The notes under the pieces: model-generated
Told to the model about the DNA's origin: nothing
Databases searched by the model: none
The model's input: only the letters and a program-made list of their open reading frames with translations
Made by a program: the position numbers and the translations under genes
Assembly: GCA_016432325.1 (NCBI GenBank)
Contig: CP066684.1
Location: 480,001-544,000 of the forward strand
Reading direction: 5' to 3'
Source: Candidatus Aenigmatarchaeota archaeon
Lineage (GTDB): Archaea > Aenigmatarchaeota > Aenigmatarchaeia > PWEA01 > JACQIF01
DNA: 64,000 nucleotides
Part shown: piece by piece, positions 1-64,000 of the stretch
Numbering within the stretch: the first letter of the stretch is position 1
Layout: each line of letters begins with the position of its first letter

Positions 1-1
1 T

Positions 2-343
2 GTACGCGACAATCTCCTCCTGCATCAGTGTCGTGATATCCGTGGTCTGGAACGGATCCCTGTACTCGAGGATGAGCTTGCGCTTTTTGATGTAATCGGT
101 CAGGTCCCAGCCGAAGACTGCCGCATCGTCCATTATGTCCTGCGGAGTCTCTTCGAACGTGATGAACATGCAGTTCTCGCCGTTCTTCAGGCCTTCCATG
201 ATGAACTGCGTGCAGAATATCGTCTTTCCCGTGCCTGCATCGCCCAGGATCATTGTCGCCGAGCCCTTGACGACGCCTCCTTCTATGAGCTTGTCCAGAC
301 CGGTCAGGCCTGTCGAGACGCGTTCTATGTTGTTCTTTGGCAT
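2..343 (-). CDS. KaiC/RAD55-like RecA-superfamily ATPase (partial, runs off window start)
   Basis: Manual translation MPKNNIERVSTGLTGLDKLIEGGVVKGSATMILGDAGTGKTIFCTQF...FITFEE; Walker A and the KaiC-type FEE motif. Confidence 0.85.
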   Translation of the reverse strand, partial: MPKNNIERVSTGLTGLDKLIEGGVVKGSATMILGDAGTGKTIFCTQFIMEGLKNGENCMFITFEETPQDIMDDAAVFGWDLTDYIKKRKLILEYRDPFQTTDITTLMQEEIVAY

Positions 344-447
344 TTACGGGTCGCCTCTTCGATCAGCTGAGTTGTAAAGCATCCAACCACGAACCTTATT
401 TAAAGTTGCGGCTTATAAATATCGTTAAATTCTGGCAGGCCTGAAAC

Positions 448-1545
448 GTGTATTATAAGGATGCGGGATTAACAGCGGGTGGGGATGTGGTGGCAGGAGT
501 CGACGCCGACGCAAAACTTACTGAAGCGCGAAAGAACGAACACCTCAAGGTCGTCGCCGAGAACAAAGTAGAATGGGGAGAGACATGGCTCGACGACGTC
601 GTGCTCGTGCACCAGACCATGCCTGAAATCAACCTCGACGACGTCGATACGTCCGTCACATTCTTGGGGCACGCGTACGCGCTTCCTCTCAACATATCCG
701 GAATGACAGGCGGAACCGCCGCAGCGAAGCAGATAAACCGCGGGCTCGCGGAAGCCGCGCAGCGTGCGGGGGTCTCAATGGGCGTCGGCTCACAGAGGGC
801 GATGATATCGAACCCCGCCCTTCTCGATACGTACGCCGTGCGCGATGTAGCGCCTGACATCCTGCTTTTCGCAAATATCGGAATCTCGCACGTAAAGAAG
901 TATTCGCCGGAACAGATACGCGCCGCTGTTGAGGCGATAGGCGCGAACGTCCTTTGCGTGCACCTCAATCCGGCGCAGGAGATTTTCCAGAACGAGGGCG
1001 ACTGGGACTTCAGCGGCGCGGCCGACGCCTTGAAGACTTTCTGCGAAAATGTGGGCTATCCCGTCGTCGCGAAGGAGGTGGGCCACGGAATATCCATGGA
1101 AAGCGCGAAGATTGTCAAGGAATGCGGCGTCGTGGCGATAGACGTCCAGGGCAGCGGAGGCACGAGCTGGGCTTACATAGATTCGCTCCGCTCTGGAAAA
1201 GACGCCACCAACTTCAAGGCGTGGGGCGTTCCTACCGCGGCGGCGATATTGGAATGCAAGGGACTCGGTCTTCCGGTCATAGGTTCAGGCGGCGTACGCA
1301 GCGGCACGGACATCGCCAAATGCATAGCCCTCGGGGCCGATATGACAGGAATCGCGCTCCCGATGCTCAAGGCCGTCAACGCCGGCGGTCCGGAAGCTGT
1401 CGTACTGTATATAGAGAAGCTGAAGACCGAACTTAGATACGCGATGTTCCTTACCGGCTCGCGCAACATCGAGGAACTCAAGAAGGCGCGTTACGTCCTT
1501 ACGGGCCGTCTGGCCGACTGGGCCAAGCAGAGAGGGCTTCTGTAG
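448..1545 (+). CDS. fni: Type 2 isopentenyl-diphosphate delta-isomerase (IDI-2); true start probably GTG near 487
   Basis: RKNEHL, ISGMTGG, GVGSQR, HLNPAQE, KEVGHG, GSGGTSW and SGGVRSG motifs of the FMN-dependent IDI-2 family. Confidence 0.95.
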   Translation: MYYKDAGLTAGGDVVAGVDADAKLTEARKNEHLKVVAENKVEWGETWLDDVVLVHQTMPEINLDDVDTSVTFLGHAYALPLNISGMTGGTAAAKQINRGLAEAAQRAGVSMGVGSQRAMISNPALLDTYAVRDVAPDILLFANIGISHVKKYSPEQIRAAVEAIGANVLCVHLNPAQEIFQNEGDWDFSGAADALKTFCENVGYPVVAKEVGHGISMESAKIVKECGVVAIDVQGSGGTSWAYIDSLRSGKDATNFKAWGVPTAAAILECKGLGLPVIGSGGVRSGTDIAKCIALGADMTGIALPMLKAVNAGGPEAVVLYIEKLKTELRYAMFLTGSRNIEELKKARYVLTGRLADWAKQRGLL

Positions 1546-1568
1546 CGTATTTAAACGTGAGGCATGAA

Positions 1569-1641
1569 GTGATGGTATGGCACAAGAAGTCTTGAAACAG
1601 CTGTTTCAAACTTCCTTACGGTGATGATATGGCACAAGAAG
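1569..1641 (+). repeat. 21-bp direct repeat (1569-1589 and 1621-1641, one mismatch) flanking the 18-bp perfect palindrome TTGAAACAGCTGTTTCAA (1592-1609)
   Basis: GTGATGGTATGGCACAAGAAG vs GTGATGATATGGCACAAGAAG read directly from sequence. Confidence 0.9.
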
Positions 1642-1799
1642 AAGAAAATCGCAGGATGCCGGCAGGAATGGCCGGTCTCACGACGTATACCGATGTCAAT
1701 CCCAACAAGATAAAGCTCAAGCCCGAATACGTCGTGGGCATAGTCGCGGCTCTCGTTCTCGCAGAACTGGTTCTTTACATGAGCGTCGTGCCCATCTGA
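1629..1799 (+). CDS. secG: Preprotein translocase subunit Sec61beta (56 aa, below ORF-track cutoff)
   Basis: MAQEEENRRMPAGMAGLTTYTDVNPNKIKLKPEYVVGIVAALVLAELVLYMSVVPI; AGL.Y and IKL.PE followed by a single C-terminal TM helix. Confidence 0.85.
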   Translation: MAQEEENRRMPAGMAGLTTYTDVNPNKIKLKPEYVVGIVAALVLAELVLYMSVVPI

Positions 1800-1855
1800 C
1801 CGCCGCGCAACACGATATTTATAGGCGTCGCCATTAACACTTCTTCGGTGGAACC

Positions 1856-2746
1856 TTGGCAGAACTGGACATGAAAAAGGTCAAGAACGAAATAGCGAAA
1901 AAGCTCAAGGCCGGGGATATCGAACCGCACGAAGCGCAGATTCTTGAGCAAAGGGCGCCGGCCGCGCACGCCATCGCAAGCGTACCTGCGAAGGGCGGTC
2001 ATGCGGCGAAGAGCTACGTCAAGACAGGCGTGCCCGGATTCGACGCACTGTTCGAAAAAGGCATTCCAAAGGGTTCCACCATACTCATGGCAGGCGGCGC
2101 GGGCTCAGGCAAAACCATATTCTGCCTGCAGATGGCGGTTTATCAGGCAACCCACGGGAAGAAATGTTTCTACATGAGCTTCGAGGAGAATGAGGAGCAC
2201 CTGATGGAGCACATGAGGGACTTCGGCTGGGATCCGGAAGCGCTCATCGACTCCGGAATGCTCAGGATAAAGAAGTTCTCGCCGCTGGAAGTCGGAGAGC
2301 GGATGGGAGCCGTGTTGGCCCGCGAGCGCGGGTCGGTTCCTGTCGAGCTGGCGCCGATGATCCTCGGAGAGGGGTTCGAGCCCGATTTCATAGTCCTTGA
2401 TTCGCTCTCTGCCGTGGCCTCGGCGTTCCCGGGAAAGGACGGTTACTACAGAATCTACATAGAGCAGCTCTTCGATTTCTTTGAGAGTCTGGGCAGCACG
2501 ACGTTCCTGATAGCGGAGACCACGCAGGTGCCTGAGATATTCTCGCCGACGGGCATAGAAGAGTTCCTGGCCGACGGGGTCATCGTGCTCTACAACATCA
2601 AGCGCGGCGACACGAGAGAGAGCGCCGTGGAGGTCCTGAAGATGCGGGGCTCGAAACACGAAAAGAAGATAGTGGCGATGCAGATAACGGACCGCGGCAT
2701 CAACGTCTATCCCGAACAGCAGATATTCGGCGACATCAAGGGCTAG
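1856..2746 (+). CDS. KaiC/RAD55-like ATPase (single domain)
   Basis: KTGVPGFD, GGAGSGKT, SFEE, VLDSLS, EEFLADGVI, EVLKMRG. Confidence 0.9.
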   Translation: MAELDMKKVKNEIAKKLKAGDIEPHEAQILEQRAPAAHAIASVPAKGGHAAKSYVKTGVPGFDALFEKGIPKGSTILMAGGAGSGKTIFCLQMAVYQATHGKKCFYMSFEENEEHLMEHMRDFGWDPEALIDSGMLRIKKFSPLEVGERMGAVLARERGSVPVELAPMILGEGFEPDFIVLDSLSAVASAFPGKDGYYRIYIEQLFDFFESLGSTTFLIAETTQVPEIFSPTGIEEFLADGVIVLYNIKRGDTRESAVEVLKMRGSKHEKKIVAMQITDRGINVYPEQQIFGDIKG

Positions 2747-3195
2747 ACCGTTCCGGACAGCGTGCCTGTGCTGTTGAACAGCGTGGCCGAACTGATTTTC
2801 GTGTAGTAGAACTCTATCGATACGTCGTATGCGTACGTGCCTCCAGACAGCGCCAGAGGCACGGCGACGTTTATGAAGTCCGTCGTCTTGCCCGGACCCA
2901 CGCTGAGAGACACGTTCGTTCTGTTGGCCAGATTTCCGTCTGCGGTCCTCGCGTAGATTGCCGTCACTGTCACGGGGTCGGCCAGCCTGTTGTGCAGCTG
3001 CACCTGCAGGTCTCCTGACGTGGAGTTCAAGCCGAATCTCGGTATGTCTATCTCCGAGAAACCGGTCTTGCCCTTGGTGATGAGGCCCGATGGGGCAGCC
3101 ATTGTGAACAGCACCACTCCAAGGATTATGAGCACCAGCAGGGCCCAGCCGTATGTGGTTATGTACTCGAGAGCAGCCTGACCGCGGGAGTTCAT
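2743..3195 (-). CDS. Archaeal type IV pilin (class III signal peptide)
   Basis: RG/QAALEYITTYGW followed by a hydrophobic stretch; paralog of 11789-12271. Confidence 0.85.
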   Translation of the reverse strand: MNSRGQAALEYITTYGWALLVLIILGVVLFTMAAPSGLITKGKTGFSEIDIPRFGLNSTSGDLQVQLHNRLADPVTVTAIYARTADGNLANRTNVSLSVGPGKTTDFINVAVPLALSGGTYAYDVSIEFYYTKISSATLFNSTGTLSGTV

Positions 3196-3254
3196 GATTG
3201 GTTCTGGTCTGCCCGCTATATAATGTTTTTATTCGGGCTTGGCGCACCATCTGC

Positions 3255-4754
3255 ATGCGCCGCCCGCCGGGCCAAGTGGCGATGGAGTACATCATAATCG
3301 TCGGCATAGTCCTGTTGCTCATCGTGCCGCTCGTGTTCTTCACCAGCTCATCGTCCACGTCCCAGAAGAGGTCTGCGGACGCGGAAACGGCCGTGACGCG
3401 GCTGGCGACGGCCGCGGAGTCCGTATACTCGCAGGGCGTGGGAGCGCAGCAGACCGTTTCCGTATTTCTTCCCGAAGGGGCCAATCTCGAAGATTCCACC
3501 ATCTCCGGCCGGCTGATAAGGCTGCGCGTAGTAACGGCCGAAGGCGACGAGTACGACGTCGTCAGGCTGCTTCCTTTCAACATATCGGGCGTCTTTCCAA
3601 GCGATACGGGCTTCCAGCAGATTACCGTAAGGACGTTCGCCAACGGAACCGTTGGAATAGGCGATGTCACAGAAGCGCCTGTGGCGGCGTTCTGCGGCGA
3701 CGGGATAAAGAACGGCTCCGAGCAGTGCGACGGTTCTGACTTGGGAGGCGCCACGTGCGTCAGCCAAGGCTACACTTCAGGGACGCTCTCCTGCGGCGGC
3801 TCGTGCACGTACGACACATCCGCGTGCGTAAACGTGACGTACACCTTCACCTATGTGAACGGGTTTGTCGTTGGCAACGGAACCGTGGCGTCGTTCGCTT
3901 CGTCTCAGAGTGCTTCGGACAGCGGAGCCGTCGCGACGTACACTGAAACGAACTTCACCACGTTCGGGTCTCCTTCTGGTGTGTCAAATATCACGCTCAA
4001 CGCCAACGAGGTAACGACGGCTTCGAACGACTGGACGGACGAGGAGAACACATTCTCCTCGGACAACCTCTACGCGAGGCTGAACAATCTAGATAACAAA
4101 AACTTCATCGTCGGCCTCGACAACACGACCGACAGCGGAACTATTACGTCTGTCGTAATCAGCGTCGAGCAGAACATAAGCGACCCCGGGGATTTGGACG
4201 ACGAGTTCATACTGACGCCCTTCATCGGCGCGACGGCAGGCACGGCCTGCGCTAACATAGACGGCACTGCCGCGGACGCCTACATAGAGTGCAACGTGAC
4301 GAACAACCGTCCGGGAGGCGGCTCATGGACCTTCGCAGACCTCAACAATACACGTGTCCGCGTCAACATCAACAAGCTCGGCGGCGCGCCTGTCTTCAGC
4401 GTGGACCACATAAGGCTAATCGTGACTAGAACGACGGCAGCCACGCCAGATGTTTCGTCGTTCACGTTGAACGTCACAACCAATTTCACGTCCGTCCCGT
4501 CAGGCTCCGTTCAGGAACTGCAAATCCGTTACAACGTCACGAATGACACGTTCGCAGTGCACGTGTGGAACGGCACGAGTTTCAACAGCCGCGGGACGCT
4601 CGACTCGACCGCGATGACGAACTTTTCATACGTTCTGACCGCATCAGAGTACAACAGCGGAGCGCCGCGTGTGAAGTTTTTGGACAGCGCGTTCAACGCG
4701 TCGCAGGGCGTGCTGCGAATAGACTATGAACGCGTCAACACGACAACGCCGTGA
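3255..4754 (+). CDS. Large pilin-like adhesin with class III signal peptide and a Cys-rich repeat
   Basis: MRRPPG/QVAMEY; CGDGIKNGSEQCDGSDLGGATC...GTLSC...C...C module; Thr/Asn-rich beta region with many N-x-S/T sequons. Confidence 0.75.
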   Translation: MRRPPGQVAMEYIIIVGIVLLLIVPLVFFTSSSSTSQKRSADAETAVTRLATAAESVYSQGVGAQQTVSVFLPEGANLEDSTISGRLIRLRVVTAEGDEYDVVRLLPFNISGVFPSDTGFQQITVRTFANGTVGIGDVTEAPVAAFCGDGIKNGSEQCDGSDLGGATCVSQGYTSGTLSCGGSCTYDTSACVNVTYTFTYVNGFVVGNGTVASFASSQSASDSGAVATYTETNFTTFGSPSGVSNITLNANEVTTASNDWTDEENTFSSDNLYARLNNLDNKNFIVGLDNTTDSGTITSVVISVEQNISDPGDLDDEFILTPFIGATAGTACANIDGTAADAYIECNVTNNRPGGGSWTFADLNNTRVRVNINKLGGAPVFSVDHIRLIVTRTTAATPDVSSFTLNVTTNFTSVPSGSVQELQIRYNVTNDTFAVHVWNGTSFNSRGTLDSTAMTNFSYVLTASEYNSGAPRVKFLDSAFNASQGVLRIDYERVNTTTP

Positions 4755-4778
4755 GCTTTATGAAAAGGGTTTGAAGCT

Positions 4779-5183
4779 ATGAAAGGACAGGCGGGCATGG
4801 AGTTTCTTGTTGTCATAGGCATCATGCTCGTCGTCTTCCTCTCTCTCAACATCGCGTTCATCGACAGGGGAGGCGACGTCTCCGTATATGCGCGCAACGC
4901 CCAGATGCAGGAAGCCGTTGAGAAGGTCGCGGGCATGATAACCGCGGCGCACGCAACGCACGGCTTGAGGGTTAACACGACACTGCCGTCGTTTGTGGAA
5001 GGCTGCGAACCTGTGTATACCGTACATGCGAGTTTGTTCGTAGCGGTCTGCGGCGATGAGGGCTTTGCGTCCGGCTTCATAGGCAACGTCACCAACGGAA
5101 CATCATCTCCTCCGTTCTCAATCAGAGAAGACATTGCAATCAAAGGCCTTTCAGACGGCAGGGTTGAGGTGACGCAGAGATGA
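4779..5183 (+). CDS. Minor pilin (class III signal peptide)
   Basis: MKG/QAGMEF plus hydrophobic helix. Confidence 0.8.
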   Translation: MKGQAGMEFLVVIGIMLVVFLSLNIAFIDRGGDVSVYARNAQMQEAVEKVAGMITAAHATHGLRVNTTLPSFVEGCEPVYTVHASLFVAVCGDEGFASGFIGNVTNGTSSPPFSIREDIAIKGLSDGRVEVTQR

Positions 5184-5671
5184 AAGGGCAGGTCATAAGC
5201 GCGGACTTCGTCGTCGCGTTCTTCATATTCCTTGCTATAGTGCTGGGCCTCTTCCTGTCATGGAACGGCGCCACAGACACGATTGGCCAGATCTACTCCA
5301 GAAACGCGATGCAGAGGGCAGGCGGACTCGCGGCCGATTCGCTGGTGAGAAGCCCGGGGGAACCCGACGACTGGACGGCGGCGAGCGTGACGGCTCTGGG
5401 TCTCGCCGACGACGCGCCCAACGTGCTGAACGCGGACAAGGTGTCCCGTATGCTCAACGTGCCTTACGAGACGTCAAGAAACATGCTCCGCATGCCGACG
5501 GACTTCTCGCTGGAAATAAACAGGACCAGCGGCGCCGCATTCACCGTAAACAACACGCAGGCCGTCTACGGCACGCAGCCGTTCGCGAACGCCACGAACA
5601 TCGTGGTGGTCCGCAGGCTCGTGGTGATGGGCGGCATCCCCGGAGTCCTGACTATGAAGGTGTGGGCATGA
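5180..5671 (+). CDS. Minor pilin (class III signal peptide)
   Basis: MKG/QVISADF; LVRSPGEPDDW motif; ATGA overlap with the upstream gene. Confidence 0.8.
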   Translation: MKGQVISADFVVAFFIFLAIVLGLFLSWNGATDTIGQIYSRNAMQRAGGLAADSLVRSPGEPDDWTAASVTALGLADDAPNVLNADKVSRMLNVPYETSRNMLRMPTDFSLEINRTSGAAFTVNNTQAVYGTQPFANATNIVVVRRLVVMGGIPGVLTMKVWA

Positions 5672-6168
5672 CGGTTAAGAGCGGCAGCGGATTCGCAAAA
5701 AGGCCCAAGGGATTCGTGATAACCATGGACGCCATGCTGGCCGCGGTCGTCGTCATAGCCGCAATCGCCTCTGTTTCAAACTCCCTCGAGGTAGGCCAGA
5801 CAGACGTCTGGAAAGAGGACTCCCTGTACAGATACGCGCAGGACGTGCTTCTCGTGCTGGACAGGAACGGTACGTTCACGATTGTGGCGTCCTCATCAGC
5901 AGGCAACGCGACCCTCGCCGCCGCGCTGGACGACCTGATGCCGGTGAACCTCGGCGCGAATGTGACGCTGAGAATATACACAGACGCGAACAACGACGGC
6001 GTTTTCGAGGAGCGAAGCGTCAACGCCGCATACGCGGCGTCTGCGCCAACGGGATGGTCCTCGTCGCAGGCAGTGGCCGCGAAGCGAATCTATACGAAAT
6101 ACAACGACTCGTCGCCCACGAACAGCGAATACGGCGTCGCGGTGATAAACCTATGGACGGCGGTATGA
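5668..6168 (+). CDS. Minor pilin (class III signal peptide)
   Basis: KG/FVITMDA plus hydrophobic helix; start reassigned to the ATGA overlap. Confidence 0.75.
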   Translation: MTVKSGSGFAKRPKGFVITMDAMLAAVVVIAAIASVSNSLEVGQTDVWKEDSLYRYAQDVLLVLDRNGTFTIVASSSAGNATLAAALDDLMPVNLGANVTLRIYTDANNDGVFEERSVNAAYAASAPTGWSSSQAVAAKRIYTKYNDSSPTNSEYGVAVINLWTAV

Positions 6169-7037
6169 TGGACAAGGGGCAGCTCTTCACGGTCGTTGCG
6201 TTTTTCCTCGTCTTCTCGCTGGTCGCCTTGTCCGCGGCCTTCTCAAACGTAAACCTGGAGACCAAGCGGGACGCGAACGTCCTGACAGATGCAACCAAGC
6301 TGGCGTACGCGTTCGACACGGCGAAGTACAGCATGCAACTCGCGACAGGCGTGAACGTGACAAAGAACAGCACCCGCCTGACACTGCGGGACGACATCGA
6401 CCGCACGACAAGCTACCAGACCTTCCTCTCCAAACTTGAGAGCTTCGTGAATTCGAAGTTCGAAGACCGGACGTTGACGGTTGATTTCGTCGACACGTCA
6501 GGCGGCGCAATGGACTGGAACCAGGTCACAGGCTTGGACGTGGTGCCGTTCAACATCACTTACGTCTATCCGATAGTCGGCGGCGACATCGAGATTCGTT
6601 CGTTCAATGACACCGCGCTGGACCATCTGGAAAGGATGGATGTGGACATCTCAATGGACGCGTCACTCGTCGCCAACTCGACCTTCTGGGCGCCTGAGAA
6701 CGACTGCAGCCCTCCGGGCTCGCCCCCGTCGTGCCTGCCCATACGAATCGTCATCAGAGGAAGCAACGGCGTGACAAAGGACAGCGGAGAGTCAAATCTC
6801 GACCTGAGCCAGCAGTCCGTCTCCACTCACCTCGTTCAGGGAGGCGCCGGAAACGTGAAGGTCACCATAGGCCGCTCGCCTTCCACGGACTCGCGCTTCA
6901 TACTGATAGAAACGAGCGGCGTCGCGGCGCACGTGAATACGATAATGACGTTCGACACCGAAGGCTATCGCACTCTGAACCCTCCGGCAAGATTGAGGGT
7001 CTTCGACGCGGTGGCTTATATAGAGGGCGACGTCTGA
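6165..7037 (+). CDS. Pilin-like protein (class III signal peptide)
   Basis: MMDKG/QLFTVV plus hydrophobic helix; ATGA overlap. Confidence 0.7.
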   Translation: MMDKGQLFTVVAFFLVFSLVALSAAFSNVNLETKRDANVLTDATKLAYAFDTAKYSMQLATGVNVTKNSTRLTLRDDIDRTTSYQTFLSKLESFVNSKFEDRTLTVDFVDTSGGAMDWNQVTGLDVVPFNITYVYPIVGGDIEIRSFNDTALDHLERMDVDISMDASLVANSTFWAPENDCSPPGSPPSCLPIRIVIRGSNGVTKDSGESNLDLSQQSVSTHLVQGGAGNVKVTIGRSPSTDSRFILIETSGVAAHVNTIMTFDTEGYRTLNPPARLRVFDAVAYIEGDV

Positions 7038-7067
7038 GTTATTATATTCCGGCTCACAAGGGATACC

Positions 7068-8201
7068 ATGCCACGAAAAAAGGGAGCGACGTCCGTAGAC
7101 GACCTTCTGGACCTGATAAACGAGCGGCGTAACGTAGAGCTCCACGAAGCGGCGACGGTTCTCAACGTGGACCCGGACACCATAGAAGAGTGGGCCGAGG
7201 CTATGAGCGACCAGGGCCTCATGGAGATAGACTACGGCTTCGGAAAGGTCACTCTCAAAGCCATCGCGCCTGCGGCATTCGAAGAGAAGGGCAAGGAGGC
7301 GATGGTCAGAAAAACGGACGTGTCCAAGAAGGCGACGACCGCCGAGCAGCGCGCCCTCGAGATAAAGAAAAAGGTTACCTACACCGCGAAAGACATCGAA
7401 GAGCTCGGGAAGACCATAGAAGAACACGGCAAAGAAGCCGAAGGAATGGTGTACGACGTCAAGCAGCTCTTTGCCGAAGGGGAGAAGTTCCTCAACGAAC
7501 TCGATTACAGGAAGATAAGCGCCGAGCAGCGGGAACGCGAGATGCTCGAAAAGTTCAACTCTCTTGAGACGTCGCTACACGCGTCGGAGAAGCGGCTGGC
7601 CCAGATAATAAAGGAGTTCGAGCAACTCGACGCGACCGTGGAAGACATCTTCAAACGCGCTCACGCGCACGACGAGGAGGTCCGCGCGCTCGAAACGATG
7701 AAAGGCGAGATAACCAAGGACATGAAGAAGCTTGAAAGCGAGGCCGGCATCCTGATACACTACGAGGAGAAGGTCAGCCCATCGGTCCTCCAGACCCTGA
7801 AGAGACTCGTGATGCGCGTGCTCGAAAAGCTGGAGTACGTGCTGAAGAAGAAGGTCGACGTCTCGGCCGCTCACAAGGAAACGCACGAAACCATACAGGA
7901 AGCGCGGGAAAGGTTCGGCATTGAGCAGCCCGAAAAGGAGTTCGTGGGCGAGGAGGAGACGCCCACTGTTGCGGAGAAGCCTGAGCAAACAAAAGACGCT
8001 GGCCGGACAGAAACTCAGAAGCAACAGCAGGCTCCCGAAAGCGGCGAGGAGGCAAAGAAGGACGAGACTACCGCTCAGCAAGAGGGGACCAGTAAACAGG
8101 TTTACCGCTCAGAAAGTCAAGAGGGGACCAGTAAACAGGTTTACCGCTCAGAAAGTCAAGAGGGGACCAGTAAATGGCCGAGAGAAAAGAAGAACAAGTG
8201 A
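7068..8201 (+). CDS. Pilus-locus coiled-coil protein with an N-terminal winged-helix-like domain
   Basis: VDDLLDLI...EAATVLNV...IEEWAEAMSDQGLMEIDY; long E/K-rich heptads; directly upstream of the ATPase. Confidence 0.65.
   Translation: MPRKKGATSVDDLLDLINERRNVELHEAATVLNVDPDTIEEWAEAMSDQGLMEIDYGFGKVTLKAIAPAAFEEKGKEAMVRKTDVSKKATTAEQRALEIKKKVTYTAKDIEELGKTIEEHGKEAEGMVYDVKQLFAEGEKFLNELDYRKISAEQREREMLEKFNSLETSLHASEKRLAQIIKEFEQLDATVEDIFKRAHAHDEEVRALETMKGEITKDMKKLESEAGILIHYEEKVSPSVLQTLKRLVMRVLEKLEYVLKKKVDVSAAHKETHETIQEARERFGIEQPEKEFVGEEETPTVAEKPEQTKDAGRTETQKQQQAPESGEEAKKDETTAQQEGTSKQVYRSESQEGTSKQVYRSESQEGTSKWPREKKNK
8079..8174 (+). repeat. 39-bp tandem repeat, about 2.5 copies (QEGTSKQVYRSES), each full unit containing the hairpin GTAAAC-AG-GTTTAC
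   Basis: CAAGAGGGGACCAGTAAACAGGTTTACCGCTCAGAAAGT at 8079 and 8118, partial at 8157. Confidence 0.95.
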
Positions 8202-9748
8202 TGAAGAGGTACGTCGTCGCGGCAGACGACGTGATAGCCACCATCGTCATATCAATGAAAAGCGAGGACTACGTGCCGCACTACACTCTCTCTTTCGACA
8301 AGCTGCAGCCCGGAACCGCGGCAGTCCTGAAGGCCATCCGCGAGGAGATCGTAAGGACCGTAGACATAACACCCAGCGAGCTTCTGGACCCCAAGATGGC
8401 GCAGCTGGTCAAGGAAAAATTCGTCCAGAGGTCCAGAGAAACGCTCGCCTCCCGCATGCCGACTCTTGACGAGACTACGAGACGCTCGCTCGCAGGCTCG
8501 CTCGTCCACGAGATGTTCGGCCTCGGAGACATCGAACTGCTCATAAGGGACGACGACTTGGAAGAGATAGTCATAAACGCGTCGGACGAGCCCATGTGGG
8601 TATATCACAAGGAGTTCGGCTGGCTCGTGACGAACCTGAAGCTGCAGGGAGAGGAAGACATACAAAACTACGCTTCCATAGTGGGCAGGCGCGTCGGCCG
8701 CCAGATAAGCACTCTCAACCCGCTTCTTGACGCGCACCTGGTCACCGGAGACCGCGTGAACGCGACGCTGTTTCCCATCTCAACGAAAGGCAACACGCTC
8801 ACGATACGAAAGTTCGCGCGCAACCCGTGGACCATCACGCACTTCATCGATCCGTCATCGAGAACCCTCAGCGTCGATCTCGCGGCTTTCCTGTGGACGT
8901 GCATCCAATACGAACTCAACATAATCATCGCCGGCGGAACCGCTTCGGGGAAGACGTCTTTCCTGAACGCGCTGGCACCTTTCGTCCAGACCAACCACAG
9001 AATCGTCTCCATAGAGGACACGCGCGAGCTTCAACTGCCGCGCTTCGCCCACTGGGTTCCCCTGACAACGCGCGAACCGAACCCCGAGGGCCGCGGAGAG
9101 GTGTCGATGCTCGACCTGATGATAAACTCCCTCAGAATGCGGCCGGACCGCATACTCGTGGGAGAAGTGCGCCGCCAAGCGCAGGCCGAAGTGATGTTCG
9201 AGGCCATGCACACCGGCCATTCGGTGTATTCGACGCTTCACGCGGACAACGTAGACGAGATGCGCTCGAGACTCATCAACCCACCAATCAATATACCCGA
9301 ATCGCAGCTCGAGGCCCTGCATCTGGCTGTCGTGCAGTTCCGCCACAGGAGGCTGGGCATACGCAGGACTTTCCAGGTGGCTGAAATCGTGCCGACGGCC
9401 CACATCGGCGAGAAACGCGAAGTGCACTTGAACATGCTCTACAGGTGGAATCCTTCAACCGATGCCGTTGAAAAGGCCAACAGCAGCATACGAACCAACG
9501 GCGAGATATCGGCGTACACGGGCATGACGACCAAAGAGATAGCGGACGAAGTCAAGGAAAAGGCGCAGCTGCTCCAGTGGATGCTGGACAACAACATCAA
9601 GACGGTGAACACCGTGGGAAAAGTGGTTGCTGACTATTACAGGAACAAGAGCGAGACCATGGAATACGCGAAGAGGAACGCGAAGCCGCGCGACATATTC
9701 TCCGAGGATCTTCTCGTGGAGCTGCGGGCCCGCGGCTACATGAAATGA
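8174..9748 (+). CDS. Type IV pilus assembly ATPase (TadA/CpaF/VirB11 family)
   Basis: GGTASGKT, SIEDTREL, LRMRPDRILVGEVR, MHTGH, STLHA. Confidence 0.95.
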   Translation: MAERKEEQVMKRYVVAADDVIATIVISMKSEDYVPHYTLSFDKLQPGTAAVLKAIREEIVRTVDITPSELLDPKMAQLVKEKFVQRSRETLASRMPTLDETTRRSLAGSLVHEMFGLGDIELLIRDDDLEEIVINASDEPMWVYHKEFGWLVTNLKLQGEEDIQNYASIVGRRVGRQISTLNPLLDAHLVTGDRVNATLFPISTKGNTLTIRKFARNPWTITHFIDPSSRTLSVDLAAFLWTCIQYELNIIIAGGTASGKTSFLNALAPFVQTNHRIVSIEDTRELQLPRFAHWVPLTTREPNPEGRGEVSMLDLMINSLRMRPDRILVGEVRRQAQAEVMFEAMHTGHSVYSTLHADNVDEMRSRLINPPINIPESQLEALHLAVVQFRHRRLGIRRTFQVAEIVPTAHIGEKREVHLNMLYRWNPSTDAVEKANSSIRTNGEISAYTGMTTKEIADEVKEKAQLLQWMLDNNIKTVNTVGKVVADYYRNKSETMEYAKRNAKPRDIFSEDLLVELRARGYMK

Positions 9749-9757
9749 GGGGATCTA

Positions 9758-10675
9758 GTGAAGACGCAGAAGACCGCTGTCAGGTACGCGCCGAGTGACA
9801 CCCGAAGGGTTCCGATGTTTCCTGTCTCGATGCGCACAGCGAAGGCGATAGGCGAACTGTTCCGCGGCGTCGGCGGCAATCTCGTCACGCGTTCCTCGGC
9901 GCTTCCAATGCAGCTCAGGCAAGCCGACATGAACCTCACCGCCGCGGAGTACATGGGCTTCTCGCTTTTCGTGGCGCTCCTGTACGGCATCGTGAGCACA
10001 GCCGCCTCCGGGCTTCTCGAGTACAGGACGACGGGAGGCGCAACGCTCGTCACGCCTGCCATCGGCGTCGTGATGTTTATTGTCACCTTCTTCTTCGTCT
10101 CTTCCTTCCCCCGCGTTTTCGCCATCAGGGTTGCCAAAGAAACGGAGAAGGACATGCTGGGCGCGATGCGCCACCTCCTGATAGAGGTTCGTTCAGGAGT
10201 TTCGCTCTTCCACGCCATGGTGGGCCTTACGAAGGGGTACGGCCGCGTCTCCGTGGAGTTCGACGCGATAGTGAGGGACATCAACTCCGGAATGAAAGAG
10301 GTAGACGCGCTCAACAGGGCGGCGGAGAGGAACACGTCGATATTCTTCAGGAGAACCGTCTGGCAGATGGTGAACTCGTTGCGCGCGGGCAGCGACGTGT
10401 CGACCACTCTCGAATCCATCACAGACGCGTTCACGAAGAACCAGATAATACGCATAAGGCAGTACGGACAGGAACTGAACCCGCTGACGATGCTTTACAT
10501 GATATTCTCGGTCATCCTGCCGAGCCTGGGCATAACGTTCCTGATAGTCCTGTCTTCCATATCGGGTCTCGCGATTCCGCCTGTCGTGCTCCCGCTCATA
10601 ATAGTCGTGCTCGTTGTGTTCCAGTTCTTCTTCATCGGCTACGTCAAAACGCGGAGGCCCAACGTCACCGTCTGA
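9758..10675 (+). CDS. Type II secretion system F / TadB-TadC-like membrane platform protein
   Basis: EVRSGVSL...YG.VS.EF; several TM helices; follows the ATPase. Confidence 0.85.
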   Translation: MKTQKTAVRYAPSDTRRVPMFPVSMRTAKAIGELFRGVGGNLVTRSSALPMQLRQADMNLTAAEYMGFSLFVALLYGIVSTAASGLLEYRTTGGATLVTPAIGVVMFIVTFFFVSSFPRVFAIRVAKETEKDMLGAMRHLLIEVRSGVSLFHAMVGLTKGYGRVSVEFDAIVRDINSGMKEVDALNRAAERNTSIFFRRTVWQMVNSLRAGSDVSTTLESITDAFTKNQIIRIRQYGQELNPLTMLYMIFSVILPSLGITFLIVLSSISGLAIPPVVLPLIIVVLVVFQFFFIGYVKTRRPNVTV

Positions 10676-10684
10676 GGTGCTGAC

Positions 10685-11677
10685 ATGGCTTCAAGACTCA
10701 AGCTTCATGAAGCGGTAGGCGAACTCGTTCCTTACAAGAACGCGCTGGCTACGAACCTCAGGTATGCCGGATACGAGGACGTTCCAGTGCTTACCGTCGC
10801 GGGCTTCATCTTCCTCTACTCGGTTGCTCTCGGCTTCATCGCGTTCCAGATAGTATCGTTCATGAATCTGGGAATATACTACGCGGTCGCCGCGTTCATA
10901 GTGACCGTCGTGGTCGCCCAGGGAATCGCCCACTTGTTCATCATCTTCGAAGGGGAGAAGCGCGCGGCTCAGGTGGACGAGATACTGCCCGATGCGTTGC
11001 AGCTGATAGCTTCAAACATGCGTTCCGGCATGACAATCGACAGGGCGATATGGCTTGCAGCGAGGCCGGAGTTCGGCCCCCTGCAGCAGGAGATAAAACG
11101 CATCAGCACGGAGATGCTTGGCTCGTCTACGGCGCCCGCGGCCTTGGCAAGCCTGCCGCGCAGGATAAAATCCAAGAGCCTGGAGCGCGCCGTAACCCTG
11201 ATAACCGAGGGCCTCAAAGGCGGCGGCGAAATGGCTTCCCTCCTCGACCAGATTGCGGCCGACATCAGGAGCTTCCGCATCCTTCAGGAGGAGGCGCGCA
11301 CGAACATCACGACGTACACGATATTCATAGTCCTGTCCGCAACCATAGGCGCGCCTGCCCTGTTCGCCATATCGAGCGTTTTCATAAGCCTCATGGGCAG
11401 CGTGCTGGCATCCAGTCCGCTGCCGACCGCCTCTGCCATAACGAGTCCCCTGCGCATCACAGCCCCCCAAATAGACCCGGAGAGCGTGCGGGTATTCTCT
11501 CTGGTGACCATAGGCGTCATAACGCTCTTCGCCTCTCTTATCGTGGGTCTCTTGAGGACTGGCGATGAAAAGAACGGCCTGCGCTATGCTCCGCTCATGA
11601 TGGTTGTCGCGCTTCTCGTGTTCTTTGCCGTGCGCTCCATGGTCTCCGGGCTTCTCGGAACGCTCGTTCCGGTCTAA
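10685..11677 (+). CDS. Type II secretion system F / TadC-like membrane platform protein
   Basis: LPDALQLIASNMRSGMTIDRA...ARPEFGPL; GGEMASLL; TM helices. Confidence 0.9.
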   Translation: MASRLKLHEAVGELVPYKNALATNLRYAGYEDVPVLTVAGFIFLYSVALGFIAFQIVSFMNLGIYYAVAAFIVTVVVAQGIAHLFIIFEGEKRAAQVDEILPDALQLIASNMRSGMTIDRAIWLAARPEFGPLQQEIKRISTEMLGSSTAPAALASLPRRIKSKSLERAVTLITEGLKGGGEMASLLDQIAADIRSFRILQEEARTNITTYTIFIVLSATIGAPALFAISSVFISLMGSVLASSPLPTASAITSPLRITAPQIDPESVRVFSLVTIGVITLFASLIVGLLRTGDEKNGLRYAPLMMVVALLVFFAVRSMVSGLLGTLVPV

Positions 11678-11788
11678 AGTTTTATCTCCCTTCCGCCGAT
11701 CGGAAACCCCTTAGAACCGCGGTTTGAAGTTTACCGCGCTGCGCGTTTAAACCTTTATAAGGAGACGCGGCGCACTCTTCCCGATAAC

Positions 11789-12271
11789 ATGGGAAAAGGC
11801 AACAGGCTTCCCGCCCTAAAAGGACAGGCCGCAATGGAGTTCTTGATGACCTACGGATGGGCCTTGCTTATAGTCGTGCTTGTGGCCGCCGTGGTGTTCC
11901 TCGTCGTGCGTCCGGCGGGCCTTGTCGGCGAATCCAAGGTGAGCTTCTCCGGAATCGACGTCACGCGATTCGGGGTGGATTCGGCCAATGACGTCCTGCT
12001 CATGGAAATCCAGAACATACGCTCGACGAGAGTCAACGTGACGGCGATATATGTGGAGTCCGCGACAGGCACGCAGATTGCGAAGACCGACAAGGCAATA
12101 GAACTGGCCTCCGGGAAGAGGAGCACGGGGTTCATAAATGCTACTTTGCCCGTGTCTGTTGAAACCGGCGAGTCCTATGCGTACAGGGTCTTCATCGAGT
12201 ACTATTACAGCGATCTCGGCCCGACGAACAAGCTGAACAGCACAGGAACGCTGTCAGGAACGGCCTCGTGA
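11789..12271 (+). CDS. Archaeal type IV pilin (class III signal peptide)
   Basis: KG/QAAMEFLMTYGW; shares GFIN/DFIN, IEYYY/IEFYY and NSTGTLSGT with 2743-3195. Confidence 0.85.
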   Translation: MGKGNRLPALKGQAAMEFLMTYGWALLIVVLVAAVVFLVVRPAGLVGESKVSFSGIDVTRFGVDSANDVLLMEIQNIRSTRVNVTAIYVESATGTQIAKTDKAIELASGKRSTGFINATLPVSVETGESYAYRVFIEYYYSDLGPTNKLNSTGTLSGTAS

Positions 12272-12307
12272 GTCTTTTTTATATCCGCTCGAGACCCAAC
12301 TGAACCC

Positions 12308-14017
12308 ATGTTCTCCGAATTCAGAGAGGCCGTGCTGGAGACGCTGAAGAAAGAGGTTCCAGCACGCGCGGAAGATTTGGTTGAACCTCCGGAACCCAAG
12401 AGGTTCCGAGGCTCCGGAACTTCGTTCCGCGAGCCGCCTGAAGGCATGGGCGAGCTGGGCTATCCGTGTTTTGGGCTTGCCAAGGAGCAGAAGAAGAGTC
12501 CTGCCGATATCGCTAAAACTCTGGCCGTGCGGCTCAAGACAAAGACGCCAATATCAGAAGTGCGCGCCGTCGGGCCTTACGTGAACTTCTTTGTGGACTG
12601 GAACGCGTTCGCTTCATCAGTCAAGCAAGCCTCGTCCAAGACATGGGGTTCCTCGTCCGTCGGCAAGAACAAGACCGTCATCGTCGAATACTCTTCGCCC
12701 AATGTCGCCAAACCAATGCACGCCGGCCATCTGATGACCACTGTCGTGGGCGACAGCATCTACAGGCTCCTGCGCGCGCAGGGCTACAAGACCGTACGAA
12801 TAAACCATATCGGCGACTGGGGCACCCAGTTCGGCAAGCTCGTTGTCGCATACGAGAAGTGGGGAGACGAGGCCGCGCTGAAGAAGAACCCGATAAAGGA
12901 ACTCGTGCGCGTCTATGTGCGCTTCCACGAGGAGGCCGAACGCAACGACGCGCTGGAAGAGGACGCGAGAAAGGCGTTCGCCCTTCTGGAGAAAGGCGAC
13001 AAGAAGCTGCGCGCGACGTGGAAGCGTTTCGTGGAGCTGAGCCTCGAGGAGTTCAAACGCACTTATGCGGAGCTGGGCGTCGATTTCGACGCGTGGACCG
13101 GCGAGAGTTTTTACGAAGAAATGCTTGGCGACGTCATAGAGGACGCGCTGAAGAAACGCATCGCAGAGGAAGAGGCGGACGGTTCGGTGGTAATAAAATT
13201 CGGCGATTTGCCTCCGATGCTGATACGAAAAAGCGACGGCTCGAGTCTCTACGCGACGCGCGATTTGGCGACTCTGCGCTATCGTGCCGCGCACTACAAG
13301 TTCAACAAGTGCGTTTACGTCGTCGGCGCTCAACAAACTCTTCATTTCCAGCAGCTGTTCGCGGCTGTGTCGCGGCTCGGCTACGCGGATCCGCAAAAGT
13401 GCGTGCATGTGCCTACGGGATACATCAACCTGCCTGGTGGCGCGATGTCAACGCGCAAAGGTACGGCCATCCTTGCCGACGAGATTCTGGAAGAAGCGAA
13501 GAGACGCGCCGCGAACGTCATAGAAGAGAAGAATCCTACGATAAAGAACAAGAATGCCGTCGTGAACAAAGTGGCGATGGGCGCCGTGAAATACACGAAC
13601 CTCGCGCAGCACCGCGGCAAGGACGTCACGTTCGAGTGGGACAAAGTGGTTAATCTTAGGGGAAATTCGGGCCCGTACCTGCAGTACACGTACGCACGCG
13701 CGTCTTCGATACTGCGCGAAGGGAAGGCGAAAAAGGTCAAGCCGAAGTATGAGGACGCGAACGAGCGGCGGCTTCTGCTTAAGATATCGAAGTTACCCGA
13801 CGCCGCCGAGGCCGCTGCTTTGAACCTGACGCCGCACGTAGTCGCCGTCTATCTGCATGAGCTCGCGGAGCTGTTCAACTCCTTTTACGAGAACTGCCAC
13901 GTACTGAAGGAGAAGGAACCCGTACGTTCGTCACGACTGTTGCTAGTAGGCGCGTTCAGAAACACCATGGGCCGCGGGCTGGAACTGTTGGGAATTGAGC
14001 CTTTGGAAGAGATGTAG
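12308..14017 (+). CDS. argS: Arginine--tRNA ligase
   Basis: VEYSSPNVAKPMHAGH, NHIGDWGTQFG, KSDGSSLYATRD, MSTRKG, GPYLQYTYAR, C-terminal LEEM. Confidence 0.97.
   Translation: MFSEFREAVLETLKKEVPARAEDLVEPPEPKRFRGSGTSFREPPEGMGELGYPCFGLAKEQKKSPADIAKTLAVRLKTKTPISEVRAVGPYVNFFVDWNAFASSVKQASSKTWGSSSVGKNKTVIVEYSSPNVAKPMHAGHLMTTVVGDSIYRLLRAQGYKTVRINHIGDWGTQFGKLVVAYEKWGDEAALKKNPIKELVRVYVRFHEEAERNDALEEDARKAFALLEKGDKKLRATWKRFVELSLEEFKRTYAELGVDFDAWTGESFYEEMLGDVIEDALKKRIAEEEADGSVVIKFGDLPPMLIRKSDGSSLYATRDLATLRYRAAHYKFNKCVYVVGAQQTLHFQQLFAAVSRLGYADPQKCVHVPTGYINLPGGAMSTRKGTAILADEILEEAKRRAANVIEEKNPTIKNKNAVVNKVAMGAVKYTNLAQHRGKDVTFEWDKVVNLRGNSGPYLQYTYARASSILREGKAKKVKPKYEDANERRLLLKISKLPDAAEAAALNLTPHVVAVYLHELAELFNSFYENCHVLKEKEPVRSSRLLLVGAFRNTMGRGLELLGIEPLEEM
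12383..12442 (+). repeat. In-frame 48-nt twin-hairpin insertion in argS with duplicated EPPE codons
   Basis: CGGAACC-CAAGA-GGTTCCG, 6-nt linker, CGGAAC-TTC-GTTCCG, between GAACCTCCGGAA and GAGCCGCCTGAA. Confidence 0.7.
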
Positions 14018-14030
14018 CGTTGTCGCCAGA

Positions 14031-14282
14031 CTATTTCTTGCCGAATCCGCACTTCTCGAGCCACGCGTTCCATTTCTTCTCATCCTCTTCGGTGAGCTTG
14101 TGTTTTTCCGCTAAGTCCAAAAACAGTTCTCCCCATTCGCTTGTGCACGGCAGGGCTTCCGCAGGCGGCGTTGTTTTCATCATGACGATAGCGTCGGGGT
14201 TCGCCTTCGCCACTTCCCTGGGGCCGCGTGCGTACGTAAACCTCTCTATCACTTCTTCTATAGAATTGTATTCGTGGTCCAT
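14031..14282 (-). CDS. Hypothetical protein
   Basis: Fills the gap between genes; AGGGAG SD-like motif and TATA upstream. Confidence 0.55.
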   Translation of the reverse strand: MDHEYNSIEEVIERFTYARGPREVAKANPDAIVMMKTTPPAEALPCTSEWGELFLDLAEKHKLTEEDEKKWNAWLEKCGFGKK

Positions 14283-14356
14283 GTAGCTCCCTCGCGTACC
14301 GCTTGTTCAGAAAACGTTATATAAACCGGCGTTCGACGGGCGACGAACGGTTCTGC

Positions 14357-15451
14357 CTAGTGCGTCCTCGTGAGGATGAAGTCGACGGCGAGCCTCAGGT
14401 CGTCCTTGGCCTCGCCTTCAGGAACCCACGTGAGCTTCGTGTCCAATGCGTGCCGCGCTTCTGCAGCAAACTTCTCGGCGAGCTTGGTCGCATACTCAAT
14501 ACTGCCGTACTCCTTCATCTTGTCCAGAACCCACTTGACCTCCTCGCGGCTCTTCTGCTCACGCGTCTTGGCCATTATCTCGTTGAGGCGCTTCGTGTCT
14601 GCCGCGTTGGCGCTGCGCATCAGGTGACCGAGCATCACGGTCTTCTTGCCTTCGTAGATGTCGTTGCAGAACTGCTTCTTGAGGCCCTCGAAATCACTCG
14701 TAATGTCGAGCACGTCGTCCCGTATCTGGAAACAAAGGCCAAGAGGCCTGGCGAAATGGAATATCGAATCGACCTGCTCCTTGGTGGCGCCGCCCAATAT
14801 GGCACCGAGCCTCAGGGGACCGGCTATCGTGTAGTAGACCGTCTTGCCATCCATGATGAAGAAGACGTCCTCGTCCGTGAAATCGCTCTTCCCTTCCTTT
14901 ATCCATTTCATCTCGCACGTTTGCCCGAAGCACGTCCTCATTAGTATGGCATGGAACTCGTCCATGAGCTTGAAGGTCTTCCCGTGTCCCACGAGATCGG
15001 CGTTGTCTCTCAATATCTTCCACATAACCGCATGGAGAGTGTCGCCCGCGTTTATCGCTATCTCAGAAGGGTACAGCCTGTGGAGCGCTGGCTTGCCCCT
15101 TCTCTCTTCCGAATTGTCCTGCCAGTCGTCGTGGCCCAGAATCCAGTCTTCCGACACCTGCATGGCCGCGGATGTGCGCACGGCCTTTTCGCGCGGAACG
15201 CCGAGCGCCTCGGCCATGATCATCAAAAGTACGGGACGTATGTATTTGCCTTGCCTTTCAGGGTACTCGCGCGTGACAGCCCAGTGATATTGTTCTTCAG
15301 GCGCATACCTCTCGTTGAACAGATGAATCTTTGCTACGTCGCGCGAGTGCTTCAGATAGTGGTCTATCTCCGCCCAAATCGCGGGCTTGCGCTCCGCGAG
15401 GACCGATTTGAAAGTCTTCTGAGCCAAAACCTGGCCCGTTCCGTTCACCAT
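14357..15451 (-). CDS. Trans-polyprenyl diphosphate synthase
   Basis: GKYIRP, HDDWQD...RRGKP (FARM), GKT, FQIRDDVLD (SARM), EGKKT. Confidence 0.92.
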   Translation of the reverse strand: MVNGTGQVLAQKTFKSVLAERKPAIWAEIDHYLKHSRDVAKIHLFNERYAPEEQYHWAVTREYPERQGKYIRPVLLMIMAEALGVPREKAVRTSAAMQVSEDWILGHDDWQDNSEERRGKPALHRLYPSEIAINAGDTLHAVMWKILRDNADLVGHGKTFKLMDEFHAILMRTCFGQTCEMKWIKEGKSDFTDEDVFFIMDGKTVYYTIAGPLRLGAILGGATKEQVDSIFHFARPLGLCFQIRDDVLDITSDFEGLKKQFCNDIYEGKKTVMLGHLMRSANAADTKRLNEIMAKTREQKSREEVKWVLDKMKEYGSIEYATKLAEKFAAEARHALDTKLTWVPEGEAKDDLRLAVDFILTRTH

Positions 15452-15578
15452 ACCCTCACACTCCTACCGTTAAGATTGAGGTTATATAAACGCCGCCTAC
15501 GACATTTAACGAGCAGCAAGACTGTGCGCATCGCGCAGACTAAACAGAGGCTATAAATAATAGGGCGACCCTATCAGA

Positions 15579-15597
15579 ATTAACATATATTGCTAAT
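15579..15597 (+). promoter_or_regulatory. Candidate autoregulatory operator ATTAAC-N7-GCTAAT
   Basis: Imperfect palindrome between the TATA (TATAAATA near 15552) and the start of the CARF-HTH gene; the same motif precedes the paralog at 52574-52592. Confidence 0.5.
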
Positions 15598-15606
15598 ATT
15601 GGTTGA

Positions 15607-16401
15607 ATGGGTATGGCAGATCTGGTACAGATAGTCTTTGTAGAAGATCCGGCCGCGCTGGACAGGATGAGGTTCCTGCTGCGCCAGCACATCCCGCACA
15701 AGGTCTACTTCCTTAAGGCGACGGAAGAAGGGGAGCTGGTGAAAAGCGGCTCTGTCACGCGCCCGCAGACCAACACGCCCGCGCTGATAAGAAAGCAGTT
15801 GGAGAAGGAACTCCCAAAATGGGTAGCCGATAACTCGAAAACAATCGAGATTCCGTTCTTCGACATGTCCCGTTGCCTGCCGCAACTCGTCGGGATAATA
15901 CACGAGGAGCGCAAGCAGGAACGCGAGGTTTACATAAACATCCACGGCGGCAGTCGCATACTCTCGACGGCCGCGATGATTGCCAGTGCCATAGCAGGCG
16001 CAAAGGTCTTCTGGATAGAGCCTGCCAAATGGACTCTCAAGAAGTCAGGAGACTACGAGCTGCGCGCTCCGGTAGGCGCGAAAGAGGCCGTGGAGATAAC
16101 GGTGCCGATAACGATTTCCGTTCCCCAGCCTCCTGAGAGCCGCGTGCTCGCGTATCTCCACGCGAAGGGCGGCTCCATCACAGGCAACCTCTCTGAAATG
16201 GCGAAGGAGATAGGCCTCGAGCACCTCGGCGTGGCCGTGAAGAAGCCGAGCTCTGCCGTCGTCAAACTCTCGAAGATATGCGGACGCCTGAAGGAGAAAG
16301 GCCTTGTGCAGACGCGCAAGCTGGACAGGAAATCTTTCCAGGTCGTCCTTACAGAGGAAGGCAAGATACTGGCAGAGATATCGTCGATAATGGAAGACTA
16401 G
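15607..16401 (+). CDS. CARF-like (DUF6293/Csa3-like) plus winged-HTH transcriptional regulator
   Basis: VYINIHGGSRILSTAAMIA CARF-type motif; C-terminal wHTH ending LTEEG; paralog at 51725-52525. Confidence 0.65.
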   Translation: MGMADLVQIVFVEDPAALDRMRFLLRQHIPHKVYFLKATEEGELVKSGSVTRPQTNTPALIRKQLEKELPKWVADNSKTIEIPFFDMSRCLPQLVGIIHEERKQEREVYINIHGGSRILSTAAMIASAIAGAKVFWIEPAKWTLKKSGDYELRAPVGAKEAVEITVPITISVPQPPESRVLAYLHAKGGSITGNLSEMAKEIGLEHLGVAVKKPSSAVVKLSKICGRLKEKGLVQTRKLDRKSFQVVLTEEGKILAEISSIMED

Positions 16402-17474
16402 ACGTCGCGCTCGATCAGATACGCGGCGAACGCGCGAAGCTTTTCTTTCGCATCTGAAGGCTGCAGAACGCCGTCAACATCGGCCCATGCATCCTCCACG
16501 AGTTCGCGCGCCTTGCCTCTGCAGTACTCTATTGCGCCGTATCTCCTGATTATTCCTATGGCTTCGTTACGCAGCTCCTGGTCGGAAGTATGCGCACCGA
16601 GTATTTCCAAAAGGCGTTCCCTGTCTTTCGTATCCGCGTGTTTCAGCGTATGTATCACGAGCAATGAACGCTTGCCTTCCGTCATGTCCTCGCCGAGTCC
16701 TTTCGCTTCAGAGACGCCGCTCGGCGTAATGTTCAATATGTCGTCCTGTATCTGGAAGGCGACGCCTATCGCTTCCGCGAACTTGCCCACGGCCTCTATC
16801 TGTTCGTCTGTGGCGCCTGAGAGGAGGGCGGCCAGACGCGCCGACATGCGCGCGAGGGTTCCGGTCTTGTAGGCGCACATCTGCAGGTACTCGTCCTCTG
16901 TTATTGCGTCGGCGTTCGCCATGCCGCGGTGCCACGCAATGTCCGCGGCCTGTCCGTAACCGAGGTTGAGCATCTCCTGCGCGTAGATGTCGTACGCCCG
17001 CGCCCGAACGTCCGGAGACAGGGACGCGGTGTTTTTTACGAGGGGCAGGAGAGACCAGTAAAACATCGTGGAGCCTGCGTTAACGGCTATGTCCACGCCG
17101 TACTTGATGTGCGTGCACGGCTGCCCGCGGCGTAGTTCGCTCGAATCTTCTATATCGTCGTGTATCAGAGTGCCGTTGTGGACCATCTCCGGAATCATAA
17201 CGAAATCATTCACGCGCTTTGGGTCGCCGCCGAAAGCCTCGACGAGCAGCAGGAAAAGGGCCGGACGCCATCTCTTGCCCCCGCGATAGAGCATGTCCCA
17301 CACGGGCTCTGTGAATGCTTTCCGGATCGCCTCCTTGTTGTATGCATAGCGTGGGACGCCAAACACGCGATTCAGGTGTTCGTGCGTCGGTTCGCGCGGG
17401 AGGTGTCTCTCCATCACAGCGTCCACCAGAGGCGCCGTTGATTTCATTATCTCCTTTATCTCCACATGCCGCAC
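16398..17474 (-). CDS. Polyprenyl (GGPP-type) diphosphate synthase
   Basis: RGGKRWRP, HNGTLIHDDIEDSSELRRG, GQAAD, YKTG, FQIQDD, EGKRS. Confidence 0.93.
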   Translation of the reverse strand: MRHVEIKEIMKSTAPLVDAVMERHLPREPTHEHLNRVFGVPRYAYNKEAIRKAFTEPVWDMLYRGGKRWRPALFLLLVEAFGGDPKRVNDFVMIPEMVHNGTLIHDDIEDSSELRRGQPCTHIKYGVDIAVNAGSTMFYWSLLPLVKNTASLSPDVRARAYDIYAQEMLNLGYGQAADIAWHRGMANADAITEDEYLQMCAYKTGTLARMSARLAALLSGATDEQIEAVGKFAEAIGVAFQIQDDILNITPSGVSEAKGLGEDMTEGKRSLLVIHTLKHADTKDRERLLEILGAHTSDQELRNEAIGIIRRYGAIEYCRGKARELVEDAWADVDGVLQPSDAKEKLRAFAAYLIERDV

Positions 17475-17648
17475 CGGCTGTTACAAAGAAAATCAGCTAT
17501 AAATCCGATTCGTTGGTGTTAACGAGCCGCGCTGTTATGCGCGATGCCGCCGTTATGAGGCGTCCCGTTATTGCTGGCCCAATATCAATACGCGTTCCGC
17601 GTTTCCTTCTTTTTATGGTCAAGTCAACACCAAAGAACAGGTTGTCGT

Positions 17649-18305
17649 ATGGTTCTTGTGCTAGGAATCGATGAAGCCGGTCGCGGCGCAGTGATAGGCC
17701 CGTTGGTCGTGGGAGGCGCACTCATAGACGAGCGTGACGTACAAAAGCTCAAGGATCTCGGCGTCAAGGACTCGAAATTACTGACTCCCGAAAAGCGCGA
17801 ACGCCTCTACGCGGAACTGAAGAGGGTCCTCAAGGATTACGTAACAATCCACATCTCGGCCAAGGAGATAGACGAGTCTCGCGAACGCAAAAATCTCAAC
17901 CAGATAGAAGCCGAGAAGATGGCCGAGATAATAAGGGGTCTTGGAGCGGACGTCGCGTACGTCGACGCGCCTCAGGTGAGCACCGGAAAGTTCCGTGCGT
18001 ATCTCGAAGCGCTCGCGAAGAACCACACGAAGATAATCGCCGAAAACAAGGCCGACGTGACATACCCCATCGTGAGCGCGGCGTCAATAATCGCGAAGGT
18101 CGAGCGCGACTGGGAGATAGAGAAGATAAAGCGCGCGGTCGGCGTTGACTTCGGAGTCGGGTACACGCATGATGAACGCACGATCGCCTTCCTCAAAACG
18201 CTTTTGGATCAACATGGCGAGTTTCCCGATTACGTAAGGAAATCGTGGATAACTTCCGAGAAACTCAAAGAGGCAAAGCAGCAGAAGAAGCTGAAGGACT
18301 ACTAG
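17649..18305 (+). CDS. rnhB: Ribonuclease HII
   Basis: GIDEAGRGAVIGP, VKDSKLL, KAD..YPIVSAASIIAKV.RD, RKSW. Confidence 0.96.
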   Translation: MVLVLGIDEAGRGAVIGPLVVGGALIDERDVQKLKDLGVKDSKLLTPEKRERLYAELKRVLKDYVTIHISAKEIDESRERKNLNQIEAEKMAEIIRGLGADVAYVDAPQVSTGKFRAYLEALAKNHTKIIAENKADVTYPIVSAASIIAKVERDWEIEKIKRAVGVDFGVGYTHDERTIAFLKTLLDQHGEFPDYVRKSWITSEKLKEAKQQKKLKDY

Positions 18306-18886
18306 GCGATCTCCACCAGAATCGACTTCCCGTCCTCGAAGACTATCTGGCGGTAATCGCCGTCATACGTTCGTCCGTCGACATGCACGGTGACGTTGGC
18401 GCCGCCGATTGGGTTGGCGCCTATGGTCGCGTCCCAGATGTCAAGGAACTCGCCGAGAGTGAACGTCCTCTGCACGGGCGACTCGACGTGTATCGTTCCG
18501 CTCGTGTCGTGCGTGTGCAGCCAGTACATGCAACCCTTACCGGAAGGTATGCCTATGCCGGCCGGCACTTTCACCGCAGAGTTGCCTCTGAGGATTTCGA
18601 GCCGCGGATGTATGTGCAACGCCGTGCCCTCCATGGACTGGCATTGTATCCCGCTTATAGCAGGGGCGGGGGAAGACGAACCCGTCTGGGATGACGGCGA
18701 AGAGAGGAAAGCGAAACCCGCGGATGAACCCACGAAGAGAAGGCCTACAAAGATGGCGGACCACTGGGTTTTAGTGAGCCTGGGCAAACCGATGTTAATC
18801 TTGTCGTGCGCAACAGGCGGTTCTTGCGTCCCCTGTTTCTGCTGATGTTCCATCCTGTCCTCCGCATCGTGCGAACGTCTTGACAT
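18302..18886 (-). CDS. Membrane-anchored His-rich putative metal-binding protein
   Basis: TM helix, then LHIHP and CMYWLHTHDTSGTIHVES; third gene of the DsbA operon. Confidence 0.65.
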   Translation of the reverse strand: MSRRSHDAEDRMEHQQKQGTQEPPVAHDKINIGLPRLTKTQWSAIFVGLLFVGSSAGFAFLSSPSSQTGSSSPAPAISGIQCQSMEGTALHIHPRLEILRGNSAVKVPAGIGIPSGKGCMYWLHTHDTSGTIHVESPVQRTFTLGEFLDIWDATIGANPIGGANVTVHVDGRTYDGDYRQIVFEDGKSILVEIA

Positions 18887-18888
18887 TG

Positions 18889-19434
18889 TTACGACCTCTT
18901 TGGAATCGGACACGCACCGTTGTTGGCTATGTCCTTGGACAACCAATAAATAGGCGCTGTCAGGAGCGCGATGCTCAAAATGCGCAGCTCCCAGCCCTGG
19001 AACGGAAGCGCGGCCAGCCCGCCTGCGACTCCCAACAACGAGAGCAGTCCTGTCGCGCAGGCCGGACATCCGGCGCCAAGTGCGCCAAGCGCGAACCCGC
19101 CGAGGCCAGAACCTCCTTGCTTGGCGTTAAAACCGTACGCGCGCACGCGATAAACGAGAAGAGAAACGTTTGTCCCCACGAGGGTTGCGACGATCATCAC
19201 AGACGCGGCCGTTTCTATTCCCGCGGACTGCACGAGGCCCAGAACGAGAGCAACCAGTATCTGTGCTATCCTTTCAATCGGGTATCCAGAGGCAAGCGCT
19301 GTGGTTATGAGAGGCAGGTTCGTCAGAGCGACGTAGAAGACCAGCGTCAATGTGGACGCGACGAACGTAATTATATGATAGGACGGTTTGGAATACACCT
19401 TTTCAAGAGATGAACGAAGGACTTCCAAATCCAT
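18889..19434 (-). CDS. Integral membrane protein with an intramembrane CxxC motif
   Basis: About 4 TM helices; GAGCPACA; C-terminal GAC. Confidence 0.7.
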   Translation of the reverse strand: MDLEVLRSSLEKVYSKPSYHIITFVASTLTLVFYVALTNLPLITTALASGYPIERIAQILVALVLGLVQSAGIETAASVMIVATLVGTNVSLLVYRVRAYGFNAKQGGSGLGGFALGALGAGCPACATGLLSLLGVAGGLAALPFQGWELRILSIALLTAPIYWLSKDIANNGACPIPKRS

Positions 19435-19465
19435 AGTATCACTGTTCTCGCCGATTGTTAATATC

Positions 19466-20194
19466 TCACTTGAGCTCTTCGTCTATTATGGGCTGGAAGG
19501 CCTCGAATGGCTGCGCGCCCACCAGAGGAACGTAGCCTTTCTGGTCGGTGCCTACGAAGAAGGTCGGCGTGCCGCCCACATCGTACTTGCCGCCGTCTGC
19601 GAGGTCTCTCAGAATCAGGGATTCCTTGTCATCGTTGTCCATACACTGCACGACGCGCGCCGCGTCAAGCCCTTCGACTTCACTGAGCCACAGTTTGATG
19701 TCCTCTTCTTTCAGGTCTATGGTCCCGGCCCCCTGTTCGGCCTGCTTCTCGAATATGATGTCGTGAACTTCCCAGAACTTGCCCTGTTCTCGCGCGCATT
19801 CTGCCGCTTCGGCCGCAGGCCGCGCACCCGGATGGAACGAGAGCGGGAAATGCCTGTATTCGAATTCTACCTTGCCCGTATCGATGTATTCGGCCTCGAG
19901 CTGCGGGAGCGTGTCTTCCACGAACTTCCTGCAGAAGGGACACTGGAAATCCGAGTATTCTATTATCCTGACCTTTGCGTCTGCGCTGCCCATTGAAGCC
20001 GCGTCCACGTCCGTCACCTTTACGCGCGAGTCTCCGCTTCCCGCGGCAACGCTGTCTGCAACTCCGCCTGAAACCAGCGCGGGTGAGAATATTACTCCCA
20101 GAAGGAACGAGAACGCGCTGAGACCTATCAAAAAGACGGCCGCCCACTTGACTGTTCCGTGAGGAATGACTATAGCGTTGTGCTCCGCTGCCAT
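19466..20194 (-). CDS. DsbA/BdbD-family thiol-disulfide oxidoreductase
   Basis: N-terminal TM; EYSDFQCPFC, RHFPL, EQGKFW, GTPTFF. Confidence 0.92.
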   Translation of the reverse strand: MAAEHNAIVIPHGTVKWAAVFLIGLSAFSFLLGVIFSPALVSGGVADSVAAGSGDSRVKVTDVDAASMGSADAKVRIIEYSDFQCPFCRKFVEDTLPQLEAEYIDTGKVEFEYRHFPLSFHPGARPAAEAAECAREQGKFWEVHDIIFEKQAEQGAGTIDLKEEDIKLWLSEVEGLDAARVVQCMDNDDKESLILRDLADGGKYDVGGTPTFFVGTDQKGYVPLVGAQPFEAFQPIIDEELK

Positions 20195-20237
20195 GGAGAA
20201 TCTGACACTCCGAGCTATTTAAAGAAGGCTGCGCGCC

Positions 20238-20618
20238 TTACTCCTTTATCAGAACGGCGTTCACGACCCCGTCCTGTCCGGGCCGCGACGTGACGCGCGC
20301 CTTTCCCGCGGACGTGACGATGACGGCGTTCTTCGTGACTATGTTGCGGCGGACGAACTGCGAGTCAGCCGGGTTTGCTGAAACTGTCTTTATCTCGGCC
20401 TTCTGCGACTTGCCCGTCTTCGGGTCTATGACGTTCGCGTAGCTTGCCGAGAGGACGTTGAACTTGAGAGTTCCGCCGCGCGTGCGCACGGCCTTCACTT
20501 TCGCCGGGCCGAGTTTGGTGAATATGGTTTCTGAGGCGAAGTTGTACTTCTTCTTTTTCCTCGGCACGTTCAGCACGCCGCCTGTCGGTTTCCTCATGCT
20601 CTTGTTTCTTGACATCAT
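20238..20618 (-). CDS. rps8e: 30S ribosomal protein S8e
   Basis: RKPTGG, RTRGG, RRNIVTK, ARVTSRPGQDGVVNAVLI. Confidence 0.96.
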   Translation of the reverse strand: MMSRNKSMRKPTGGVLNVPRKKKKYNFASETIFTKLGPAKVKAVRTRGGTLKFNVLSASYANVIDPKTGKSQKAEIKTVSANPADSQFVRRNIVTKNAVIVTSAGKARVTSRPGQDGVVNAVLIKE

Positions 20619-20674
20619 GGTCTCGCACTGAACTCGCAATAAAGGTATAAATAGCCCACGGGCCTACGGGACGC

Positions 20675-20890
20675 ATGAGCAGACCACTCGACGCGCTGGA
20701 AAACGCCAAGGGCAAGCGCGTGCTCGTGAGCCTCAAGGACGGCCACGAAGTCACGGGCACTCTCAAGGCGTTCGACCTTCACCTGAACCTCTGGCTGGAG
20801 GACGCGGAGAAGAGGACCAGCGACAAAACGACCAAGCTGGGGACCGTCGTCGTAAGAGGAGACAACGTGCTGCTCGTTTCTCCAGAATAG
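20675..20890 (+). CDS. Sm-like (Lsm/SmAP1) protein
   Basis: RPLDAL, GTLKAFDLHLNL, VRGDNV; upstream of rpl37e as is typical. Confidence 0.95.
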   Translation: MSRPLDALENAKGKRVLVSLKDGHEVTGTLKAFDLHLNLWLEDAEKRTSDKTTKLGTVVVRGDNVLLVSPE

Positions 20891-20903
20891 AACGGGGATT
20901 TGA

Positions 20904-21113
20904 ATGGAAGACGCTTATTCGATAAGACGGAAATCCGACGACAAGAGGGACGGCGCGGAAGAAACGATTGCAAGGGCAGACGTTCTGATAAAGGAACTGC
21001 ACGCGGATGATCCTGTTGTCGTGGATGACTTCTCGATTGACGTGAAGCGCAGGCCCGGCGAGAAGCATTGGGGGAACGAAGAGAGGCAAAAGCGCAGGGC
21101 GTATCCCAAGTAA
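20904..21113 (+). CDS. Small hypothetical protein between lsm and rpl37e
   Basis: Co-oriented, SD-like GGGGA, fills the gap. Confidence 0.5.
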   Translation: MEDAYSIRRKSDDKRDGAEETIARADVLIKELHADDPVVVDDFSIDVKRRPGEKHWGNEERQKRRAYPK

Positions 21114-21123
21114 GGTGGTTTGA

Positions 21124-21309
21124 TTGTCCAAAGGAACCCCGTCGTTCGGCAAGCACCAGAGCACCACTCACATGCGCTGCCGCCGTTGCGGGCGCTACAC
21201 CTATCACAAGGCGCGAAGCACCTGCGCCGCATGCGGTTTTGGCAAGACGGCAAGCATGAAGACCTACGGCTGGAAGAACAAGGACATCCAGGGCCGCAGG
21301 AAGTGGTAG
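21124..21309 (+). CDS. rpl37e: 50S ribosomal protein L37e
   Basis: [20 protein letters not shown]. Confidence 0.96.
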
Positions 21310-21329
21310 TCGAGGTTCTAGGCGATTAG

Positions 21330-21590
21330 ATGGGAGAAGTAGCATTCACGATGACTATAACGCCCGAACAGGACGCGGACCTTGCGCAGGTCAAATCGGA
21401 ACTTCAGAAGATGTTTTCTCCCAAAGACCTCAGGGAAGAGCCGATCGGCTTCGGCATCAAGGTCATCAAAATCATGTTCGTCCGCGACGACAAGAAGGGC
21501 CACGACACGGATACCGACGTCATCGAGAACAAGATTCGCACCATAAAAGGCGTTGCGGACGTGCGCACGGATGACGTGACGCTGCTCTAA
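21330..21590 (+). CDS. ef1b: Elongation factor 1-beta
   Basis: MGEV...P...D, EEPIGFGIK; archaeal EF-1beta size. Confidence 0.9.
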   Translation: MGEVAFTMTITPEQDADLAQVKSELQKMFSPKDLREEPIGFGIKVIKIMFVRDDKKGHDTDTDVIENKIRTIKGVADVRTDDVTLL

Positions 21591-23068
21591 TTATCGGGCC
21601 TCCTTTGCGGCGCAGGGCCGAACACCTCGTCGAGGGCCTCGTGAACGATCTCTGGATGGTAGCCGTCCCGCGCTATCAGGGCGTGCGCTATCCTGTCGCG
21701 GCCGTGGGGCTTGTGAAGACGCGCATAGTACGTCAGCATTTCCATCAGCGGATCCGAAGGCCGCTTTCTGCCCGGAACCAGAAAAGACCAGCCGAACGCC
21801 ACTGCGGCGATCAACAAAGACAAAAGTCCTCCTACCATCGCAAACTGTGCGGCAGACGCCGAGGCGGCCTGCTTCTGGATGCTGTTCTCGGTAGCGTTAT
21901 GTTGGATGCCAACGTTCGTGTAAGAGCCTCCCGAACCGCTTTGCGGAACCGTCTCCCAGACCATCGGACCTTCGGATAGTTCGCCCGACGGGAGGGCAGA
22001 CAAACCGGGCGGAGGAGAAGATCTTTGTTCGTGCCGCGGTTCTTCTGGCACTGTCTGTTCTTCCGGAGGAGCTGCTTGTTGAGGCGACGAACGCTCGGCC
22101 GTGACGCCGGCCAGCCAGATGGCCAGCGCAGGCTTCGCGCTGCCGTCGGCGCGAACGAGACCAAAGTGCCTCTCGCCCTCACCGTAGTAGTTCGCAATGT
22201 CTGCGTCCGGCGCATCCGTCCAAGAACGGTAGATGAGCGCCTCGACACCCGCGCCCTCGAGGGCCGGAGAGTCGGAGAACAGAGCGTCGAGCACGTTCGC
22301 TTGGTGTCGCGCGTAGGGCGTCTCGGGGTAAGAACTGAGCGCGATGTCGCTGACGAAAACAGGCTTGCCGAATGTGTCGCGCGCCTTCCGTGCGCCATCG
22401 AGAAGGTCGTCTGGAAGACCCGTGTAGGCGTCTGGAGAATCCCTTGTGGAGCCCCGGAGCGCCTGCAATCCTATGGAGTCAGAAGCAGCAGCGGCGCGGT
22501 CCCATGTCTTCCAGTCCTCGCGGCCCCAGTTGCCCAGTCCCATAACGATCTCTGAAGGGTTATAGGAGCTGCGAAAAAATTGCGCTTTCTCCTCCATGTA
22601 AGAGTCCAGCGGCTCGTATGTCGCAACGGACTCCTTGTTGAATTCCGTCTCAAGAACGATGACAACAGGACGCGAACCCATCTGCGCGTTGAGGTGATCC
22701 GCCAATTCGCGCGCAAGCTGGTCCCATCCATCCATGCTTTTATTCACGCCGTGGATCGGCGAATAACAGCCGTTCTCCAGACACTCCGGCGAGATGTCGT
22801 CGCCCCAATAGAAGAACTGTATGACAGGAATTACACCGGCGTCGCGGGCCTTTGCCAGAGCGTCGTCGGTTCCTCCCCAACCGAACTCCTCAATCCAGGG
22901 ACCGACCCACCAGAGGGCGTAGTCCGGCTTCGCGCCGGCCTCAACCTGCTCGTCTATCGACGCGACATCCATGCCGAAATCAAGGCCGTCGGCCGCAGAG
23001 GCCGGCGTCGGGAGCAGCACGGCTATCGCAAAGAGCACCAAGGCCCACCGGCTTGACATCCAGACCAC
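21587..23068 (-). CDS. Secreted, C-terminally anchored glycoside-hydrolase-like protein
   Basis: Signal peptide; Trp-rich domain with VLETEFN and GERHFGL..ADGSAKPA; P/Q/E linker; TM helix. Confidence 0.5.
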   Translation of the reverse strand: MVWMSSRWALVLFAIAVLLPTPASAADGLDFGMDVASIDEQVEAGAKPDYALWWVGPWIEEFGWGGTDDALAKARDAGVIPVIQFFYWGDDISPECLENGCYSPIHGVNKSMDGWDQLARELADHLNAQMGSRPVVIVLETEFNKESVATYEPLDSYMEEKAQFFRSSYNPSEIVMGLGNWGREDWKTWDRAAAASDSIGLQALRGSTRDSPDAYTGLPDDLLDGARKARDTFGKPVFVSDIALSSYPETPYARHQANVLDALFSDSPALEGAGVEALIYRSWTDAPDADIANYYGEGERHFGLVRADGSAKPALAIWLAGVTAERSSPQQAAPPEEQTVPEEPRHEQRSSPPPGLSALPSGELSEGPMVWETVPQSGSGGSYTNVGIQHNATENSIQKQAASASAAQFAMVGGLLSLLIAAVAFGWSFLVPGRKRPSDPLMEMLTYYARLHKPHGRDRIAHALIARDGYHPEIVHEALDEVFGPAPQRRPDN

Positions 23069-23132
23069 CCATCAACAATCCCTGCAACTATTTGCTTTCC
23101 TGAGAAGATAAAACTTTTGTCGGGCCGGAGAA

Positions 23133-23306
23133 TCAGCAATACTCGCAGACCTTTCCTTTGATGACCTTGCCCTTCGCTTTCGTGTGCGCCTTTGCGTACG
23201 CGTTCTTGTCCTTCGTGCAGCAGAATGTCAGGCCGAGAGCTGAGACGCCCTTGCCCTTCACGGGTTTGCCGCAGAAGTCGCATTTCTTTCCGAAAAGTCC
23301 AAACAC
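23133..23306 (-). CDS. Small Cys-rich metal-binding protein (TRASH/zinc-finger-like, 57 aa, below ORF cutoff)
   Basis: GAGGAG SD plus GTG; MFGLFGKKCDFCGKPVKGKGVSALGLTFCCTKDKNAYAKAHTKAKGKVIKGKVCEYC. Confidence 0.7.
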   Translation of the reverse strand: MFGLFGKKCDFCGKPVKGKGVSALGLTFCCTKDKNAYAKAHTKAKGKVIKGKVCEYC

Positions 23307-23315
23307 GCAATCTCC

Positions 23316-23555
23316 TCACTTTATCTTCAGCGCTTTCTTCAACGCGTTCTCGTCCCATCCGACTATTATCGTGCTGTTGTCTATTTCGACCACAGGAACG
23401 CCCATCTGGCCGCTCTTTTCCACGAGCTCGTTGCGCGCCTTGTCATCCTCGAGGACGTTGACCTCGCTGTACTTCACGTTGTTGGCCTTGAAGAACTCCT
23501 TCGTGCGCTTGCACCACTGGCACGTGGGGGTCGTGTAGATTTTCACGGAGGGCAT
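23316..23555 (-). CDS. Glutaredoxin-like protein (NrdH/YruB family)
   Basis: YTTPTCQWC, SGQMGVPV, IVGWD. Confidence 0.92.
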   Translation of the reverse strand: MPSVKIYTTPTCQWCKRTKEFFKANNVKYSEVNVLEDDKARNELVEKSGQMGVPVVEIDNSTIIVGWDENALKKALKIK

Positions 23556-23669
23556 GCGAAGAATATGTGAAGACCGTATTTAAACCTTGCACGCGCTCTC
23601 CTGCGAGATCGACTGCAAGAAGAAAAGCTTCAGACTGGTCGAGCCTTCTGTGAAGTAAGCCCGAACTGG

Positions 23670-24383
23670 CTATTTCCTACTCGTCTTCTCGTAGCTGTCC
23701 TCAAGGCTAAGGAAGTCGCGTATGATTCTGTCAAACTCCTTCTTTGTGAAATCTTGTGGGTAGGTAGGCGTGCCGAAAAGCCGGGCCTTCTCAATGCCAG
23801 GCAGATATTGAGGGATGCGGACGAATCCCTTCGCTTGTCCCGTGCGCAGGTACAGGTCCACCTTCGGTATTCGCCAGAACTTCGCCAGGCCTTCAAATGT
23901 TGGTTGTTGTCCTGTTTCGGCGCAACGCGTCAGGGCGCGGGCCAGTTCCTTGTTCCCGTTGTATGGCGCCAGAACGTGTACTTTTTTACCTTCGTGTCCA
24001 TTTACTTTTTTCAGGGCGCTATGCAGTTTCTCCTCGTCGCTGTGTTTTGAGAACAACACATCCAGTTCTCCTACCACGTCTACCTGAATATCTAGCTCTT
24101 GGACTACTCTGCTACCGCACACCTTGCTTGCACCCATCAAAAATGCGTCCATAAGAGGTGCAGTGTCCTTCATCGGTCTGTCAAGGTTGTACTCGGCCAT
24201 GACACCAAGCGAGAGTTCGTCCACCCGACCGCCCTTGCCGAAACACCATCCGATCAGCTCGATTATCACATCGACGCTGGCGGCGTAAACTTCAAAGAGG
24301 GATATTCCACTCTTGGAAGCCCAACGCCTGTGCCCGTCTGGAGCGTATACAAGATGGCCTACTGACGCCAGACGATTTCCCAT
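23670..24383 (-). CDS. Divergent cis-prenyltransferase (UppS-like)
   Basis: HLVYAPDGHRRWA (cf. IMDGNRRWA), YNLDRP, PYNG..E, VDLYLRTG. Confidence 0.7.
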   Translation of the reverse strand: MGNRLASVGHLVYAPDGHRRWASKSGISLFEVYAASVDVIIELIGWCFGKGGRVDELSLGVMAEYNLDRPMKDTAPLMDAFLMGASKVCGSRVVQELDIQVDVVGELDVLFSKHSDEEKLHSALKKVNGHEGKKVHVLAPYNGNKELARALTRCAETGQQPTFEGLAKFWRIPKVDLYLRTGQAKGFVRIPQYLPGIEKARLFGTPTYPQDFTKKEFDRIIRDFLSLEDSYEKTSRK

Positions 24384-24419
24384 GACACAACACCCTCTGG
24401 AATACAAAACAAACGGGCC

Positions 24420-25337
24420 TCACGTATAATCCGTATATACCGTCTTGTTGAGCAGGTCCTTGATGCACGAAATGGCGGCATTGCAGCCTTCGCCCACGCT
24501 CTTCCCGACCTGTATGTTGCCGCCTGTGCAGCCGCCTGCGGCGTAGACGCGAGGAACGTTCGTGCGGCCGTCCCTGTCCGTGCGCAGGAACACGCCCTCA
24601 TGGTCTATCCCGAGCTTGTTGGCGAACGCCATGCCCGAAGCGGTGCCGACGGCGACAAACACGCCGTCGAACTTGAGCTTCTCGCCGGTGTCGAGCTGTA
24701 TGTAATCGAGCATGCCGCGCGCGTTGCCTGCGAACGATTTTCCGGAGATGCGCTTCAACGTTACGCGCGCCTTTTTAAGCTCGGCTTCGAGTTCCTTCGT
24801 GAACGAGAACTCGCTCAGGCCCAGAATCGTTATCTCTTTCGTATATGCCGTAAGCTCGAGAGCCTCTTCGGCAGCGTAGTTCCCGGAGCCGATGACCGCG
24901 ACCTTCTTCCCCTTGTAAAAGACGCCGTCGCAGGCCACGCAGTAGTGGATTCCCTTTCCGACGTACGCGTCCTCGTTGGCAAACCCGGACTTCTGGAACT
25001 TCATGCCAGCGGCGATTATCAGGGCGCGGGAGGTGAAGGACTTGTTAGTGGCAGTTTTGACTGTGAACGTCTCGCCATCGCGCAACGCGTGAACGACCTC
25101 CTCTTCCACCATCGAAACCTTGTACTTCTTGGAGTGCGCGATGAAGCGGTCTATAATCTGCGGGCCGGCTATCTTCTCGCTGAATCCCAGATAGTTTCCT
25201 ATCTCGTGCGACTTTTCGAGAGACGAACCGTGAGGGAAGCCGAGTATGAGAACCTTCAGCTGGGCGCGGGCCAAGTAGAGTGATGCTGAAAGACCCGCAG
25301 GCCCTGCGCCGATGATGATGACGTCGTAGTCTGGCAT
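24420..25337 (-). CDS. trxB: Thioredoxin reductase
   Basis: GAGPAGLSA, GIHYCVACDG, VIGSGN, FDGVFVAVG, TNVPRVYAAG. Confidence 0.88.
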   Translation of the reverse strand: MPDYDVIIIGAGPAGLSASLYLARAQLKVLILGFPHGSSLEKSHEIGNYLGFSEKIAGPQIIDRFIAHSKKYKVSMVEEEVVHALRDGETFTVKTATNKSFTSRALIIAAGMKFQKSGFANEDAYVGKGIHYCVACDGVFYKGKKVAVIGSGNYAAEEALELTAYTKEITILGLSEFSFTKELEAELKKARVTLKRISGKSFAGNARGMLDYIQLDTGEKLKFDGVFVAVGTASGMAFANKLGIDHEGVFLRTDRDGRTNVPRVYAAGGCTGGNIQVGKSVGEGCNAAISCIKDLLNKTVYTDYT

Positions 25338-25382
25338 GCGTCGGTCTTCTCGCGTCCAGAATATAAAGGATGTGCGTGCGCC

Positions 25383-26201
25383 TTAAATCCGTTTCGGAGG
25401 AATCGTCTCGACTTTGGGTGCAGAAAAAACCGACAATTCGGGGTAGGCGTTTCTGATCGCCTTTTCCGCCTCTTCCACGCTCTTCATGAAAAGCGGGTGG
25501 TTGACCGCAGACGTCCCCGAGGCTAGCACGGAGGCTTGGATGTAGTATCTCTCGACGTCTTCTACGCGTCTTGCGCTGGCTATGTCGGTGGCGGCTTTCA
25601 TGGCCTTGCGGCGGTAGTTGCGGACCGTGGCGTCTGGAACAAGCGCGTCTATTTTCGCTCTGTCAAGATTGGTTCCATGGGCGGCGTAGCGTCCCAGCAC
25701 GATGGCCGCGCCTTCGGCTGCAGTTATCCACTCCTCCTGCACCACATACATTCCGTTGGCGTATCTGAGGTAAGAGCGGCCGCGGGTCGTGTGATAGTTT
25801 GGTTTTTCGTCCTCTATGATCTCTTCCAATCGGGCCATGGTCACGCGCCTGCCGCTCTTGAGCTGGATGTCGCTGACTAACGGTCTGGACATGTCCATCG
25901 AACCGAGGGCTTCGTCGTCGAGGTGCGCGTCGAGTCGCCTAGCAACTGCCAGCATTCCCAGTCCGAACAGGTCTGTGTTGAATCCTATTTTGTCGAGCGG
26001 CTTGAACTTTTGCGGCGACGATAGGACGTTGCGAATGCCTTCGTAGTATGCTGTTTGCTCTATCGCTCCCGCTCCTATCTCGCAGCCGGCGAACTCGGCC
26101 GCGTTCAGAAATGTAAGCGTCTCGTAGACGTGGCCTTGCTTGGCCGATTCTATCGCAAGGTTTCTCAGGTGTTCCGCCTTCCTTGCTGGTTCGATATCAA
26201 T
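25383..26201 (-). CDS. Hypothetical protein; probable ATT start at 26201 (ORF track starts at 25955)
   Basis: Frame stays open 82 codons upstream of 25955 to the sufC stop; GAGGTG SD upstream of ATT. Confidence 0.5.
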   Translation of the reverse strand: MDIEPARKAEHLRNLAIESAKQGHVYETLTFLNAAEFAGCEIGAGAIEQTAYYEGIRNVLSSPQKFKPLDKIGFNTDLFGLGMLAVARRLDAHLDDEALGSMDMSRPLVSDIQLKSGRRVTMARLEEIIEDEKPNYHTTRGRSYLRYANGMYVVQEEWITAAEGAAIVLGRYAAHGTNLDRAKIDALVPDATVRNYRRKAMKAATDIASARRVEDVERYYIQASVLASGTSAVNHPLFMKSVEEAEKAIRNAYPELSVFSAPKVETIPPKRI

Positions 26202-26204
26202 CGT

Positions 26205-26942
26205 CTACGCCACCTCGTATCCCTTCTTCTCCAGCTCCTCGGCGAGCTCGAGACCGCCTGTTCGTGCGACGCGGCCGTCGACCATCACGTGCACGCTGTC
26301 CGGCTTGACGTAATCAAGAATACGTTTGTAGTGCGTGATTATAAGAAAACCTGTCCTCGGTCCGCGCATCGCCTCTATTCCAGACGCGACTATGCGCAGG
26401 GCGTCGATGTCGAGTCCGCTGTCTATTTCGTCGAGGACCGCAATCTCAGGCCGCAGGACAGCGAGCTGCAGAATCTCCATGCGCTTCTTCTCGCCGCCGG
26501 AGAAGCCCTCGTTCAGGTAGCGGTTTGCGAACGCATCGTCTATATTGAGCTCGCGCATCTTCTGTTTCAAATCCTTCATGAAGTTCATGACGTTCAGACC
26601 CTTGTCGCGAGCCTTCGCCGCGGTGAACAGGAAGTTTGCGACAGTGACGCCGGGGATTTCGCTCGGATACTGGAAGCCGAGGAACAGGCCGAGGCGCGCG
26701 CGTTCATCCGGTTTTGCGTTTGTAACGTCCGTTCCGTTGAACAGTATACGCCCGCGCGTTATCCTGTACTTCGGATGACCCATCAGAGCAAACGCTAACG
26801 TCGACTTGCCGGAGCCGTTCGGGCCCATCACAGCCTGCACGTCTCCTTTGTTGACGGTCAGCGAGAGCCCTTTGACTATCTCTTTTGCATCGACGCTCAC
26901 GTGCAGGTCCTCTATCACGAGTCCGTTTTTCTTTGCGGCCAT
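26205..26942 (-). CDS. sufC: Fe-S cluster assembly ATPase SufC
   Basis: MGPNGSGKST, FQYPSEIPGV, NEGFSGGEKKR, LDEIDSGLDIDAL, ITHY. Confidence 0.96.
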   Translation of the reverse strand: MAAKKNGLVIEDLHVSVDAKEIVKGLSLTVNKGDVQAVMGPNGSGKSTLAFALMGHPKYRITRGRILFNGTDVTNAKPDERARLGLFLGFQYPSEIPGVTVANFLFTAAKARDKGLNVMNFMKDLKQKMRELNIDDAFANRYLNEGFSGGEKKRMEILQLAVLRPEIAVLDEIDSGLDIDALRIVASGIEAMRGPRTGFLIITHYKRILDYVKPDSVHVMVDGRVARTGGLELAEELEKKGYEVA

Positions 26943-27367
26943 CAAGCACCCTCTCCTGGAACGTCTTCGGTGGTGGTTTTGGGTACGCGCGCTCCTTCGT
27001 GCGCGAGTATGCCGTGTTTCATCGTAACGAGCCCGAGCATCGCGCACTTCATGCGTGTCGCGCTTATCGGCACTCCTAGCATGCTCACGACGTCGTCTCT
27101 CTCAATCCTTTTCACGTCGGCGAGCGCCATGCCTTTGATGCGTTCGGTGAGCATCGAAGCCGCGGCTTGGCTTATCGCGCAGCCCGAGCCGCGGAACCTG
27201 ACATCTTTTATGACGTCGCCGTTGAGCTTCGCCATAATCTCTATCTCATCGCCGCAGAGCGGATTCTGGCCAGAGTGCTTTATGTCCGGGCGCGTCAGCG
27301 CTCCCTTGTTGCGCGGATGCCTGTAGTGGTCCAGAACGTTCTCCTGATACATCTGTGAGCTCATCAT
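26942..27367 (-). CDS. sufU: SufU/IscU-type scaffold or sulfur-transfer protein
   Basis: LDHYRHPRNKG, NPLCGD, GCAISQAAASM, RMKCA. Confidence 0.9.
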   Translation of the reverse strand: MMSSQMYQENVLDHYRHPRNKGALTRPDIKHSGQNPLCGDEIEIMAKLNGDVIKDVRFRGSGCAISQAAASMLTERIKGMALADVKRIERDDVVSMLGVPISATRMKCAMLGLVTMKHGILAHEGARVPKTTTEDVPGEGA

Positions 27368-28578
27368 ACGCCAAACACCTTCTTCGCCTTTCCTATCGCC
27401 ACCACCAGCGCATCCACGTCGTCGCGGGTGTTGTAGATATAAAAAGACACGCGTGCGCACGCGCCTACGCCCAGCGCGTTCAAAAGAGGCTGCGCGCAGT
27501 GATGCCCCGCGCGGACGCAAACGTTGTAGTCGTCCAGAACGCTCGCCAGGTCGTGAGGATGAACGCCTGCCAGATTGAAGGCGACGACTCCGCCGCGTTC
27601 GCGCGGGCGGCCGTAAATCGTAACTCCTTTTATCGTGGAGAGCTTTTTAATGGCGTATTCTGTAAGCATCCTTTCGTGTGTGCGCACGTTCTCCATTCCA
27701 ACGCCTTCCAAATAGCCGATGGCCGCCGCGAGCCCGACAGCGCCCGCGACGTTGGGCGTGCCTGCCTCGAACTTCCATGGAAGGGCATTCCACTCGGCAT
27801 TCTCGTACGTGACGCGCGAAATCATGTCCCCGCCGTACAGGAAGGGCTCCATCTTCTCGAGATGCGCACGTTTGGCATAGAGGACGCCTATGCCGGTGGG
27901 TCCGCACATCTTGTGCCCGGAGAATACAAGGAAGTCCGCGTCTCCGACGCGCGCGGGCATGTGAGGAACGCTCTGCGCCGCGTCCACGAGCACGCGGGCG
28001 CCGACCTTGTGCGCCTCTTTTATGATGCGCGAGATGTCATTGACTGTTCCGAGAACGTTCGAGACGTGCGTGACGGCGACGAGCTTCGTACGGGATGTCA
28101 TGAGCTTGCCCATATCGTCATAAACGAGTTCTCCGTTCTTGTCTATCTCTATAAACTTCAGCTTCGCGCCTGTCTTCTTGCAGACGAACTGCCACGGCAC
28201 GAGGTTCGAGTGGTGTTCCATGCGCGTTACGAGAATCTCGTCTCCTTTTTTCACGTTCGCAAGGGCCCAGGAATACGCGACGAGGTTTATCGCTTCTGTC
28301 GCGTTGCGGACGAAGATTATCTCTTCATGCGATTGTGCGCCTATGAAATCCGCGACCTTGCGGTGAGCGGCCTCGTACGCTTCTGTCGCTTCCTCGCTTA
28401 TCCTGTAGACGCCGCGATGAACGTTGGCGTTGTATTTCTTGTAGTATGTGTTCATGGCTTCGATGACCTTATTCGGCTTCTGCGAAGTGGCTGCGCTGTC
28501 CAGATAGACCATGCGCCCGGAGAGTATTGGAAAGTCTGAACGGATGCGTCTCGCGTCTATTCCTGTCGTTCGCTTCAT
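27364..28578 (-). CDS. sufS: Cysteine desulfurase SufS
   Basis: YLDSAATSQKP, NANVHRG, MEHHSN, SGHKMCGP, FEAGTP, RAGHHCAQP. Confidence 0.96.
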   Translation of the reverse strand: MKRTTGIDARRIRSDFPILSGRMVYLDSAATSQKPNKVIEAMNTYYKKYNANVHRGVYRISEEATEAYEAAHRKVADFIGAQSHEEIIFVRNATEAINLVAYSWALANVKKGDEILVTRMEHHSNLVPWQFVCKKTGAKLKFIEIDKNGELVYDDMGKLMTSRTKLVAVTHVSNVLGTVNDISRIIKEAHKVGARVLVDAAQSVPHMPARVGDADFLVFSGHKMCGPTGIGVLYAKRAHLEKMEPFLYGGDMISRVTYENAEWNALPWKFEAGTPNVAGAVGLAAAIGYLEGVGMENVRTHERMLTEYAIKKLSTIKGVTIYGRPRERGGVVAFNLAGVHPHDLASVLDDYNVCVRAGHHCAQPLLNALGVGACARVSFYIYNTRDDVDALVVAIGKAKKVFGV

Positions 28579-29780
28579 GAGCCGACCTCCTTCGATATCT
28601 TCTTAACCGCTTTTACGGGCCTCAAACCGAGCTTGTCTGCTATAAGTTCCTTCACGCCTTCGCGAACGCTCTCTTCCATTATGCCGTCGACGATCGGAGC
28701 GAGAAATCCTTCCACGATAAGGGCTTCTGCGTCCTCGCGCGAGACGCCGCGGGACATCATGTAGAAGAGCTTGTTCTCGTCTATCTTTCCTGTGCTGGCG
28801 CCGTGCGAAGCGCGGACGTCGTTGTTCTCTATCTCCAGGCTCGGAATGGAGTTCGAGGTCACGCCGCTGTTCAGGTGAAGCGTGCGGTCGTTGAGATGCG
28901 AGTCCGTGCCTCGCGCTTCGCGCTCTATGCGTATCAGACCGCGCGTGAGAGACGAAGACGAATCCTTGAGCACGCCTCTTGTGTCCACGCGGGCTCCTGT
29001 GTTCTGGGCGGCGTGCGCGCATCGCGTGATTATCGAGAAGTTCTGGCCGCCTGTGCCGAAGTATGCGCCGCGGATTGTCGCTGACGAGCCCGCGCCGGTG
29101 AAGGATGCGTCCGTCTTCAGTCTTGTCGTCTTGCCTCCCAAGAGCGCGAACGTCCAGTTCACCCGCGAGTCGCGGCCGCATTCGATTCTCTTGCATGAAT
29201 GATCGCATGTCGCGTCGGAGAAGCGCTGTATCGTTACGAGATTGACCTCCGCGTTGTCCGCCGCGCGAACGTCCAGCGTTCCGTAGTGCACAGGCGCCGA
29301 ACCCTCGAAGATTTCGCATATTGTTACACGCGAGCCCGGCTCTGCAACGATGACGGAGCGCGAAGACGCGGGGTCAAAGGCCGTGTGCTTCACTATTATG
29401 GGGACTTTGGACTGGAATCCTGCAGGGACGCGCACAAAATAGCCGTTGGTCCATGTCGCGGCGTTGAACATCGCGAACTTGTCTTTTGTTTCCGTCGAGA
29501 AGAACTTCTTCAGGATGCCTGCGTAGGCGTCGAGCGCGGCTGGCATCGGTCTCGCGTCGATCCCTTTCGGACCTCCTATGAATACGCCGAACTCCTGCGG
29601 CTGGACCGGAGCAAATCCCGCGAGGTCCGTATATTTCCACTCCTCGTCTTTCTTCGTGGGAAGAGGGGCCTTTTCAAAAGACTTCCACGAATCGCGTCTC
29701 AACGATGTGGTCCACGAAGGCTCGTGCAGTCGCGCGACGAACGCCTGAAAGTCGATGGGCTGTTCCGAACGAGTGACCAC
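28575..29780 (-). CDS. sufD: Fe-S cluster assembly protein SufD
   Basis: EEWKYT, PSLEIENNDVRASHGAS, FYMMSRG. Confidence 0.93.
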   Translation of the reverse strand: MVTRSEQPIDFQAFVARLHEPSWTTSLRRDSWKSFEKAPLPTKKDEEWKYTDLAGFAPVQPQEFGVFIGGPKGIDARPMPAALDAYAGILKKFFSTETKDKFAMFNAATWTNGYFVRVPAGFQSKVPIIVKHTAFDPASSRSVIVAEPGSRVTICEIFEGSAPVHYGTLDVRAADNAEVNLVTIQRFSDATCDHSCKRIECGRDSRVNWTFALLGGKTTRLKTDASFTGAGSSATIRGAYFGTGGQNFSIITRCAHAAQNTGARVDTRGVLKDSSSSLTRGLIRIEREARGTDSHLNDRTLHLNSGVTSNSIPSLEIENNDVRASHGASTGKIDENKLFYMMSRGVSREDAEALIVEGFLAPIVDGIMEESVREGVKELIADKLGLRPVKAVKKISKEVGS

Positions 29781-29785
29781 GAGAA

Positions 29786-31192
29786 CTACCCCACAGCGCC
29801 TTCCATTTCCATCTCGACCAGGCGGTTCAGCTCGATCGCGTACTCCATCGGCAGTTCCTTGGTGAACGCCTCTATGAAACCCTTGACTATCAGGGCCATT
29901 GCCTCGTTCTCCTTCAGGCCGCGCGACATCAGGTAGAAGAGCGCCTCTTCGCTTATGCGGCCCACAGTCGCCTCGTGACCGATGCTCACGTCGTCTTCGT
30001 AAATCTCCATGTATGGAACCGTGTCACTCGCGGATTTCTCGTCGAGTATCAAAGCGTCGCATCTCACGGACGACGTAACGTTCTTGCATCCCTTTCCGAC
30101 GCGCACGAGCCCGCGGTACGTCGTGCGGCCGCCGCCCATGCTGACCGATTTGGATATTATGCGCGATGACGTACGCGGCGCGAGGTGAATTACCTTCGCT
30201 CCCGCGTCCTGATGCTGGCCTTCTCCGGCGAAGGCTATGGACAATATGTCCGCTTTCGCGTTTTCACCGCGCAAGATTACGCTCGGATACTTCATAGTGA
30301 CCTTGGAGCCCATATTCCCGTCAATCCATTCGACCGTGGCGCCTTCGTGCGCGATGGCGCGCTTCGTCACAAGATTGTAGACGTTCGAGGACCAGTTCTG
30401 TATGGTCGTATAACGCACGCGCGCGTTCTTGTGCGCTATGACTTCAACGACAGCCGTGTGCAGCGCATCTTTGGCGTACGTCGGCGCCGTGCAACCTTCG
30501 ATGTAGTGCACGGACGCGCCTTCGTCCACTATTATCAAGGTGCGTTCGAACTGTCCGGCGCGTTCGGCATTGATGCGGAAGTACGCTTGCAGAGGAATCT
30601 TCACATGCACGTTCTTGGGAACATAAACGAACGAACCGCCTGACCACACGGCGCTGTTCAGAGCCGCGAACTTGTTGTCCGCGGTCGGGACGATCGTACC
30701 GAAATACTTCTTCACGAGTTCCGGATGCCGCTTCAAACCTTCATCCATCGAGAGGAATATCACGCCCTGAGCTTCCAAATCGGCGCGCGTCTTGTGGTAG
30801 ACGACCTCGGAGTCGTACTGCGCGCCGACGCCTGCAAGAAACTTCTGCTCCGCTTCAGGGATACCAAGCTTCTTGAACGTATCGCGTATCTTTTCCGGAA
30901 CGTCTTCCCAAGAGCTTTCGCTCTTTGCCGAAGGACGGATGTAGTAGATTATCTCATCGAAGTTTATCCCCGACAGGTCCGCGCCCCACTTGGGCATCGG
31001 CTTCTGCAAGAACGTTTTGAAAGCCTTGAGCCTGAATTCAAGCATCCAGTCCGGCTCGTCTTTCTGTGCGCTGATTGCGCGAACGACGCCTTCGCTGAGG
31101 CCTTTCGGAGTCTCGAAGACCGGCTTCACGTCATCGTGGAAGCCGTATTTGTACTGTTCCTTGCTCTCCAGAAGCTCTTGTGATAGGCGCAT
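29786..31192 (-). CDS. sufB: Fe-S cluster assembly protein SufB
   Basis: [49 protein letters not shown]. Confidence 0.97.
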
Positions 31193-31333
31193 GGTTCAAG
31201 AGTATAACAGTGTTATATAAACCTATGTTTTTCACGTTTGAAATAAGGTGTACGAGCTTGAAACAAACGCGCGTTCACAGAGGCTGAACAAACGTCTTTT
31301 ATATTTCGGCGCGTTGACATCAGATTCAGTGGA

Positions 31334-31744
31334 ATGATGGACACGGTCTCTCTGAGTGCCGAAGAGATAAAGAAGAGGTGGCAGGTGCCTCTTGCGATTC
31401 ATGGCTACCGAGGCGTTGAAGTCGACGAAAACGAAACAGAAACGGATATGATAGCCATCTCTGCCAACGTTGCGTTCTGGAAGTTGCGCGACAGAGACGG
31501 TCTGCTTATCTCGGCCGGCATGGTTAAACAAGAGGACGGTGCTCCTGTTCCTGTCGAGGAGGTTCATCCCGTTGGTCTGGCTCATGAGTACTTCGAAGGG
31601 CTTTCAGAGTGGATGCAGCTGAACGGCAGTCCCATGAGAACTATGCAGACTATCAACGGCAGGTCTTTCTTCGCTTACAAATTCGACAACTACAAACTGC
31701 ACAGGCTGTTGAGGATGTCTGCCCAAGAGAGACATGTGGCTTGA
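31334..31744 (+). CDS. Hypothetical protein
   Basis: TATA (TTTTATAT) upstream; fills the gap. Confidence 0.55.
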   Translation: MMDTVSLSAEEIKKRWQVPLAIHGYRGVEVDENETETDMIAISANVAFWKLRDRDGLLISAGMVKQEDGAPVPVEEVHPVGLAHEYFEGLSEWMQLNGSPMRTMQTINGRSFFAYKFDNYKLHRLLRMSAQERHVA

Positions 31745-31790
31745 CCATCGTCTTTAAATAGATATGTACCCTCTTCAGAGTAGTGATAGA

Positions 31791-32252
31791 ATGGCCGACC
31801 TCAAACACGTGAAACGCTGGCTGATGGAAGAGGCCACCGATATAAAGAAGTCTTGGGGGCCTCTGCTGGCTCCTCATGACTATGACACAGTTGTTGAGAC
31901 GCACAAGCTGGCCAACACACTAGACTGGGAAAACGGCAGACGTGGAGGCGTTGCGTTCTGGAAAGGTTATGGAACCGACGGAGTTGCCGTCCAAAACCTC
32001 AGGCAATACAGCGGCGGCGCCGGTATGTCCACGACTGGTGTATTGGCAATCGGTCCTGCAGACGACTACTTCGAACGCCTAGGATACAACACCACCAACC
32101 TCCGATTCGCGAATGATCTGTTCGGGATTCCATTAAGATCTGGCCAAAACGGCTTGACAATCAATGGCATACGCCGCAAAGGGATCGAGTATTCTGAAGA
32201 GGCGTTCGGCAAGTTCCTGAGGGCGAAACTCAGACCAATACAAGTAGCCTAA
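31791..32252 (+). CDS. Hypothetical protein
   Basis: TTTAAATA upstream; shares VAFWK with the preceding ORF. Confidence 0.55.
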   Translation: MADLKHVKRWLMEEATDIKKSWGPLLAPHDYDTVVETHKLANTLDWENGRRGGVAFWKGYGTDGVAVQNLRQYSGGAGMSTTGVLAIGPADDYFERLGYNTTNLRFANDLFGIPLRSGQNGLTINGIRRKGIEYSEEAFGKFLRAKLRPIQVA

Positions 32253-33133
32253 ACCCCGACAAACCTCGCCAGCCTCGAACGCGCCTCTTTTTCGTCTTTC
32301 GCCTCTACGATTGCGCGGCCGCTCGCGAACAGTGAAATGCGCCGCGCGTCAGGCCAGACGTGCAACACGCCGTCGAACAGTTTCGTTTTGAATTTGCCTG
32401 AAAGCGTCTTGTCAAGAGACGGCAAGTCCAATCGCTTGTTTAGCCTCATATGATACGCGTCTTTTGCGCACAGAGCGACAATAGTTTCTGTCCTCTCCAG
32501 ATACTCGTACTTCTTTTGCGCGCACGCCGGGCAGTTCTTGCGCGGAGGAACGTCCGTCTTTGTTATCTCCTCGTGTGAAATGTCTATTAGGGTGCCGCCG
32601 TTCGACCCCTTCAACGCATGCTCTGTCTGCAACGCCGCCACGCGCGACGCGGTCTCGTTGTCTATTCCAACGGTATCGCAGGTTTCGAGGGGTCCCGGCT
32701 CCCGCGGAATCAAACATCTGAGGCACGGTTTCCCTTCCGGCGAAAAAGCCATCACGATGCCGCGGTCCTGCACTGCGCCTGCGTAAACCCAGAGCACGCC
32801 GTTCGCCAAACAGTAGTCGTTCAGAAGAAAACGCGCCGCCATGTTGTCCGTGCAATCGAGAACGACATCCGGTTTCCCAAGAAGCCGGCCGATGCTGTTC
32901 GCGTTTACGTCGTCGACGACGCCTTCTATTCCGAGCCGCTCGGCAACAACCAGCGCCTTTGCTTTTCCAACGTCGTTCTTATTGTACAACTTCTGGCGCT
33001 CCAGGTTTCTATCGTCGATGAAATCCCTGTCTATTACACGAACACTCGCGCCTGCTCTGGTTAGAAGCCCGGCCGTGCGCGTTCCTATGGCCCCCGCGCC
33101 AACAATAACGGCTTCTTTCCGCGTCTTTACCAC
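32249..33133 (-). CDS. ThiF/MoeB/UbaA-family adenylyltransferase with a C-terminal extension
   Basis: VGAGAIG, DRD, NLERQ, DCTDN, PCLRC, TCDTVG, CPAC, ISLFASGRA. Confidence 0.9.
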   Translation of the reverse strand: MVKTRKEAVIVGAGAIGTRTAGLLTRAGASVRVIDRDFIDDRNLERQKLYNKNDVGKAKALVVAERLGIEGVVDDVNANSIGRLLGKPDVVLDCTDNMAARFLLNDYCLANGVLWVYAGAVQDRGIVMAFSPEGKPCLRCLIPREPGPLETCDTVGIDNETASRVAALQTEHALKGSNGGTLIDISHEEITKTDVPPRKNCPACAQKKYEYLERTETIVALCAKDAYHMRLNKRLDLPSLDKTLSGKFKTKLFDGVLHVWPDARRISLFASGRAIVEAKDEKEARSRLARFVGV

Positions 33134-33180
33134 CAGCAGTGGTTATGACATGAAAGGCTTAAAGCCTTGCTGCGCGTAAG

Positions 33181-33495
33181 ATGCGTATGCCGATACTGTT
33201 GTTCCTGTTCGGCGCGATAGACATAATAGCCGCGATAATGCTGTGGCAGAGCGGCTGGTTCGGACCGTCGTGGACTCAGCTGGTTGGATGGGTGGTTCTC
33301 GTCAAGGGACTCTATTCAATCGGAACGTCCTATCTCAACAAGTTCTATTTCGATTTTCTTGGGTGGGCCGACGTGGCCGTAGCGGGCATAATACTCGCGG
33401 GCTGGGCAATACCATTCTTCTGGGCCGTTCCTCTGATAAAGGGAGGCTGGACCATGCTGAGCGTCTACGCGAACCGCCTTACAGGGCAGTCTTAA
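33181..33495 (+). CDS. Small integral membrane protein
   Basis: Hydrophobic; repeated G.ID/AD...KG motif. Confidence 0.65.
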   Translation: MRMPILLFLFGAIDIIAAIMLWQSGWFGPSWTQLVGWVVLVKGLYSIGTSYLNKFYFDFLGWADVAVAGIILAGWAIPFFWAVPLIKGGWTMLSVYANRLTGQS

Positions 33496-33530
33496 TATAG
33501 TGGTTCGGCTCTTCTACACGCGGAGATGTT

Positions 33531-34649
33531 ATGGCAAGCATAGAAAATCTGATAGAGACGGTGGAGGCCGTCGCGCCGGATGCGCAGATACACACGTTTC
33601 TAAGCTCACTGCAGGCGCACGGGGCTGTTCCTGTGATAGACGGCAAGAAGATAATCGGAATGGTTTTCGTTGACGACGTCTCGAGGCGCGAGTATCCTGT
33701 AACCTCAAAAGCATCGACTGCAATGACAAGAGTCTCTTCGATAGACGCAAAGAGCGATGTCGTGGAAGCCGCCGCGGCTCTGATGAGACTGCGCGGAAGA
33801 GCGCTTCCTGTCACATCCGCAGGCTCCTACGTAGGCATTGTCGCCGAGACCGCGGTGATGCGTGCTGTTTCAGGCGTCAACAAGCGCGTCGAGGAAGTGA
33901 TGAACGAGCCTGTGACGATAACGGACGACGCGAATGTCGGCAAGGCCCGCTCCACGCTAAGGGACCAAGGCATAGGCAAGTTGCCCGTGGTTAACAGGAA
34001 CGGAGACCTCGTCGGCGTGGTGGACTGGCAGAACTTCGTCGTGCTTGAGAAACCGAAGGAGTCCATGGGCAGGCGCGACCAGAGGGGCGATTATCTCCAG
34101 GATTCTAAGATAGACGTCACAGCCGTGATGGACGAGTCGCCTCTGACAGTCGAACGCGGCACGAGCGTTGTGGACGCCGCGAAGAAGATGGATTCGAGAA
34201 AATGCACGTACGCGATTGTCGTTGATGGAAAAGCTCCCGTAGGAATCATTACGTGCGAGGACATTCTTGAACTGCTCGCCGCGCTCGTTCCGCGCGAGGG
34301 CGTGTACGTGCAGATAACGGGCGCCGAGGATCTCGATTCGTTCGACCGCGACAAACTGCATTCGAACGTCGATGAAACCGTAAGGAAGCTGGCGCGCATC
34401 TACGCCGGGATCGAATATTTTGTGCTTCGCCTGAAGAAACACGAAACTCAAGGAAGCAAGACGAAGTTTTCCGTTCAGGCGCGCCTTATGACTCCGGTAG
34501 GCGTGTTCCGCGCGCACGCGCACGGCTACGATCTGGCCGCGGTGACGGACAAGGCGATGGACAATCTCGAGCGCATCGTGAAGGAAGACCATTCAAAGAA
34601 AAAGAAGCAGATGAGAAAACGCTCGGAACGTGCGCAGAAGCGGCGCTAA
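33531..34649 (+). CDS. Four-CBS-domain protein with a C-terminal HPF/RaiA-like domain (probable hibernation factor)
   Basis: CBS repeats (LPVVNRNGDLVGVV, VGIITCEDIL); C-terminal KFSVQARL...F.A...GYDL......AMDNLER. Confidence 0.7.
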   Translation: MASIENLIETVEAVAPDAQIHTFLSSLQAHGAVPVIDGKKIIGMVFVDDVSRREYPVTSKASTAMTRVSSIDAKSDVVEAAAALMRLRGRALPVTSAGSYVGIVAETAVMRAVSGVNKRVEEVMNEPVTITDDANVGKARSTLRDQGIGKLPVVNRNGDLVGVVDWQNFVVLEKPKESMGRRDQRGDYLQDSKIDVTAVMDESPLTVERGTSVVDAAKKMDSRKCTYAIVVDGKAPVGIITCEDILELLAALVPREGVYVQITGAEDLDSFDRDKLHSNVDETVRKLARIYAGIEYFVLRLKKHETQGSKTKFSVQARLMTPVGVFRAHAHGYDLAAVTDKAMDNLERIVKEDHSKKKKQMRKRSERAQKRR

Positions 34650-34685
34650 GATTTCAGGTATTACGCGCCAATAGCGCAAAAGGTT

Positions 34686-35462
34686 CTAAGAGAATCCCAT
34701 CATCCACGTCTTGAACTTCTCGAAGAAGCCCGAGTGGCCGTTCGTGTACTGCTCTCCTGTCAGGGACGCGGCGAGCCTGACGAACTCCCTACTCGACGGG
34801 GCCGACGGCCTGTGGTTTACGACAGGCGATTTCTTGTGTATGGCTTCCTGCACGCCCACGTCTTCGGGCACGCGCGCGAGTATCGGCGTCTCCAGCATCT
34901 CTTTCACTTCGCGCTCGCTCAGCTGCGCGTGCTTCTTCTTCGCATCAACGCGGTTGAGTACGACGCCGAGGGTTTTCACGCCCAGCTCCTCGGCCAGTTT
35001 CTTTGTCTTCAGGGCATCCGTTACGGAAGGCAAATCGGGATTTGTAACAATCAACAGGTCGTCCGCGGCCTTCAGCGCGGCTATCGTCTCGTTTCCCAGT
35101 CCGGCCGCGCAGTCCAGAAGCACTATGTCCGTGTCGGCTGTGGCGTCCTGCAGCGCCTTCGAAACGCGTTTCGCGTCTGTGCCTTCCAAATCTTCCAGGG
35201 AAAGCGAGGCCGGCACGATTCTCATGCCGCTCTGGTGTATATACATCGCCTCGGTCAGGTACGCGTCGCCTCTAAGAACGTCGTGAAGCGTCACCGGATA
35301 AAGGGGGATTCCCAGATGGAGAGAAAGCGAGGGCGTGGTGAGGTTCGTGTCTACGAGCGTTACGTCCTTTCCAAGCTTCCGCAAAGCCAAACCTAGGTTG
35401 GCCACAGTGGTAGTCTTTCCAACGCCTCCCTTGCCGCCCGAAACGGCAATAATTCGTCCCAT
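34686..35462 (-). CDS. minD: Cell division ATPase MinD (archaeal)
   Basis: SGGKGGVGKTT, DCAAGLG, VTNPDLPSVTDALK, GVVLNR, VPED. Confidence 0.93.
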   Translation of the reverse strand: MGRIIAVSGGKGGVGKTTTVANLGLALRKLGKDVTLVDTNLTTPSLSLHLGIPLYPVTLHDVLRGDAYLTEAMYIHQSGMRIVPASLSLEDLEGTDAKRVSKALQDATADTDIVLLDCAAGLGNETIAALKAADDLLIVTNPDLPSVTDALKTKKLAEELGVKTLGVVLNRVDAKKKHAQLSEREVKEMLETPILARVPEDVGVQEAIHKKSPVVNHRPSAPSSREFVRLAASLTGEQYTNGHSGFFEKFKTWMMGFS

Positions 35463-35583
35463 TTAATCGCCAGTTCTCCCGAAAACGCAGATCGGTGTAG
35501 TACCCTAACTACCTTTGGGAGCTATTTAAGCATTTACTGCGCCCAGAGCGCGGTAAATTTGTTTCTTGCGAGACGCGATAAAC

Positions 35584-35874
35584 TCAAAACCGCTGTTTTA
35601 GGCGTTCTCGAGGCAAATGTTCGGAGGCCCGCGCGGCTTCTGACACGGGTCTCTGTTCAGGGAACCAAGAATAAACGAACGTCTCCAGATCGGGCCTGTA
35701 TTTCAGGACGCTTTTCACGAAACCTGCGTCGTCCCTTACATGGGCCGTCTCTTCAACATCGCGAATGACGAGCCTTCTCTGCGTTTCTGTGAACTTCGGA
35801 AGGCGCGATGAACGCGCGCAGGCGTCAAGCTCCCCCAAAACGTTCGCATAATGACCCAGCCAGTCTTTTGGCAT
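35584..35874 (-). CDS. Hypothetical protein
   Basis: TTTAAA TATA about 25 nt upstream; 96 aa. Confidence 0.45.
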   Translation of the reverse strand: MPKDWLGHYANVLGELDACARSSRLPKFTETQRRLVIRDVEETAHVRDDAGFVKSVLKYRPDLETFVYSWFPEQRPVSEAARASEHLPRERLKQRF

Positions 35875-35909
35875 TCATATGTTTGGGTGCAAAACGATTT
35901 AAATGGTGA

Positions 35910-35948
35910 TGGCGGGCCTCTTGGAAAGACGCGCTTTCCAAAGGCCCG
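35910..35948 (-). repeat. Hairpin downstream of tRNA-Arg that duplicates its acceptor stem and G-CCA end
   Basis: Minus strand GGGCCT-TTGGAAAG-CGCGT-CTTTCCAA-G-AGGCCC-G-CCA. Confidence 0.75.
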
Positions 35949-35962
35949 ACCTTTGAAATTTA

Positions 35963-36274
35963 TGGCGGGCCTGGTGGGATTTTCCATCGTCGCGCCGGTG
36001 TACGGGAACGGAGTTCCCGACATGCCGGAAATGCCCGGCATTTCCGTGCACAGGCGGACTTTTCATGAAAGCTTTGGCGCGTATATCGAGCGAGCGCCGA
36101 TAGGCGCGAGCGCGCCAAAGGTTTCGAACCCACGGCTTCCAGATTGCTTCTTTCATTCGGGACAGTGCCCGTCAATGCTTCCAACGCATGCATTAGAAGT
36201 CTGGCACTCCATTAGCTCCGTTTTCGCCATGCGTTGCCGCCAGCGAAAAGGCGCCCAAGCTGAGTTACAGGCCC
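35963..36274 (-). tRNA. tRNA-Arg(TCT) with three introns: D-loop ~36213-36254 (~42 nt), 37/38 at 36145-36193 (49 nt), 59/60 at 35980-36122 (143 nt)
   Basis: GGGCCTG/CAGGCCC-G-CCA acceptor; ACTC/GAGT D-stem; CCAGA-CT-TCT-A^...^A-TCTGG with BHB helix CTTC/GAAG; GTGGG-TTCGAA^...^T-CCCAC; TTTATTTA promoter upstream. Confidence 0.88.
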
Positions 36275-36328
36275 TTGGGTATCTTAGCATATTGACTAAA
36301 TAAAGAGGGTGTCTCTGGTGGTGCCTGC

Positions 36329-36397
36329 TCAGGCGAGGTCATATCCACTGTTCTGAAGTAGTGCCTTCGATCTTTTAACTTCTTTTATCTTGGCCAT
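36329..36397 (-). CDS. Putative RiPP precursor peptide, 22 aa: MAKIKEVKRSKALLQNSGYDLA
   Basis: ATG about 24 nt downstream of a TATA box (leaderless spacing); divergent from two SagB-like genes; basic N-terminus with C-terminal NSGYDLA. Confidence 0.55.
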   Translation of the reverse strand: MAKIKEVKRSKALLQNSGYDLA

Positions 36398-36418
36398 ACG
36401 GTTTCTTGCATCTGCTTC

Positions 36419-36429
36419 TATTTAAATAT
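36419..36429. promoter_or_regulatory. Palindromic TATA box (TATTTAAATA) probably shared by the divergent peptide and SagB genes
   Basis: Lies about 20-25 nt from both ATG 36397 (-) and ATG 36448 (+). Confidence 0.55.
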
Positions 36430-36447
36430 CTCATAACATCGTTTTGC

Positions 36448-37494
36448 ATGCTAAGAAGCGGCTCCTTTCTTTGCATGAGACTGGACGAGGGAGGCCGTCT
36501 CTTACTCGAAGATTTTATATCGAAAAGGGCGTTTCGCTGCACAGACCGACTCATAGACATGCTTGTCTTTTGCCATAGGCCGAGGAACATTGCCGAGATA
36601 CGTATTTTCATGAAAACCCAGCTCGGTTTACGCGGGGCCGAAGGAGAACAGTTTTTAAGAGAACTTATAGAGAAGGATATTATTCGGCCGGGAGCAAAAG
36701 ACGAAAGGGCTCTGAAAGCGTTCTCTATGTGGAAAGGATACAACTGGCGGGAGCCATTTCTGCACAATCTTTTGACAAGGGACTATCCGTTCGTTGAGCG
36801 CGGTGTTGGATACTCAGAAATGGACAAAGAGACAATGATAAACTACACCAAGAAGAGCAAAATGCCGAACGCATACAAAGAGTACAAAGGCGTCTTGAAA
36901 ATAAGGCTGCCTCCATGCTCTACTGAATTAGGAATGTTCCATGAAGCCATAGAGGGAAAACTATCTCGTAAATCGGAAAGGATGACGTTGACGTCCCTAT
37001 CAGATATTCTGTTCTATACGTTTGGAAAGGTAGCCGAACGTCAAACGCTGCCATGGGGGAAGTATATCTTGAAAACAAGCCCGTCGGGAGGCGCGAGGCA
37101 TCCCACGGAAGCATATGTCTATGCTTCCGAGGTAAGCGGTTTGAAGAAAGGAATCTACCACTATTCTGTGAAGGACCATGCTCTCGAGGTTTTGGATGGG
37201 GTAAGACGTGAGACACTGGAGGCCGCCATTCCAGAGACCACCAAGTCTGATACCAAAGCCATCGTCTTCCTAACTTCCCTTTTCGCAAGGAATATGTGGA
37301 GATACAGAGAACCTAGAACATTTCGTACACTATTCTTCGACGCGGGACATGTCATACAGACTCTACAACTGGTAACCGAATCGCGTGGTTTTGACGTCGA
37401 GTTACGTCAACCCTTCAGTACACAGAAGTTGGAATCCTGCCTTGGGCTTGATATGTATGCGGAGGGGGCAATCTCATATGCCGTCATTAAGTAA
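36448..37494 (+). CDS. SagB/ThcOx-family peptide dehydrogenase (nitroreductase fold) with an N-terminal wHTH/RRE-like domain
   Basis: KTSPSGGARHPTEAY, GIYHY, NMWRYREPRTFR, DAGH; N-terminal beta strands then helices ending FLRELIEKDII. Confidence 0.88.
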   Translation: MLRSGSFLCMRLDEGGRLLLEDFISKRAFRCTDRLIDMLVFCHRPRNIAEIRIFMKTQLGLRGAEGEQFLRELIEKDIIRPGAKDERALKAFSMWKGYNWREPFLHNLLTRDYPFVERGVGYSEMDKETMINYTKKSKMPNAYKEYKGVLKIRLPPCSTELGMFHEAIEGKLSRKSERMTLTSLSDILFYTFGKVAERQTLPWGKYILKTSPSGGARHPTEAYVYASEVSGLKKGIYHYSVKDHALEVLDGVRRETLEAAIPETTKSDTKAIVFLTSLFARNMWRYREPRTFRTLFFDAGHVIQTLQLVTESRGFDVELRQPFSTQKLESCLGLDMYAEGAISYAVIK

Positions 37495-38350
37495 ATATTC
37501 TGTTCTGTCGCGATTCTCGCGTCTTATGACGGTTGCGAACAAATGGTACCTGCGGGATCCGGTATCCAACCATGAGACCGAGGTGCCCATCAGATTGTTG
37601 AGGAGCACGATTGGTAAACTCAGCGCTGCCGGGAAGATTCCGCTGTCTACAAAAAGTCCACGAGACCGATGGATCGCACACGACTGGTTCCATTCTCTCC
37701 ACCTATATGCCGAGATGAGAGGAGGCTATCCCAATGGATCAAATGGAAATGATGGAGGCATCCGATTGTTTCCAAACAGACAGCGCGACAAGAATGTCGT
37801 TAGGTTGCCGTCTCCTAGGTTGCTACCTCTCATGGACACGGCAGATGTTCTATTAAAAAGACGAACGTGGAGGGCCTTTAAAGCGGATATGATAACATCT
37901 CGCGATCTGTCGGACGCCCTCTACTATGGCGCCAGACGCTATCCGCTCCGGTCACTCGACGTATACTTGATTATTTTGCGCGTAGACAACATACCACGAG
38001 GAGTATACCGTTATAATGCGGATGCGCACCTCTTGGAAACTGTGAGGGAAGGGGATTTCACGGATTCAATATACAACGCGAGCCAGAGACAATATGTAGA
38101 TAACTCAGCTGTCGTTTTCCTGATTTCCGCAGATTACAGCAGAGCAATGCGTGATAATAGAAATGCGGCCGCGTATTCAAATATTATGATTGACGCGGCC
38201 AGGCTGGCCCATCTCATTATTCTGACGGCTACTTGTCTAGGCCTAAAAAACTTTTTAACGCCTGCTATAAAGGAGAGTATAACAGACGACCTGTTGACCT
38301 TAGACGGCTGGTCTAAAGGCTCCCTGTACCTTGTCGCGATAGGCAGATGA
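37478..38350 (+). CDS. Second, degenerate SagB/ThcOx-family nitroreductase-fold protein
   Basis: LPSP, LLKRRTWRAF, GVYRY, FLTPAIKE; lacks PSGGA and the RY/KY motif; GGAGGGGG SD; overlaps the upstream gene. Confidence 0.8.
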   Translation: MPSLSKYSVLSRFSRLMTVANKWYLRDPVSNHETEVPIRLLRSTIGKLSAAGKIPLSTKSPRDRWIAHDWFHSLHLYAEMRGGYPNGSNGNDGGIRLFPNRQRDKNVVRLPSPRLLPLMDTADVLLKRRTWRAFKADMITSRDLSDALYYGARRYPLRSLDVYLIILRVDNIPRGVYRYNADAHLLETVREGDFTDSIYNASQRQYVDNSAVVFLISADYSRAMRDNRNAAAYSNIMIDAARLAHLIILTATCLGLKNFLTPAIKESITDDLLTLDGWSKGSLYLVAIGR

Positions 38351-38506
38351 AAGGAAATATAAATAGAAATTGTTGTATCTGGAAGCATGCAGGCGAATCG
38401 CGTAACGGCCTCTATACGCGTTTCAGCTCTGATCATGCTCCTGTAGAAAGCAGCCGGTTATGCGGCCGTTCATATGTTATTAATTACTACCGTCTATGGT
38501 GTCCAT

Positions 38507-41314
38507 ATGGAATACGACTTCCGCGCGGTCGAGAAGAAGTGGCAGGAGAAGTGGGCCGACGCGCGCATATTCGAGCCGGGGGCAAAAGGCAAGAAGTTCC
38601 TCTTCACCGTTCCCTTTCCTTATACGTCCGGTCCTTTGCACGTGGGCCACGGACGAACTTTCACCATAGGGGATTTCATCGCCCGCTACAAGAGAAAGAT
38701 GGGGTTCAACGTCCTGTATCCGATGGCCTTCCACATGAGCGGCACTCCCGTCCTCGCGATTTCGCGCGCCATCGAGGCGGGAGACAAGAAGACGACGGAT
38801 CTCTATACGGATTACGTGAGCCTCTACGACCCGAAGAACGCCGGTTCGATTATTAAGAGCTTCAAAGACCCGTGGAACGTCGCCAATTTCTTCGCGTCTG
38901 TCATCGAGAAGGACTTCCGTTCTATCGGCTATTCGATAGACTGGACGCGCACGTTCAACTCCGGCGAGCCGATATACAACGCGTTCATCGAATGGCAGTA
39001 TCTGAGAATGCGCGAGAAGAACGTGATAACGAAAGGCTCGTATCCGATTCTGTACTCTCCTGACATGCAGAACGCCGTTGGCGAGGACGACATAAAGGAC
39101 GGGGACACGGATCCAGTGGATCTTCAGGAGTACACGGTCGTGAAGTTCAGGATGGGAGGCGACGTTCTTCCTGCCGCGACGCTCAGACCGGAGACGGTTT
39201 TCGGCGTCACCAATATCTGGGTAAATCCCGACGCGTCTTACGAGCGCGTGCGTGTAGCCGACGAAACATGGATACTGTCCAAGGAGGCCGCGGCGAAACT
39301 GCGCCATCAGAAAGAGAACGTCGGGCGCATCGGAGACGTCAAGGCCAAAGAACTGATCGGAAAGGAGGTTGAGATACTCGGACGAACGGTTCCCATACTG
39401 CCCGCGACGTTCGTGGACGCGGACCACGCCACAGGCGTCGTCTATTCCGTCCCGGCTCACGCACCTTACGATTATGCCGGACTCGTCGACTGTCAGAAGA
39501 AAGGGCTCGGTGTTGGCGTAAAGCCGATAAAGATTGTAGACATCGAAGGTTACGGCGATTGTCCTGCGGAAGAGGCGTGCAAAAAGTTCGGAGCAGGTAC
39601 GCAGGCCGACGAGCAGGCGCTTGACGAAGCGACTAACCAACTCTACAAGGACGAGTTCTACAAGGGCGCGTTAGGCAAGAAGTGCGGAGAGTTCGCAGGT
39701 CTCAAGATATCAGAGGTCAAAGATACTGTGAAAGCATGGATGCGCAAGAAAGGCAACGCCGACGTCTTCTACGAGCCGTCGCGCCGTGCCGTAACGCGCG
39801 ACGGCCGCGTCGTTATAGGCGCGGTTCTCCGCGACCAGTGGTTCCTCGACTACACTTCGAAAGAATGGAAAGAGAAGACAAAGAAGCTCGTCGACGGGAT
39901 GGATATCTATCCGGAAAAGTACAGGAAGTCCTTGCGGGATCTGATAGACTGGCTGGAAAAGAGGCCGTGCGCGCGCAGGCGCGGCATCGGCACGAAACTC
40001 CCGTGGGACAAGGAATGGACGATAGAAAGTCTCTCCGACTCGACGCTTTACATGGCCCTGTACACGGTAGCTCCTATAATCAGAAAGGAGGCGCGGCCCG
40101 AGCAGCTCGTTCCGGAAGTCTTTGATTTCATCTTTCTGGGCAAGGGCGCAGCAAAGGACGTTGCGAAGCAGAGCGGCGTCAAGGAGCGTGCGCTCAAGGA
40201 GATGCGCGAACAGTTCGAGTATTGGTATGCGGTGGACCAGAGACATACGACGCCGGCTCACCTGTCCAACCACCTGTCTTTCTACCTGTTGCATCACACG
40301 CTGCTCTTCCCGGAGAAGTACTGGCCCCGCGCGCAGACGCTCAACGAGATGCTTCTGGGCGTGGAAGGCCAGAAGATGTCAAAGTCTAAGGGAAACGTAA
40401 TCCCTCTTCTCGACGTCTCGCGGAAGTACAGCGCCGACCTGTTCAGGACCTACGTCCTTTCGGCGGCTGACATAGACACGACCATGGACTGGTGGGAGTC
40501 GATAGTCGCCTCGACGAAAGGGAAGCTCTACCAATTCGTCGAACTGATGGACGCGGTCTCAAAGGCCAAGCCCGCGAAGAAAACGGAAGGCGCGGACAGG
40601 TGGATGACCGGCCGGTTCTACCAGAGGCTGGCGCGCGCCAAGACCGCGGCAGAGACGTACAAGATACGCGCGTACGTCATCGAACTGTTCTATGATATGC
40701 TGACTGACATCGCCTACTACAGACGCCGTGTCGGGGACGAGCGAGCGATGCCGGTGATACGCACGTTCGCAGAAGACTGGCTGGTTGCTCTCGAACCTGT
40801 GATGCCTCACCAGGCCGAGGAGTTCTGGGAGCGGTTCGGCAACAAGCCGTTCGTTTCGCTCGCTAAGTGGCCGAAAGGAGGCGCGACGCTGGACAGGCGC
40901 GTCGAGCTGTCAGAGGATGTCGTGAAGCGCGTCCTCGAAGACGTCGCGGAAATCCGCAAGATAGCGGACATAGAGAAGCCTCGGCGCGTCGTTCTTTTCG
41001 TCGCGCCTGAGTGGAAGAGGCGCGTGTACGCGCTCGTTCGCGCAGGCAAGCAGCTGAAGGACGTGATGCAGGACGCTGAGCTTAAGAAGTTCGGCCAAGA
41101 TATCGCGAAGTATGTGCCCACGTTGCAGAAGCGCGTGCACGAATTGCAGGCTGACGTGCTCACAGAAGACGAGGAGTACGAAGCTCTGAAGAGCGCGGCC
41201 GAGTTCCTGCAAAAAGAAACCGGAGCGGCTGTCGAGATAGTGCGCGCGTCCGCGTCGAAAGAACAGAAGGCGCGCGCAGCGGACGTGCACAAGCCGGGGA
41301 TATTGATTGGGTGA
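38507..41314 (+). CDS. leuS: Leucine--tRNA ligase (archaeal type)
   Basis: PFPYTSGPLHVGH, AATLRPET, TGVVYSVPAHAPYD, ESLSDST, KMSKSKGN. Confidence 0.97.
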   Translation: MEYDFRAVEKKWQEKWADARIFEPGAKGKKFLFTVPFPYTSGPLHVGHGRTFTIGDFIARYKRKMGFNVLYPMAFHMSGTPVLAISRAIEAGDKKTTDLYTDYVSLYDPKNAGSIIKSFKDPWNVANFFASVIEKDFRSIGYSIDWTRTFNSGEPIYNAFIEWQYLRMREKNVITKGSYPILYSPDMQNAVGEDDIKDGDTDPVDLQEYTVVKFRMGGDVLPAATLRPETVFGVTNIWVNPDASYERVRVADETWILSKEAAAKLRHQKENVGRIGDVKAKELIGKEVEILGRTVPILPATFVDADHATGVVYSVPAHAPYDYAGLVDCQKKGLGVGVKPIKIVDIEGYGDCPAEEACKKFGAGTQADEQALDEATNQLYKDEFYKGALGKKCGEFAGLKISEVKDTVKAWMRKKGNADVFYEPSRRAVTRDGRVVIGAVLRDQWFLDYTSKEWKEKTKKLVDGMDIYPEKYRKSLRDLIDWLEKRPCARRRGIGTKLPWDKEWTIESLSDSTLYMALYTVAPIIRKEARPEQLVPEVFDFIFLGKGAAKDVAKQSGVKERALKEMREQFEYWYAVDQRHTTPAHLSNHLSFYLLHHTLLFPEKYWPRAQTLNEMLLGVEGQKMSKSKGNVIPLLDVSRKYSADLFRTYVLSAADIDTTMDWWESIVASTKGKLYQFVELMDAVSKAKPAKKTEGADRWMTGRFYQRLARAKTAAETYKIRAYVIELFYDMLTDIAYYRRRVGDERAMPVIRTFAEDWLVALEPVMPHQAEEFWERFGNKPFVSLAKWPKGGATLDRRVELSEDVVKRVLEDVAEIRKIADIEKPRRVVLFVAPEWKRRVYALVRAGKQLKDVMQDAELKKFGQDIAKYVPTLQKRVHELQADVLTEDEEYEALKSAAEFLQKETGAAVEIVRASASKEQKARAADVHKPGILIG

Positions 41315-41938
41315 TCAGGCTTCTATCATATCAGGATCCTTGTATGTGCATAGATGGTCCTTGCCTGCGAGTCCGGCAACGAATTTCTTTACTTTGGGGT
41401 CCATCCAGGACGCGGGCTCTTTGCCCACATGCTGCGACAGGAAAAACATCGCTTCGCATCCGAGCATGCGCCCGACATCCTGACTTCTCGGCGTGTAGTC
41501 CAGATCGAGTCTCTTCAGAGTTGGCCGTATGTCGTCGATGGGGGAGCCGACTTTCTTGCCAAGAATGGCATCGAACCTGTCCCAAGCCTCGCCGTCTGCT
41601 GTCCTCGCGATAGTCGCGTGTCTCGTATGCGGCCCGCTCTCTATTAGCTGCGTATGTGTTTCCATCGGCTCCTGCTCCTCGCGCGGAATCGTCGGATACA
41701 TAGAAACCTTGACATATCCCTTGCGCGTATCCCACACGTGCCACAGACGGGTGTTGTTGACAACAGAAGCGACATTTACGCCGTCGACGTTGACTCCTCT
41801 GGCCCACGATTGCGGAGGCTGCACGAGCACGCACTCGTCAAGAACGGCGCCTCTCTCCATATGAGTTCCGCGGTCTGCGACATATTTGGCGGTCAAGAAT
41901 ATGTTTCGATTCGCATAAACCTCAGTATTGACAGACAT
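41315..41938 (-). CDS. Hypothetical protein
   Basis: 207-aa ORF with TATA upstream; no family recognised. Confidence 0.55.
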   Translation of the reverse strand: MSVNTEVYANRNIFLTAKYVADRGTHMERGAVLDECVLVQPPQSWARGVNVDGVNVASVVNNTRLWHVWDTRKGYVKVSMYPTIPREEQEPMETHTQLIESGPHTRHATIARTADGEAWDRFDAILGKKVGSPIDDIRPTLKRLDLDYTPRSQDVGRMLGCEAMFFLSQHVGKEPASWMDPKVKKFVAGLAGKDHLCTYKDPDMIEA

Positions 41939-42045
41939 CGATTCCCTTTAAACGCAAAACTATTTAAGCGTGTATATGGAACTGAAAGCCATTCCCAAGC
42001 AGACAGACTATCGGCGATCTATGTCGGACGCAGGCGTTTTGGTCG

Positions 42046-42654
42046 TTAGTTTCGTCCAAACTTCTTCGAACGCCTAGCGTTCGAAGTTTTCGGATTGCGT
42101 CCGAAAATCTCCCAAACATCAACCATCTCGGGGTTCTTGAACAACTTTCCTGCGTGGGCCAAGCCGCCGGTTTCCAGAATCTCAAGATAGGCGCCGTCAG
42201 CGCGTGCGTCGTCTTCAACGAACACCCGTCCGTCTCTCGTCATGACGGCCAGCGGTGTCTCCAGTCTTCTTTCTATAACTGTGCTCTCCATCGAACGGGC
42301 GACTCCGGGGATGCCGGCACTGACGAAAGGAACGACTACGCCAGGACACGTGGCCAGAGGGGGCATGTTGATTTCGTAAGTTCCCTCGGCGCCTCCTATG
42401 GAAGACATCTCGGAAAAATCTCTGGTGGAGCCGTAGAAACTGAAGCGCTTCTTGCCGTCCAGCAGCGCCGCTGCCATCGACGGCACTTCCAGGTGGGCTA
42501 TCTTGTAATCCAAGTGGTAGTGGTTTCGTCTCGTTTTCCCTTCAATGACGGCGTTGAACACGGTCGATTGTCCAACGCGCCGCACGTCCCCACTCGCGGT
42601 GCGCAGTGTCCTCATAACGCCTGCAGTTGTAACAGAAAGAATATAAGCACGCAC
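42046..42654 (-). CDS. Hypothetical protein
   Basis: 202-aa ORF; no family recognised. Confidence 0.5.
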   Translation of the reverse strand: MRAYILSVTTAGVMRTLRTASGDVRRVGQSTVFNAVIEGKTRRNHYHLDYKIAHLEVPSMAAALLDGKKRFSFYGSTRDFSEMSSIGGAEGTYEINMPPLATCPGVVVPFVSAGIPGVARSMESTVIERRLETPLAVMTRDGRVFVEDDARADGAYLEILETGGLAHAGKLFKNPEMVDVWEIFGRNPKTSNARRSKKFGRN

Positions 42655-42666
42655 CTTTACGGGTGT

Positions 42667-42873
42667 TTAACGTGTTAGGCGCCTGTCGCTTCCTGTCTCG
42701 TCTCTTCCTGCATGCCTTGGCGCGTCTTCGCGCATTTTAAGCTCTCGTCCCTCGGTTTTGCGTGTCGCTCTGTAGAACGTGTAGATGCCAGCCGCAACGA
42801 CAATCGCTTTTTCCGGCCAAAGAGGATCGTAAGTGTCGAGGACCGTTTTGGCGTAACCGAGTTCTTCGAGCAT
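42667..42873 (-). CDS. Small hypothetical protein
   Basis: GGAG SD and TATA upstream; short hydrophobic segment. Confidence 0.4.
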   Translation of the reverse strand: MLEELGYAKTVLDTYDPLWPEKAIVVAAGIYTFYRATRKTEGRELKMREDAPRHAGRDETGSDRRLTR

Positions 42874-42975
42874 CGCACTCCCGACTGGAAACGCCTCTAA
42901 TCTTTAAATAACTGGCGCGTCAACTCGACCACACCGAAACGGATGTTTCCGTACATACATGAAGGAGGTTTGCAG

Positions 42976-43653
42976 ATGGTATCCAAAGGTTCATTCGTCC
43001 GTATTACATACGTGGGCCGCATCAAGGAAACCGGAGAGCTGTTCGACACTACTGACGCGGAAATCGCGAAAAAGGAGGGAGTGTTCAACCCGAAGATGAA
43101 GTACGGGCCCGTTATGATAGTCGTAGGCGAAGGCAAGCTCGTGCGCGGGCTCGATGAGGTTCTGGCGGAGATGAAAGCAGGCGACGAACGCGCGCTGGAC
43201 ATCCCTCCGGAAAAGGCGTTCGGCCCCAGAAGCGCCGACCTGATGAGACTCGTGCCGCTCCAGGAGTTCAAGAAACAGGGCTTCCTGCCCCAGCAGGGGA
43301 TGCCAATAACGATGAACGGTCTGCGAGGGCGCGTGCTGAGCGTGAGCGGGGGCCGCGTGCGCGTGGACTTCAACCACCCGCTTGCCGGAAAGGCTCTGGC
43401 CTACACCGTCCGCATCGAGGAGCAGGTCGAAGACAAGCAGAGGCAGGCCCAGGGCCTGTGCGATTTCTACGCAATGGACGCCAAGGTCACCCTGGCTGGA
43501 ACAGGGGCTGAAGTCTTCCACGAACAGGAACTTTCTCCCAGAACGAAGAAGCAGCTGACAGACGAGCTCAAGAGACACGTGGGCGTTGCTGATGTGAAGT
43601 TCGTCCAGCCCGAAAAACCCAAAGAGGCTCAGGCGACAGAGAAGGCCGCCTGA
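42976..43653 (+). CDS. slyD: FKBP-type peptidyl-prolyl isomerase (archaeal long SlyD type)
   Basis: GELFDTT, IPPEKAFG, GRVRVDFNHPLAGK. Confidence 0.93.
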   Translation: MVSKGSFVRITYVGRIKETGELFDTTDAEIAKKEGVFNPKMKYGPVMIVVGEGKLVRGLDEVLAEMKAGDERALDIPPEKAFGPRSADLMRLVPLQEFKKQGFLPQQGMPITMNGLRGRVLSVSGGRVRVDFNHPLAGKALAYTVRIEEQVEDKQRQAQGLCDFYAMDAKVTLAGTGAEVFHEQELSPRTKKQLTDELKRHVGVADVKFVQPEKPKEAQATEKAA

Positions 43654-43679
43654 AGCCGCGTTCATCCGCGCTCTATGAA

Positions 43680-43808
43680 TCTTGACGTCAAGAATGTCAT
43701 CAATTTCCAGCACGCTAGAAATGTTTATATACCGGCTTCTTGAAATGTAGAGCACGCTTCTGCCGACGCCAAAGGCGCTGGGGATGCTTGACCTGCTTGA
43801 TGTCAAGC
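43680..43808. promoter_or_regulatory. Two related palindromes, TCTTGACGTCAAGA (43680-43693) and GCTTGATGTCAAGC (43795-43808), around the ftsZ TATA box
   Basis: Read directly; TTTATATA near 43724 lies between them. Confidence 0.5.
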
Positions 43809-43836
43809 GGGTTTTGTCAATTATGGAGGTTTTGAA

Positions 43837-44937
43837 ATGGCTGTGATGGATGAAAGCGCCGCTGAAAAAAAATCGCGAAAGGCTAACCCGAAACTCGATG
43901 AGGATTTGAAGAAAATTCTTGAATCCCGCAAGGCTGTAATCAAAGTCGTAGGCGCCGGAGGCGCGGGCAACAACACGATCACCAGAATGGCTGCCGTGGG
44001 CGTCATCGGCGTGGAACTCATAGCGGTGAACACAGACGCGCAGGACCTGCTTTACACGGACGCGGACAGGAAGATACTCATCGGCCGCGAGCTGACGCGC
44101 GGACTCGGCGCCGGCGCAGACCCGAAGGTCGGGGAAGAGGCCGCCAAAGAGAGCAAGAAGGACATCAAGGAAGCTCTCGAAGGATCGGACATGGTATTCA
44201 TAACATGCGGATTAGGTGGTGGAACAGGAACCGGATCCCTTCCAGTTGTGGCAGAGGTGTCGAAGAGCATAGGAGCGTTGACAGTCGGCGTAGTGACGCT
44301 GCCTTTCACGATGGAAGGCAAGTCGCGCCGCGAGAACGCCGACACAGGCATGGACAAGCTGAAAAAGAACGTCGACACGCTGATAGTCATACCGAACGAC
44401 AAGCTCTTGGAGATCGTTCCTGACGTATCTCTGACGACCGCCTTCAAGGTCGCGGACGAAATTCTCGTCAACGCGGTCAAGGGCATAGCAGAGCTCGTCA
44501 CGAAGGCCGGTCTCGTCAACCTCGATTTCGCTGACGTGCGCGCGGTCATGGGCAACGGCGGGCTCGCCATGATAGGGCTCGGCTCGAGCGACACGGAGAA
44601 CCGCGCGATGGAGGCCGTCGAGAAAGCGCTGCACAACCCGCTGCTTGACATCGACATCGAAGGCGCCGGAGGCGCCCTGATAAACGTCATGGGCGGACCC
44701 GACATGACCATACGCGAGGCCCAGCAGATAGTCGAATACGTCTCTTCAAAACTCGATCCGGAGGCCAAGATAATCTGGGGTTCCCAGATTGAGGCGAGCA
44801 TGGGCGACGAAGTGCGGGCCATGATAGTCGTCACCGGCGTGAAGAAGAGCCAGCTGTACGGACCTATCGCGCGAGACATAACCACGCAGAGAAAGCGCGA
44901 GTTTGCCAACATGCTCGGGATAGACTTTGTGACATAG
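43837..44937 (+). CDS. ftsZ: Cell division protein FtsZ (FtsZ1 genomic context)
   Basis: GAGGAGNN, NTDAQDL, GLGGGTGTG, VNLDFADV; upstream of secE-spt5. Confidence 0.98.
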   Translation: MAVMDESAAEKKSRKANPKLDEDLKKILESRKAVIKVVGAGGAGNNTITRMAAVGVIGVELIAVNTDAQDLLYTDADRKILIGRELTRGLGAGADPKVGEEAAKESKKDIKEALEGSDMVFITCGLGGGTGTGSLPVVAEVSKSIGALTVGVVTLPFTMEGKSRRENADTGMDKLKKNVDTLIVIPNDKLLEIVPDVSLTTAFKVADEILVNAVKGIAELVTKAGLVNLDFADVRAVMGNGGLAMIGLGSSDTENRAMEAVEKALHNPLLDIDIEGAGGALINVMGGPDMTIREAQQIVEYVSSKLDPEAKIIWGSQIEASMGDEVRAMIVVTGVKKSQLYGPIARDITTQRKREFANMLGIDFVT

Positions 44938-44939
44938 TC

Positions 44940-45270
44940 TACGAACGATTTTCGAACGGAGGTTCGAAAACTTCAAACGCCGTGCGTTTGAAGAAGTTCG
45001 TGGATTTGAAACCGAGGATTTCATAGTCCTCCCTTAGAAAATCGCGCCTGACCGAAGAGGTCGGGCAAGGACCCAGTTCCAGTGTGTGGGTTCGTGTGGA
45101 TGTCCGGGAAGGCCGAACCTTCTCGGCACTCACCATTACAGGTTCTTGCGCGTTGGGAAACGCCTATACGGTTCATTCGCTGGGTCAAAGGAACCTAAAG
45201 CTCTTGCTTTAATCTTCCCTCCCGCGGTCGGGAAGCCTTTAAAACCCACTAGGCCGCGACAGGGGGTTTT
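44940..45270 (+). ncRNA. Candidate structured non-coding RNA of unknown class
   Basis: At least 7 hairpins with G-U pairs favouring the + strand, a GNRA (GGGA) loop, and long-range GACCCAG/CTGGGTC pairing; no credible ORF. Confidence 0.4.
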
Positions 45271-45336
45271 ATATAGCTTACCTTTCAAGTTCCTTTGTTC
45301 CTTTTCTAAGGACGCAATCGCTTAGGTGGAGCTTTA

Positions 45337-45546
45337 ATGAACGAAAACAACCAAGAACAGAAGAAAGGAATCGTGGCGAAGATACGGGACTTCGGCAAGA
45401 ACGCGATGCGCGTGCTGCGCGTCTCGTCGAAGCCGTCCGGCGAAGAATACCTGGCCTCGGCGAAGATAACCGGCATAGGCCTTATTATAATAGGCGTCGT
45501 CGGCTTTATTATCTTCCTGATATTCCAGTTCCTTGGAATCTTCTGA
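45337..45546 (+). CDS. secE: Protein translocase SecE/Sec61gamma
   Basis: RVLRVSSKPSGEEY...KITGIG..IIGVVGFII. Confidence 0.95.
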   Translation: MNENNQEQKKGIVAKIRDFGKNAMRVLRVSSKPSGEEYLASAKITGIGLIIIGVVGFIIFLIFQFLGIF

Positions 45547-45555
45547 GGTGGAAAC

Positions 45556-46044
45556 GTGATACTGACGATACGGACGACGATAGGACGGGAGAACGTGGTG
45601 ATGTCTGAGATAGAGGAACGCGTGCGCTCCAAGGGCTACAAGGTCCGTGCTCTCTTGCATCCTGAAAAGCTTCGCGGCTACGTTATCATAGAAGGCGAGG
45701 AGGACGACATCAAGCTGGCCGTTTCAGGACTGCGCCACGTGAACGGCCTGATACAAAAGCCCGTCACGCTCGAACAAATCAAGCACTTCATAGAGGAGAA
45801 GAAGGGCGCGGCGATCGAACTGGTGCGTGGAGACATCGTTGAGATAGTCGGCGGCCCGTTCAAGCACGAGAAGGGCAAGATAACGAAGGTCGACGAGTCG
45901 AAGAACGAGGTCACGGTTGAACTTCTGGAAGCGGCGGTTCCGATACCAGTGACTATTACGGCGGATTCCGTGCGCCTGCTCGAGAAGAGCAAGGACGTCA
46001 TACAGCAGAGCCAGGAAGGCGCGCAGAAGAAGGAAGAAGAGTAG
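45556..46044 (+). CDS. spt5: Transcription elongation factor Spt5
   Basis: RTTIGRE, LRGYVIIE, KOW motif GDIVEIVGGPFK, VPIPVT. Confidence 0.95.
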   Translation: MILTIRTTIGRENVVMSEIEERVRSKGYKVRALLHPEKLRGYVIIEGEEDDIKLAVSGLRHVNGLIQKPVTLEQIKHFIEEKKGAAIELVRGDIVEIVGGPFKHEKGKITKVDESKNEVTVELLEAAVPIPVTITADSVRLLEKSKDVIQQSQEGAQKKEEE

Positions 46045-46049
46045 GCCGA

Positions 46050-46961
46050 TTAGTTCAGGAAGGACTTTTTCAATCCGATCTCCGCCCGGACTCCTGTTAT
46101 AACTTCGATGCCAGGAAGCCCGTGTCCCTTGTAGGCATTCCATAAAGCAAGCCTTTCTTGCGCCACACCGGGCAGCCACACATTCTCCAGATATTTTTCC
46201 AGTTCCGTGTCGTCGGCGAACATGAGACTCTCCTCTTTCAGAGGGGGTGGCACTTCCCCGTCGGCGGGTTTTCCAGATGCCCATTCGCGTACGTTTGTAA
46301 GGCCTGTCCAGTGGGCTCTTGCGTGTATAATATCCTGTCGAGTGCTTGGAACGCCGATGTTTTCAAATACTGCGAGAGTTTTGCCTTCTATATTCCTGTA
46401 GACGTCGTAAGGCAACCTGTGATGTGCAACGCTTTGCTCGACATTGTTCTCCATGCCCAGCTCGCATATGTAATAGCCAGCGTCTGTTAGGACGAAATCG
46501 GACGCCAGGGCAACAGCCGCCGCGTTGTTTTGCTCCGATCTCCGCGTATCCACAAATCCTATATCGGCGGCGTCGGCCCACTGGTCCAGAGTGTGCGCCG
46601 CGGCATCCATCGTAGAACTCATAATCATCCCTGTCAGGCTCCTGTGGGCGAACGGCCTCCGTGAGTAGGCCGCCTTTCCAATTTCGTGGCCTGGATACGG
46701 ACCTAAGATCGGCTTTCTGTCTATCTCAAGCAATAGCATGGTGGATAGAGTATACGCCCTCTTCACCTCTTTGGGGGTCTCGGCATCTTCGTGAGGGCAT
46801 AACGTTTTTATAGCGTCGAAGAGGTGAAGCGCTAAGCTGTCTGATGTATCTCTCAGGTCCGCATATTCGATGGGAAATCCTCTGGAAGACGAATCGAGGA
46901 GCCATTTCGCATCCTCTGTCGCCCTGATAAGCTTGAGCTTGGACGCTTTGTCGTATGGCAT
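46050..46961 (-). CDS. Hypothetical protein
   Basis: 303-aa ORF with TATA upstream. Confidence 0.55.
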   Translation of the reverse strand: MPYDKASKLKLIRATEDAKWLLDSSSRGFPIEYADLRDTSDSLALHLFDAIKTLCPHEDAETPKEVKRAYTLSTMLLLEIDRKPILGPYPGHEIGKAAYSRRPFAHRSLTGMIMSSTMDAAAHTLDQWADAADIGFVDTRRSEQNNAAAVALASDFVLTDAGYYICELGMENNVEQSVAHHRLPYDVYRNIEGKTLAVFENIGVPSTRQDIIHARAHWTGLTNVREWASGKPADGEVPPPLKEESLMFADDTELEKYLENVWLPGVAQERLALWNAYKGHGLPGIEVITGVRAEIGLKKSFLN

Positions 46962-47054
46962 GCCATGGAGAAAAGGCCAAGTTTTAAATAGTTATTGCCG
47001 CAAGGGCTGTAACTATAAAACGGCGCACCGTTTTAAATAACCGTCGCGCTCGCC

Positions 47055-48083
47055 CTATCCTTTCATGTCCATCAGATAGCGCGCCGGACCCAGACTCCTC
47101 AGGCGCTCGTTTTTGGCAGAAACTTCGCGGGCCATCTGTTCGCGCTCGTTCCGAAGCTTGCGGCGCACACCATCCGTGTAGTTGCTCGCTATCTGCACCG
47201 CGTACCGCGCTCCGTTGACTATCTTATTGATCCCGACTCCTGCCATAGGATAGCCTACTGCGTCACCGTCTTCTGTGAAGTCCGTCAGCATTCTGCACAG
47301 CAGGTTGTCCTCCTGTCGCGCTGAACGCAGCGTCTCGTTGAACACGGGAACTCCTACGACAGGAATGTCCGTTTGCGCGGCCACGCGCTTCGGCAGGTCT
47401 ATCGCCTCTTCGTCCGCCAGCACCACGATGGCAGTCGCGCCTGCGTATTCGATTTCGCGCAGCGGTTCGAGCAGATTGTGCAGATCGGGAGAGGCCACCG
47501 CGAACTCTTCGGAGGAGCCCGCGCCGAGCATTCTCGTAACGTATCTCTTCGCGTCGTTGAACTGTTGTGCTGGTATCTCGGCTTCGCGCGGCGTGATTAT
47601 GCCGACGAACGAATGGGCCTTCGCTTCCACGAGTTCGTCGAGATTCCTATAGTCGCGTATCCTGTTCCGCGCGTCCACATCAGCGAGCGCCGCCATCTGC
47701 GTCGCCAGCAAAGCCGCGCTCTCGGCCTGACCTATGCCAACGGTTCCGACAGGCACGCCGTCAGGCATCTGGATTATAGAATAGAGAGAGTCCATCCCGT
47801 CGGCGGCGCGAGTCCTTACAGGAAGTCCGATGACTGGCAGGACGGTTTCAGACGCTGTCATGCCGGGCAGGTGCGCGGCGCCGCCTGCGGCGGCTATGCT
47901 TGCCCAGAAGCCGTCCTCTTCCAACGCGCGGGCCTCGCTGCCCATCGCGCGCGGCGTTCTGTGCGCCGACAGGACGCGGGCCTCGTAAGAAATCTGCAGC
48001 TTGTCCAGGACGTCGAACACGCCGCTTATGTTAGGAAGGTCCGAATCGCTGCCCATCCTCACTTCTATACGCTGGTTCATCAC
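47055..48083 (-). CDS. purE: N5-CAIR mutase PurE with a second, degenerate PurE-like domain
   Basis: MGSDSD, SAHRTP, AGGAAHLPG, SIIQMPDGVPV; second copy LPKRVAAQTDIPVVGVP...VGINKIVNGA. Confidence 0.9.
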   Translation of the reverse strand: MMNQRIEVRMGSDSDLPNISGVFDVLDKLQISYEARVLSAHRTPRAMGSEARALEEDGFWASIAAAGGAAHLPGMTASETVLPVIGLPVRTRAADGMDSLYSIIQMPDGVPVGTVGIGQAESAALLATQMAALADVDARNRIRDYRNLDELVEAKAHSFVGIITPREAEIPAQQFNDAKRYVTRMLGAGSSEEFAVASPDLHNLLEPLREIEYAGATAIVVLADEEAIDLPKRVAAQTDIPVVGVPVFNETLRSARQEDNLLCRMLTDFTEDGDAVGYPMAGVGINKIVNGARYAVQIASNYTDGVRRKLRNEREQMAREVSAKNERLRSLGPARYLMDMKG

Positions 48084-49246
48084 GCTTTCATCTCCTGCAA
48101 TCTTTTTATCCTTATCGTGGACTCCATCGCCTGTGCGCGGGCAACCACGTCTTCAAGGGGCGCGTCTTGGTTACCGAGAACGGTCAAGTGGCCCAGTTTT
48201 CTCTTGGGCGACGTGGTCTTCTTTCCATAGGTGTGCATGTGGACGCCACGGAAGAATCCAGCTTCCTTCATGTCCACTTCGTATAGTCCTGAATATCCCT
48301 GCGGGCCCAGTATGTTTACCATCACGGCCGGCCGCAGAAGTTCGGTGCTTCCGAGAGGCATCCCTGTTATTGCGCGCAGGTGCTGTTCAAACTGCGACGT
48401 CGGGCAGGCCTCTATCGTGTAGTGTCCCGAGTTGTGCACGCGCGGAGCTATCTCGTTTATCATCACTTCGCCGGCCCTGACGAACATCTCTATACCGAAC
48501 ACTCCGGCGCCTCGCAGCTCCTTCAGGGTTTTCGCGGCCAGCGCTTCCGCTTTTTGCGCGGTGGCCTTGTCCATCCTCGCCGGCACGATGGTGGTGCGAA
48601 GTATGTTGTCCTCGTGTATGTTCTCCCCGACAGGGTACGTGCGTATCTCTCCGTTCGTGCCGCGGGCCGCGATGACAGAGACTTCCTTGTCGAATTCGAT
48701 GTACTGTTCGACCATCAGCCGGCGGCCGTTGAAGTGGGCCAGAGCCGTGTCTATCTCCCTGCTGTCCTTGATCAGATAGTTTCCCCGACCGTCGTATGAA
48801 TCTGTTCGTGCCTTGAGCATCAGTGGGTATCCGAACCATTCGGCCGCGCGCACAATGCTTTCCGAACTTGCAACTTCCCTAAAGTCGGGAACAGGAAGGC
48901 CGCGGCTTTGAAGGAAAGATTTCTGCCTGAACTTGTCCTGTACTATTTGAAGGGTGTGGGAACTCGGATGAACTTTCTTGCCCATATTCTCCAGCTCGTG
49001 CAGCGTCTCGTAGCCGGCCAGCTCTATCTCGTAAGTCATCACATCAGACTGCTCGGCCAGCTCTCGAATCGCCTTGGAATCCTTGAAATCAGCGACTATC
49101 TGTTTCTTCGCGAACGGCGCGGCAGGGCATCCTTCCGTCGGGTCGAGAGTCACGAGTTCAAAAGGAAGTTTCTTGCGCACGATCTCCTCGCCCATCATCC
49201 TGCAGAGCTGTCCGCCGCCGATGACGCCGACTGTGATGGGATGCAT
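48080..49246 (-). CDS. purK: N5-CAIR synthase PurK
   Basis: GGGQLCRMM, QDK..QK, YDGRGN, NEIAPRVHNSGH, SQFEQHLRA, RKLGH. Confidence 0.96.
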   Translation of the reverse strand: MHPITVGVIGGGQLCRMMGEEIVRKKLPFELVTLDPTEGCPAAPFAKKQIVADFKDSKAIRELAEQSDVMTYEIELAGYETLHELENMGKKVHPSSHTLQIVQDKFRQKSFLQSRGLPVPDFREVASSESIVRAAEWFGYPLMLKARTDSYDGRGNYLIKDSREIDTALAHFNGRRLMVEQYIEFDKEVSVIAARGTNGEIRTYPVGENIHEDNILRTTIVPARMDKATAQKAEALAAKTLKELRGAGVFGIEMFVRAGEVMINEIAPRVHNSGHYTIEACPTSQFEQHLRAITGMPLGSTELLRPAVMVNILGPQGYSGLYEVDMKEAGFFRGVHMHTYGKKTTSPKRKLGHLTVLGNQDAPLEDVVARAQAMESTIRIKRLQEMKA

Positions 49247-49283
49247 GCTCACAGAACGCAGAAAAAAGATATATAGAAGGAAA

Positions 49284-49595
49284 TGGTAGCCCCGGGAGGA
49301 TTTTCTGTTGCGCGCATCCGTTGCCGGAAGGCGTAATTCCATGAACGCTTTCGAGCGTTTACATATTGTCTTTGGCTCGAAAGGGTTCTTCGAACCTCCG
49401 TCCACTGGTCTCTCCTCGCGTATGAAATGAACGCAATCAGAGCCAGTTATCCTTTTGTGTAACCGTTGCGGAAGCGGGCTTCCGTAAACGCTTTTGCGCG
49501 GTGCACGAAACGGCTATGCCGTTTCGGCATGCCGGAAACACGCCGTGTTTCCGTGCAACGTGCGCAGAAGGGTTTGGCCACTAGACTACGGGGCT
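49284..49595 (-). tRNA. tRNA-Gln(CTG) with three introns: D-loop ~49453-49573 (~121 nt), anticodon loop ~49410-49436 (27 nt), 59/60 at 49301-49388 (88 nt)
   Basis: AGCCCCG/CGGGGCT-A-CCA (A1-U72, typical of archaeal Gln); GTCT/GGAT D-stem; ACTGG-CT-CTG...CCAGT with BHB-like CTCT/GGAG; GGAGG-TTCGAA^...^T-CCTCC. Confidence 0.88.
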
Positions 49596-49656
49596 ATCCG
49601 AATCCTTTGTCCTGCAACAAGTACTTAAAGAGAATTCTTTCGACGCGCTTCCGGCC

Positions 49657-49854
49657 TCAATAAGGATAGGGCTGACTTGGAGGGGCTTGCTCTTTCTGAT
49701 CAGGTGAAGTTGGTTGTGATGGCGTCTGGCCATCCGGAGGTTGGATCTGCGGTTCGCGCGGCCCGGCTTCGGCGGCTTGCTGGCCAACGCATCCTGAAGC
49801 GAGCAGTATCAGAAGCAAAACTATCGCGGAAAGGGTTTTTGCGTGCCGTCTCAA
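49657..49854 (-). CDS. Small putative lipoprotein
   Basis: Lipobox LASGC; P/Q-rich tail. Confidence 0.5.
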   Translation of the reverse strand: MRRHAKTLSAIVLLLILLASGCVGQQAAEAGPREPQIQPPDGQTPSQPTSPDQKEQAPPSQPYPY

Positions 49855-49864
49855 TCAACCCGCC

Positions 49865-50056
49865 TCATCCCTTGTACCAAAGATAGGAGGCGCCTATCAG
49901 CAGCAGAACGCCCGCCGCCGCGTGCACAATATGATAGGCGCCCAAACCGATCGACTCGTGGTTCAGAGGAAACGGAGGGGTGTGATCCAGGGCGAGATAG
50001 AGGCCTGCGACTACAAGTACAACGAAAACCGCGAGCTTCCCTCCTTCAAGTCTCAT
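49865..50056 (-). CDS. Small two-TM membrane protein with a His-containing loop
   Basis: LDHTPPFPLNHESIGLGAYHIVH between two TM helices. Confidence 0.55.
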   Translation of the reverse strand: MRLEGGKLAVFVVLVVAGLYLALDHTPPFPLNHESIGLGAYHIVHAAAGVLLLIGASYLWYKG

Positions 50057-50173
50057 GCAAATCCATTGCCGCCCCACGATAAAAGGGTTTCTTATTTCCG
50101 TTAGCGCGCTTCGCTAACGTGAGCCGATGTTTCTTTTATCCGCGCCCGCGAAGTAGACGACGGGGTGAGCGTT

Positions 50174-50404
50174 ATGTCATACAAGAACGTAGAAGAGTTG
50201 CCATTGAGCATAAAGAAAGACCTCCCGGAAGACGCGCAGCAGATGTTTGTAGAGGTCTTCAACAGCGCCGAAGAAGCGTCTGGAAAGGGGAAGCACGGGA
50301 AGCCGAACTCGTCAGACGACGCGCAGAAAGCCGCGTGGGAGGCCGTGAAGAAGAGCTACAGAAGGGAGGGGGATTCGTGGGTGAAAAAAGAAGACGACGA
50401 TTAG
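50174..50404 (+). CDS. chaB: ChaB-family protein
   Basis: YKNVEELP...LPEDAQ.MF...FNSA...AWEAVKKSY...W. Confidence 0.88.
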   Translation: MSYKNVEELPLSIKKDLPEDAQQMFVEVFNSAEEASGKGKHGKPNSSDDAQKAAWEAVKKSYRREGDSWVKKEDDD

Positions 50405-50470
50405 TTTCAGTACGGGCGCGTGAGGAAATTTTGGAAGCGGCGTTGCGCGAACCGTCCTTTTTAAGCGGAC

Positions 50471-51700
50471 TTACCGGCGGCTGTTCCTGCAGGCGCTGCG
50501 TCCAGCATGGCGGGCTTGGCCATTGGTGGGTCTCGACAACTCGACCAGAAGCTCGTTGTGCTTCCTGAGTATCTCGTCGTTCGCGGCATGCAGGGTGGAC
50601 GTGAACTCCTCTATCTCCCCGAGGGCGCTGGTATCGTTGACAAACTCGTCGACTCTGCGGACTTTCCTTAGGCTTGCCAACGTATTGATGCCGAAGGATT
50701 TCAGGTCCGTAATGGACGCCAGATATCCAGCGTATCTCGTGTCGAAAGGAGACCCATCCTGAGGAAGCTCGCTTCTCTGTATTCGGGGTAGCCCTGCGTC
50801 GATGTTGTACATGTTCTTCAGCAGGCCGCCTGTCAGGAAACCGCTTATCGGATGCGCACGGGCTCGCGGGGCATCCATGCCGTCTGCATAGTAGTCGTAG
50901 GGTGACGTATCCCAGACGGACGTGAGAAGCTTCTTTTGACCCAGCTCGCCTGTCATGTAACCAAAGCCCAAATTGGCTTCCAGATTGGGCCCCTTGCGAG
51001 AGTGCGCCGTCAGGACCTTCGGAACCCAGTCCGAACGGCGCTCCGTCACCCTGTCGCCGAAAACGTTAAGTGTCTGCTTCCCCCATGGCTTGATGGGAAA
51101 CTCCGGATCGAATCCCAGCACCTGCTCCGGCGGTCTCTTGGCCTTTTTGACCATTCCGTGCGCTCGCATGGAAAGCGCGGCTGTGAAAATGGGCATATAC
51201 GCATCCAACGCAAAACGATACGTCGCTATCTTGTCCACCGAGTCGCACGGCGTCACGACCATCAACGGGGCTTCGCCGAAATGCCTCTGCCGCAGGGATT
51301 CGTGCTCGTTGTCAGCATGAAGCGGGTGCGCGGACTCTATCGGCGGCAGGTCGAACGGACGGTAGCCCTCGCGCTCTGACCTGCCGTTGAATTGGTGGAA
51401 GAACTTCTTGTAAAAGTGCCAGCGGGCATTGTATATGGACTCCAATATCCCTCCTCCGGGAATCAGGGTTATTTCGTCGCCATATTTTTTCCTCACGTAA
51501 GAGGAGACGGCCTTTTCGTGCCTGTTGCCCACCGAGACTGCGATGTCTGATATGCCTGCCGCCCGAAGGCACCTGATTTTGACGTCAAGTACCTTTTCCC
51601 CATCCACCTCGGCCAGACCTTTCGGAACCCTGCCGCCGGCGAAACGCCTGTTGTTCCCGGCCGTAAGAATGACCGCCTTGGCCTCTTTCCTTGCGTTCAT
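50471..51700 (-). CDS. Protein with an N-terminal nucleotidyltransferase-like domain and unknown C-terminus
   Basis: KAVILTAGNNRRF...PKGL...LRAAGISDI; remainder unrecognised. Confidence 0.55.
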   Translation of the reverse strand: MNARKEAKAVILTAGNNRRFAGGRVPKGLAEVDGEKVLDVKIRCLRAAGISDIAVSVGNRHEKAVSSYVRKKYGDEITLIPGGGILESIYNARWHFYKKFFHQFNGRSEREGYRPFDLPPIESAHPLHADNEHESLRQRHFGEAPLMVVTPCDSVDKIATYRFALDAYMPIFTAALSMRAHGMVKKAKRPPEQVLGFDPEFPIKPWGKQTLNVFGDRVTERRSDWVPKVLTAHSRKGPNLEANLGFGYMTGELGQKKLLTSVWDTSPYDYYADGMDAPRARAHPISGFLTGGLLKNMYNIDAGLPRIQRSELPQDGSPFDTRYAGYLASITDLKSFGINTLASLRKVRRVDEFVNDTSALGEIEEFTSTLHAANDEILRKHNELLVELSRPTNGQARHAGRSACRNSRR

Positions 51701-51724
51701 GGCATTATTGGGTTGCTTAACGTC

Positions 51725-52525
51725 TTAAGGACCTCTGTGACCGCCAGACGGGTTGTCTTGCTGGGGGTCCAGCAATACAAGAACTTCCCCTATCATGTCG
51801 CCTCTCTCTGTGAGAGAGACCTCGAATAGCCTGTTGCTCACTTTTCGCGTCTTGACGAAGCCGCTGTCGCGCAGGCGCGTGAAGGTCTTCGACAGTTTGA
51901 CTATGCCAGAGCTGTTCTTTTTTATGTTCGTGCCCAGCGCCTTCAGGCCTATCTCCTGAGCCATCGCCGCCAGGCGTCCGCGGACGACCCCCCCCCTCTT
52001 TCTCATGTAGACAAGGACGTCGCTGCCGGGTCTCGGAGGAAGGTCGAGACCTATCGGCAAGTCTATCTGCCGTGTGCCTACGGCGCCTGTGGGGGAGAAG
52101 AATTCGTATGCCCCGTGCTTGTCCGCTCCCCACCTCGTGGGCTCCACCCAAAAGACCTTTGATCCGGTGAGGTTGGCGGCCAGCAACGTCGCTATCGAGA
52201 GCGGTATGCTGCAACCGTGGATGTTTATTATCACTTCCTTTCCCTGCCTTCTCTCCGTCATCATCAGCTCGACCAGCTTGGGGAACGAGTCGTGAAAGTC
52301 AAAGAACGACATCTTCACGTGGCTTGTGGTCTGCGCGACCCAGCCGAGCATCTCTTTCTTCAGCGTCTTGACCATCTGTTCCACGGTCTTTCTCTTGCGA
52401 TCGTCGTCCTCCTTCGCGGAGATGAAATAGACCTTGTGCGGGATGTAGCGCCTCAGCAGGTACTTGAGCCTCGGCATCTGGAGCGACGACCCTAAGAATA
52501 TTATCTGCACAGTTTCCGCTTTCAT
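51725..52525 (-). CDS. CARF-like plus winged-HTH transcriptional regulator (paralog of 15607-16401)
   Basis: Shared IPHKVYF, INIHG, KVFW.EP..W, EIGL..LG..KK.SS..VKLSK, LTE.G. Confidence 0.65.
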   Translation of the reverse strand: MKAETVQIIFLGSSLQMPRLKYLLRRYIPHKVYFISAKEDDDRKRKTVEQMVKTLKKEMLGWVAQTTSHVKMSFFDFHDSFPKLVELMMTERRQGKEVIINIHGCSIPLSIATLLAANLTGSKVFWVEPTRWGADKHGAYEFFSPTGAVGTRQIDLPIGLDLPPRPGSDVLVYMRKRGGVVRGRLAAMAQEIGLKALGTNIKKNSSGIVKLSKTFTRLRDSGFVKTRKVSNRLFEVSLTERGDMIGEVLVLLDPQQDNPSGGHRGP

Positions 52526-52573
52526 CCAGTATCCCCGCGGACTCCTCTAGCCACTCTTTCAATAAAGGCTTGC

Positions 52574-52592
52574 ATTAGTATTTTGCGTTAAT
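52574..52592 (-). promoter_or_regulatory. Candidate operator ATTAAC-N7-ACTAAT
   Basis: Same motif and orientation as upstream of the paralogous regulator. Confidence 0.5.
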
Positions 52593-52697
52593 GCGCTCTT
52601 ATAGGCTAATGTTATCGTCAGAGCCGCCCCGTTACTCGCAGCCTCTTTAATGGGCCCGCGGGGAACTAAGCTGACCGGTCATAAGGGGGTGATTTTT

Positions 52698-52859
52698 ATG
52701 GCTGAACTCGCTGTAGCCAGGATCGCGGAGCACGGCGGAATAGACGAAGAGACTGCGCAACAACTGTTCGACATGTGGACAGAGGAGAATGCAGGCGGAC
52801 GGCGCCACTGCTGGCCTGTCGTGGACGAGAGGCACCTGAAAGGTGAGCCCGGTGTCTAA
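52698..52859 (+). CDS. Small hypothetical protein
   Basis: GGGGTGA SD before ATG. Confidence 0.4.
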   Translation: MAELAVARIAEHGGIDEETAQQLFDMWTEENAGGRRHCWPVVDERHLKGEPGV

Positions 52860-53124
52860 GAGCGGCTGCCTTGGCATAGGCGCCTCTTTCGGCGTCGTTT
52901 CCCTTGCGTTTGCCACGCGGGAGACCCGGTTCCCTGCGAGCAGGGAGTCCCTGCTCGAACACCTGAAGAATCGCAAGATTCTCTGGACGCGAAAGAGGAT
53001 AGTGGATATCCACCGCGTATTGCTCGAGACCGACGTGGACAACGTCGAAAGCTTCGCGGACCTGCTCTCTATAGTAGCGAACTACGAGGATCCAAGGATC
53101 AGGAAACTGAACGAATTCGGATGA
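52843..53124 (+). CDS. Hypothetical protein
   Basis: Co-oriented and overlapping; FPASRESLL motif. Confidence 0.45.
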   Translation: MSPVSKSGCLGIGASFGVVSLAFATRETRFPASRESLLEHLKNRKILWTRKRIVDIHRVLLETDVDNVESFADLLSIVANYEDPRIRKLNEFG

Positions 53125-53142
53125 CTCTCGCGTGGTGATTCA

Positions 53143-53772
53143 ATGGGCTACTCAGACTCTCTCGCCAAGTGGTTTTTCGAACACGGAGCAGTTTCTGTCG
53201 CGTGCGAGGAGGAGCTTCTCTGGTACGCGGACCACCCTCCTGTGAGGCTGGATGTCCAGAGACTCCTTTCCGACGGATCCGGCGCCAAGATAGTCGTGGA
53301 TGGCATGGCGCATATCGTACGCGAACGGAAGATGAAATACGAACGCATACTGGGAGCGAAGCAGGAAGACGACTCTCTTGCGCTGCGTATCGCAGACAAG
53401 TTGAAATGCGGACACTCCCGCAGATTCGCGTCCGACACGAACGTCCTTATAGTTTCCGGGTGTCTCGGCGATTGCACTACCGAAACAAGAAAGATTCGGA
53501 CTCTCAGGGACCTGGGAGCCAACATAGATAATCTCCTGTCGGTGTTCGATTACCAGCTGCCTGAGGCAAGAGAACGGCTTGACGGGAGAATGCCGCCGCA
53601 CAGAAACGAGAGATCCCTGAACTATCCGTGCATGCCGTTTGCATTGCTGACGTTTAACCAGCTGGCCGCATACGCCGAGAAACGCGGGCTGTGGCCGGCA
53701 GACACGCTGTCGGGCCTGAGAAGCGTCCACGAAGAAAAGATAGCAGAGTCTATCCTGACAAAACGAGCATGA
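53143..53772 (+). CDS. Degenerate orotate phosphoribosyltransferase-like protein
   Basis: WYADHPPVRLDVQRLLS resembles the PyrE WASG..SP.Y.D.R..LS motif; LRDLGA, SVFDYQ; PRPP loop eroded to VSGCLGD. Confidence 0.5.
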   Translation: MGYSDSLAKWFFEHGAVSVACEEELLWYADHPPVRLDVQRLLSDGSGAKIVVDGMAHIVRERKMKYERILGAKQEDDSLALRIADKLKCGHSRRFASDTNVLIVSGCLGDCTTETRKIRTLRDLGANIDNLLSVFDYQLPEARERLDGRMPPHRNERSLNYPCMPFALLTFNQLAAYAEKRGLWPADTLSGLRSVHEEKIAESILTKRA

Positions 53773-53790
53773 CTCAACGCCGACTGCACA

Positions 53791-54993
53791 TCAGGAGAAC
53801 AGGGTTATCTCGTCTTCTGTCAACCCTGCATTGGACAGCTGCGCCGCGAACTCGGGGTCGTTCCTGACCATCACGGAAAGGAGCGGCGCCACATCGCGCA
53901 CGATCTTCCTCGAGGACGCGTGCACCTGCGGCGTCAGCTTCTCGCAGGCCGAACGCATCGCGTTGCGCCTGGCCCGCGTGCGCGCGTAGGCGATGAGCCT
54001 CTGCGGCGGTGCGTAGCGCGTGAACTTCTCGTACGCGCCGCGCTTCGCGAGCGCGACTCCGCCGCACATCACGTCCCGCATGTATTTCATGAATCTCCAG
54101 TTTTGGTACTTGCGCACGCGCGAGTGCATCACGTCCGCGGCGGCCAGCGCCTCGAACGCCTTTGCGATTTCCTGCGGATCCCCGTATTCGTTCGTGATAT
54201 TCTGCTCGAGCCACCAGAACATTTCCTCGGTGTCCTTGTCTATGCGTTCTATCGCGTCGACGGCCGTCGTGAGCGTGCGCGTCTTGAATATTATGCGCAT
54301 CGCCTCGAAGACGTTCTGCTCCTGCTCCCTGTAACCGAGCGCGTCGGCGTGTCCCTTTTCTATCTTCTTCCTGCCGATTGAAAGGGTCTCCATGTCGGTC
54401 AAAGCCGCGCGGAAATCCCCGCCGGAGGTGCGCGCGACGTGTTTGAGCGCGTCGTCGTCGCATTCTATTCCTTCTATCTTGCATATCGTGCGCAGGCGCG
54501 CGACCATGCTGTTTAGATGGACCTTCCCGAATGGAATCATCGCGACGTGGCTTCGCAGCGTCTTGAGCTTCTCGTCGTAGGGATCGTTGGCAGTGAGCGC
54601 GACGGGGAAACGGGATTCCCCGAGAATCTTTATCAGCGCGCCGACTCCTCCGCGGTCTTCCTTGCCGGAAAGGCCGTCTACTTCGTCCACAAGAATTATC
54701 TTGCCTCTGCGAAAAATACTCTGCTGCCTTGACGCACCTCCCAGAAGCGCTTGCATGGCCTCGGCATTGCGGGTATCCGACGCGTTTATTTCTATTATGT
54801 CAAGGCTTCGCTCCCTGGCCAGCGCGTGCACAAGCGAGGTCTTTCCTGTTCCGGGACCGCCGTGAAGAAGCGCGGCCTGCGAACCCGGCTGCCAAGAGTC
54901 ATACCAGTACAGGAACGCGTCCATGGCCTTCGACTGTCCTATCATTTCGTTCAGTTTCTTTGGAGAATACCTGTCAACCCATCTGTTCGTAAT
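53791..54993 (-). CDS. rfcL: Replication factor C large subunit; start inferred at ATT 54993
   Basis: WVDRYSPKKLNE, GGPGTGKT, EINASDTR, DEVDG, GDFRAA. Confidence 0.92.
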   Translation of the reverse strand: MTNRWVDRYSPKKLNEMIGQSKAMDAFLYWYDSWQPGSQAALLHGGPGTGKTSLVHALARERSLDIIEINASDTRNAEAMQALLGGASRQQSIFRRGKIILVDEVDGLSGKEDRGGVGALIKILGESRFPVALTANDPYDEKLKTLRSHVAMIPFGKVHLNSMVARLRTICKIEGIECDDDALKHVARTSGGDFRAALTDMETLSIGRKKIEKGHADALGYREQEQNVFEAMRIIFKTRTLTTAVDAIERIDKDTEEMFWWLEQNITNEYGDPQEIAKAFEALAAADVMHSRVRKYQNWRFMKYMRDVMCGGVALAKRGAYEKFTRYAPPQRLIAYARTRARRNAMRSACEKLTPQVHASSRKIVRDVAPLLSVMVRNDPEFAAQLSNAGLTEDEITLFS

Positions 54994-55493
54994 GAACCGC
55001 CTCCGTCAGAATCCACTTTCCTTACAACAAGCGGCGGCATCGCCAGCACCGCCATCAATATTCCGTGTGCGTCTATCCCCTTATCCGTTAGGACGTATGA
55101 ATACAACAACTTTTCACGACCTTCCACGCGGAACCTGTCCGTATAGCCTGTCTCGGAAAGCGTTCCCAGCGCGTGTCTCACGACACCTCTGACAGCCGTG
55201 TCCTTGCGCGTGTCTACTACCACCTCGTTCATAGGAAGGTATGTATGCTCGAGGCCGTCGCAACTCCTTATTTCGTCGTACCCATCCACTAGAGCGCTGG
55301 TTAGACGGCGAACATTTATCGGGCTGCGCGGTTTCATGCTCCTAACGGTGGCAATATAACAGTTACTCCTTTCCGAAATAGAAAGAGGGGCCGGCTCAGG
55401 ACGGCATATGATTCCTTCAAATTCCTGAAGACACGTGTCTCTCGAGCGCCTGATAGCCGCAAACTCGCCCGGCTGCATCTTCTTTGTCATCAC
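54951..55493 (-). CDS. Hypothetical protein between rfcS and rfcL
   Basis: Overlaps the rfcS stop (GTGA) and the rfcL start. Confidence 0.55.
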   Translation of the reverse strand: MMTKKMQPGEFAAIRRSRDTCLQEFEGIICRPEPAPLSISERSNCYIATVRSMKPRSPINVRRLTSALVDGYDEIRSCDGLEHTYLPMNEVVVDTRKDTAVRGVVRHALGTLSETGYTDRFRVEGREKLLYSYVLTDKGIDAHGILMAVLAMPPLVVRKVDSDGGGSLRTDGLTGILQRN

Positions 55494-56437
55494 AGCACCC
55501 CGAGCTTCGCAAGATACGCCTCCAGCTGTATCATCTGGTCGCCGCCTGAATCGATGCGGAACTCGCAGTCTCCGAGCGCCTCAATCATCCTCAATTTCTT
55601 CGCCTCTTCCACCGTCAGACCGTATATCGTGCGATGTATCTCTTTCACGACATCCTCGCCGGATATTCCTTGGTTCACGAGAATGTCGTACAGCTTCTTG
55701 CGCGCGTCCTGGAAGTTCCTTTCCACGGCAAACATAACCATCTCCTTCACGTCCTCGGGACGCGCCTGCGCAGCGACTGCGTATACGCTCTCATCGGTAA
55801 CTTCTTTTCCATGCACCGCGCACGCCTGCAGCAGATTTATCGAGCGCCGCATGTCTCCCTCGGTGATGTGCATTATCGCGTCCAGTCCTTCCGTCGAGAT
55901 GCGAACGCCCTCTGTTTTGGATATGTGTTCTAGCATCTCCTTTGCTTCGCCTGCTTTCAGGCGCGAGAAGCGGAACACGGCGCATCTCGACTGTATCGGA
56001 TCTATGATTCGCGAAGAGTAGTTGGCGCTCAGAATGAAGCGCGTGGTGTTGGTGTAGTTCTCCATCGTCCTGCGCAAAGCCTGCTGCGCTTCAGGCGTCA
56101 GCGCGTCGGCCTCGTCCAGAAGTATTATCTTGAAGGGGGCATTTCCTATAGTGCGCGTCCGCGCGAAGTCCTTGACCTGATTGCGTATGACGTCGATGCC
56201 TCTCGCATCAGACGCGTTCAGTTCCAGATAGCTGGCCTTCCACCCGTCGCCGTAAAGTTCGTGCGCTATGCAGAGGGCGGCCGTTGTTTTTCCCGTGCCG
56301 GCCGGCCCGGCGAAAAGCATATGCGGTACGCCTTTTTCTTTTACAAATCCTTTTAGCCTGGAGACTATCTCCTTGTGGCCGACAATCTCGTCCAGCTTCT
56401 TAGGCCTGTACTTCTCCGACCAAATCTCCAAACCCAC
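55490..56437 (-). CDS. rfcS: Replication factor C small subunit
   Basis: WSEKYRP, GPAGTGKT, ELNASDARG, DEADAL, QSRC; no intein. Confidence 0.97.
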   Translation of the reverse strand: MGLEIWSEKYRPKKLDEIVGHKEIVSRLKGFVKEKGVPHMLFAGPAGTGKTTAALCIAHELYGDGWKASYLELNASDARGIDVIRNQVKDFARTRTIGNAPFKIILLDEADALTPEAQQALRRTMENYTNTTRFILSANYSSRIIDPIQSRCAVFRFSRLKAGEAKEMLEHISKTEGVRISTEGLDAIMHITEGDMRRSINLLQACAVHGKEVTDESVYAVAAQARPEDVKEMVMFAVERNFQDARKKLYDILVNQGISGEDVVKEIHRTIYGLTVEEAKKLRMIEALGDCEFRIDSGGDQMIQLEAYLAKLGVL

Positions 56438-56516
56438 ACCCCACTTTAAGGTTTATCTGTTGGCCTCTCATATTTTAATACGTGTTAAGCAGGGGGCCGT
56501 TTGCAATGGTGATTCT

Positions 56517-57026
56517 ATGATAATCGCGGTCAGCGGCACTCCCGGAACAGGGAAGACCGAAGTTGCGCGTCTTCTGGCCGCGCTCTTGGACTACTCATAC
56601 ATAGACCTCAATGAGCTCTGCGAGCATGCAGGCCTTATCTCTGGAGTGGATCGCGCGCGCGACGCGAAACTGGTAGATACGAACAAACTCAAGACTCTCC
56701 ACGTCTCGGACAACGCTGTCGTCGACGGCCATCTGGCGCATTACCTGAAGGCAGACGTTTACGTGATACTGCGCGCAAATCCTGACGTCGTCAGACAGCG
56801 AATGGAGCAGAGAGGATGGAATCCGAAGAAAGTCGGAGAGAATGTGGAAGCAGAACTTATCGGCGTGTGTTCTGTGGAAGCGCGCGAACTGTGGGATAAC
56901 GTAATGGACGTCGACACGTCGACGCTCATGCCTCAAAAGGCCGCGCGGATGATATACAACTGGATCATGCGCAAGCGCTTCGCGAACGACCCGATAGACT
57001 GGACACTGAAGGGGTACGAGCCTTAG
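56517..57026 (+). CDS. Atypical adenylate kinase / Fap7 (AK6) family
   Basis: SGTPGTGKT, VDGHLAH, R...RGW...KV.ENVEAE. Confidence 0.88.
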   Translation: MIIAVSGTPGTGKTEVARLLAALLDYSYIDLNELCEHAGLISGVDRARDAKLVDTNKLKTLHVSDNAVVDGHLAHYLKADVYVILRANPDVVRQRMEQRGWNPKKVGENVEAELIGVCSVEARELWDNVMDVDTSTLMPQKAARMIYNWIMRKRFANDPIDWTLKGYEP

Positions 57027-57064
57027 GAAAGTTTAAGTATTAGGACGCCGTTTTCTTCGCGGGG

Positions 57065-57904
57065 ATGTGGATGAATCTGATGAACACCGCAAAAACGTTC
57101 GCGCTGCTCAGCGTACTCACAGGAATCCTTCTTGCCATAGGTTACTACGTCGGCGGCTCCTCTGGCGTGCTCGTCGCGTTCGCGCTTTCTGTCGTGATAA
57201 ACTTCGTCTCGTACTGGTGGTCTGACAAGATTGTGCTGAAGATGTACGGCGCCAAGACTGTCGAACGCAAGGACGCTCCGTGGTTGCACGACACAGTCGA
57301 ACGCCTCTGTAAGGACGCGGGTCTTCCGAAACCGCCCATCTATCTCGTACGAACGAATGCGCCCAACGCCTTCGCGACAGGCCGCAACCCGCAACACGCG
57401 GCAGTTGCCGTTACAACCGGCCTCATGGACGCCCTTGAAAAAGACGAGGTGGCGGCCGTGCTCGCGCACGAAATAGGCCACGTCGCCAATAGGGACACTC
57501 TCATTTCCACGATGGCCGCGACTCTCGCCGGCGCGATAACGTGGATAGCTCACGCGGCCCTTTTCGCCGGAGACAGGAACCGCAGCGCCGCCGGTGCGCT
57601 CGCCATGATGATAGTAGTTCCCATAGCCGCCTCTCTCGTACGTCTTGCAATCTCGCGCTCGCGCGAGTTCGGGGCCGACACGTTCGGCGCGCACGTCTCC
57701 GGCCAACCGCTGAAACTCGCATCCGCGCTGCAGAAGATAGAGCACGCCGCGCGCGGCGTCCGCATGAACGCCGAGCCCGCGACGGCGCACATGTTCATAA
57801 TCAACCCTCTGACCGCCGAGAACCTCGCAGGCCTGTTTTCCACGCATCCGCCGACGGCCGAGCGCGTCAGACGGTTGAAGGAAATGGCCAAGGAAGGGTC
57901 CTAG
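57065..57904 (+). CDS. htpX: Zinc metalloprotease HtpX
   Basis: PNAFATGR, AHEIGH, SRSREFGAD, FSTHPP. Confidence 0.96.
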   Translation: MWMNLMNTAKTFALLSVLTGILLAIGYYVGGSSGVLVAFALSVVINFVSYWWSDKIVLKMYGAKTVERKDAPWLHDTVERLCKDAGLPKPPIYLVRTNAPNAFATGRNPQHAAVAVTTGLMDALEKDEVAAVLAHEIGHVANRDTLISTMAATLAGAITWIAHAALFAGDRNRSAAGALAMMIVVPIAASLVRLAISRSREFGADTFGAHVSGQPLKLASALQKIEHAARGVRMNAEPATAHMFIINPLTAENLAGLFSTHPPTAERVRRLKEMAKEGS

Positions 57905-57942
57905 GGCATTTATATACTTGTTACTAGCTAGTAGTACTAGGT

Positions 57943-58626
57943 GTGGTCATGGAACGCATAGTCTACGGCATAGGCGAGGTTCACGACTGGGCGCCGCGGC
58001 TGGACAACGCGATGGCGGCATTTGCTTCCATCACGGCCAAGATGTCGCCCGACACGGAGGAAAGCGGTCTTCTCGCAAAACGCGCCCACACGTTCAGAGC
58101 AAGCGCGGACGGCACTTCCAGGCAAATAATGAAACGAAATCTGGCTGCAAGAAGAATTCTCGACTATATCCAACCCGAAGTGGTGTTTGTTGAAAGGGGT
58201 TCGGATGGTCTCAGGGCTGCCGGGTATGGCGGCTCCGTGGTTCAGATGGACCCCTATGTTCCGGCCATGGCAGAATACCAGAAAGGGGTCGAAAAGTCGA
58301 CGGCGAGAGTGTACGAACTGGCCGGCGGTCTGAGAGAAATCTCCGATATCTTGAGAACATCCGTCTCCGAGGAGGAAATCGAGGAGTGCAAGGCCCTTTC
58401 CGTGGCGATTGCAACAGAAGCGTTCCGTGAGCTGACAGAATGCCAGAAGACACTGCCTCCGTCGGAGGAGCGCGAGCTCGTCTGGACAGACGTCATAGAC
58501 AAGAACTGGAGAAAGAACGCCGTTGTCTGGGTCGGCGCCGCGCATCTCCGATCAGACGCGCTGCCTTCTCGGCTCATGGAACGCGGGATTGAAACGCGCG
58601 TGCTTCACTCTGATAGTATGGAATAG
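57943..58626 (+). CDS. Hypothetical protein (TraB/erythromycin-esterase-like motifs)
   Basis: GIGEVH, VFVE, VWVGAAHL. Confidence 0.55.
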   Translation: MVMERIVYGIGEVHDWAPRLDNAMAAFASITAKMSPDTEESGLLAKRAHTFRASADGTSRQIMKRNLAARRILDYIQPEVVFVERGSDGLRAAGYGGSVVQMDPYVPAMAEYQKGVEKSTARVYELAGGLREISDILRTSVSEEEIEECKALSVAIATEAFRELTECQKTLPPSEERELVWTDVIDKNWRKNAVVWVGAAHLRSDALPSRLMERGIETRVLHSDSME

Positions 58627-58657
58627 GCGAGCGCGCGTGGCGTTTAAGTAGATTCCT

Positions 58658-59038
58658 GTGTTCTTTCATAACATGGGACCGGAGAATCTGAAGACTGACT
58701 GGAACATTGCGACCTCTGATGTATCCATCCCCGGCGGCTATGCGCTGGCCGGCGTGTGGACAGGTTGTTTACTTCAGCCGGGAATCCCCGACGAGGTGAG
58801 GATGTCGGGTGCTCTGATCGATGCCGCGCTGCTTTTCACGTCCACACTCATATTGGGGAAGGTCTATGGCGCTTACAATAATATCGCTAAACGTATCGAC
58901 GAAACGGGACCCAGTTTCAAGCACATGCGTCCTGGTATATTTAGAAAACTGTCACGCATAGCGGCCGAAGAGAGAGGCAAACTTGCAGAATACAACGCCG
59001 CGCTGAAGGATTACGAGAGCCTCATGCAGACGCCTTGA
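58658..59038 (+). CDS. Hypothetical membrane protein
   Basis: Hydrophobic segments; fills the gap. Confidence 0.45.
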   Translation: MFFHNMGPENLKTDWNIATSDVSIPGGYALAGVWTGCLLQPGIPDEVRMSGALIDAALLFTSTLILGKVYGAYNNIAKRIDETGPSFKHMRPGIFRKLSRIAAEERGKLAEYNAALKDYESLMQTP

Positions 59039-59062
59039 TGGCGTTTAAATAGACTTCCGACA

Positions 59063-59248
59063 ATGAGTTCTCTGATTCCAATGTCCAAAGACATCGCGTA
59101 CGCGCGCCTGTTCAGCAGCGTATACATCTGCATGCACTGCAACGCCAAGATACGCGCGCAGGGCGCCAAGGTGAAGCTGGGGAAGATTAAGTGCAGGAAG
59201 TGCGGCTCGAACGCGCTGCGCGTCAAGAGCAAGGAGTCGAGGGGTTAG
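59063..59248 (+). CDS. rpl40e: 50S ribosomal protein L40e
   Basis: ICMHCNAK...KCRKCGSNALRVKSKE. Confidence 0.9.
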   Translation: MSSLIPMSKDIAYARLFSSVYICMHCNAKIRAQGAKVKLGKIKCRKCGSNALRVKSKESRG

Positions 59249-59249
59249 G

Positions 59250-59591
59250 ATGGAACAGCGCAAGGTAAACGTCACCGTGGACCACACAGAGCCCGCGTTC
59301 TTCGCCGACACGCTCACCGTGACGCACGGTCAGGAGAAATTCATTCTGGACTTCACGCAAGCAGTACCGCGCTTCGACACCATAGGCGAGGAGCGCCACC
59401 AGACAATCAACATCAAGCACAAGACACTCGTACTGGATCCGAAGGTGGCAAAGTCGATCCTGAATGTTCTGAAGGAAAACCTCGAAAGATACGAGCAGAG
59501 GTTCGGCCAGATAAAGACTCCCAAGCCGAAGAAGGCCAAGAAGACGTCTGAGAAGCAGGCTCCGTCGAACGTTGCGAGCTATATAGGATAG
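59250..59591 (+). CDS. DUF3467-like protein
   Basis: FFAD..TVTH...FILDF.Q..P; DPKVAK...L.ENLERYEQRFGQI. Confidence 0.7.
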   Translation: MEQRKVNVTVDHTEPAFFADTLTVTHGQEKFILDFTQAVPRFDTIGEERHQTINIKHKTLVLDPKVAKSILNVLKENLERYEQRFGQIKTPKPKKAKKTSEKQAPSNVASYIG

Positions 59592-59630
59592 CATCGGAAA
59601 CCTTTTATACCGTTCGCGCGTACACGGCGC

Positions 59631-59936
59631 ATGGTTCTGGACAAGATTGCCGCGTACGTGAAAGAGCACGGCGTCACTAAATTCAAGTACCACACGTGGC
59701 GCAAGTTCGACAACGGCCGCGGGGAAATACGAATACTCGTATTGGACGACGGCGTGGCGCGCTGCGAATACCAGTGCGCGAAGTGCACGAACATCGGCTA
59801 CGTCGAGGCCGAATGGAAACGCCCGTTCTCGACGGCGTGCGCGAAGTGCGGCGCGAAGATTGCGGTTCCGAAGCTGCGAGACGCCATGAAGCGAGAGATG
59901 AAGAAAGGGTCTGCGGAAGCGGGCGGCGAAGAGTAG
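59631..59936 (+). CDS. Zn-ribbon protein
   Basis: YQCAKC...WKRPF...CAKCG. Confidence 0.7.
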   Translation: MVLDKIAAYVKEHGVTKFKYHTWRKFDNGRGEIRILVLDDGVARCEYQCAKCTNIGYVEAEWKRPFSTACAKCGAKIAVPKLRDAMKREMKKGSAEAGGEE

Positions 59937-59971
59937 GCTATATATTCCTTTTCTGTCTCGACCTTAATCAC

Positions 59972-60059
59972 GCCCCAGTGGCTCAGTGGTAGAGCGCTTC
60001 CTTGGTATTCAGGAACGAACAGGAAGAAGTCACGCGTTCAATTCGCGTCTGGGGCTCCA
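59972..60059 (+). tRNA. tRNA-Thr(GGT) with a 13-nt canonical intron (60008-60020)
   Basis: GCCCCAG/CTGGGGC-T-CCA; GCTC/GAGC; CTTCC-TT-GGT-A^...^A-GGAAG; ACGCG-TTCAATT-CGCGT. Confidence 0.93.
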
Positions 60060-60086
60060 TTTATATCTCGCGCGCCAACTCTATGC

Positions 60087-61259
60087 ATGCGTGTGGCTCT
60101 GATGGTTCTTGTGCTTCTGACAGCCGGATGCATTTCCGGTTCTGAATATCAAAGCCAAGGTCAAGACTTCAGAATGCCGGCACAAAATGAATGCTCCGGC
60201 AACGGTACCGTTCCTCTTGCGTCCCCGATGCATCTGGACGACATCGGCATGATAATACCGATGGGCGACATGATAGGTTCGCACGTCACACCAATCGACC
60301 ACATGTACTTCTCCCCGGCGGTTTTCCATTCCCCGCCCGACACCTACAACGTCTACGCTGACGCCGACGGAGTCATCGCCGGAATAGGGCGCGAACCGCT
60401 CTCGCCGGAAAACCAGTACGACAAGTACCGCATCGAGATAAGGCACACGTGCGACTTTTACAGCATATACAATCTTCTCACGAGCCTTTCCGAAAACATC
60501 ACGACCGTCACCGGAACGATCGAACCCGGTAGTTACTCAAACAAACCCATCCACGTCAAGAAGGGGGACCTGCTCGGTAAAATCGGTGGGCAGACCTTGG
60601 ACTTGAGCGTCAACTATGATGAGGTCGTTCTCTCTGGATTCATCGTGCCTGAACATTACGCGGGCGAATCGTGGAAAATCCACACTGTGGACCCGTTCGA
60701 CTATTTTGAGGAACCGGCCAGAACGCAGCTCCTTGCGAAAAACCTGAGGCAGGTTGAGCCCTTCGGGGGCAAGATTGACTATGACATCGATGGTCGGCTC
60801 GTCGGCAACTGGTTCGTCGAGGGAAGCGGAGGATTCCCTGCGAGGTACGTAGAGGACTCCTGGAAAAACCATCTTAGTTTTGCGTACGACCCCATCGATC
60901 CAACGCACATAGTCGTATCGATAGGGAATTACGAAGCCCCGGAGAAAAATAGGCCGACAGACGCCACGCAACTGCAGTACGGCGTGCGCGGCAACGCGCC
61001 TGATCCAAAGGACGTTTCCGTGACGACCGGCCTCGTAAAGTACGAGCTCGTTGGTTCAGAATATGTACTTGGCTCCGAAGAGCCGTGGGATCACACGAGC
61101 TATGCGAGCGACATAAAAGCTGTAAGCGGAGATATTGTCAGGGGCGTCGTGTTGGTGCAACTGACTTCAGACAGGAAACTGAAGTTTGAAACGTTCCCCG
61201 GGGCGTCCGCGGCTCAGGTGGACGGCTTCACCGGAAACGCGCTGACTTACGAAAGATGA
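60087..61259 (+). CDS. Lipoprotein with an M23/LytM-like fold signature
   Basis: LTAGC lipobox; HVTPIDHMY, VYADADGVI, HVKKGDLLGKIG. Confidence 0.6.
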   Translation: MRVALMVLVLLTAGCISGSEYQSQGQDFRMPAQNECSGNGTVPLASPMHLDDIGMIIPMGDMIGSHVTPIDHMYFSPAVFHSPPDTYNVYADADGVIAGIGREPLSPENQYDKYRIEIRHTCDFYSIYNLLTSLSENITTVTGTIEPGSYSNKPIHVKKGDLLGKIGGQTLDLSVNYDEVVLSGFIVPEHYAGESWKIHTVDPFDYFEEPARTQLLAKNLRQVEPFGGKIDYDIDGRLVGNWFVEGSGGFPARYVEDSWKNHLSFAYDPIDPTHIVVSIGNYEAPEKNRPTDATQLQYGVRGNAPDPKDVSVTTGLVKYELVGSEYVLGSEEPWDHTSYASDIKAVSGDIVRGVVLVQLTSDRKLKFETFPGASAAQVDGFTGNALTYER

Positions 61260-61301
61260 GCGCTATTTCGGGCTTTAATACATGCGGCGCTCACGCATCT
61301 T

Positions 61302-62261
61302 ATGAAGCGCTCCAAATCACGCGTCACTCGGCCCGCGGCTGCGAAAAGTACCGAGAAACGCGGTCGTTGGGGCAAGAAGATAGTGATACCGAAAGACCGC
61401 ATTCCATACATTCTTGCCGTTCTTGTTCTTACGGGCTTGTTTGCAGCAGGCGGGGTAGCGTCAGGACAGTCTCGGCTGGACATGAACGTGTTGAGCGATC
61501 CGACAGAACTCGCACACGTGCAGAGCGACGTGTTCCCGCAGGAAGGTTTCAAGACAAAAGTAGTTCTTGGCGACGCCATTCCGAAACTCGTCGAAAGCGG
61601 CGTGATAAATTTGGACAAAATAAGGGAGCTCTACGGCGACAGGCTAACGGAAGAGCAGTTGAGACTCTTCACAGAGCCGACGAACGAACATCTTGTTCTG
61701 ACTCCGCAAAACGCGAACTCTCTGATAAACCCGTTATGGGCTCTAGGAATCGCAAACAAGAATCCTATTCTGGATGAGACGCTGGAATACGAAGGCGTCG
61801 GCAATCTTGCCTCGACAGGCGGCTGGTCTCTTGCTAAAGAAGATGCGATGACATATTACAACAAACTCGAAATAGTCAAGCTGACTTCAGAACAGCAAAC
61901 CGTTTTCGAGAAAGTGGCGCGAAGCACGTATCGACCGTGTTGCGACAACCCGACGGCGTTCCCGGACTGCAACCACGGCGCGGCGCTGCTCGCGCTGCTG
62001 GAACTCGGCGCTTCGCAGGGACTGAACGAGGACGAACTTTACACTTTGGCGCTGCAGGCGAACACGCTGTGGTTCCCGCAGCAATATTTGTCGACCGCGA
62101 CCCTTTACAAAGCGGAAGGCAAGGATTACTGGAGCGACGCACGCACGATAGTGGGATTCGATTACTCCAGCTACAGCGGTTGGGCGAAGAATGTTTATAA
62201 GCCCTTGCAGGACAAGGGATTGTTGCCGAAGGCGGAGGGTGGTGGAAGTTGCGGCGTATGA
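61302..62261 (+). CDS. Membrane-anchored Cys-motif protein
   Basis: TM helix; RPCCDNPTAFPDCNHG; C-terminal GGGSCGV. Confidence 0.7.
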   Translation: MKRSKSRVTRPAAAKSTEKRGRWGKKIVIPKDRIPYILAVLVLTGLFAAGGVASGQSRLDMNVLSDPTELAHVQSDVFPQEGFKTKVVLGDAIPKLVESGVINLDKIRELYGDRLTEEQLRLFTEPTNEHLVLTPQNANSLINPLWALGIANKNPILDETLEYEGVGNLASTGGWSLAKEDAMTYYNKLEIVKLTSEQQTVFEKVARSTYRPCCDNPTAFPDCNHGAALLALLELGASQGLNEDELYTLALQANTLWFPQQYLSTATLYKAEGKDYWSDARTIVGFDYSSYSGWAKNVYKPLQDKGLLPKAEGGGSCGV

Positions 62262-62842
62262 AAAGTAAAAAGTCCCCGTACATTATCATAGGCGCGGCCA
62301 TCGTCGTAATCGCGGCTGTCGTTCTTTTCCCTTTACAATCCGGCTCGTCCGCCCGTGTCATCCAAGCGGCCGCAGGCTCCGAAGAAAAATTCGCGCTCCT
62401 GAGCGGCGCCACGACCAACTTTTGCGCGGGCCCACAGATCGTCGACGCTGTTGAATCCGACCGCCTTCAAGGCTCGTGCTGCTCTGCGATGGACATGCAC
62501 GCGTATGCCGAACAGGCTGAGGGATTGAAGAAGTACGATTCAATCGACATCATTCCCAGCGATCCTTATGACATTCCCAAAGAGTGGGCGCGCGAGATGA
62601 TTGAAGAAGACAAGACGATTGTCCTTACGGACGAACAACAGAAAATTTACGACGATGCCATCGAAATGTCGCACGAAGGCGGTCCGTGCTGCTGCAAGTG
62701 CTGGAGATGGTACGCTTACGGAGGGCTGGCTAAGAAGCTGATAACCGAGAATGGATTTACGGCTGAGGACGTGGCGAACGTGTGGAATCTCTCTGACGGA
62801 TGCGGAGGCGCCGGCCACGCGGAAGGCATGGAGCCGACCTGA
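62258..62842 (+). CDS. Membrane-anchored Cys-rich protein
   Basis: TM helix; NFC, GSCC, GGPCCCKCWRW, DGCGG; ATGA overlap. Confidence 0.7.
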   Translation: MKSKKSPYIIIGAAIVVIAAVVLFPLQSGSSARVIQAAAGSEEKFALLSGATTNFCAGPQIVDAVESDRLQGSCCSAMDMHAYAEQAEGLKKYDSIDIIPSDPYDIPKEWAREMIEEDKTIVLTDEQQKIYDDAIEMSHEGGPCCCKCWRWYAYGGLAKKLITENGFTAEDVANVWNLSDGCGGAGHAEGMEPT

Positions 62843-62856
62843 ATTGTCAAGAAGTA

Positions 62857-63714
62857 TTACCGTCCGTCCCTCAGTCTCTCTATATCGGGCGTCTCTTTGC
62901 CGGCCGCTATATCGCGCTCGACGGCGGCCATTATGTCCGTAATCGGCACGCGGACCGCCACGTAGCCGCTTATCTTTCTCACTAGCCGCCCCTTCTCGTC
63001 ATGCGACTCGTCAAACATAGGCATGATGGTGCTCCTCACCCAGTAGATGCTTCCGTCCTTGGCGCGGTTTCTCAGGTCTCCCCGCCACGCGCGCCCGTGA
63101 GTTATCTCGTTCCACAGGTTCTGGTAGAACTGCGGCGAATGGAAGCCGGATTTTCCGATGCGGTGGTTCTGGCCGATGAGCTCGTCGCGGGAATACTTGG
63201 ATATCTCGCAGAATTTGTCGTTGGCGTACGTAATGTTTCCGGCGACGTCGGTGAACGAGACTATGGACGACTGGTCGAGAGTATTGTTTATGCTCTCCAG
63301 ACGTCTGAAAAGTTCGATGCGCTTTTCGGTGGCTTCGTGCTCCTTCGCTTTAATCTCCTTCTTCAGCTCAGGCGCGCTCAGTTTCATGGCCAGTTTCAGG
63401 CTCACGGTCATTCTGGAAAATGCGCGCGCGAGGTCTCCTATTTCGTCGTTGAGTCCTGTAAGAGAAGGGTCGACGCCGTCCTGCGCGCGCCCGGTGCTGA
63501 TTGAATCCATGATATCGGTCAGTTTCTTGATAGGAGCGATAACCCTTGCGGAATAGTACGCCATCACCACTACCAGAGCGAACAACGCTATGAAAAATAT
63601 GCCAAGCAACTTCAGTTCATACGACGCGACGTTTACGGACACCCAAAAGAGGGCCGGGACGAGAGCAACCAGCAGCGAGGCGAGGACGAGCAGAAGCTCG
63701 ATGAGTTTTTTCAT
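62857..63714 (-). CDS. Membrane HAMP plus PAS sensor without an output domain
   Basis: Two TM helices, PIKKL...DEIGDLARAF (HAMP); ITYANDKFCEISKYSRDELIGQNHRI...WRG..RNRAKDGSIYWV (PAS/PAC). Confidence 0.85.
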   Translation of the reverse strand: MKKLIELLLVLASLLVALVPALFWVSVNVASYELKLLGIFFIALFALVVVMAYYSARVIAPIKKLTDIMDSISTGRAQDGVDPSLTGLNDEIGDLARAFSRMTVSLKLAMKLSAPELKKEIKAKEHEATEKRIELFRRLESINNTLDQSSIVSFTDVAGNITYANDKFCEISKYSRDELIGQNHRIGKSGFHSPQFYQNLWNEITHGRAWRGDLRNRAKDGSIYWVRSTIMPMFDESHDEKGRLVRKISGYVAVRVPITDIMAAVERDIAAGKETPDIERLRDGR

Positions 63715-63814
63715 CAGTCTATTGCGCGCGCGGCGTTTATTAACATTCCTTTCAGGTACTCGTATAGTATTTCACATTTCAAATCTTTATAAGGCGGTTC
63801 TGCAAACGTTTTTT

Positions 63815-64000
63815 ATGGTCAAATACCATCCCGTCAGCCCCGACGGTCTCACGAAAACCGGCGCAATCGTCGGCCTGATATGGTGGGCGCTCGCACTGGG
63901 CTGGCACGGCATGATGGGCATGCCCTCTATGATGGGACTGCTGTACAGTTATCCGTACATGTCCATGATGATGCAGTCGCTCGTGTTCGTACTCCTCGTC
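63815..64000 (+). CDS. Met-rich membrane protein (partial)
   Basis: MVKYHPVSPDGLTKTGAIVGLIWWALALGWHGMMGMPSMMGLLYSYPYMSMMMQSLVFVLLV; TTTATAA upstream. Confidence 0.6.
   Translation, partial: MVKYHPVSPDGLTKTGAIVGLIWWALALGWHGMMGMPSMMGLLYSYPYMSMMMQSLVFVLLV

Follow-up and report, generated by a model that had tools for sequence, protein, structure and literature searches.

A short palindromic repeat of two bulged hairpins in tRNA introns, protein genes and intergenic DNA of an Aenigmatarchaeota archaeon

In the genome of a Candidatus Aenigmatarchaeota archaeon, introns located at different positions of two different tRNA genes and an insert in argS, the gene for arginine--tRNA ligase, share a plan of two adjacent hairpins. 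The question raised by this locus is what kind of module can reside in such dissimilar places. The window, i.e., the whole stretch of 64,000 nucleotides that was analysed, corresponds to positions 480001-544000 of a single-contig genome (G000) of 874,869 bp, with 56% G+C and a completeness of 90% by marker genes.

The repeat in the window and its host genes

The family was searched with four seed copies by iterated nhmmer on the genome, which converged on 25 loci. Based on these, we used two covariance models: R1, built from 20 full-length copies aligned over 63 columns, and R2, built from 17 copies, none of which is from the window and from which the near-identical copy at genome position 851738 was also excluded. 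The features of the window are as follows, in window coordinates:

12308-14017, plus strand: argS (arginine--tRNA ligase), open reading frame identified by Pfam PF03485, PF00750 and PF05746 and by homologues
12386-12433, no orientation: module copy 3, 48 nt or 16 codons in frame in argS, near the N-terminus (R1 31.9 bits, E 1.6e-6; R2 29.7 bits)
approximately 35963-36274, minus strand: tRNA-Arg(UCU) gene with three introns (D-loop, 37/38 and 59/60) and an encoded CCA end, read by hand, by an acceptor/T-arm scan and by a splice-site search
35980-36122, minus strand: T-loop intron (59/60) of tRNA-Arg(UCU), 143 nt, host of copy 1
35997-36052, no orientation: module copy 1, inside the T-loop intron of tRNA-Arg(UCU) (R1 65.5 bits)
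approximately 49284-49595, minus strand: tRNA-Gln(CUG) gene with three introns (D-loop, 37/38 and 59/60) and an encoded CCA end
approximately 49454-49576, minus strand: D-loop intron of tRNA-Gln(CUG), 121-123 nt with a splice register ambiguous by 1-2 nt, host of copy 2
49500-49559, no orientation: module copy 2, in the loop of a hairpin within the D-loop intron of tRNA-Gln(CUG) (R1 58.6 bits)

The copies in the tRNA-Arg and tRNA-Gln introns share an identical 11-nt block (36021-36031 and 49528-49538) and an identical 10-nt block (36041-36050 and 49548-49557), separated by 9 nt in each copy, and the hairpin arms between and before these blocks differ by compensatory changes. The identical blocks, equal spacing and compensatory stems reported in the initial annotation were thus verified in the sequence. 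The statement that the argS insert follows the same plan was also upheld, as this copy is recognised by both models although it belongs to neither training set; its R1 match extends over 12384-12435. The argS copy does not have the conserved TGY/RCA letters, but it keeps the plan of a 3-bp lower stem, a 1-nt bulge and a CG-closed stem, twice.

In the 64-kb window, R2 identified exactly three loci, with 58.5, 51.5 and 29.7 bits (E-values of 1.5e-12, 7.6e-11 and 1.6e-5) for copies 1, 2 and 3, respectively, the next best match being 13.3 bits. The scores of both models were nearly alike on both strands; with R2, copy 1 obtained 58.5 bits on the minus strand and 53.9 bits on the plus strand, and copy 2 obtained 51.5 and 50.2 bits on the two strands. 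Near-equal strand scores are as expected of a DNA palindrome, and since the consensus is itself pseudo-palindromic, no orientation can be assigned to the copies.

Neither intron copy touches a splice site. Copy 1 is separated from the splice sites of its host intron by 70 nt (5′) and 17 nt (3′). This intron has a relaxed helix-bulge-helix as its splice motif, consisting of the 5-bp T stem and three of four central pairs, and its splicing leaves a T loop of 7 nt. The intron that hosts copy 2 has a relaxed helix-bulge-helix too, built from the tRNA stem and the intron ends. The initial assignment of the module to tRNA introns therefore stands as regards its location inside T-loop and D-loop introns; it does not stand as regards its extent, because the module is nested in much longer introns and forms no part of the splice motif.

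Interrupted tRNA genes are the rule in this genome. Genome-wide, ARAGORN with introns allowed reported only 10 tRNA genes, and 8 scored above threshold with the Rfam tRNA model, whereas a custom scan that required an acceptor stem of 7 bp, a T arm and an encoded CCA end yielded approximately 40 candidates of 88-430 nt, indicating that nearly all tRNA genes are interrupted. The inserted modules are part of the reason why most tRNA genes of this genome escape standard finders.

The surroundings of the argS copy have particularities of their own. An imperfect 12-nt direct repeat (9 of 12 positions, with mismatches at third codon positions only) brackets the insert within 12374-12445, the 5′ arm of the first hairpin consists of host codons that the relative with an empty site also has, and the four arms are all one word or its complement. 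Elsewhere in the window, a weak model match (approximately 12-13 bits) was located at 45099-45152, in the unassigned non-coding region between ftsZ and secE; the matching locus of a congeneric genome, G001, carries a full-scoring module (G001:C25:552-606).

Fold, family size and distribution

In the consensus, two bulged hairpins, TGY-A-CG[stem]CG-RCA and TGY-CG[stem]CG-T-RCA, follow each other directly and together form a pseudo-palindrome, so that the unit of 48-60 bp is an inverted pair of one bulged hairpin with purine-rich, CG-closed stems. Pair counts over 20 copies showed that 94.9% of the cells are paired and that 15 of the 21 pairs changed on both sides, values reached by none of 500 shuffles; the covariation that the initial annotation had called for is accordingly strong. 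The 3-bp lower stems covary as well, being TGY/RCA in most copies, CAT/ATG and CGC/GCG in others, and CCT/AGG and CTC/GAG in argS, and neither the bulge nor the CG closing pairs vary among the aligned copies. Minimum-energy folds of the three window copies gave the same two bulged hairpins with either strand, with z-scores from -4.3 to -5.9 relative to dinucleotide shuffles (-4.75 for copy 1 and -4.96 for copy 2). A closed three-way junction was considered and rejected, as the closing helix formed by the two ends is only 78.8% paired. Single hairpin units were also located, at genome positions 441663, 127309, 246852 and 258411.

At E < 1e-3, R1 identified approximately 33 distinct loci in the genome, three of them in the window; searching the genome and its relatives with a covariance model, as initially suggested, thus returned many further copies. 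Two copies at different loci are approximately 95% identical. Additionally, perfect hairpins with a CGRRA arm occur 100 times in the genome, approximately 20-fold more than the roughly five predicted by Markov shuffles after scaling to the length of the genome. No Rfam family matched the module, either in the window or at the twelve loci with copies that were scanned. These data confirm that the Arg-intron, Gln-intron and argS stretches belong to one repeat family.

Most members of this family, about three quarters of the copies, are located outside tRNA genes; about one quarter are in tRNA introns or trailers. Copies in identified host genes and RNAs are as follows, in genome coordinates where given:

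tRNA introns (about seven copies, plus a weak partial one in a tRNA-Cys intron): tRNA-Arg and a tRNA with a GUU anticodon, both at 59/60; tRNA-Gln and tRNA-Met(CAU), both in the D-loop; tRNA-Gly(UCC) at 37/38; two more tRNAs at 59/60
tRNA 3′ trailers: two copies
649010-649275 (L027:1344-1609): RNase P RNA gene (RF00373, 56 bits, E 6.8e-15), containing a 51-nt module
39867-42356, minus strand: family B DNA polymerase, PolB (Pfam DNA_pol_B; L015), with 54 nt or 18 residues in frame within the polymerase domain
lectin-domain protein: one copy in the N-terminal region

The score of the RNase P RNA gene is below the Rfam gathering threshold (56 versus 84 bits). The remaining copies are located in leaders, directly past stop codons or in intergenic DNA. 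No more than two to four copies are within genes, although approximately 90% of the genome is coding DNA, and those of argS and PolB, for which empty sites were verified, are in frame, have lengths divisible by three and contain no stop codon. This scarcity in genes, together with the in-frame lengths, is the signature of insertion followed by selection.

Other parts of the tRNA genes are repeated as well. A composite intron made of a hairpin, a GC palindrome and the module is present in tRNA-Gly(UCC) at 37/38 and in the D-loop of tRNA-Met(CAU) (genome 211186-211466 and 830562-830787), which represents whole-intron sharing of the type known from Thermoproteales, beside the spread of the module itself. 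In tRNA 3′ trailers (window 35900-35968, minus strand; genome 314616-314690 and 24690-24805), a conserved hairpin is followed by a second tRNA 3′-end word with CCA, as though the tRNA end had been duplicated around an insert. A homologue of the first half of the T-loop intron family was located at genome 688900-689200, between two protein genes and outside tRNAs, which indicates that other intron building blocks are dispersed repeats as well.

Beyond this genome, about nine loci were found in the 0.54 Mb of the congeneric genome, and none in the 20 genomes searched from the order's five other families. In a sample of the phylum, the family was present in 10 of 150 genomes and concentrated in three families; the positive groups are the own genus (g1) and the families f7 (7 of 12 genomes), f9 (2 of 3) and f31, and the repeat was not found in 21 other families sampled. 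The two positive f9 genomes, which belong to one genus, have more than 30 matches each, with scores of up to 67 bits, as high as those of the G000 copies. One of these lineages has CA/TG instead of CG/CG closing pairs with the plan unchanged. The presence of the family in distant lineages, together with the negative result in the nearer lineages searched, fits horizontal spread better than an inherited functional RNA.

Sites with and without the repeat

The comparison of orthologous loci for empty sites, proposed in the initial annotation, was made mainly with G001, the sole congeneric genome available, which is 73% complete, has approximately 70-78% DNA identity in genes and was compared whole. 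Empty sites were found for the tRNA-Gln intron, PolB, RNase P RNA and argS. The D-loop intron of the G001 tRNA-Gln(CUG) contains the same hairpin with a 6-nt loop and without the module, and the G000 module sits exactly between loop letters 4 and 5 of that hairpin. The G001 PolB gene is shorter by exactly 54 nt at the module site, and its RNase P RNA does not have the 51 nt. The copy in a 5′ leader (genome 665404) and an intergenic module pair (652670/652735) are also missing from G001. The reverse case was observed too, as copies of G001, e.g., that of G001:C34, are missing from the matching G000 locus. For 750013 and 441665, the alignments with G001 are too diverged to define exact junctions.

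In the case of argS, the closest ArgRS homologue in the protein collection searched (P0002, from a Logan contig; 69% identity) has exactly 16 residues missing at the module site and is 15 residues shorter overall, and 13 order- and class-level orthologues are contiguous across this site. Filled and empty sites also coexist within G000. Base-for-base alignment of paralogous trailers showed the module in the tRNA-Lys trailer and not in the Arg trailers, and the T-loop intron family has the module in two tRNAs and is devoid of it in its tRNA-Gly member; the Arg-type T-loop intron and a composite intron each exist with and without the module. As the module is added to or missing from homologous introns, one step of intron growth is documented with exact before and after pairs.

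None of seven aligned sites shows a target duplication; argS shows only the imperfect 12-nt repeat, which overlaps host codons. The 3′ flank is CC in 8 of approximately 24 copies and in the three cleanest empty sites, and no longer common word was found. At 665404, one stem resembles a motif that is repeated in the flanking promoter region. The tRNA-Gln(CUG) gene of G001 (L123:740-880, G001:C57) has the D-loop intron only, and the G000 gene adds those at 37/38 and 59/60, indicating that introns were gained or lost between two congeneric species.

Four DNA runs of one groundwater study contain the locus, and no RNA run is listed as containing it; the four runs represent one haplotype, with no gap at either module, and their contigs break at the repeated Arg copy. 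The assembly was probably made from these runs, which therefore do not constitute independent evidence.

Nature of the repeat and possible means of spread

One family with a conserved fold of two bulged hairpins occurs in many contexts, is present or absent at exact junctions without target duplication and has a patchy distribution. We consider it likely that the module is a short non-autonomous palindromic DNA repeat, comparable to REP/REPIN elements, Rickettsia palindromic elements (RPE) or PATEs, which was inserted as a block at many sites and survived only where it was tolerated. This agrees with the original suggestion of an RPE-like mobile structured element in tolerant sites, in view of the approximately 33 copies, mostly outside tRNAs, the exact filled and empty pairs and the two copies in frame in essential genes. 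In tRNA genes, the module would occupy hairpin loops within pre-existing introns, where it would be cut out with the intron by the splicing endonuclease, at no cost to the tRNA but with a longer intron as the result. The argS and PolB copies would be translated as inserts of 16-18 residues, and those in RNase P RNA, tRNA trailers, the 5′ leader and intergenic DNA may simply be carried along. Spread would take place at the DNA level, as a folded single strand, by means of a structure-specific enzyme acting in trans, most probably of the HUH/Y1 type (IS200/IS605 TnpA or RAYT-like).

A search for such a mobiliser elsewhere in the genome, also called for by the initial annotation, was negative: no Y1/HUH transposase (PF01797) was found in the whole G000 genome or in G001, and the single weak PF01797 match in G000 (11.6 bits) is the translation of a module copy. 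No TnpB was found in either genome, the PF07282 search giving only sub-threshold noise. With no HUH/Y1 enzyme found in G000, the present copies would be relics or would be moved by an unrecognised protein. Among the module-bearing genomes tested, 5 of 11 have tnpA, compared with 3 of 35 relatives without the module; these genomes are related and not independent, so this association is only a hint. No strong model match adjoins the gene at the five tnpA loci examined (G023, G032, G022, G062 and G142). In G023, a class-level relative, a weak twin hairpin with purine-rich arms (L157:1821-1871, G023:C5; 17 bits with R1) is located immediately upstream of an IS200/IS605-type tnpA, and in G062 a hairpin with similar arms is located downstream of tnpA.

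Besides the negative search for a mobiliser and the tnpA data, other observations count against this reading. The upper stems are very diverse and yet almost perfectly paired, which would not be the case for a recently copied selfish element and is consistent with selection for the fold, acting either on the element or on the host. In addition, no ongoing insertion was observed, as the four metagenome runs have one fixed haplotype. Simple cut-and-paste, moreover, does not explain why a hairpin arm matches adjacent host sequence in argS and, in part, at 665404.

A first alternative is that the module is a functional RNA, i.e., a protein-binding platform or folding aid whose hairpins are selected in transcripts and which the host recruited repeatedly. 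Although the stem sequences differ greatly, all helices show strong compensatory change, the 3-bp lower stems among them, the bulge and CG closing pairs do not vary, the fold is stable, and several copies are just past stop codons or in leaders, where bacterial REP elements affect mRNA stability. Nevertheless, introns (orthologous or paralogous), RNase P RNA, PolB and ArgRS work without the module; copies are also present within coding sequence; the consensus is the same on both DNA strands, which would leave many copies transcribed in one sense or the other; and the closest other families of the order, where the module was not found, and the absence of an Rfam match point in the same direction. 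We regard a functional RNA recruited by the host, including the protein-binding RNA motif initially offered as the alternative, as unlikely, and a purely RNA-level, intron-specific role is unlikely as well.

It is more improbable still that the module itself is an intron of the archaeal, enzyme-spliced type, moving by transposition from one tRNA position to another, with the nested copies being introns within introns. Similar sequences in different tRNAs and positions do follow the pattern of Fujishima et al. 2010, as summarised in PMC4090602, a module-bearing composite intron is shared by tRNA-Gly(UCC) at 37/38 and the tRNA-Met(CAU) D-loop, and two unpaired stretches of 3 nt flank the module in tRNA-Arg. 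These stretches, however, face each other as a 3x3 internal loop and are not staggered by 4 bp, so they form no bulge-helix-bulge; a strict search for this motif at the module ends found none, and most copies are outside tRNA genes, including coding sequence that is read through in frame. The similarity between hairpin arms and neighbouring sequence could alternatively mean that the hairpins were generated on the spot from host sequence, through inverted duplication or fold-back repair, with no master element. The host-codon arm, the single arm word and the 9/12 direct repeat of argS, as well as the likeness of one stem at 665404 to a motif of the flanking promoter region, would be accounted for in this way, but the lower stem, bulge, CG closure and central palindrome are common to unrelated contexts and to other families of the phylum, and two copies at different loci are nearly identical, which makes a local origin very improbable. 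The sequences are short, GC-rich and self-complementary, and chance likeness could be suspected on that account; it is practically negligible in view of R2 E-values between 1e-12 and 1e-5, well separated from the background, the number of loci and the excess of CGRRA hairpins.

The preferred reading, a non-autonomous palindromic DNA repeat, has several precedents. The REP/BIME/REPIN elements of bacteria are mobilised by RAYT (Y1 HUH) transposases (PMC3116915, PMC2817692, PMC3733652) and have a conserved GTAG or CGTC tetranucleotide at one end (PMC3733652). The module shares with them the form of a short imperfect palindrome, found alone or as an inverted pair, a copy number in the dozens per genome, a fold maintained by compensatory changes, and the lack of both coding capacity and target duplication. 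In contrast, its ends are TGYA and TRCA, with no GTAG/CGTC tag, its host is an archaeon, its units each consist of a stem set off by a 1-nt bulge from a lower stem of 3 bp, its copies extend beyond extragenic DNA to introns, ribozyme RNA and coding sequence (argS, PolB), and no RAYT-like (Y1_Tnp) gene was found in G000 or G001. The RPE are palindromic repeats located in frame in unrelated, even essential, protein genes, with which they are translated; these bacterial elements of approximately 100-150 bp are also present in RNA genes and non-coding DNA (PMC10969869). The module resembles them in its in-frame copies in argS (48 nt) and PolB (54 nt), each with an empty site in a relative. Comparing size and host, it differs from the RPE in its 48-60 bp and in being archaeal, mostly non-coding and in about one quarter of cases in tRNA introns or trailers.

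The PATEs are miniature elements derived from IS200/IS605 and known in Haloquadratum. They have hairpin-based ends and no usual terminal inverted repeat, produce no target duplication and are expected to be mobilised in trans by TnpA. Likewise, base-for-base alignments showed that the module was inserted without target duplication or classical terminal inverted repeats, unlike a classical MITE, which has terminal inverted repeats and a target-site duplication. However, no tnpA is present in G000 or its congener, and no conserved target tetranucleotide is definable. The module also differs from an archaeal bulge-helix-bulge intron, as the two staggered 3-nt bulges 4 bp apart are absent at its ends; the host introns do have relaxed forms of this motif.

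In Thermoproteales, similar introns at different tRNA positions were read as intron transposition, according to the account of Fujishima et al. (2010, Mol Biol Evol 27:2233) given in PMC4090602. The module shows a comparable pattern (tRNA-Arg 59/60, tRNA-Gln D-loop, tRNA-Gly 37/38 and tRNA-Met D-loop), and arrival at the DNA level is inferred for both; however, the unit in Thermoproteales is the whole intron with its splice motif, whereas here it is a passenger nested in introns and present equally outside tRNA genes. The mechanism by which archaeal tRNA introns arrive is described as unknown in reviews (PMC4090602), and a 2026 preprint on Asgard archaea found no general route of arrival. Our literature search found no paper on such elements in Aenigmatarchaeota. 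The module would then represent selfish DNA of a familiar kind, with a novel shape and host.

A more far-reaching proposal is that the module propagates itself without a transposase of its own, moved by a host or unrecognised structure-specific enzyme, and that, by landing in the loops of spliced introns, it is a main driver of the growth and mosaic build-up of the unusually long and numerous tRNA introns of these DPANN archaea. This extension is doubtful. The module nevertheless shows one way in which archaeal tRNA introns grow, namely enlargement by nested insertion. It also shows that repeats of the REP/RPE type, best known from bacteria, populate ultra-small archaeal genomes, and that small palindromic repeats reach essential genes (ArgRS, PolB) and ribozyme RNA (RNase P). 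If the self-propagating reading were true, it would provide a concrete, testable route for the origin and enlargement of protein-spliced archaeal introns.

Follow-up and report, generated by a model that had tools for sequence, protein, structure and literature searches.

A probable minimal trifolitoxin-like (tiarin) RiPP cassette between tRNA-Arg and the resident leuS of a DPANN-like archaeon

We analyzed a 64,000-nucleotide stretch of DNA (hereafter, the window) from a Candidatus Aenigmatarchaeota archaeon with a 0.87-Mb genome and found three genes, flanked by tRNA-Arg and the resident leuS, that probably represent a minimal trifolitoxin-like (tiarin) RiPP cassette acquired horizontally. 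Tiarins, a family defined in late 2025 from RefSeq genomes, combine a TfxB/TfxC dehydrogenase pair carrying RRE domains with a short precursor that has a conserved Gln, and the residue preceding this Gln corresponds to the aminoacyl-tRNA synthetase (aaRS) gene present in the cluster; modification of a peptide by a SagB-like pair without azoline formation is their defining trait (bioRxiv 10.64898/2025.12.02.691738). The window harbors an adjacent pair of TfxB-like and TfxC-like genes of the SagB/nitroreductase fold, coding for SagB-type FMN dehydrogenases that are homologous to described TfxB and TfxC homologs and whose RRE assignment rests on the fold of the first enzyme (SagB1). Divergent from this pair lies a gene for a 22-aa precursor, the leader of which bears an aliphatic/charged motif and the core of which contains the Gln; this precursor is the shortest known, one residue under the published range of 23 to 65 aa. 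The residue before the Gln is a leucine, and leuS is located 157 bp downstream of the cassette.

SagB1 matched eight contigs of the tiarin BGCs listed in Supplementary Data 1 of the preprint by tblastn (E 1e-32 to 1e-47), with matches in Natrinema, Halopiger, Pelagibius, three Streptomyces and Dactylosporangium, and the published precursors were located at the matched loci. The link to the Rhizobium type TfxB/TfxC is indirect, via these published homologs of the described clusters.

Several features of the locus are new. Its host is a DPANN-like archaeon, whereas the archaea in the tiarin paper are haloarchaea and Cuniculiplasma; the cluster consists of three genes only, the precursor is both the shortest and divergently transcribed, leuS is native and the sole copy, and the cassette occupies a conserved minD / tRNA-Arg / leuS site. 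Through this locus, tiny symbiont-type archaea join the known tiarin hosts, as do CPR bacteria through its sister loci. With a precursor and two enzymes, it is the smallest tiarin version so far and thereby a handy minimal system for studying Gln-derived chromophore chemistry.

The SagB-type enzyme pair and accessory genes

The first gene (36448 to 37494, plus strand) codes for SagB1, a TfxB-like SagB-type FMN dehydrogenase of 348 aa. It matched the TIGR03605 SagB profile with 101.4 bits (cut-off 78.4) as well as Pfam Nitroreductase, and its start at 36448 is backed by an N-terminal alignment with the closest homologs. The AlphaFold model of SagB1 (pLDDT 88.9) found its best Foldseek match in ThcOx (8pz5/5lq4, E 1e-18), aligning over its full length (about 368 columns) including the N-terminal RRE-like region, and the N terminus of the model consists of strands followed by three helices. 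According to this model, an RRE-like winged-helix domain is present at the N terminus of SagB1, in agreement with what the earlier note on this DNA had proposed. AlbA (8uc3_A) was a weak fold match, far behind ThcOx (E 2.7e-3, rank 26). SagB1 retains every invariant residue of its family.

The second gene (37478 to 38350, plus strand) overlaps the first by 17 nt and codes for a TfxC-like second nitroreductase-fold subunit of 290 aa (SagB2); translation probably begins with the ATG at 37478, as in the database gene call. The SagB-type profile matched it with 62.2 bits, below the cut-off, and Pfam Nitroreductase with 33.8 versus 23.5. In SagB2, the RRTxR motif is preserved, whereas the W-R-Y-R-H motif is degenerate and two segments are shortened compared to relatives. 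A word-index protein search with SagB2 returned distant nitroreductases only, and its relatives were taken from the loci found via SagB1. SagB2 was 37 to 43% identical to its counterpart at one of these (L004), and it aligned with the TfxC-like partners of published tiarin loci.

When SagB1 and SagB2 were modeled together with FMN, the heterodimer reached a score of 0.93, compared to 0.00 for the best control, with a contact agreement of at least 89% between runs and a partner pLDDT of at least 85. This mark was attained by 58 of 80 solved complexes and by 2 of 110 mismatched pairs, counts that hold only roughly here since our model used custom alignments and a riding FMN. In the complex, the N terminus of SagB2 contacts the N-terminal domain of SagB1. 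The score may nevertheless mirror a resemblance to nitroreductase-fold dimers of solved structure and not the pairing of these two proteins in particular.

The SagB-type nitroreductase fold is shared with the TOMM/LAP enzymes (SagBCD, McbBCD) and with ThcOx. Unlike these systems, which are characterized by a YcaO and a core rich in Cys, Ser or Thr, the window genome has no YcaO, and the core that follows the leader contains no Cys, no Thr and a single Ser. A core without Cys and with one Ser would leave no azoline substrate to oxidize. Indeed, YcaO (PF02624) was searched for in the entire genome, a single contig with a completeness of 90% by marker count, and none was found, while the positive controls were detected. 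The lack of YcaO claimed from the window alone thus applies to the entire genome, and it is supported that the SagB pair works without YcaO in its host. The idea of the earlier note is in part contradicted by the relatives, in which homologous pairs are accompanied by YcaO (L006 and L023) or ThiF (L004 and L016). Similarly, YcaO and ThiF are variable accessories among tiarins (bioRxiv 10.64898/2025.12.02.691738), as are the methyltransferases. A ThiF-family gene of the window (32249 to 33133) was considered as the cluster ThiF and rejected, with no match by BLAST.

The cassette could also be a decaying remnant that no longer yields an active compound after the loss of its genes for ThiF, peptidase, exporter and immunity, which we consider rather unlikely. 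The closest relatives carry either ThiF and a C39-like peptidase (L004/L005) or YcaO (L006, L023), and neither the C39-like peptidase nor the cluster-type ThiF of L004/L005 was found in the genome. Furthermore, no exporter, peptidase or GNAT gene was found near the cassette, the only two GNAT genes of the genome being more than 200 kb away, and the loss of the W-R-Y-R-H motif and of two segments in SagB2 would fit such a decay. However, none of the three ORFs is disrupted, both the leader motif and the A-L-L-Q core are preserved in the peptide, SagB1 keeps all invariant family residues, and the heterodimer model is confident. The TfxC-like proteins of published haloarchaeal clusters likewise lack the W-R-Y-R motif, and no accessory enzyme is common to all tiarin clusters (bioRxiv 10.64898/2025.12.02.691738).

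The insertion site and the leucyl-tRNA synthetase

The left boundary of the cassette is a tRNA-Arg(TCT) gene (35963 to 36274, minus strand) interrupted by three introns of 40, 49 and 143 nt. ARAGORN and Rfam detected no tRNA at 35963 to 36274 in the raw DNA; once the four exons (36274 to 35963, minus strand) had been joined in silico, a cloverleaf appeared that ARAGORN called tRNA-Arg(TCT), in line with the flank named in the earlier note. Further to the left, a minD/ParA-like ATPase gene (34686 to 35462, minus strand; Pfam matches) represents the left flank of a conserved synteny. In relatives, an intron-less tRNA-Arg(TCT) lies in the same gap between minD and leuS, and about 300 to 400 bp take the place of the 2-kb cassette of the window. 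The whole gap measures about 370 to 440 bp in four of seven relatives and 745 to 1,277 bp in the other three, compared to 3,045 bp here.

The cassette was said to look AT-richer than its flanks, and the composition confirmed this: its GC content is 0.47, compared to 0.56 for the window, and the GC3 of both SagB genes is 0.52, compared to 0.75 for leuS, 0.73 for minD and 0.69 for the CBS gene. Both composition and synteny led us to reject the possibility that leuS had recently been transferred together with the cassette. Apart from the window, the cassette genes were found on a single contig, from a Logan assembly (L123), which is identical to the window. Sequencing runs SRR12113384 and SRR12113385 of the source community contain these contigs.

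leuS (38507 to 41314, plus strand) encodes an archaeal-type leucyl-tRNA synthetase (TIGR00395, 896 bits). It had previously been taken for an unrelated housekeeping flank. This has to be corrected, since under the tiarin-family rule leuS belongs to the system as the predicted functional partner of the cassette, namely, as its target and immunity determinant. We checked the aaRS rule in the window and in four further loci. A Leu-Gln core is found next to leuS in the window and in L004, an Arg-Gln core next to argS in L006, a Lys-Gln core with a LysRS gene (475.8 bits) directly upstream in L023, and an Arg-Gln core with an ArgRS gene 3.8 kb away in L128. The cores of related loci accordingly read ALLQ with leuS, ALRQ with argS and ALKQ with lysS. 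We would thus expect the Leu-Gln pair of the window precursor to predict LeuRS specificity; the rule has been proven experimentally for trifolitoxin and ArgRS only, the Leu-type tiarins being predictions.

Alternatively, the cassette might have integrated beside a tRNA gene that merely neighbors leuS, and its product might be directed at something else than LeuRS. Integration beside tRNA genes is common, the composition of leuS is native and its locus ancestral, and there is no second LeuRS. Against this, with about 900 genes in a genome, the chance of lying next to a particular one is about 0.2% per case; L004, an independent Leu-Gln cluster in a different orientation, also abuts a leuS, which is of a different type; and argS and lysS adjoin the clusters with Arg-Gln and Lys-Gln cores. 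An incidental leuS is therefore improbable, and we retain LeuRS as the predicted target.

A housekeeping second aaRS copy has been reported for every tiarin case, as a typical but not a defining trait (bioRxiv 10.64898/2025.12.02.691738). No second LeuRS was found in the window genome (G000), where the resident leuS is the only copy and not an extra resistant paralog. Likewise, the genome of L004 and L017 (G061) has one LeuRS only, and that of L023 (G062) has one LysRS only. The single-copy cognate aaRS beside the cassette thus differs from what has been published, namely, an additional resistant paralog. As a speculation of low probability, tiarin cassettes in ultra-reduced genomes (DPANN, CPR) might be wired to the single cognate aaRS, with immunity provided by an intrinsically resistant housekeeping enzyme, and tiarin warfare could then drive LeuRS-type replacement at the minD / tRNA-Arg / leuS locus. 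Different LeuRS types do occur at this locus even within one genus, and relatives have a type other than that of the window, such as the type of G001 or of L004. Nature here provides pairs of LeuRS, one presumably resistant and the other sensitive, in which resistance can be studied.

We hypothesize that, if the window copy is active, the RRE-like domains of the TfxB-like/TfxC-like heterodimer would bind the precursor via the KIKEVKR leader motif, as we infer from the tiarin family. The flavoprotein pair would then convert the Gln of A-L-L-Q and its neighbors into the Gln-derived heterocyclic chromophore that is the hallmark of the family, a step for which YcaO would not be needed. The Leu before the Gln would steer the product to leucyl-tRNA synthetase, and the product would block translation in neighboring cells in the manner of a Trojan horse. 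Since the single LeuRS is encoded immediately downstream, the LeuRS of the producer would be intrinsically insensitive, or protection would be achieved by another route. Agrocin 84 also targets LeuRS, and its producer carries a resistant LeuRS. In agrocin 84 and microcin C, too, a nucleotide or peptide carrier delivers an aaRS-blocking warhead and the producer is shielded by a resistant or modified target, but their biosynthetic enzymes and chemistry are unrelated to those discussed here. Microcin C is named as such a Trojan-horse aaRS inhibitor in bioRxiv 10.64898/2025.12.02.691738.

The precursor peptide and the divergent spacer

The precursor gene (36329 to 36397, minus strand) starts with an ATG and is oriented head-to-head with the two overlapping SagB-type genes, exactly where the earlier note had placed a 22-codon ORF. 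It is preceded by an in-frame TAA nine codons upstream and has no alternative start, so the ORF cannot be longer. The peptide starts with an N-terminal leader harboring the KIKEVKR motif, followed by the A-L-L-Q core and then by N-S-G-Y. A precursor between SagB2 and leuS was also considered and rejected, there being no ORF with an X-Gln core in this region.

Conservation of the peptide was assessed on 11,533 small ORFs drawn from 82 homologous loci. The ORFs scoring best against the window peptide were those adjoining the closest SagB1 homologs, and none of 20,000 shuffles matched the observed conservation score. In L004/L017, a 25-aa ORF with a strong Shine-Dalgarno sequence is located just upstream of SagB1, while in L016 the precursor ORF is divergently oriented, as in the window. 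The ORFs of both have a K-A-L-L-Q-G-G core, of which KALLQ is shared with the window peptide. Because the short ORF is conserved beside homologous enzyme pairs, we conclude that it is, as judged from sequence conservation, a real RiPP precursor, as had been suspected. Its basic N terminus, previously proposed to be a leader, indeed carries the tiarin-family leader motif.

This is in good agreement with the published precursors. When anchored on the Gln, both the window peptide and these precursors display an I-K-E-V/I leader motif 9 to 10 residues before the Gln and an A-L-X-Q core, X being Leu in the window, and the IKEVKR of the window leader is identical in the Staphylococcus pseudintermedius leader. 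Published Leu-type cores read M-L-L-Q-x-x-x-Y. The Leu-type tiarins of actinomycetes (Streptomyces xylophagus, Kribbella, Rhizocola, Saccharothrix, Actinoplanes) share the L-L-Q core, often with a Tyr four residues after the Gln, and LeuS-domain genes were counted near four clusters. However, they differ from the window by their acidic leaders, longer precursors, large genomes and a second aaRS copy in each such genome.

It had been suggested that Ser-Gly-Tyr was the modified core, that a (S)GY motif would be conserved at the C terminus of homologs, and that the system represented a new peptide-modification class. In this scenario, a YcaO-independent chemistry outside the known RiPP classes would act on Ser-Gly-Tyr, giving dehydro-Tyr or a GFP-like backbone. 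The genome without YcaO would fit, and the window, L004 and four published Leu-type cores all have a Tyr at position +4 or +5 relative to the Gln. The conserved (S)GY motif was not seen, though: the Ser is variable and the Tyr is missing in one of three close homologs (L016), whereas A-L-L-Q is invariant. Moreover, in its enzyme pair as well as in the architecture of its precursor, the system corresponds to the tiarins already described, and we regard Ser-Gly-Tyr chemistry as quite improbable. Even less credible is a chance ORF beside two flavoproteins with a non-peptide substrate: ORFs of 20 to 30 codons are plentiful by chance in this region, but the peptide is conserved between loci with an enzyme identity of only about 40%, a strong Shine-Dalgarno sequence precedes the L004 copy, an RRE-like domain is present, and the small-ORF shuffle test already contradicts it.

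The 50-bp spacer separating the precursor gene from SagB1 contains a palindromic TATA-like box, ATTTAAAT (36421 to 36428), the center of which is about 24 to 27 nt from both ATGs. The earlier note had described such a box at similar spacing to both starts, and it is present in the sequence; its promoter role is putative. ATTTAAAT could possibly serve as a shared promoter giving leaderless transcripts in both directions. At L016, TTTAAATA is centered about 27 nt upstream of the ATG of the divergent precursor.

The precursor gene and its paired SagB-like enzymes

The 22-codon ORF proposed as a precursor gene was found as described at 36397-36329 (minus strand), and it cannot extend further because a TAA stands in frame nine codons upstream and no start codon intervenes. 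It is separated by 50 bp from the divergent SagB1 gene (36448-37494, plus strand), and this spacer contains the palindrome ATTTAAAT (36421-36428), a putative promoter element located about 24 to 27 nt from either ATG. SagB1 (348 aa) scored 101.4 bits against the SagB-domain model TIGR03605 (cutoff, 78.4) and also passed Pfam Nitroreductase. We favor a start at the 36448 ATG rather than the 36475 start given by the database, since the N-terminal residues align with those of the closest homologues. The second gene encodes SagB2, a weaker SagB-type protein of 290 aa, which likely starts at the ATG at 37478 (plus strand) and overlaps the SagB1 gene by 17 nt. The GC3 of both genes is 0.52, compared to 0.75 for leuS and 0.73 for minD, and the composition of the cassette is thus foreign to the genome. 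The proposal that the system works without YcaO was followed up by a search of the whole genome (874,869 bp on a single contig; marker-count completeness, 90%), which returned no YcaO; control genomes gave matches with the same search. A point of doubt is that ThiF, peptidase and exporter genes are all missing from the cassette, and that no GNAT gene lies nearby.

The SagB1 model (pLDDT, 88.9) consists of N-terminal strands and three helices followed by a nitroreductase fold. Its best structural match was ThcOx (about 368 columns; E value, 1.6e-18), followed by McbC and BmdC, while AlbA matched weakly. SagB1 retains a P-S-G-G-A-R-H-P block and lacks the RRSxR motif; conversely, SagB2 retains RRTxR and lacks the P-S-G-G-A-R-H-P block. 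These residues suggest that the two proteins may form complementary halves of one active site. A model of the SagB1-SagB2-FMN complex scored 0.93 (best control, 0.00), with at least 89% of contacts agreeing between runs and a partner pLDDT of at least 85. Of 80 solved complexes, 58 attained such a score, as did 2 of 110 mismatched pairs; these counts are only a rough guide here because we supplied our own alignments and a riding FMN. Since solved structures include many nitroreductase-fold dimers, the pass may reflect such likeness. A further doubt is that SagB2 has lost a W-R-Y-R-H motif and two segments present in its closest homologue; the motif is also absent from the haloarchaeal members of published tiarin clusters.

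Relationship to the trifolitoxin-like peptides

SagB1 homologues (7,312 cluster representatives at an E value of ≤0.001) occur in archaea, CPR bacteria, actinomycetes, proteobacteria and firmicutes. The closest loci are L004/L017 (SagB1, ThiF, SagB2 and a C39-like peptidase, divergent from leuS), L006 (SagB1, SagB2 and YcaO, divergent from argS), L023 (lysS, SagB1, SagB2 and a YcaO-like gene) and L016 (methyltransferase, SagB1 and ThiF). The tiarin family, first described in December 2025, comprises 79 trifolitoxin-related clusters sharing a precursor with a conserved Gln, whereas YcaO, ThiF and methyltransferase genes are accessories that vary from cluster to cluster (bioRxiv 10.64898/2025.12.02.691738). 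The short trifolitoxin precursor is processed by TfxB and TfxC, two SagB-like FMN enzymes that are the only RRE-domain enzymes of its cluster, and the residue preceding the conserved Gln of tiarins corresponds to the specificity of an aminoacyl-tRNA synthetase (aaRS) gene in the cluster (bioRxiv 10.64898/2025.12.02.691738). Eight of the loci that we recovered with SagB1 lie on contigs listed in Supplementary Data 1 of that study, and the published precursors adjoin the SagB1/SagB2 homologues there.

We scored the window peptide against all 11,533 small ORFs from 82 loci. A 25-aa ORF directly upstream of SagB1 in L004/L017, preceded by AAGGAGG, and a small ORF of L016, transcribed divergently at a distance of 57 bp from the first gene of the operon, placed first, first-equal and fourth, and the observed score was reached in none of 20,000 shuffles. 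All three peptides have a K-rich N terminus, as the earlier note had anticipated, and a K-A-L-L-Q core. When anchored on the Gln, the window peptide and the published precursors have one common architecture: a leader motif (I-K-E-V/I or acidic equivalents) 9 to 10 residues before the Gln, and then A-L-X-Q. The window peptide shares IKEVKR with the Staphylococcus pseudintermedius leader and L-L-Q-x-x-x-Y with four published Leu-type cores. The conserved element is therefore Leu-Gln and not the Ser-Gly-Tyr core on which the earlier note had centered a possible new modification class. Its observation stands, but its interpretation was right only in part. The cassette very probably belongs to the tiarins, as a new, minimal archaeal member of that family. 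Noteworthy are its occurrence in DPANN and CPR hosts, the format of only three genes, the 22-aa precursor with its divergent orientation and the insertion beside a single-copy cognate synthetase.

Other homologues have different surroundings. In 50 of 83 loci, the SagB1-like gene lacks a SagB2 partner and adjoins a gene for a TPR-repeat Ser/Thr protein kinase of about 830 aa, a separate, uncharacterized association (L026-L094, from Acidobacteriota, Gammaproteobacteria and others; about 800 bp downstream of position 8001). The P0008 contig has another aaRS-rich neighborhood, in which a SagB1 homologue precedes genes for an aminotransferase, a class II aaRS (Asp/Asn/Lys type), Ham1 and SerRS.

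The linked synthetase

An archaeal-type leuS (38507-41314, plus strand; TIGR00395, 896 bits) lies 157 bp downstream of SagB2. The tiarin rule was obeyed at every locus that could be examined: the window and L004 pair Leu-Gln with leuS, L006 pairs Arg-Gln with argS, L128 has Arg-Gln and an ArgRS 3.8 kb away, and L023 pairs Lys-Gln with LysRS. Every published tiarin genome has a second aaRS copy (bioRxiv 10.64898/2025.12.02.691738), whereas the linked aaRS is the sole copy in the window's genome and in the L004/L017 and L023 genomes. The target rule is proven for trifolitoxin and ArgRS only, and we consider the chances about even that this copy makes an active LeuRS-directed product.

A comparison of the window LeuRS with 5.8 billion proteins gave no close relative, its matches being flat at 45 to 53% identity across many archaeal lineages (best, 53%). 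The L004 LeuRS (3139-5838, minus strand) matches bacterial TIGR00396 at residues 12 to 585 and archaeal-type PRK12300 in its C-terminal third, and so looks like a hybrid architecture. L128, an Arg-type tiarin locus from a JGI metagenome, has additional EF-1A/EF-Tu-like GTPase genes (1831-3077 and 7866-9119) and a transposase on its flanks.

The insertion site

The flanks named in the earlier note, tRNA-Arg and leuS, were correct. Neither ARAGORN nor Rfam called a tRNA at 35963-36274 in unspliced DNA; after in silico splicing, ARAGORN called a tRNA-Arg(TCT) cloverleaf of four exons (36274-35963, minus strand), in which the D-loop, anticodon loop and T-loop are interrupted by introns of 40, 49 and 143 nt, respectively. 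An intron-less tRNA-Arg(TCT) occupies the same position in relatives, where minD, tRNA-Arg and leuS form a conserved site. The minD-leuS spacer measures about 370 to 440 bp in four of seven relatives and reaches at most 1,277 bp among the other three, compared to 3,045 bp in the window. Together with the native composition of leuS, this indicates that the cassette was inserted directly upstream of a resident leuS rather than arriving with it.

The interval from minD to the tRNA gene (35463-35962; roughly 500 bp) had no family match and contains a 96-aa ORF (35584-35874, minus strand); given the much shorter spacer in four of the seven relatives, this segment may also be extra DNA. An independent Logan contig (L123, SRR12113384) is identical to 36033-38399 and ends near both cassette boundaries, which could reflect an island variable in the population, or chance. 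Among relatives (L112-L127), two LeuRS types are patchily distributed, one per genome: the archaeal type and an L004-like type with a bacterial-type catalytic core. The type varies even within one genus, the same-genus genome G001 carrying the other type than the window, and both types adjoin minD, suggesting in situ replacement.
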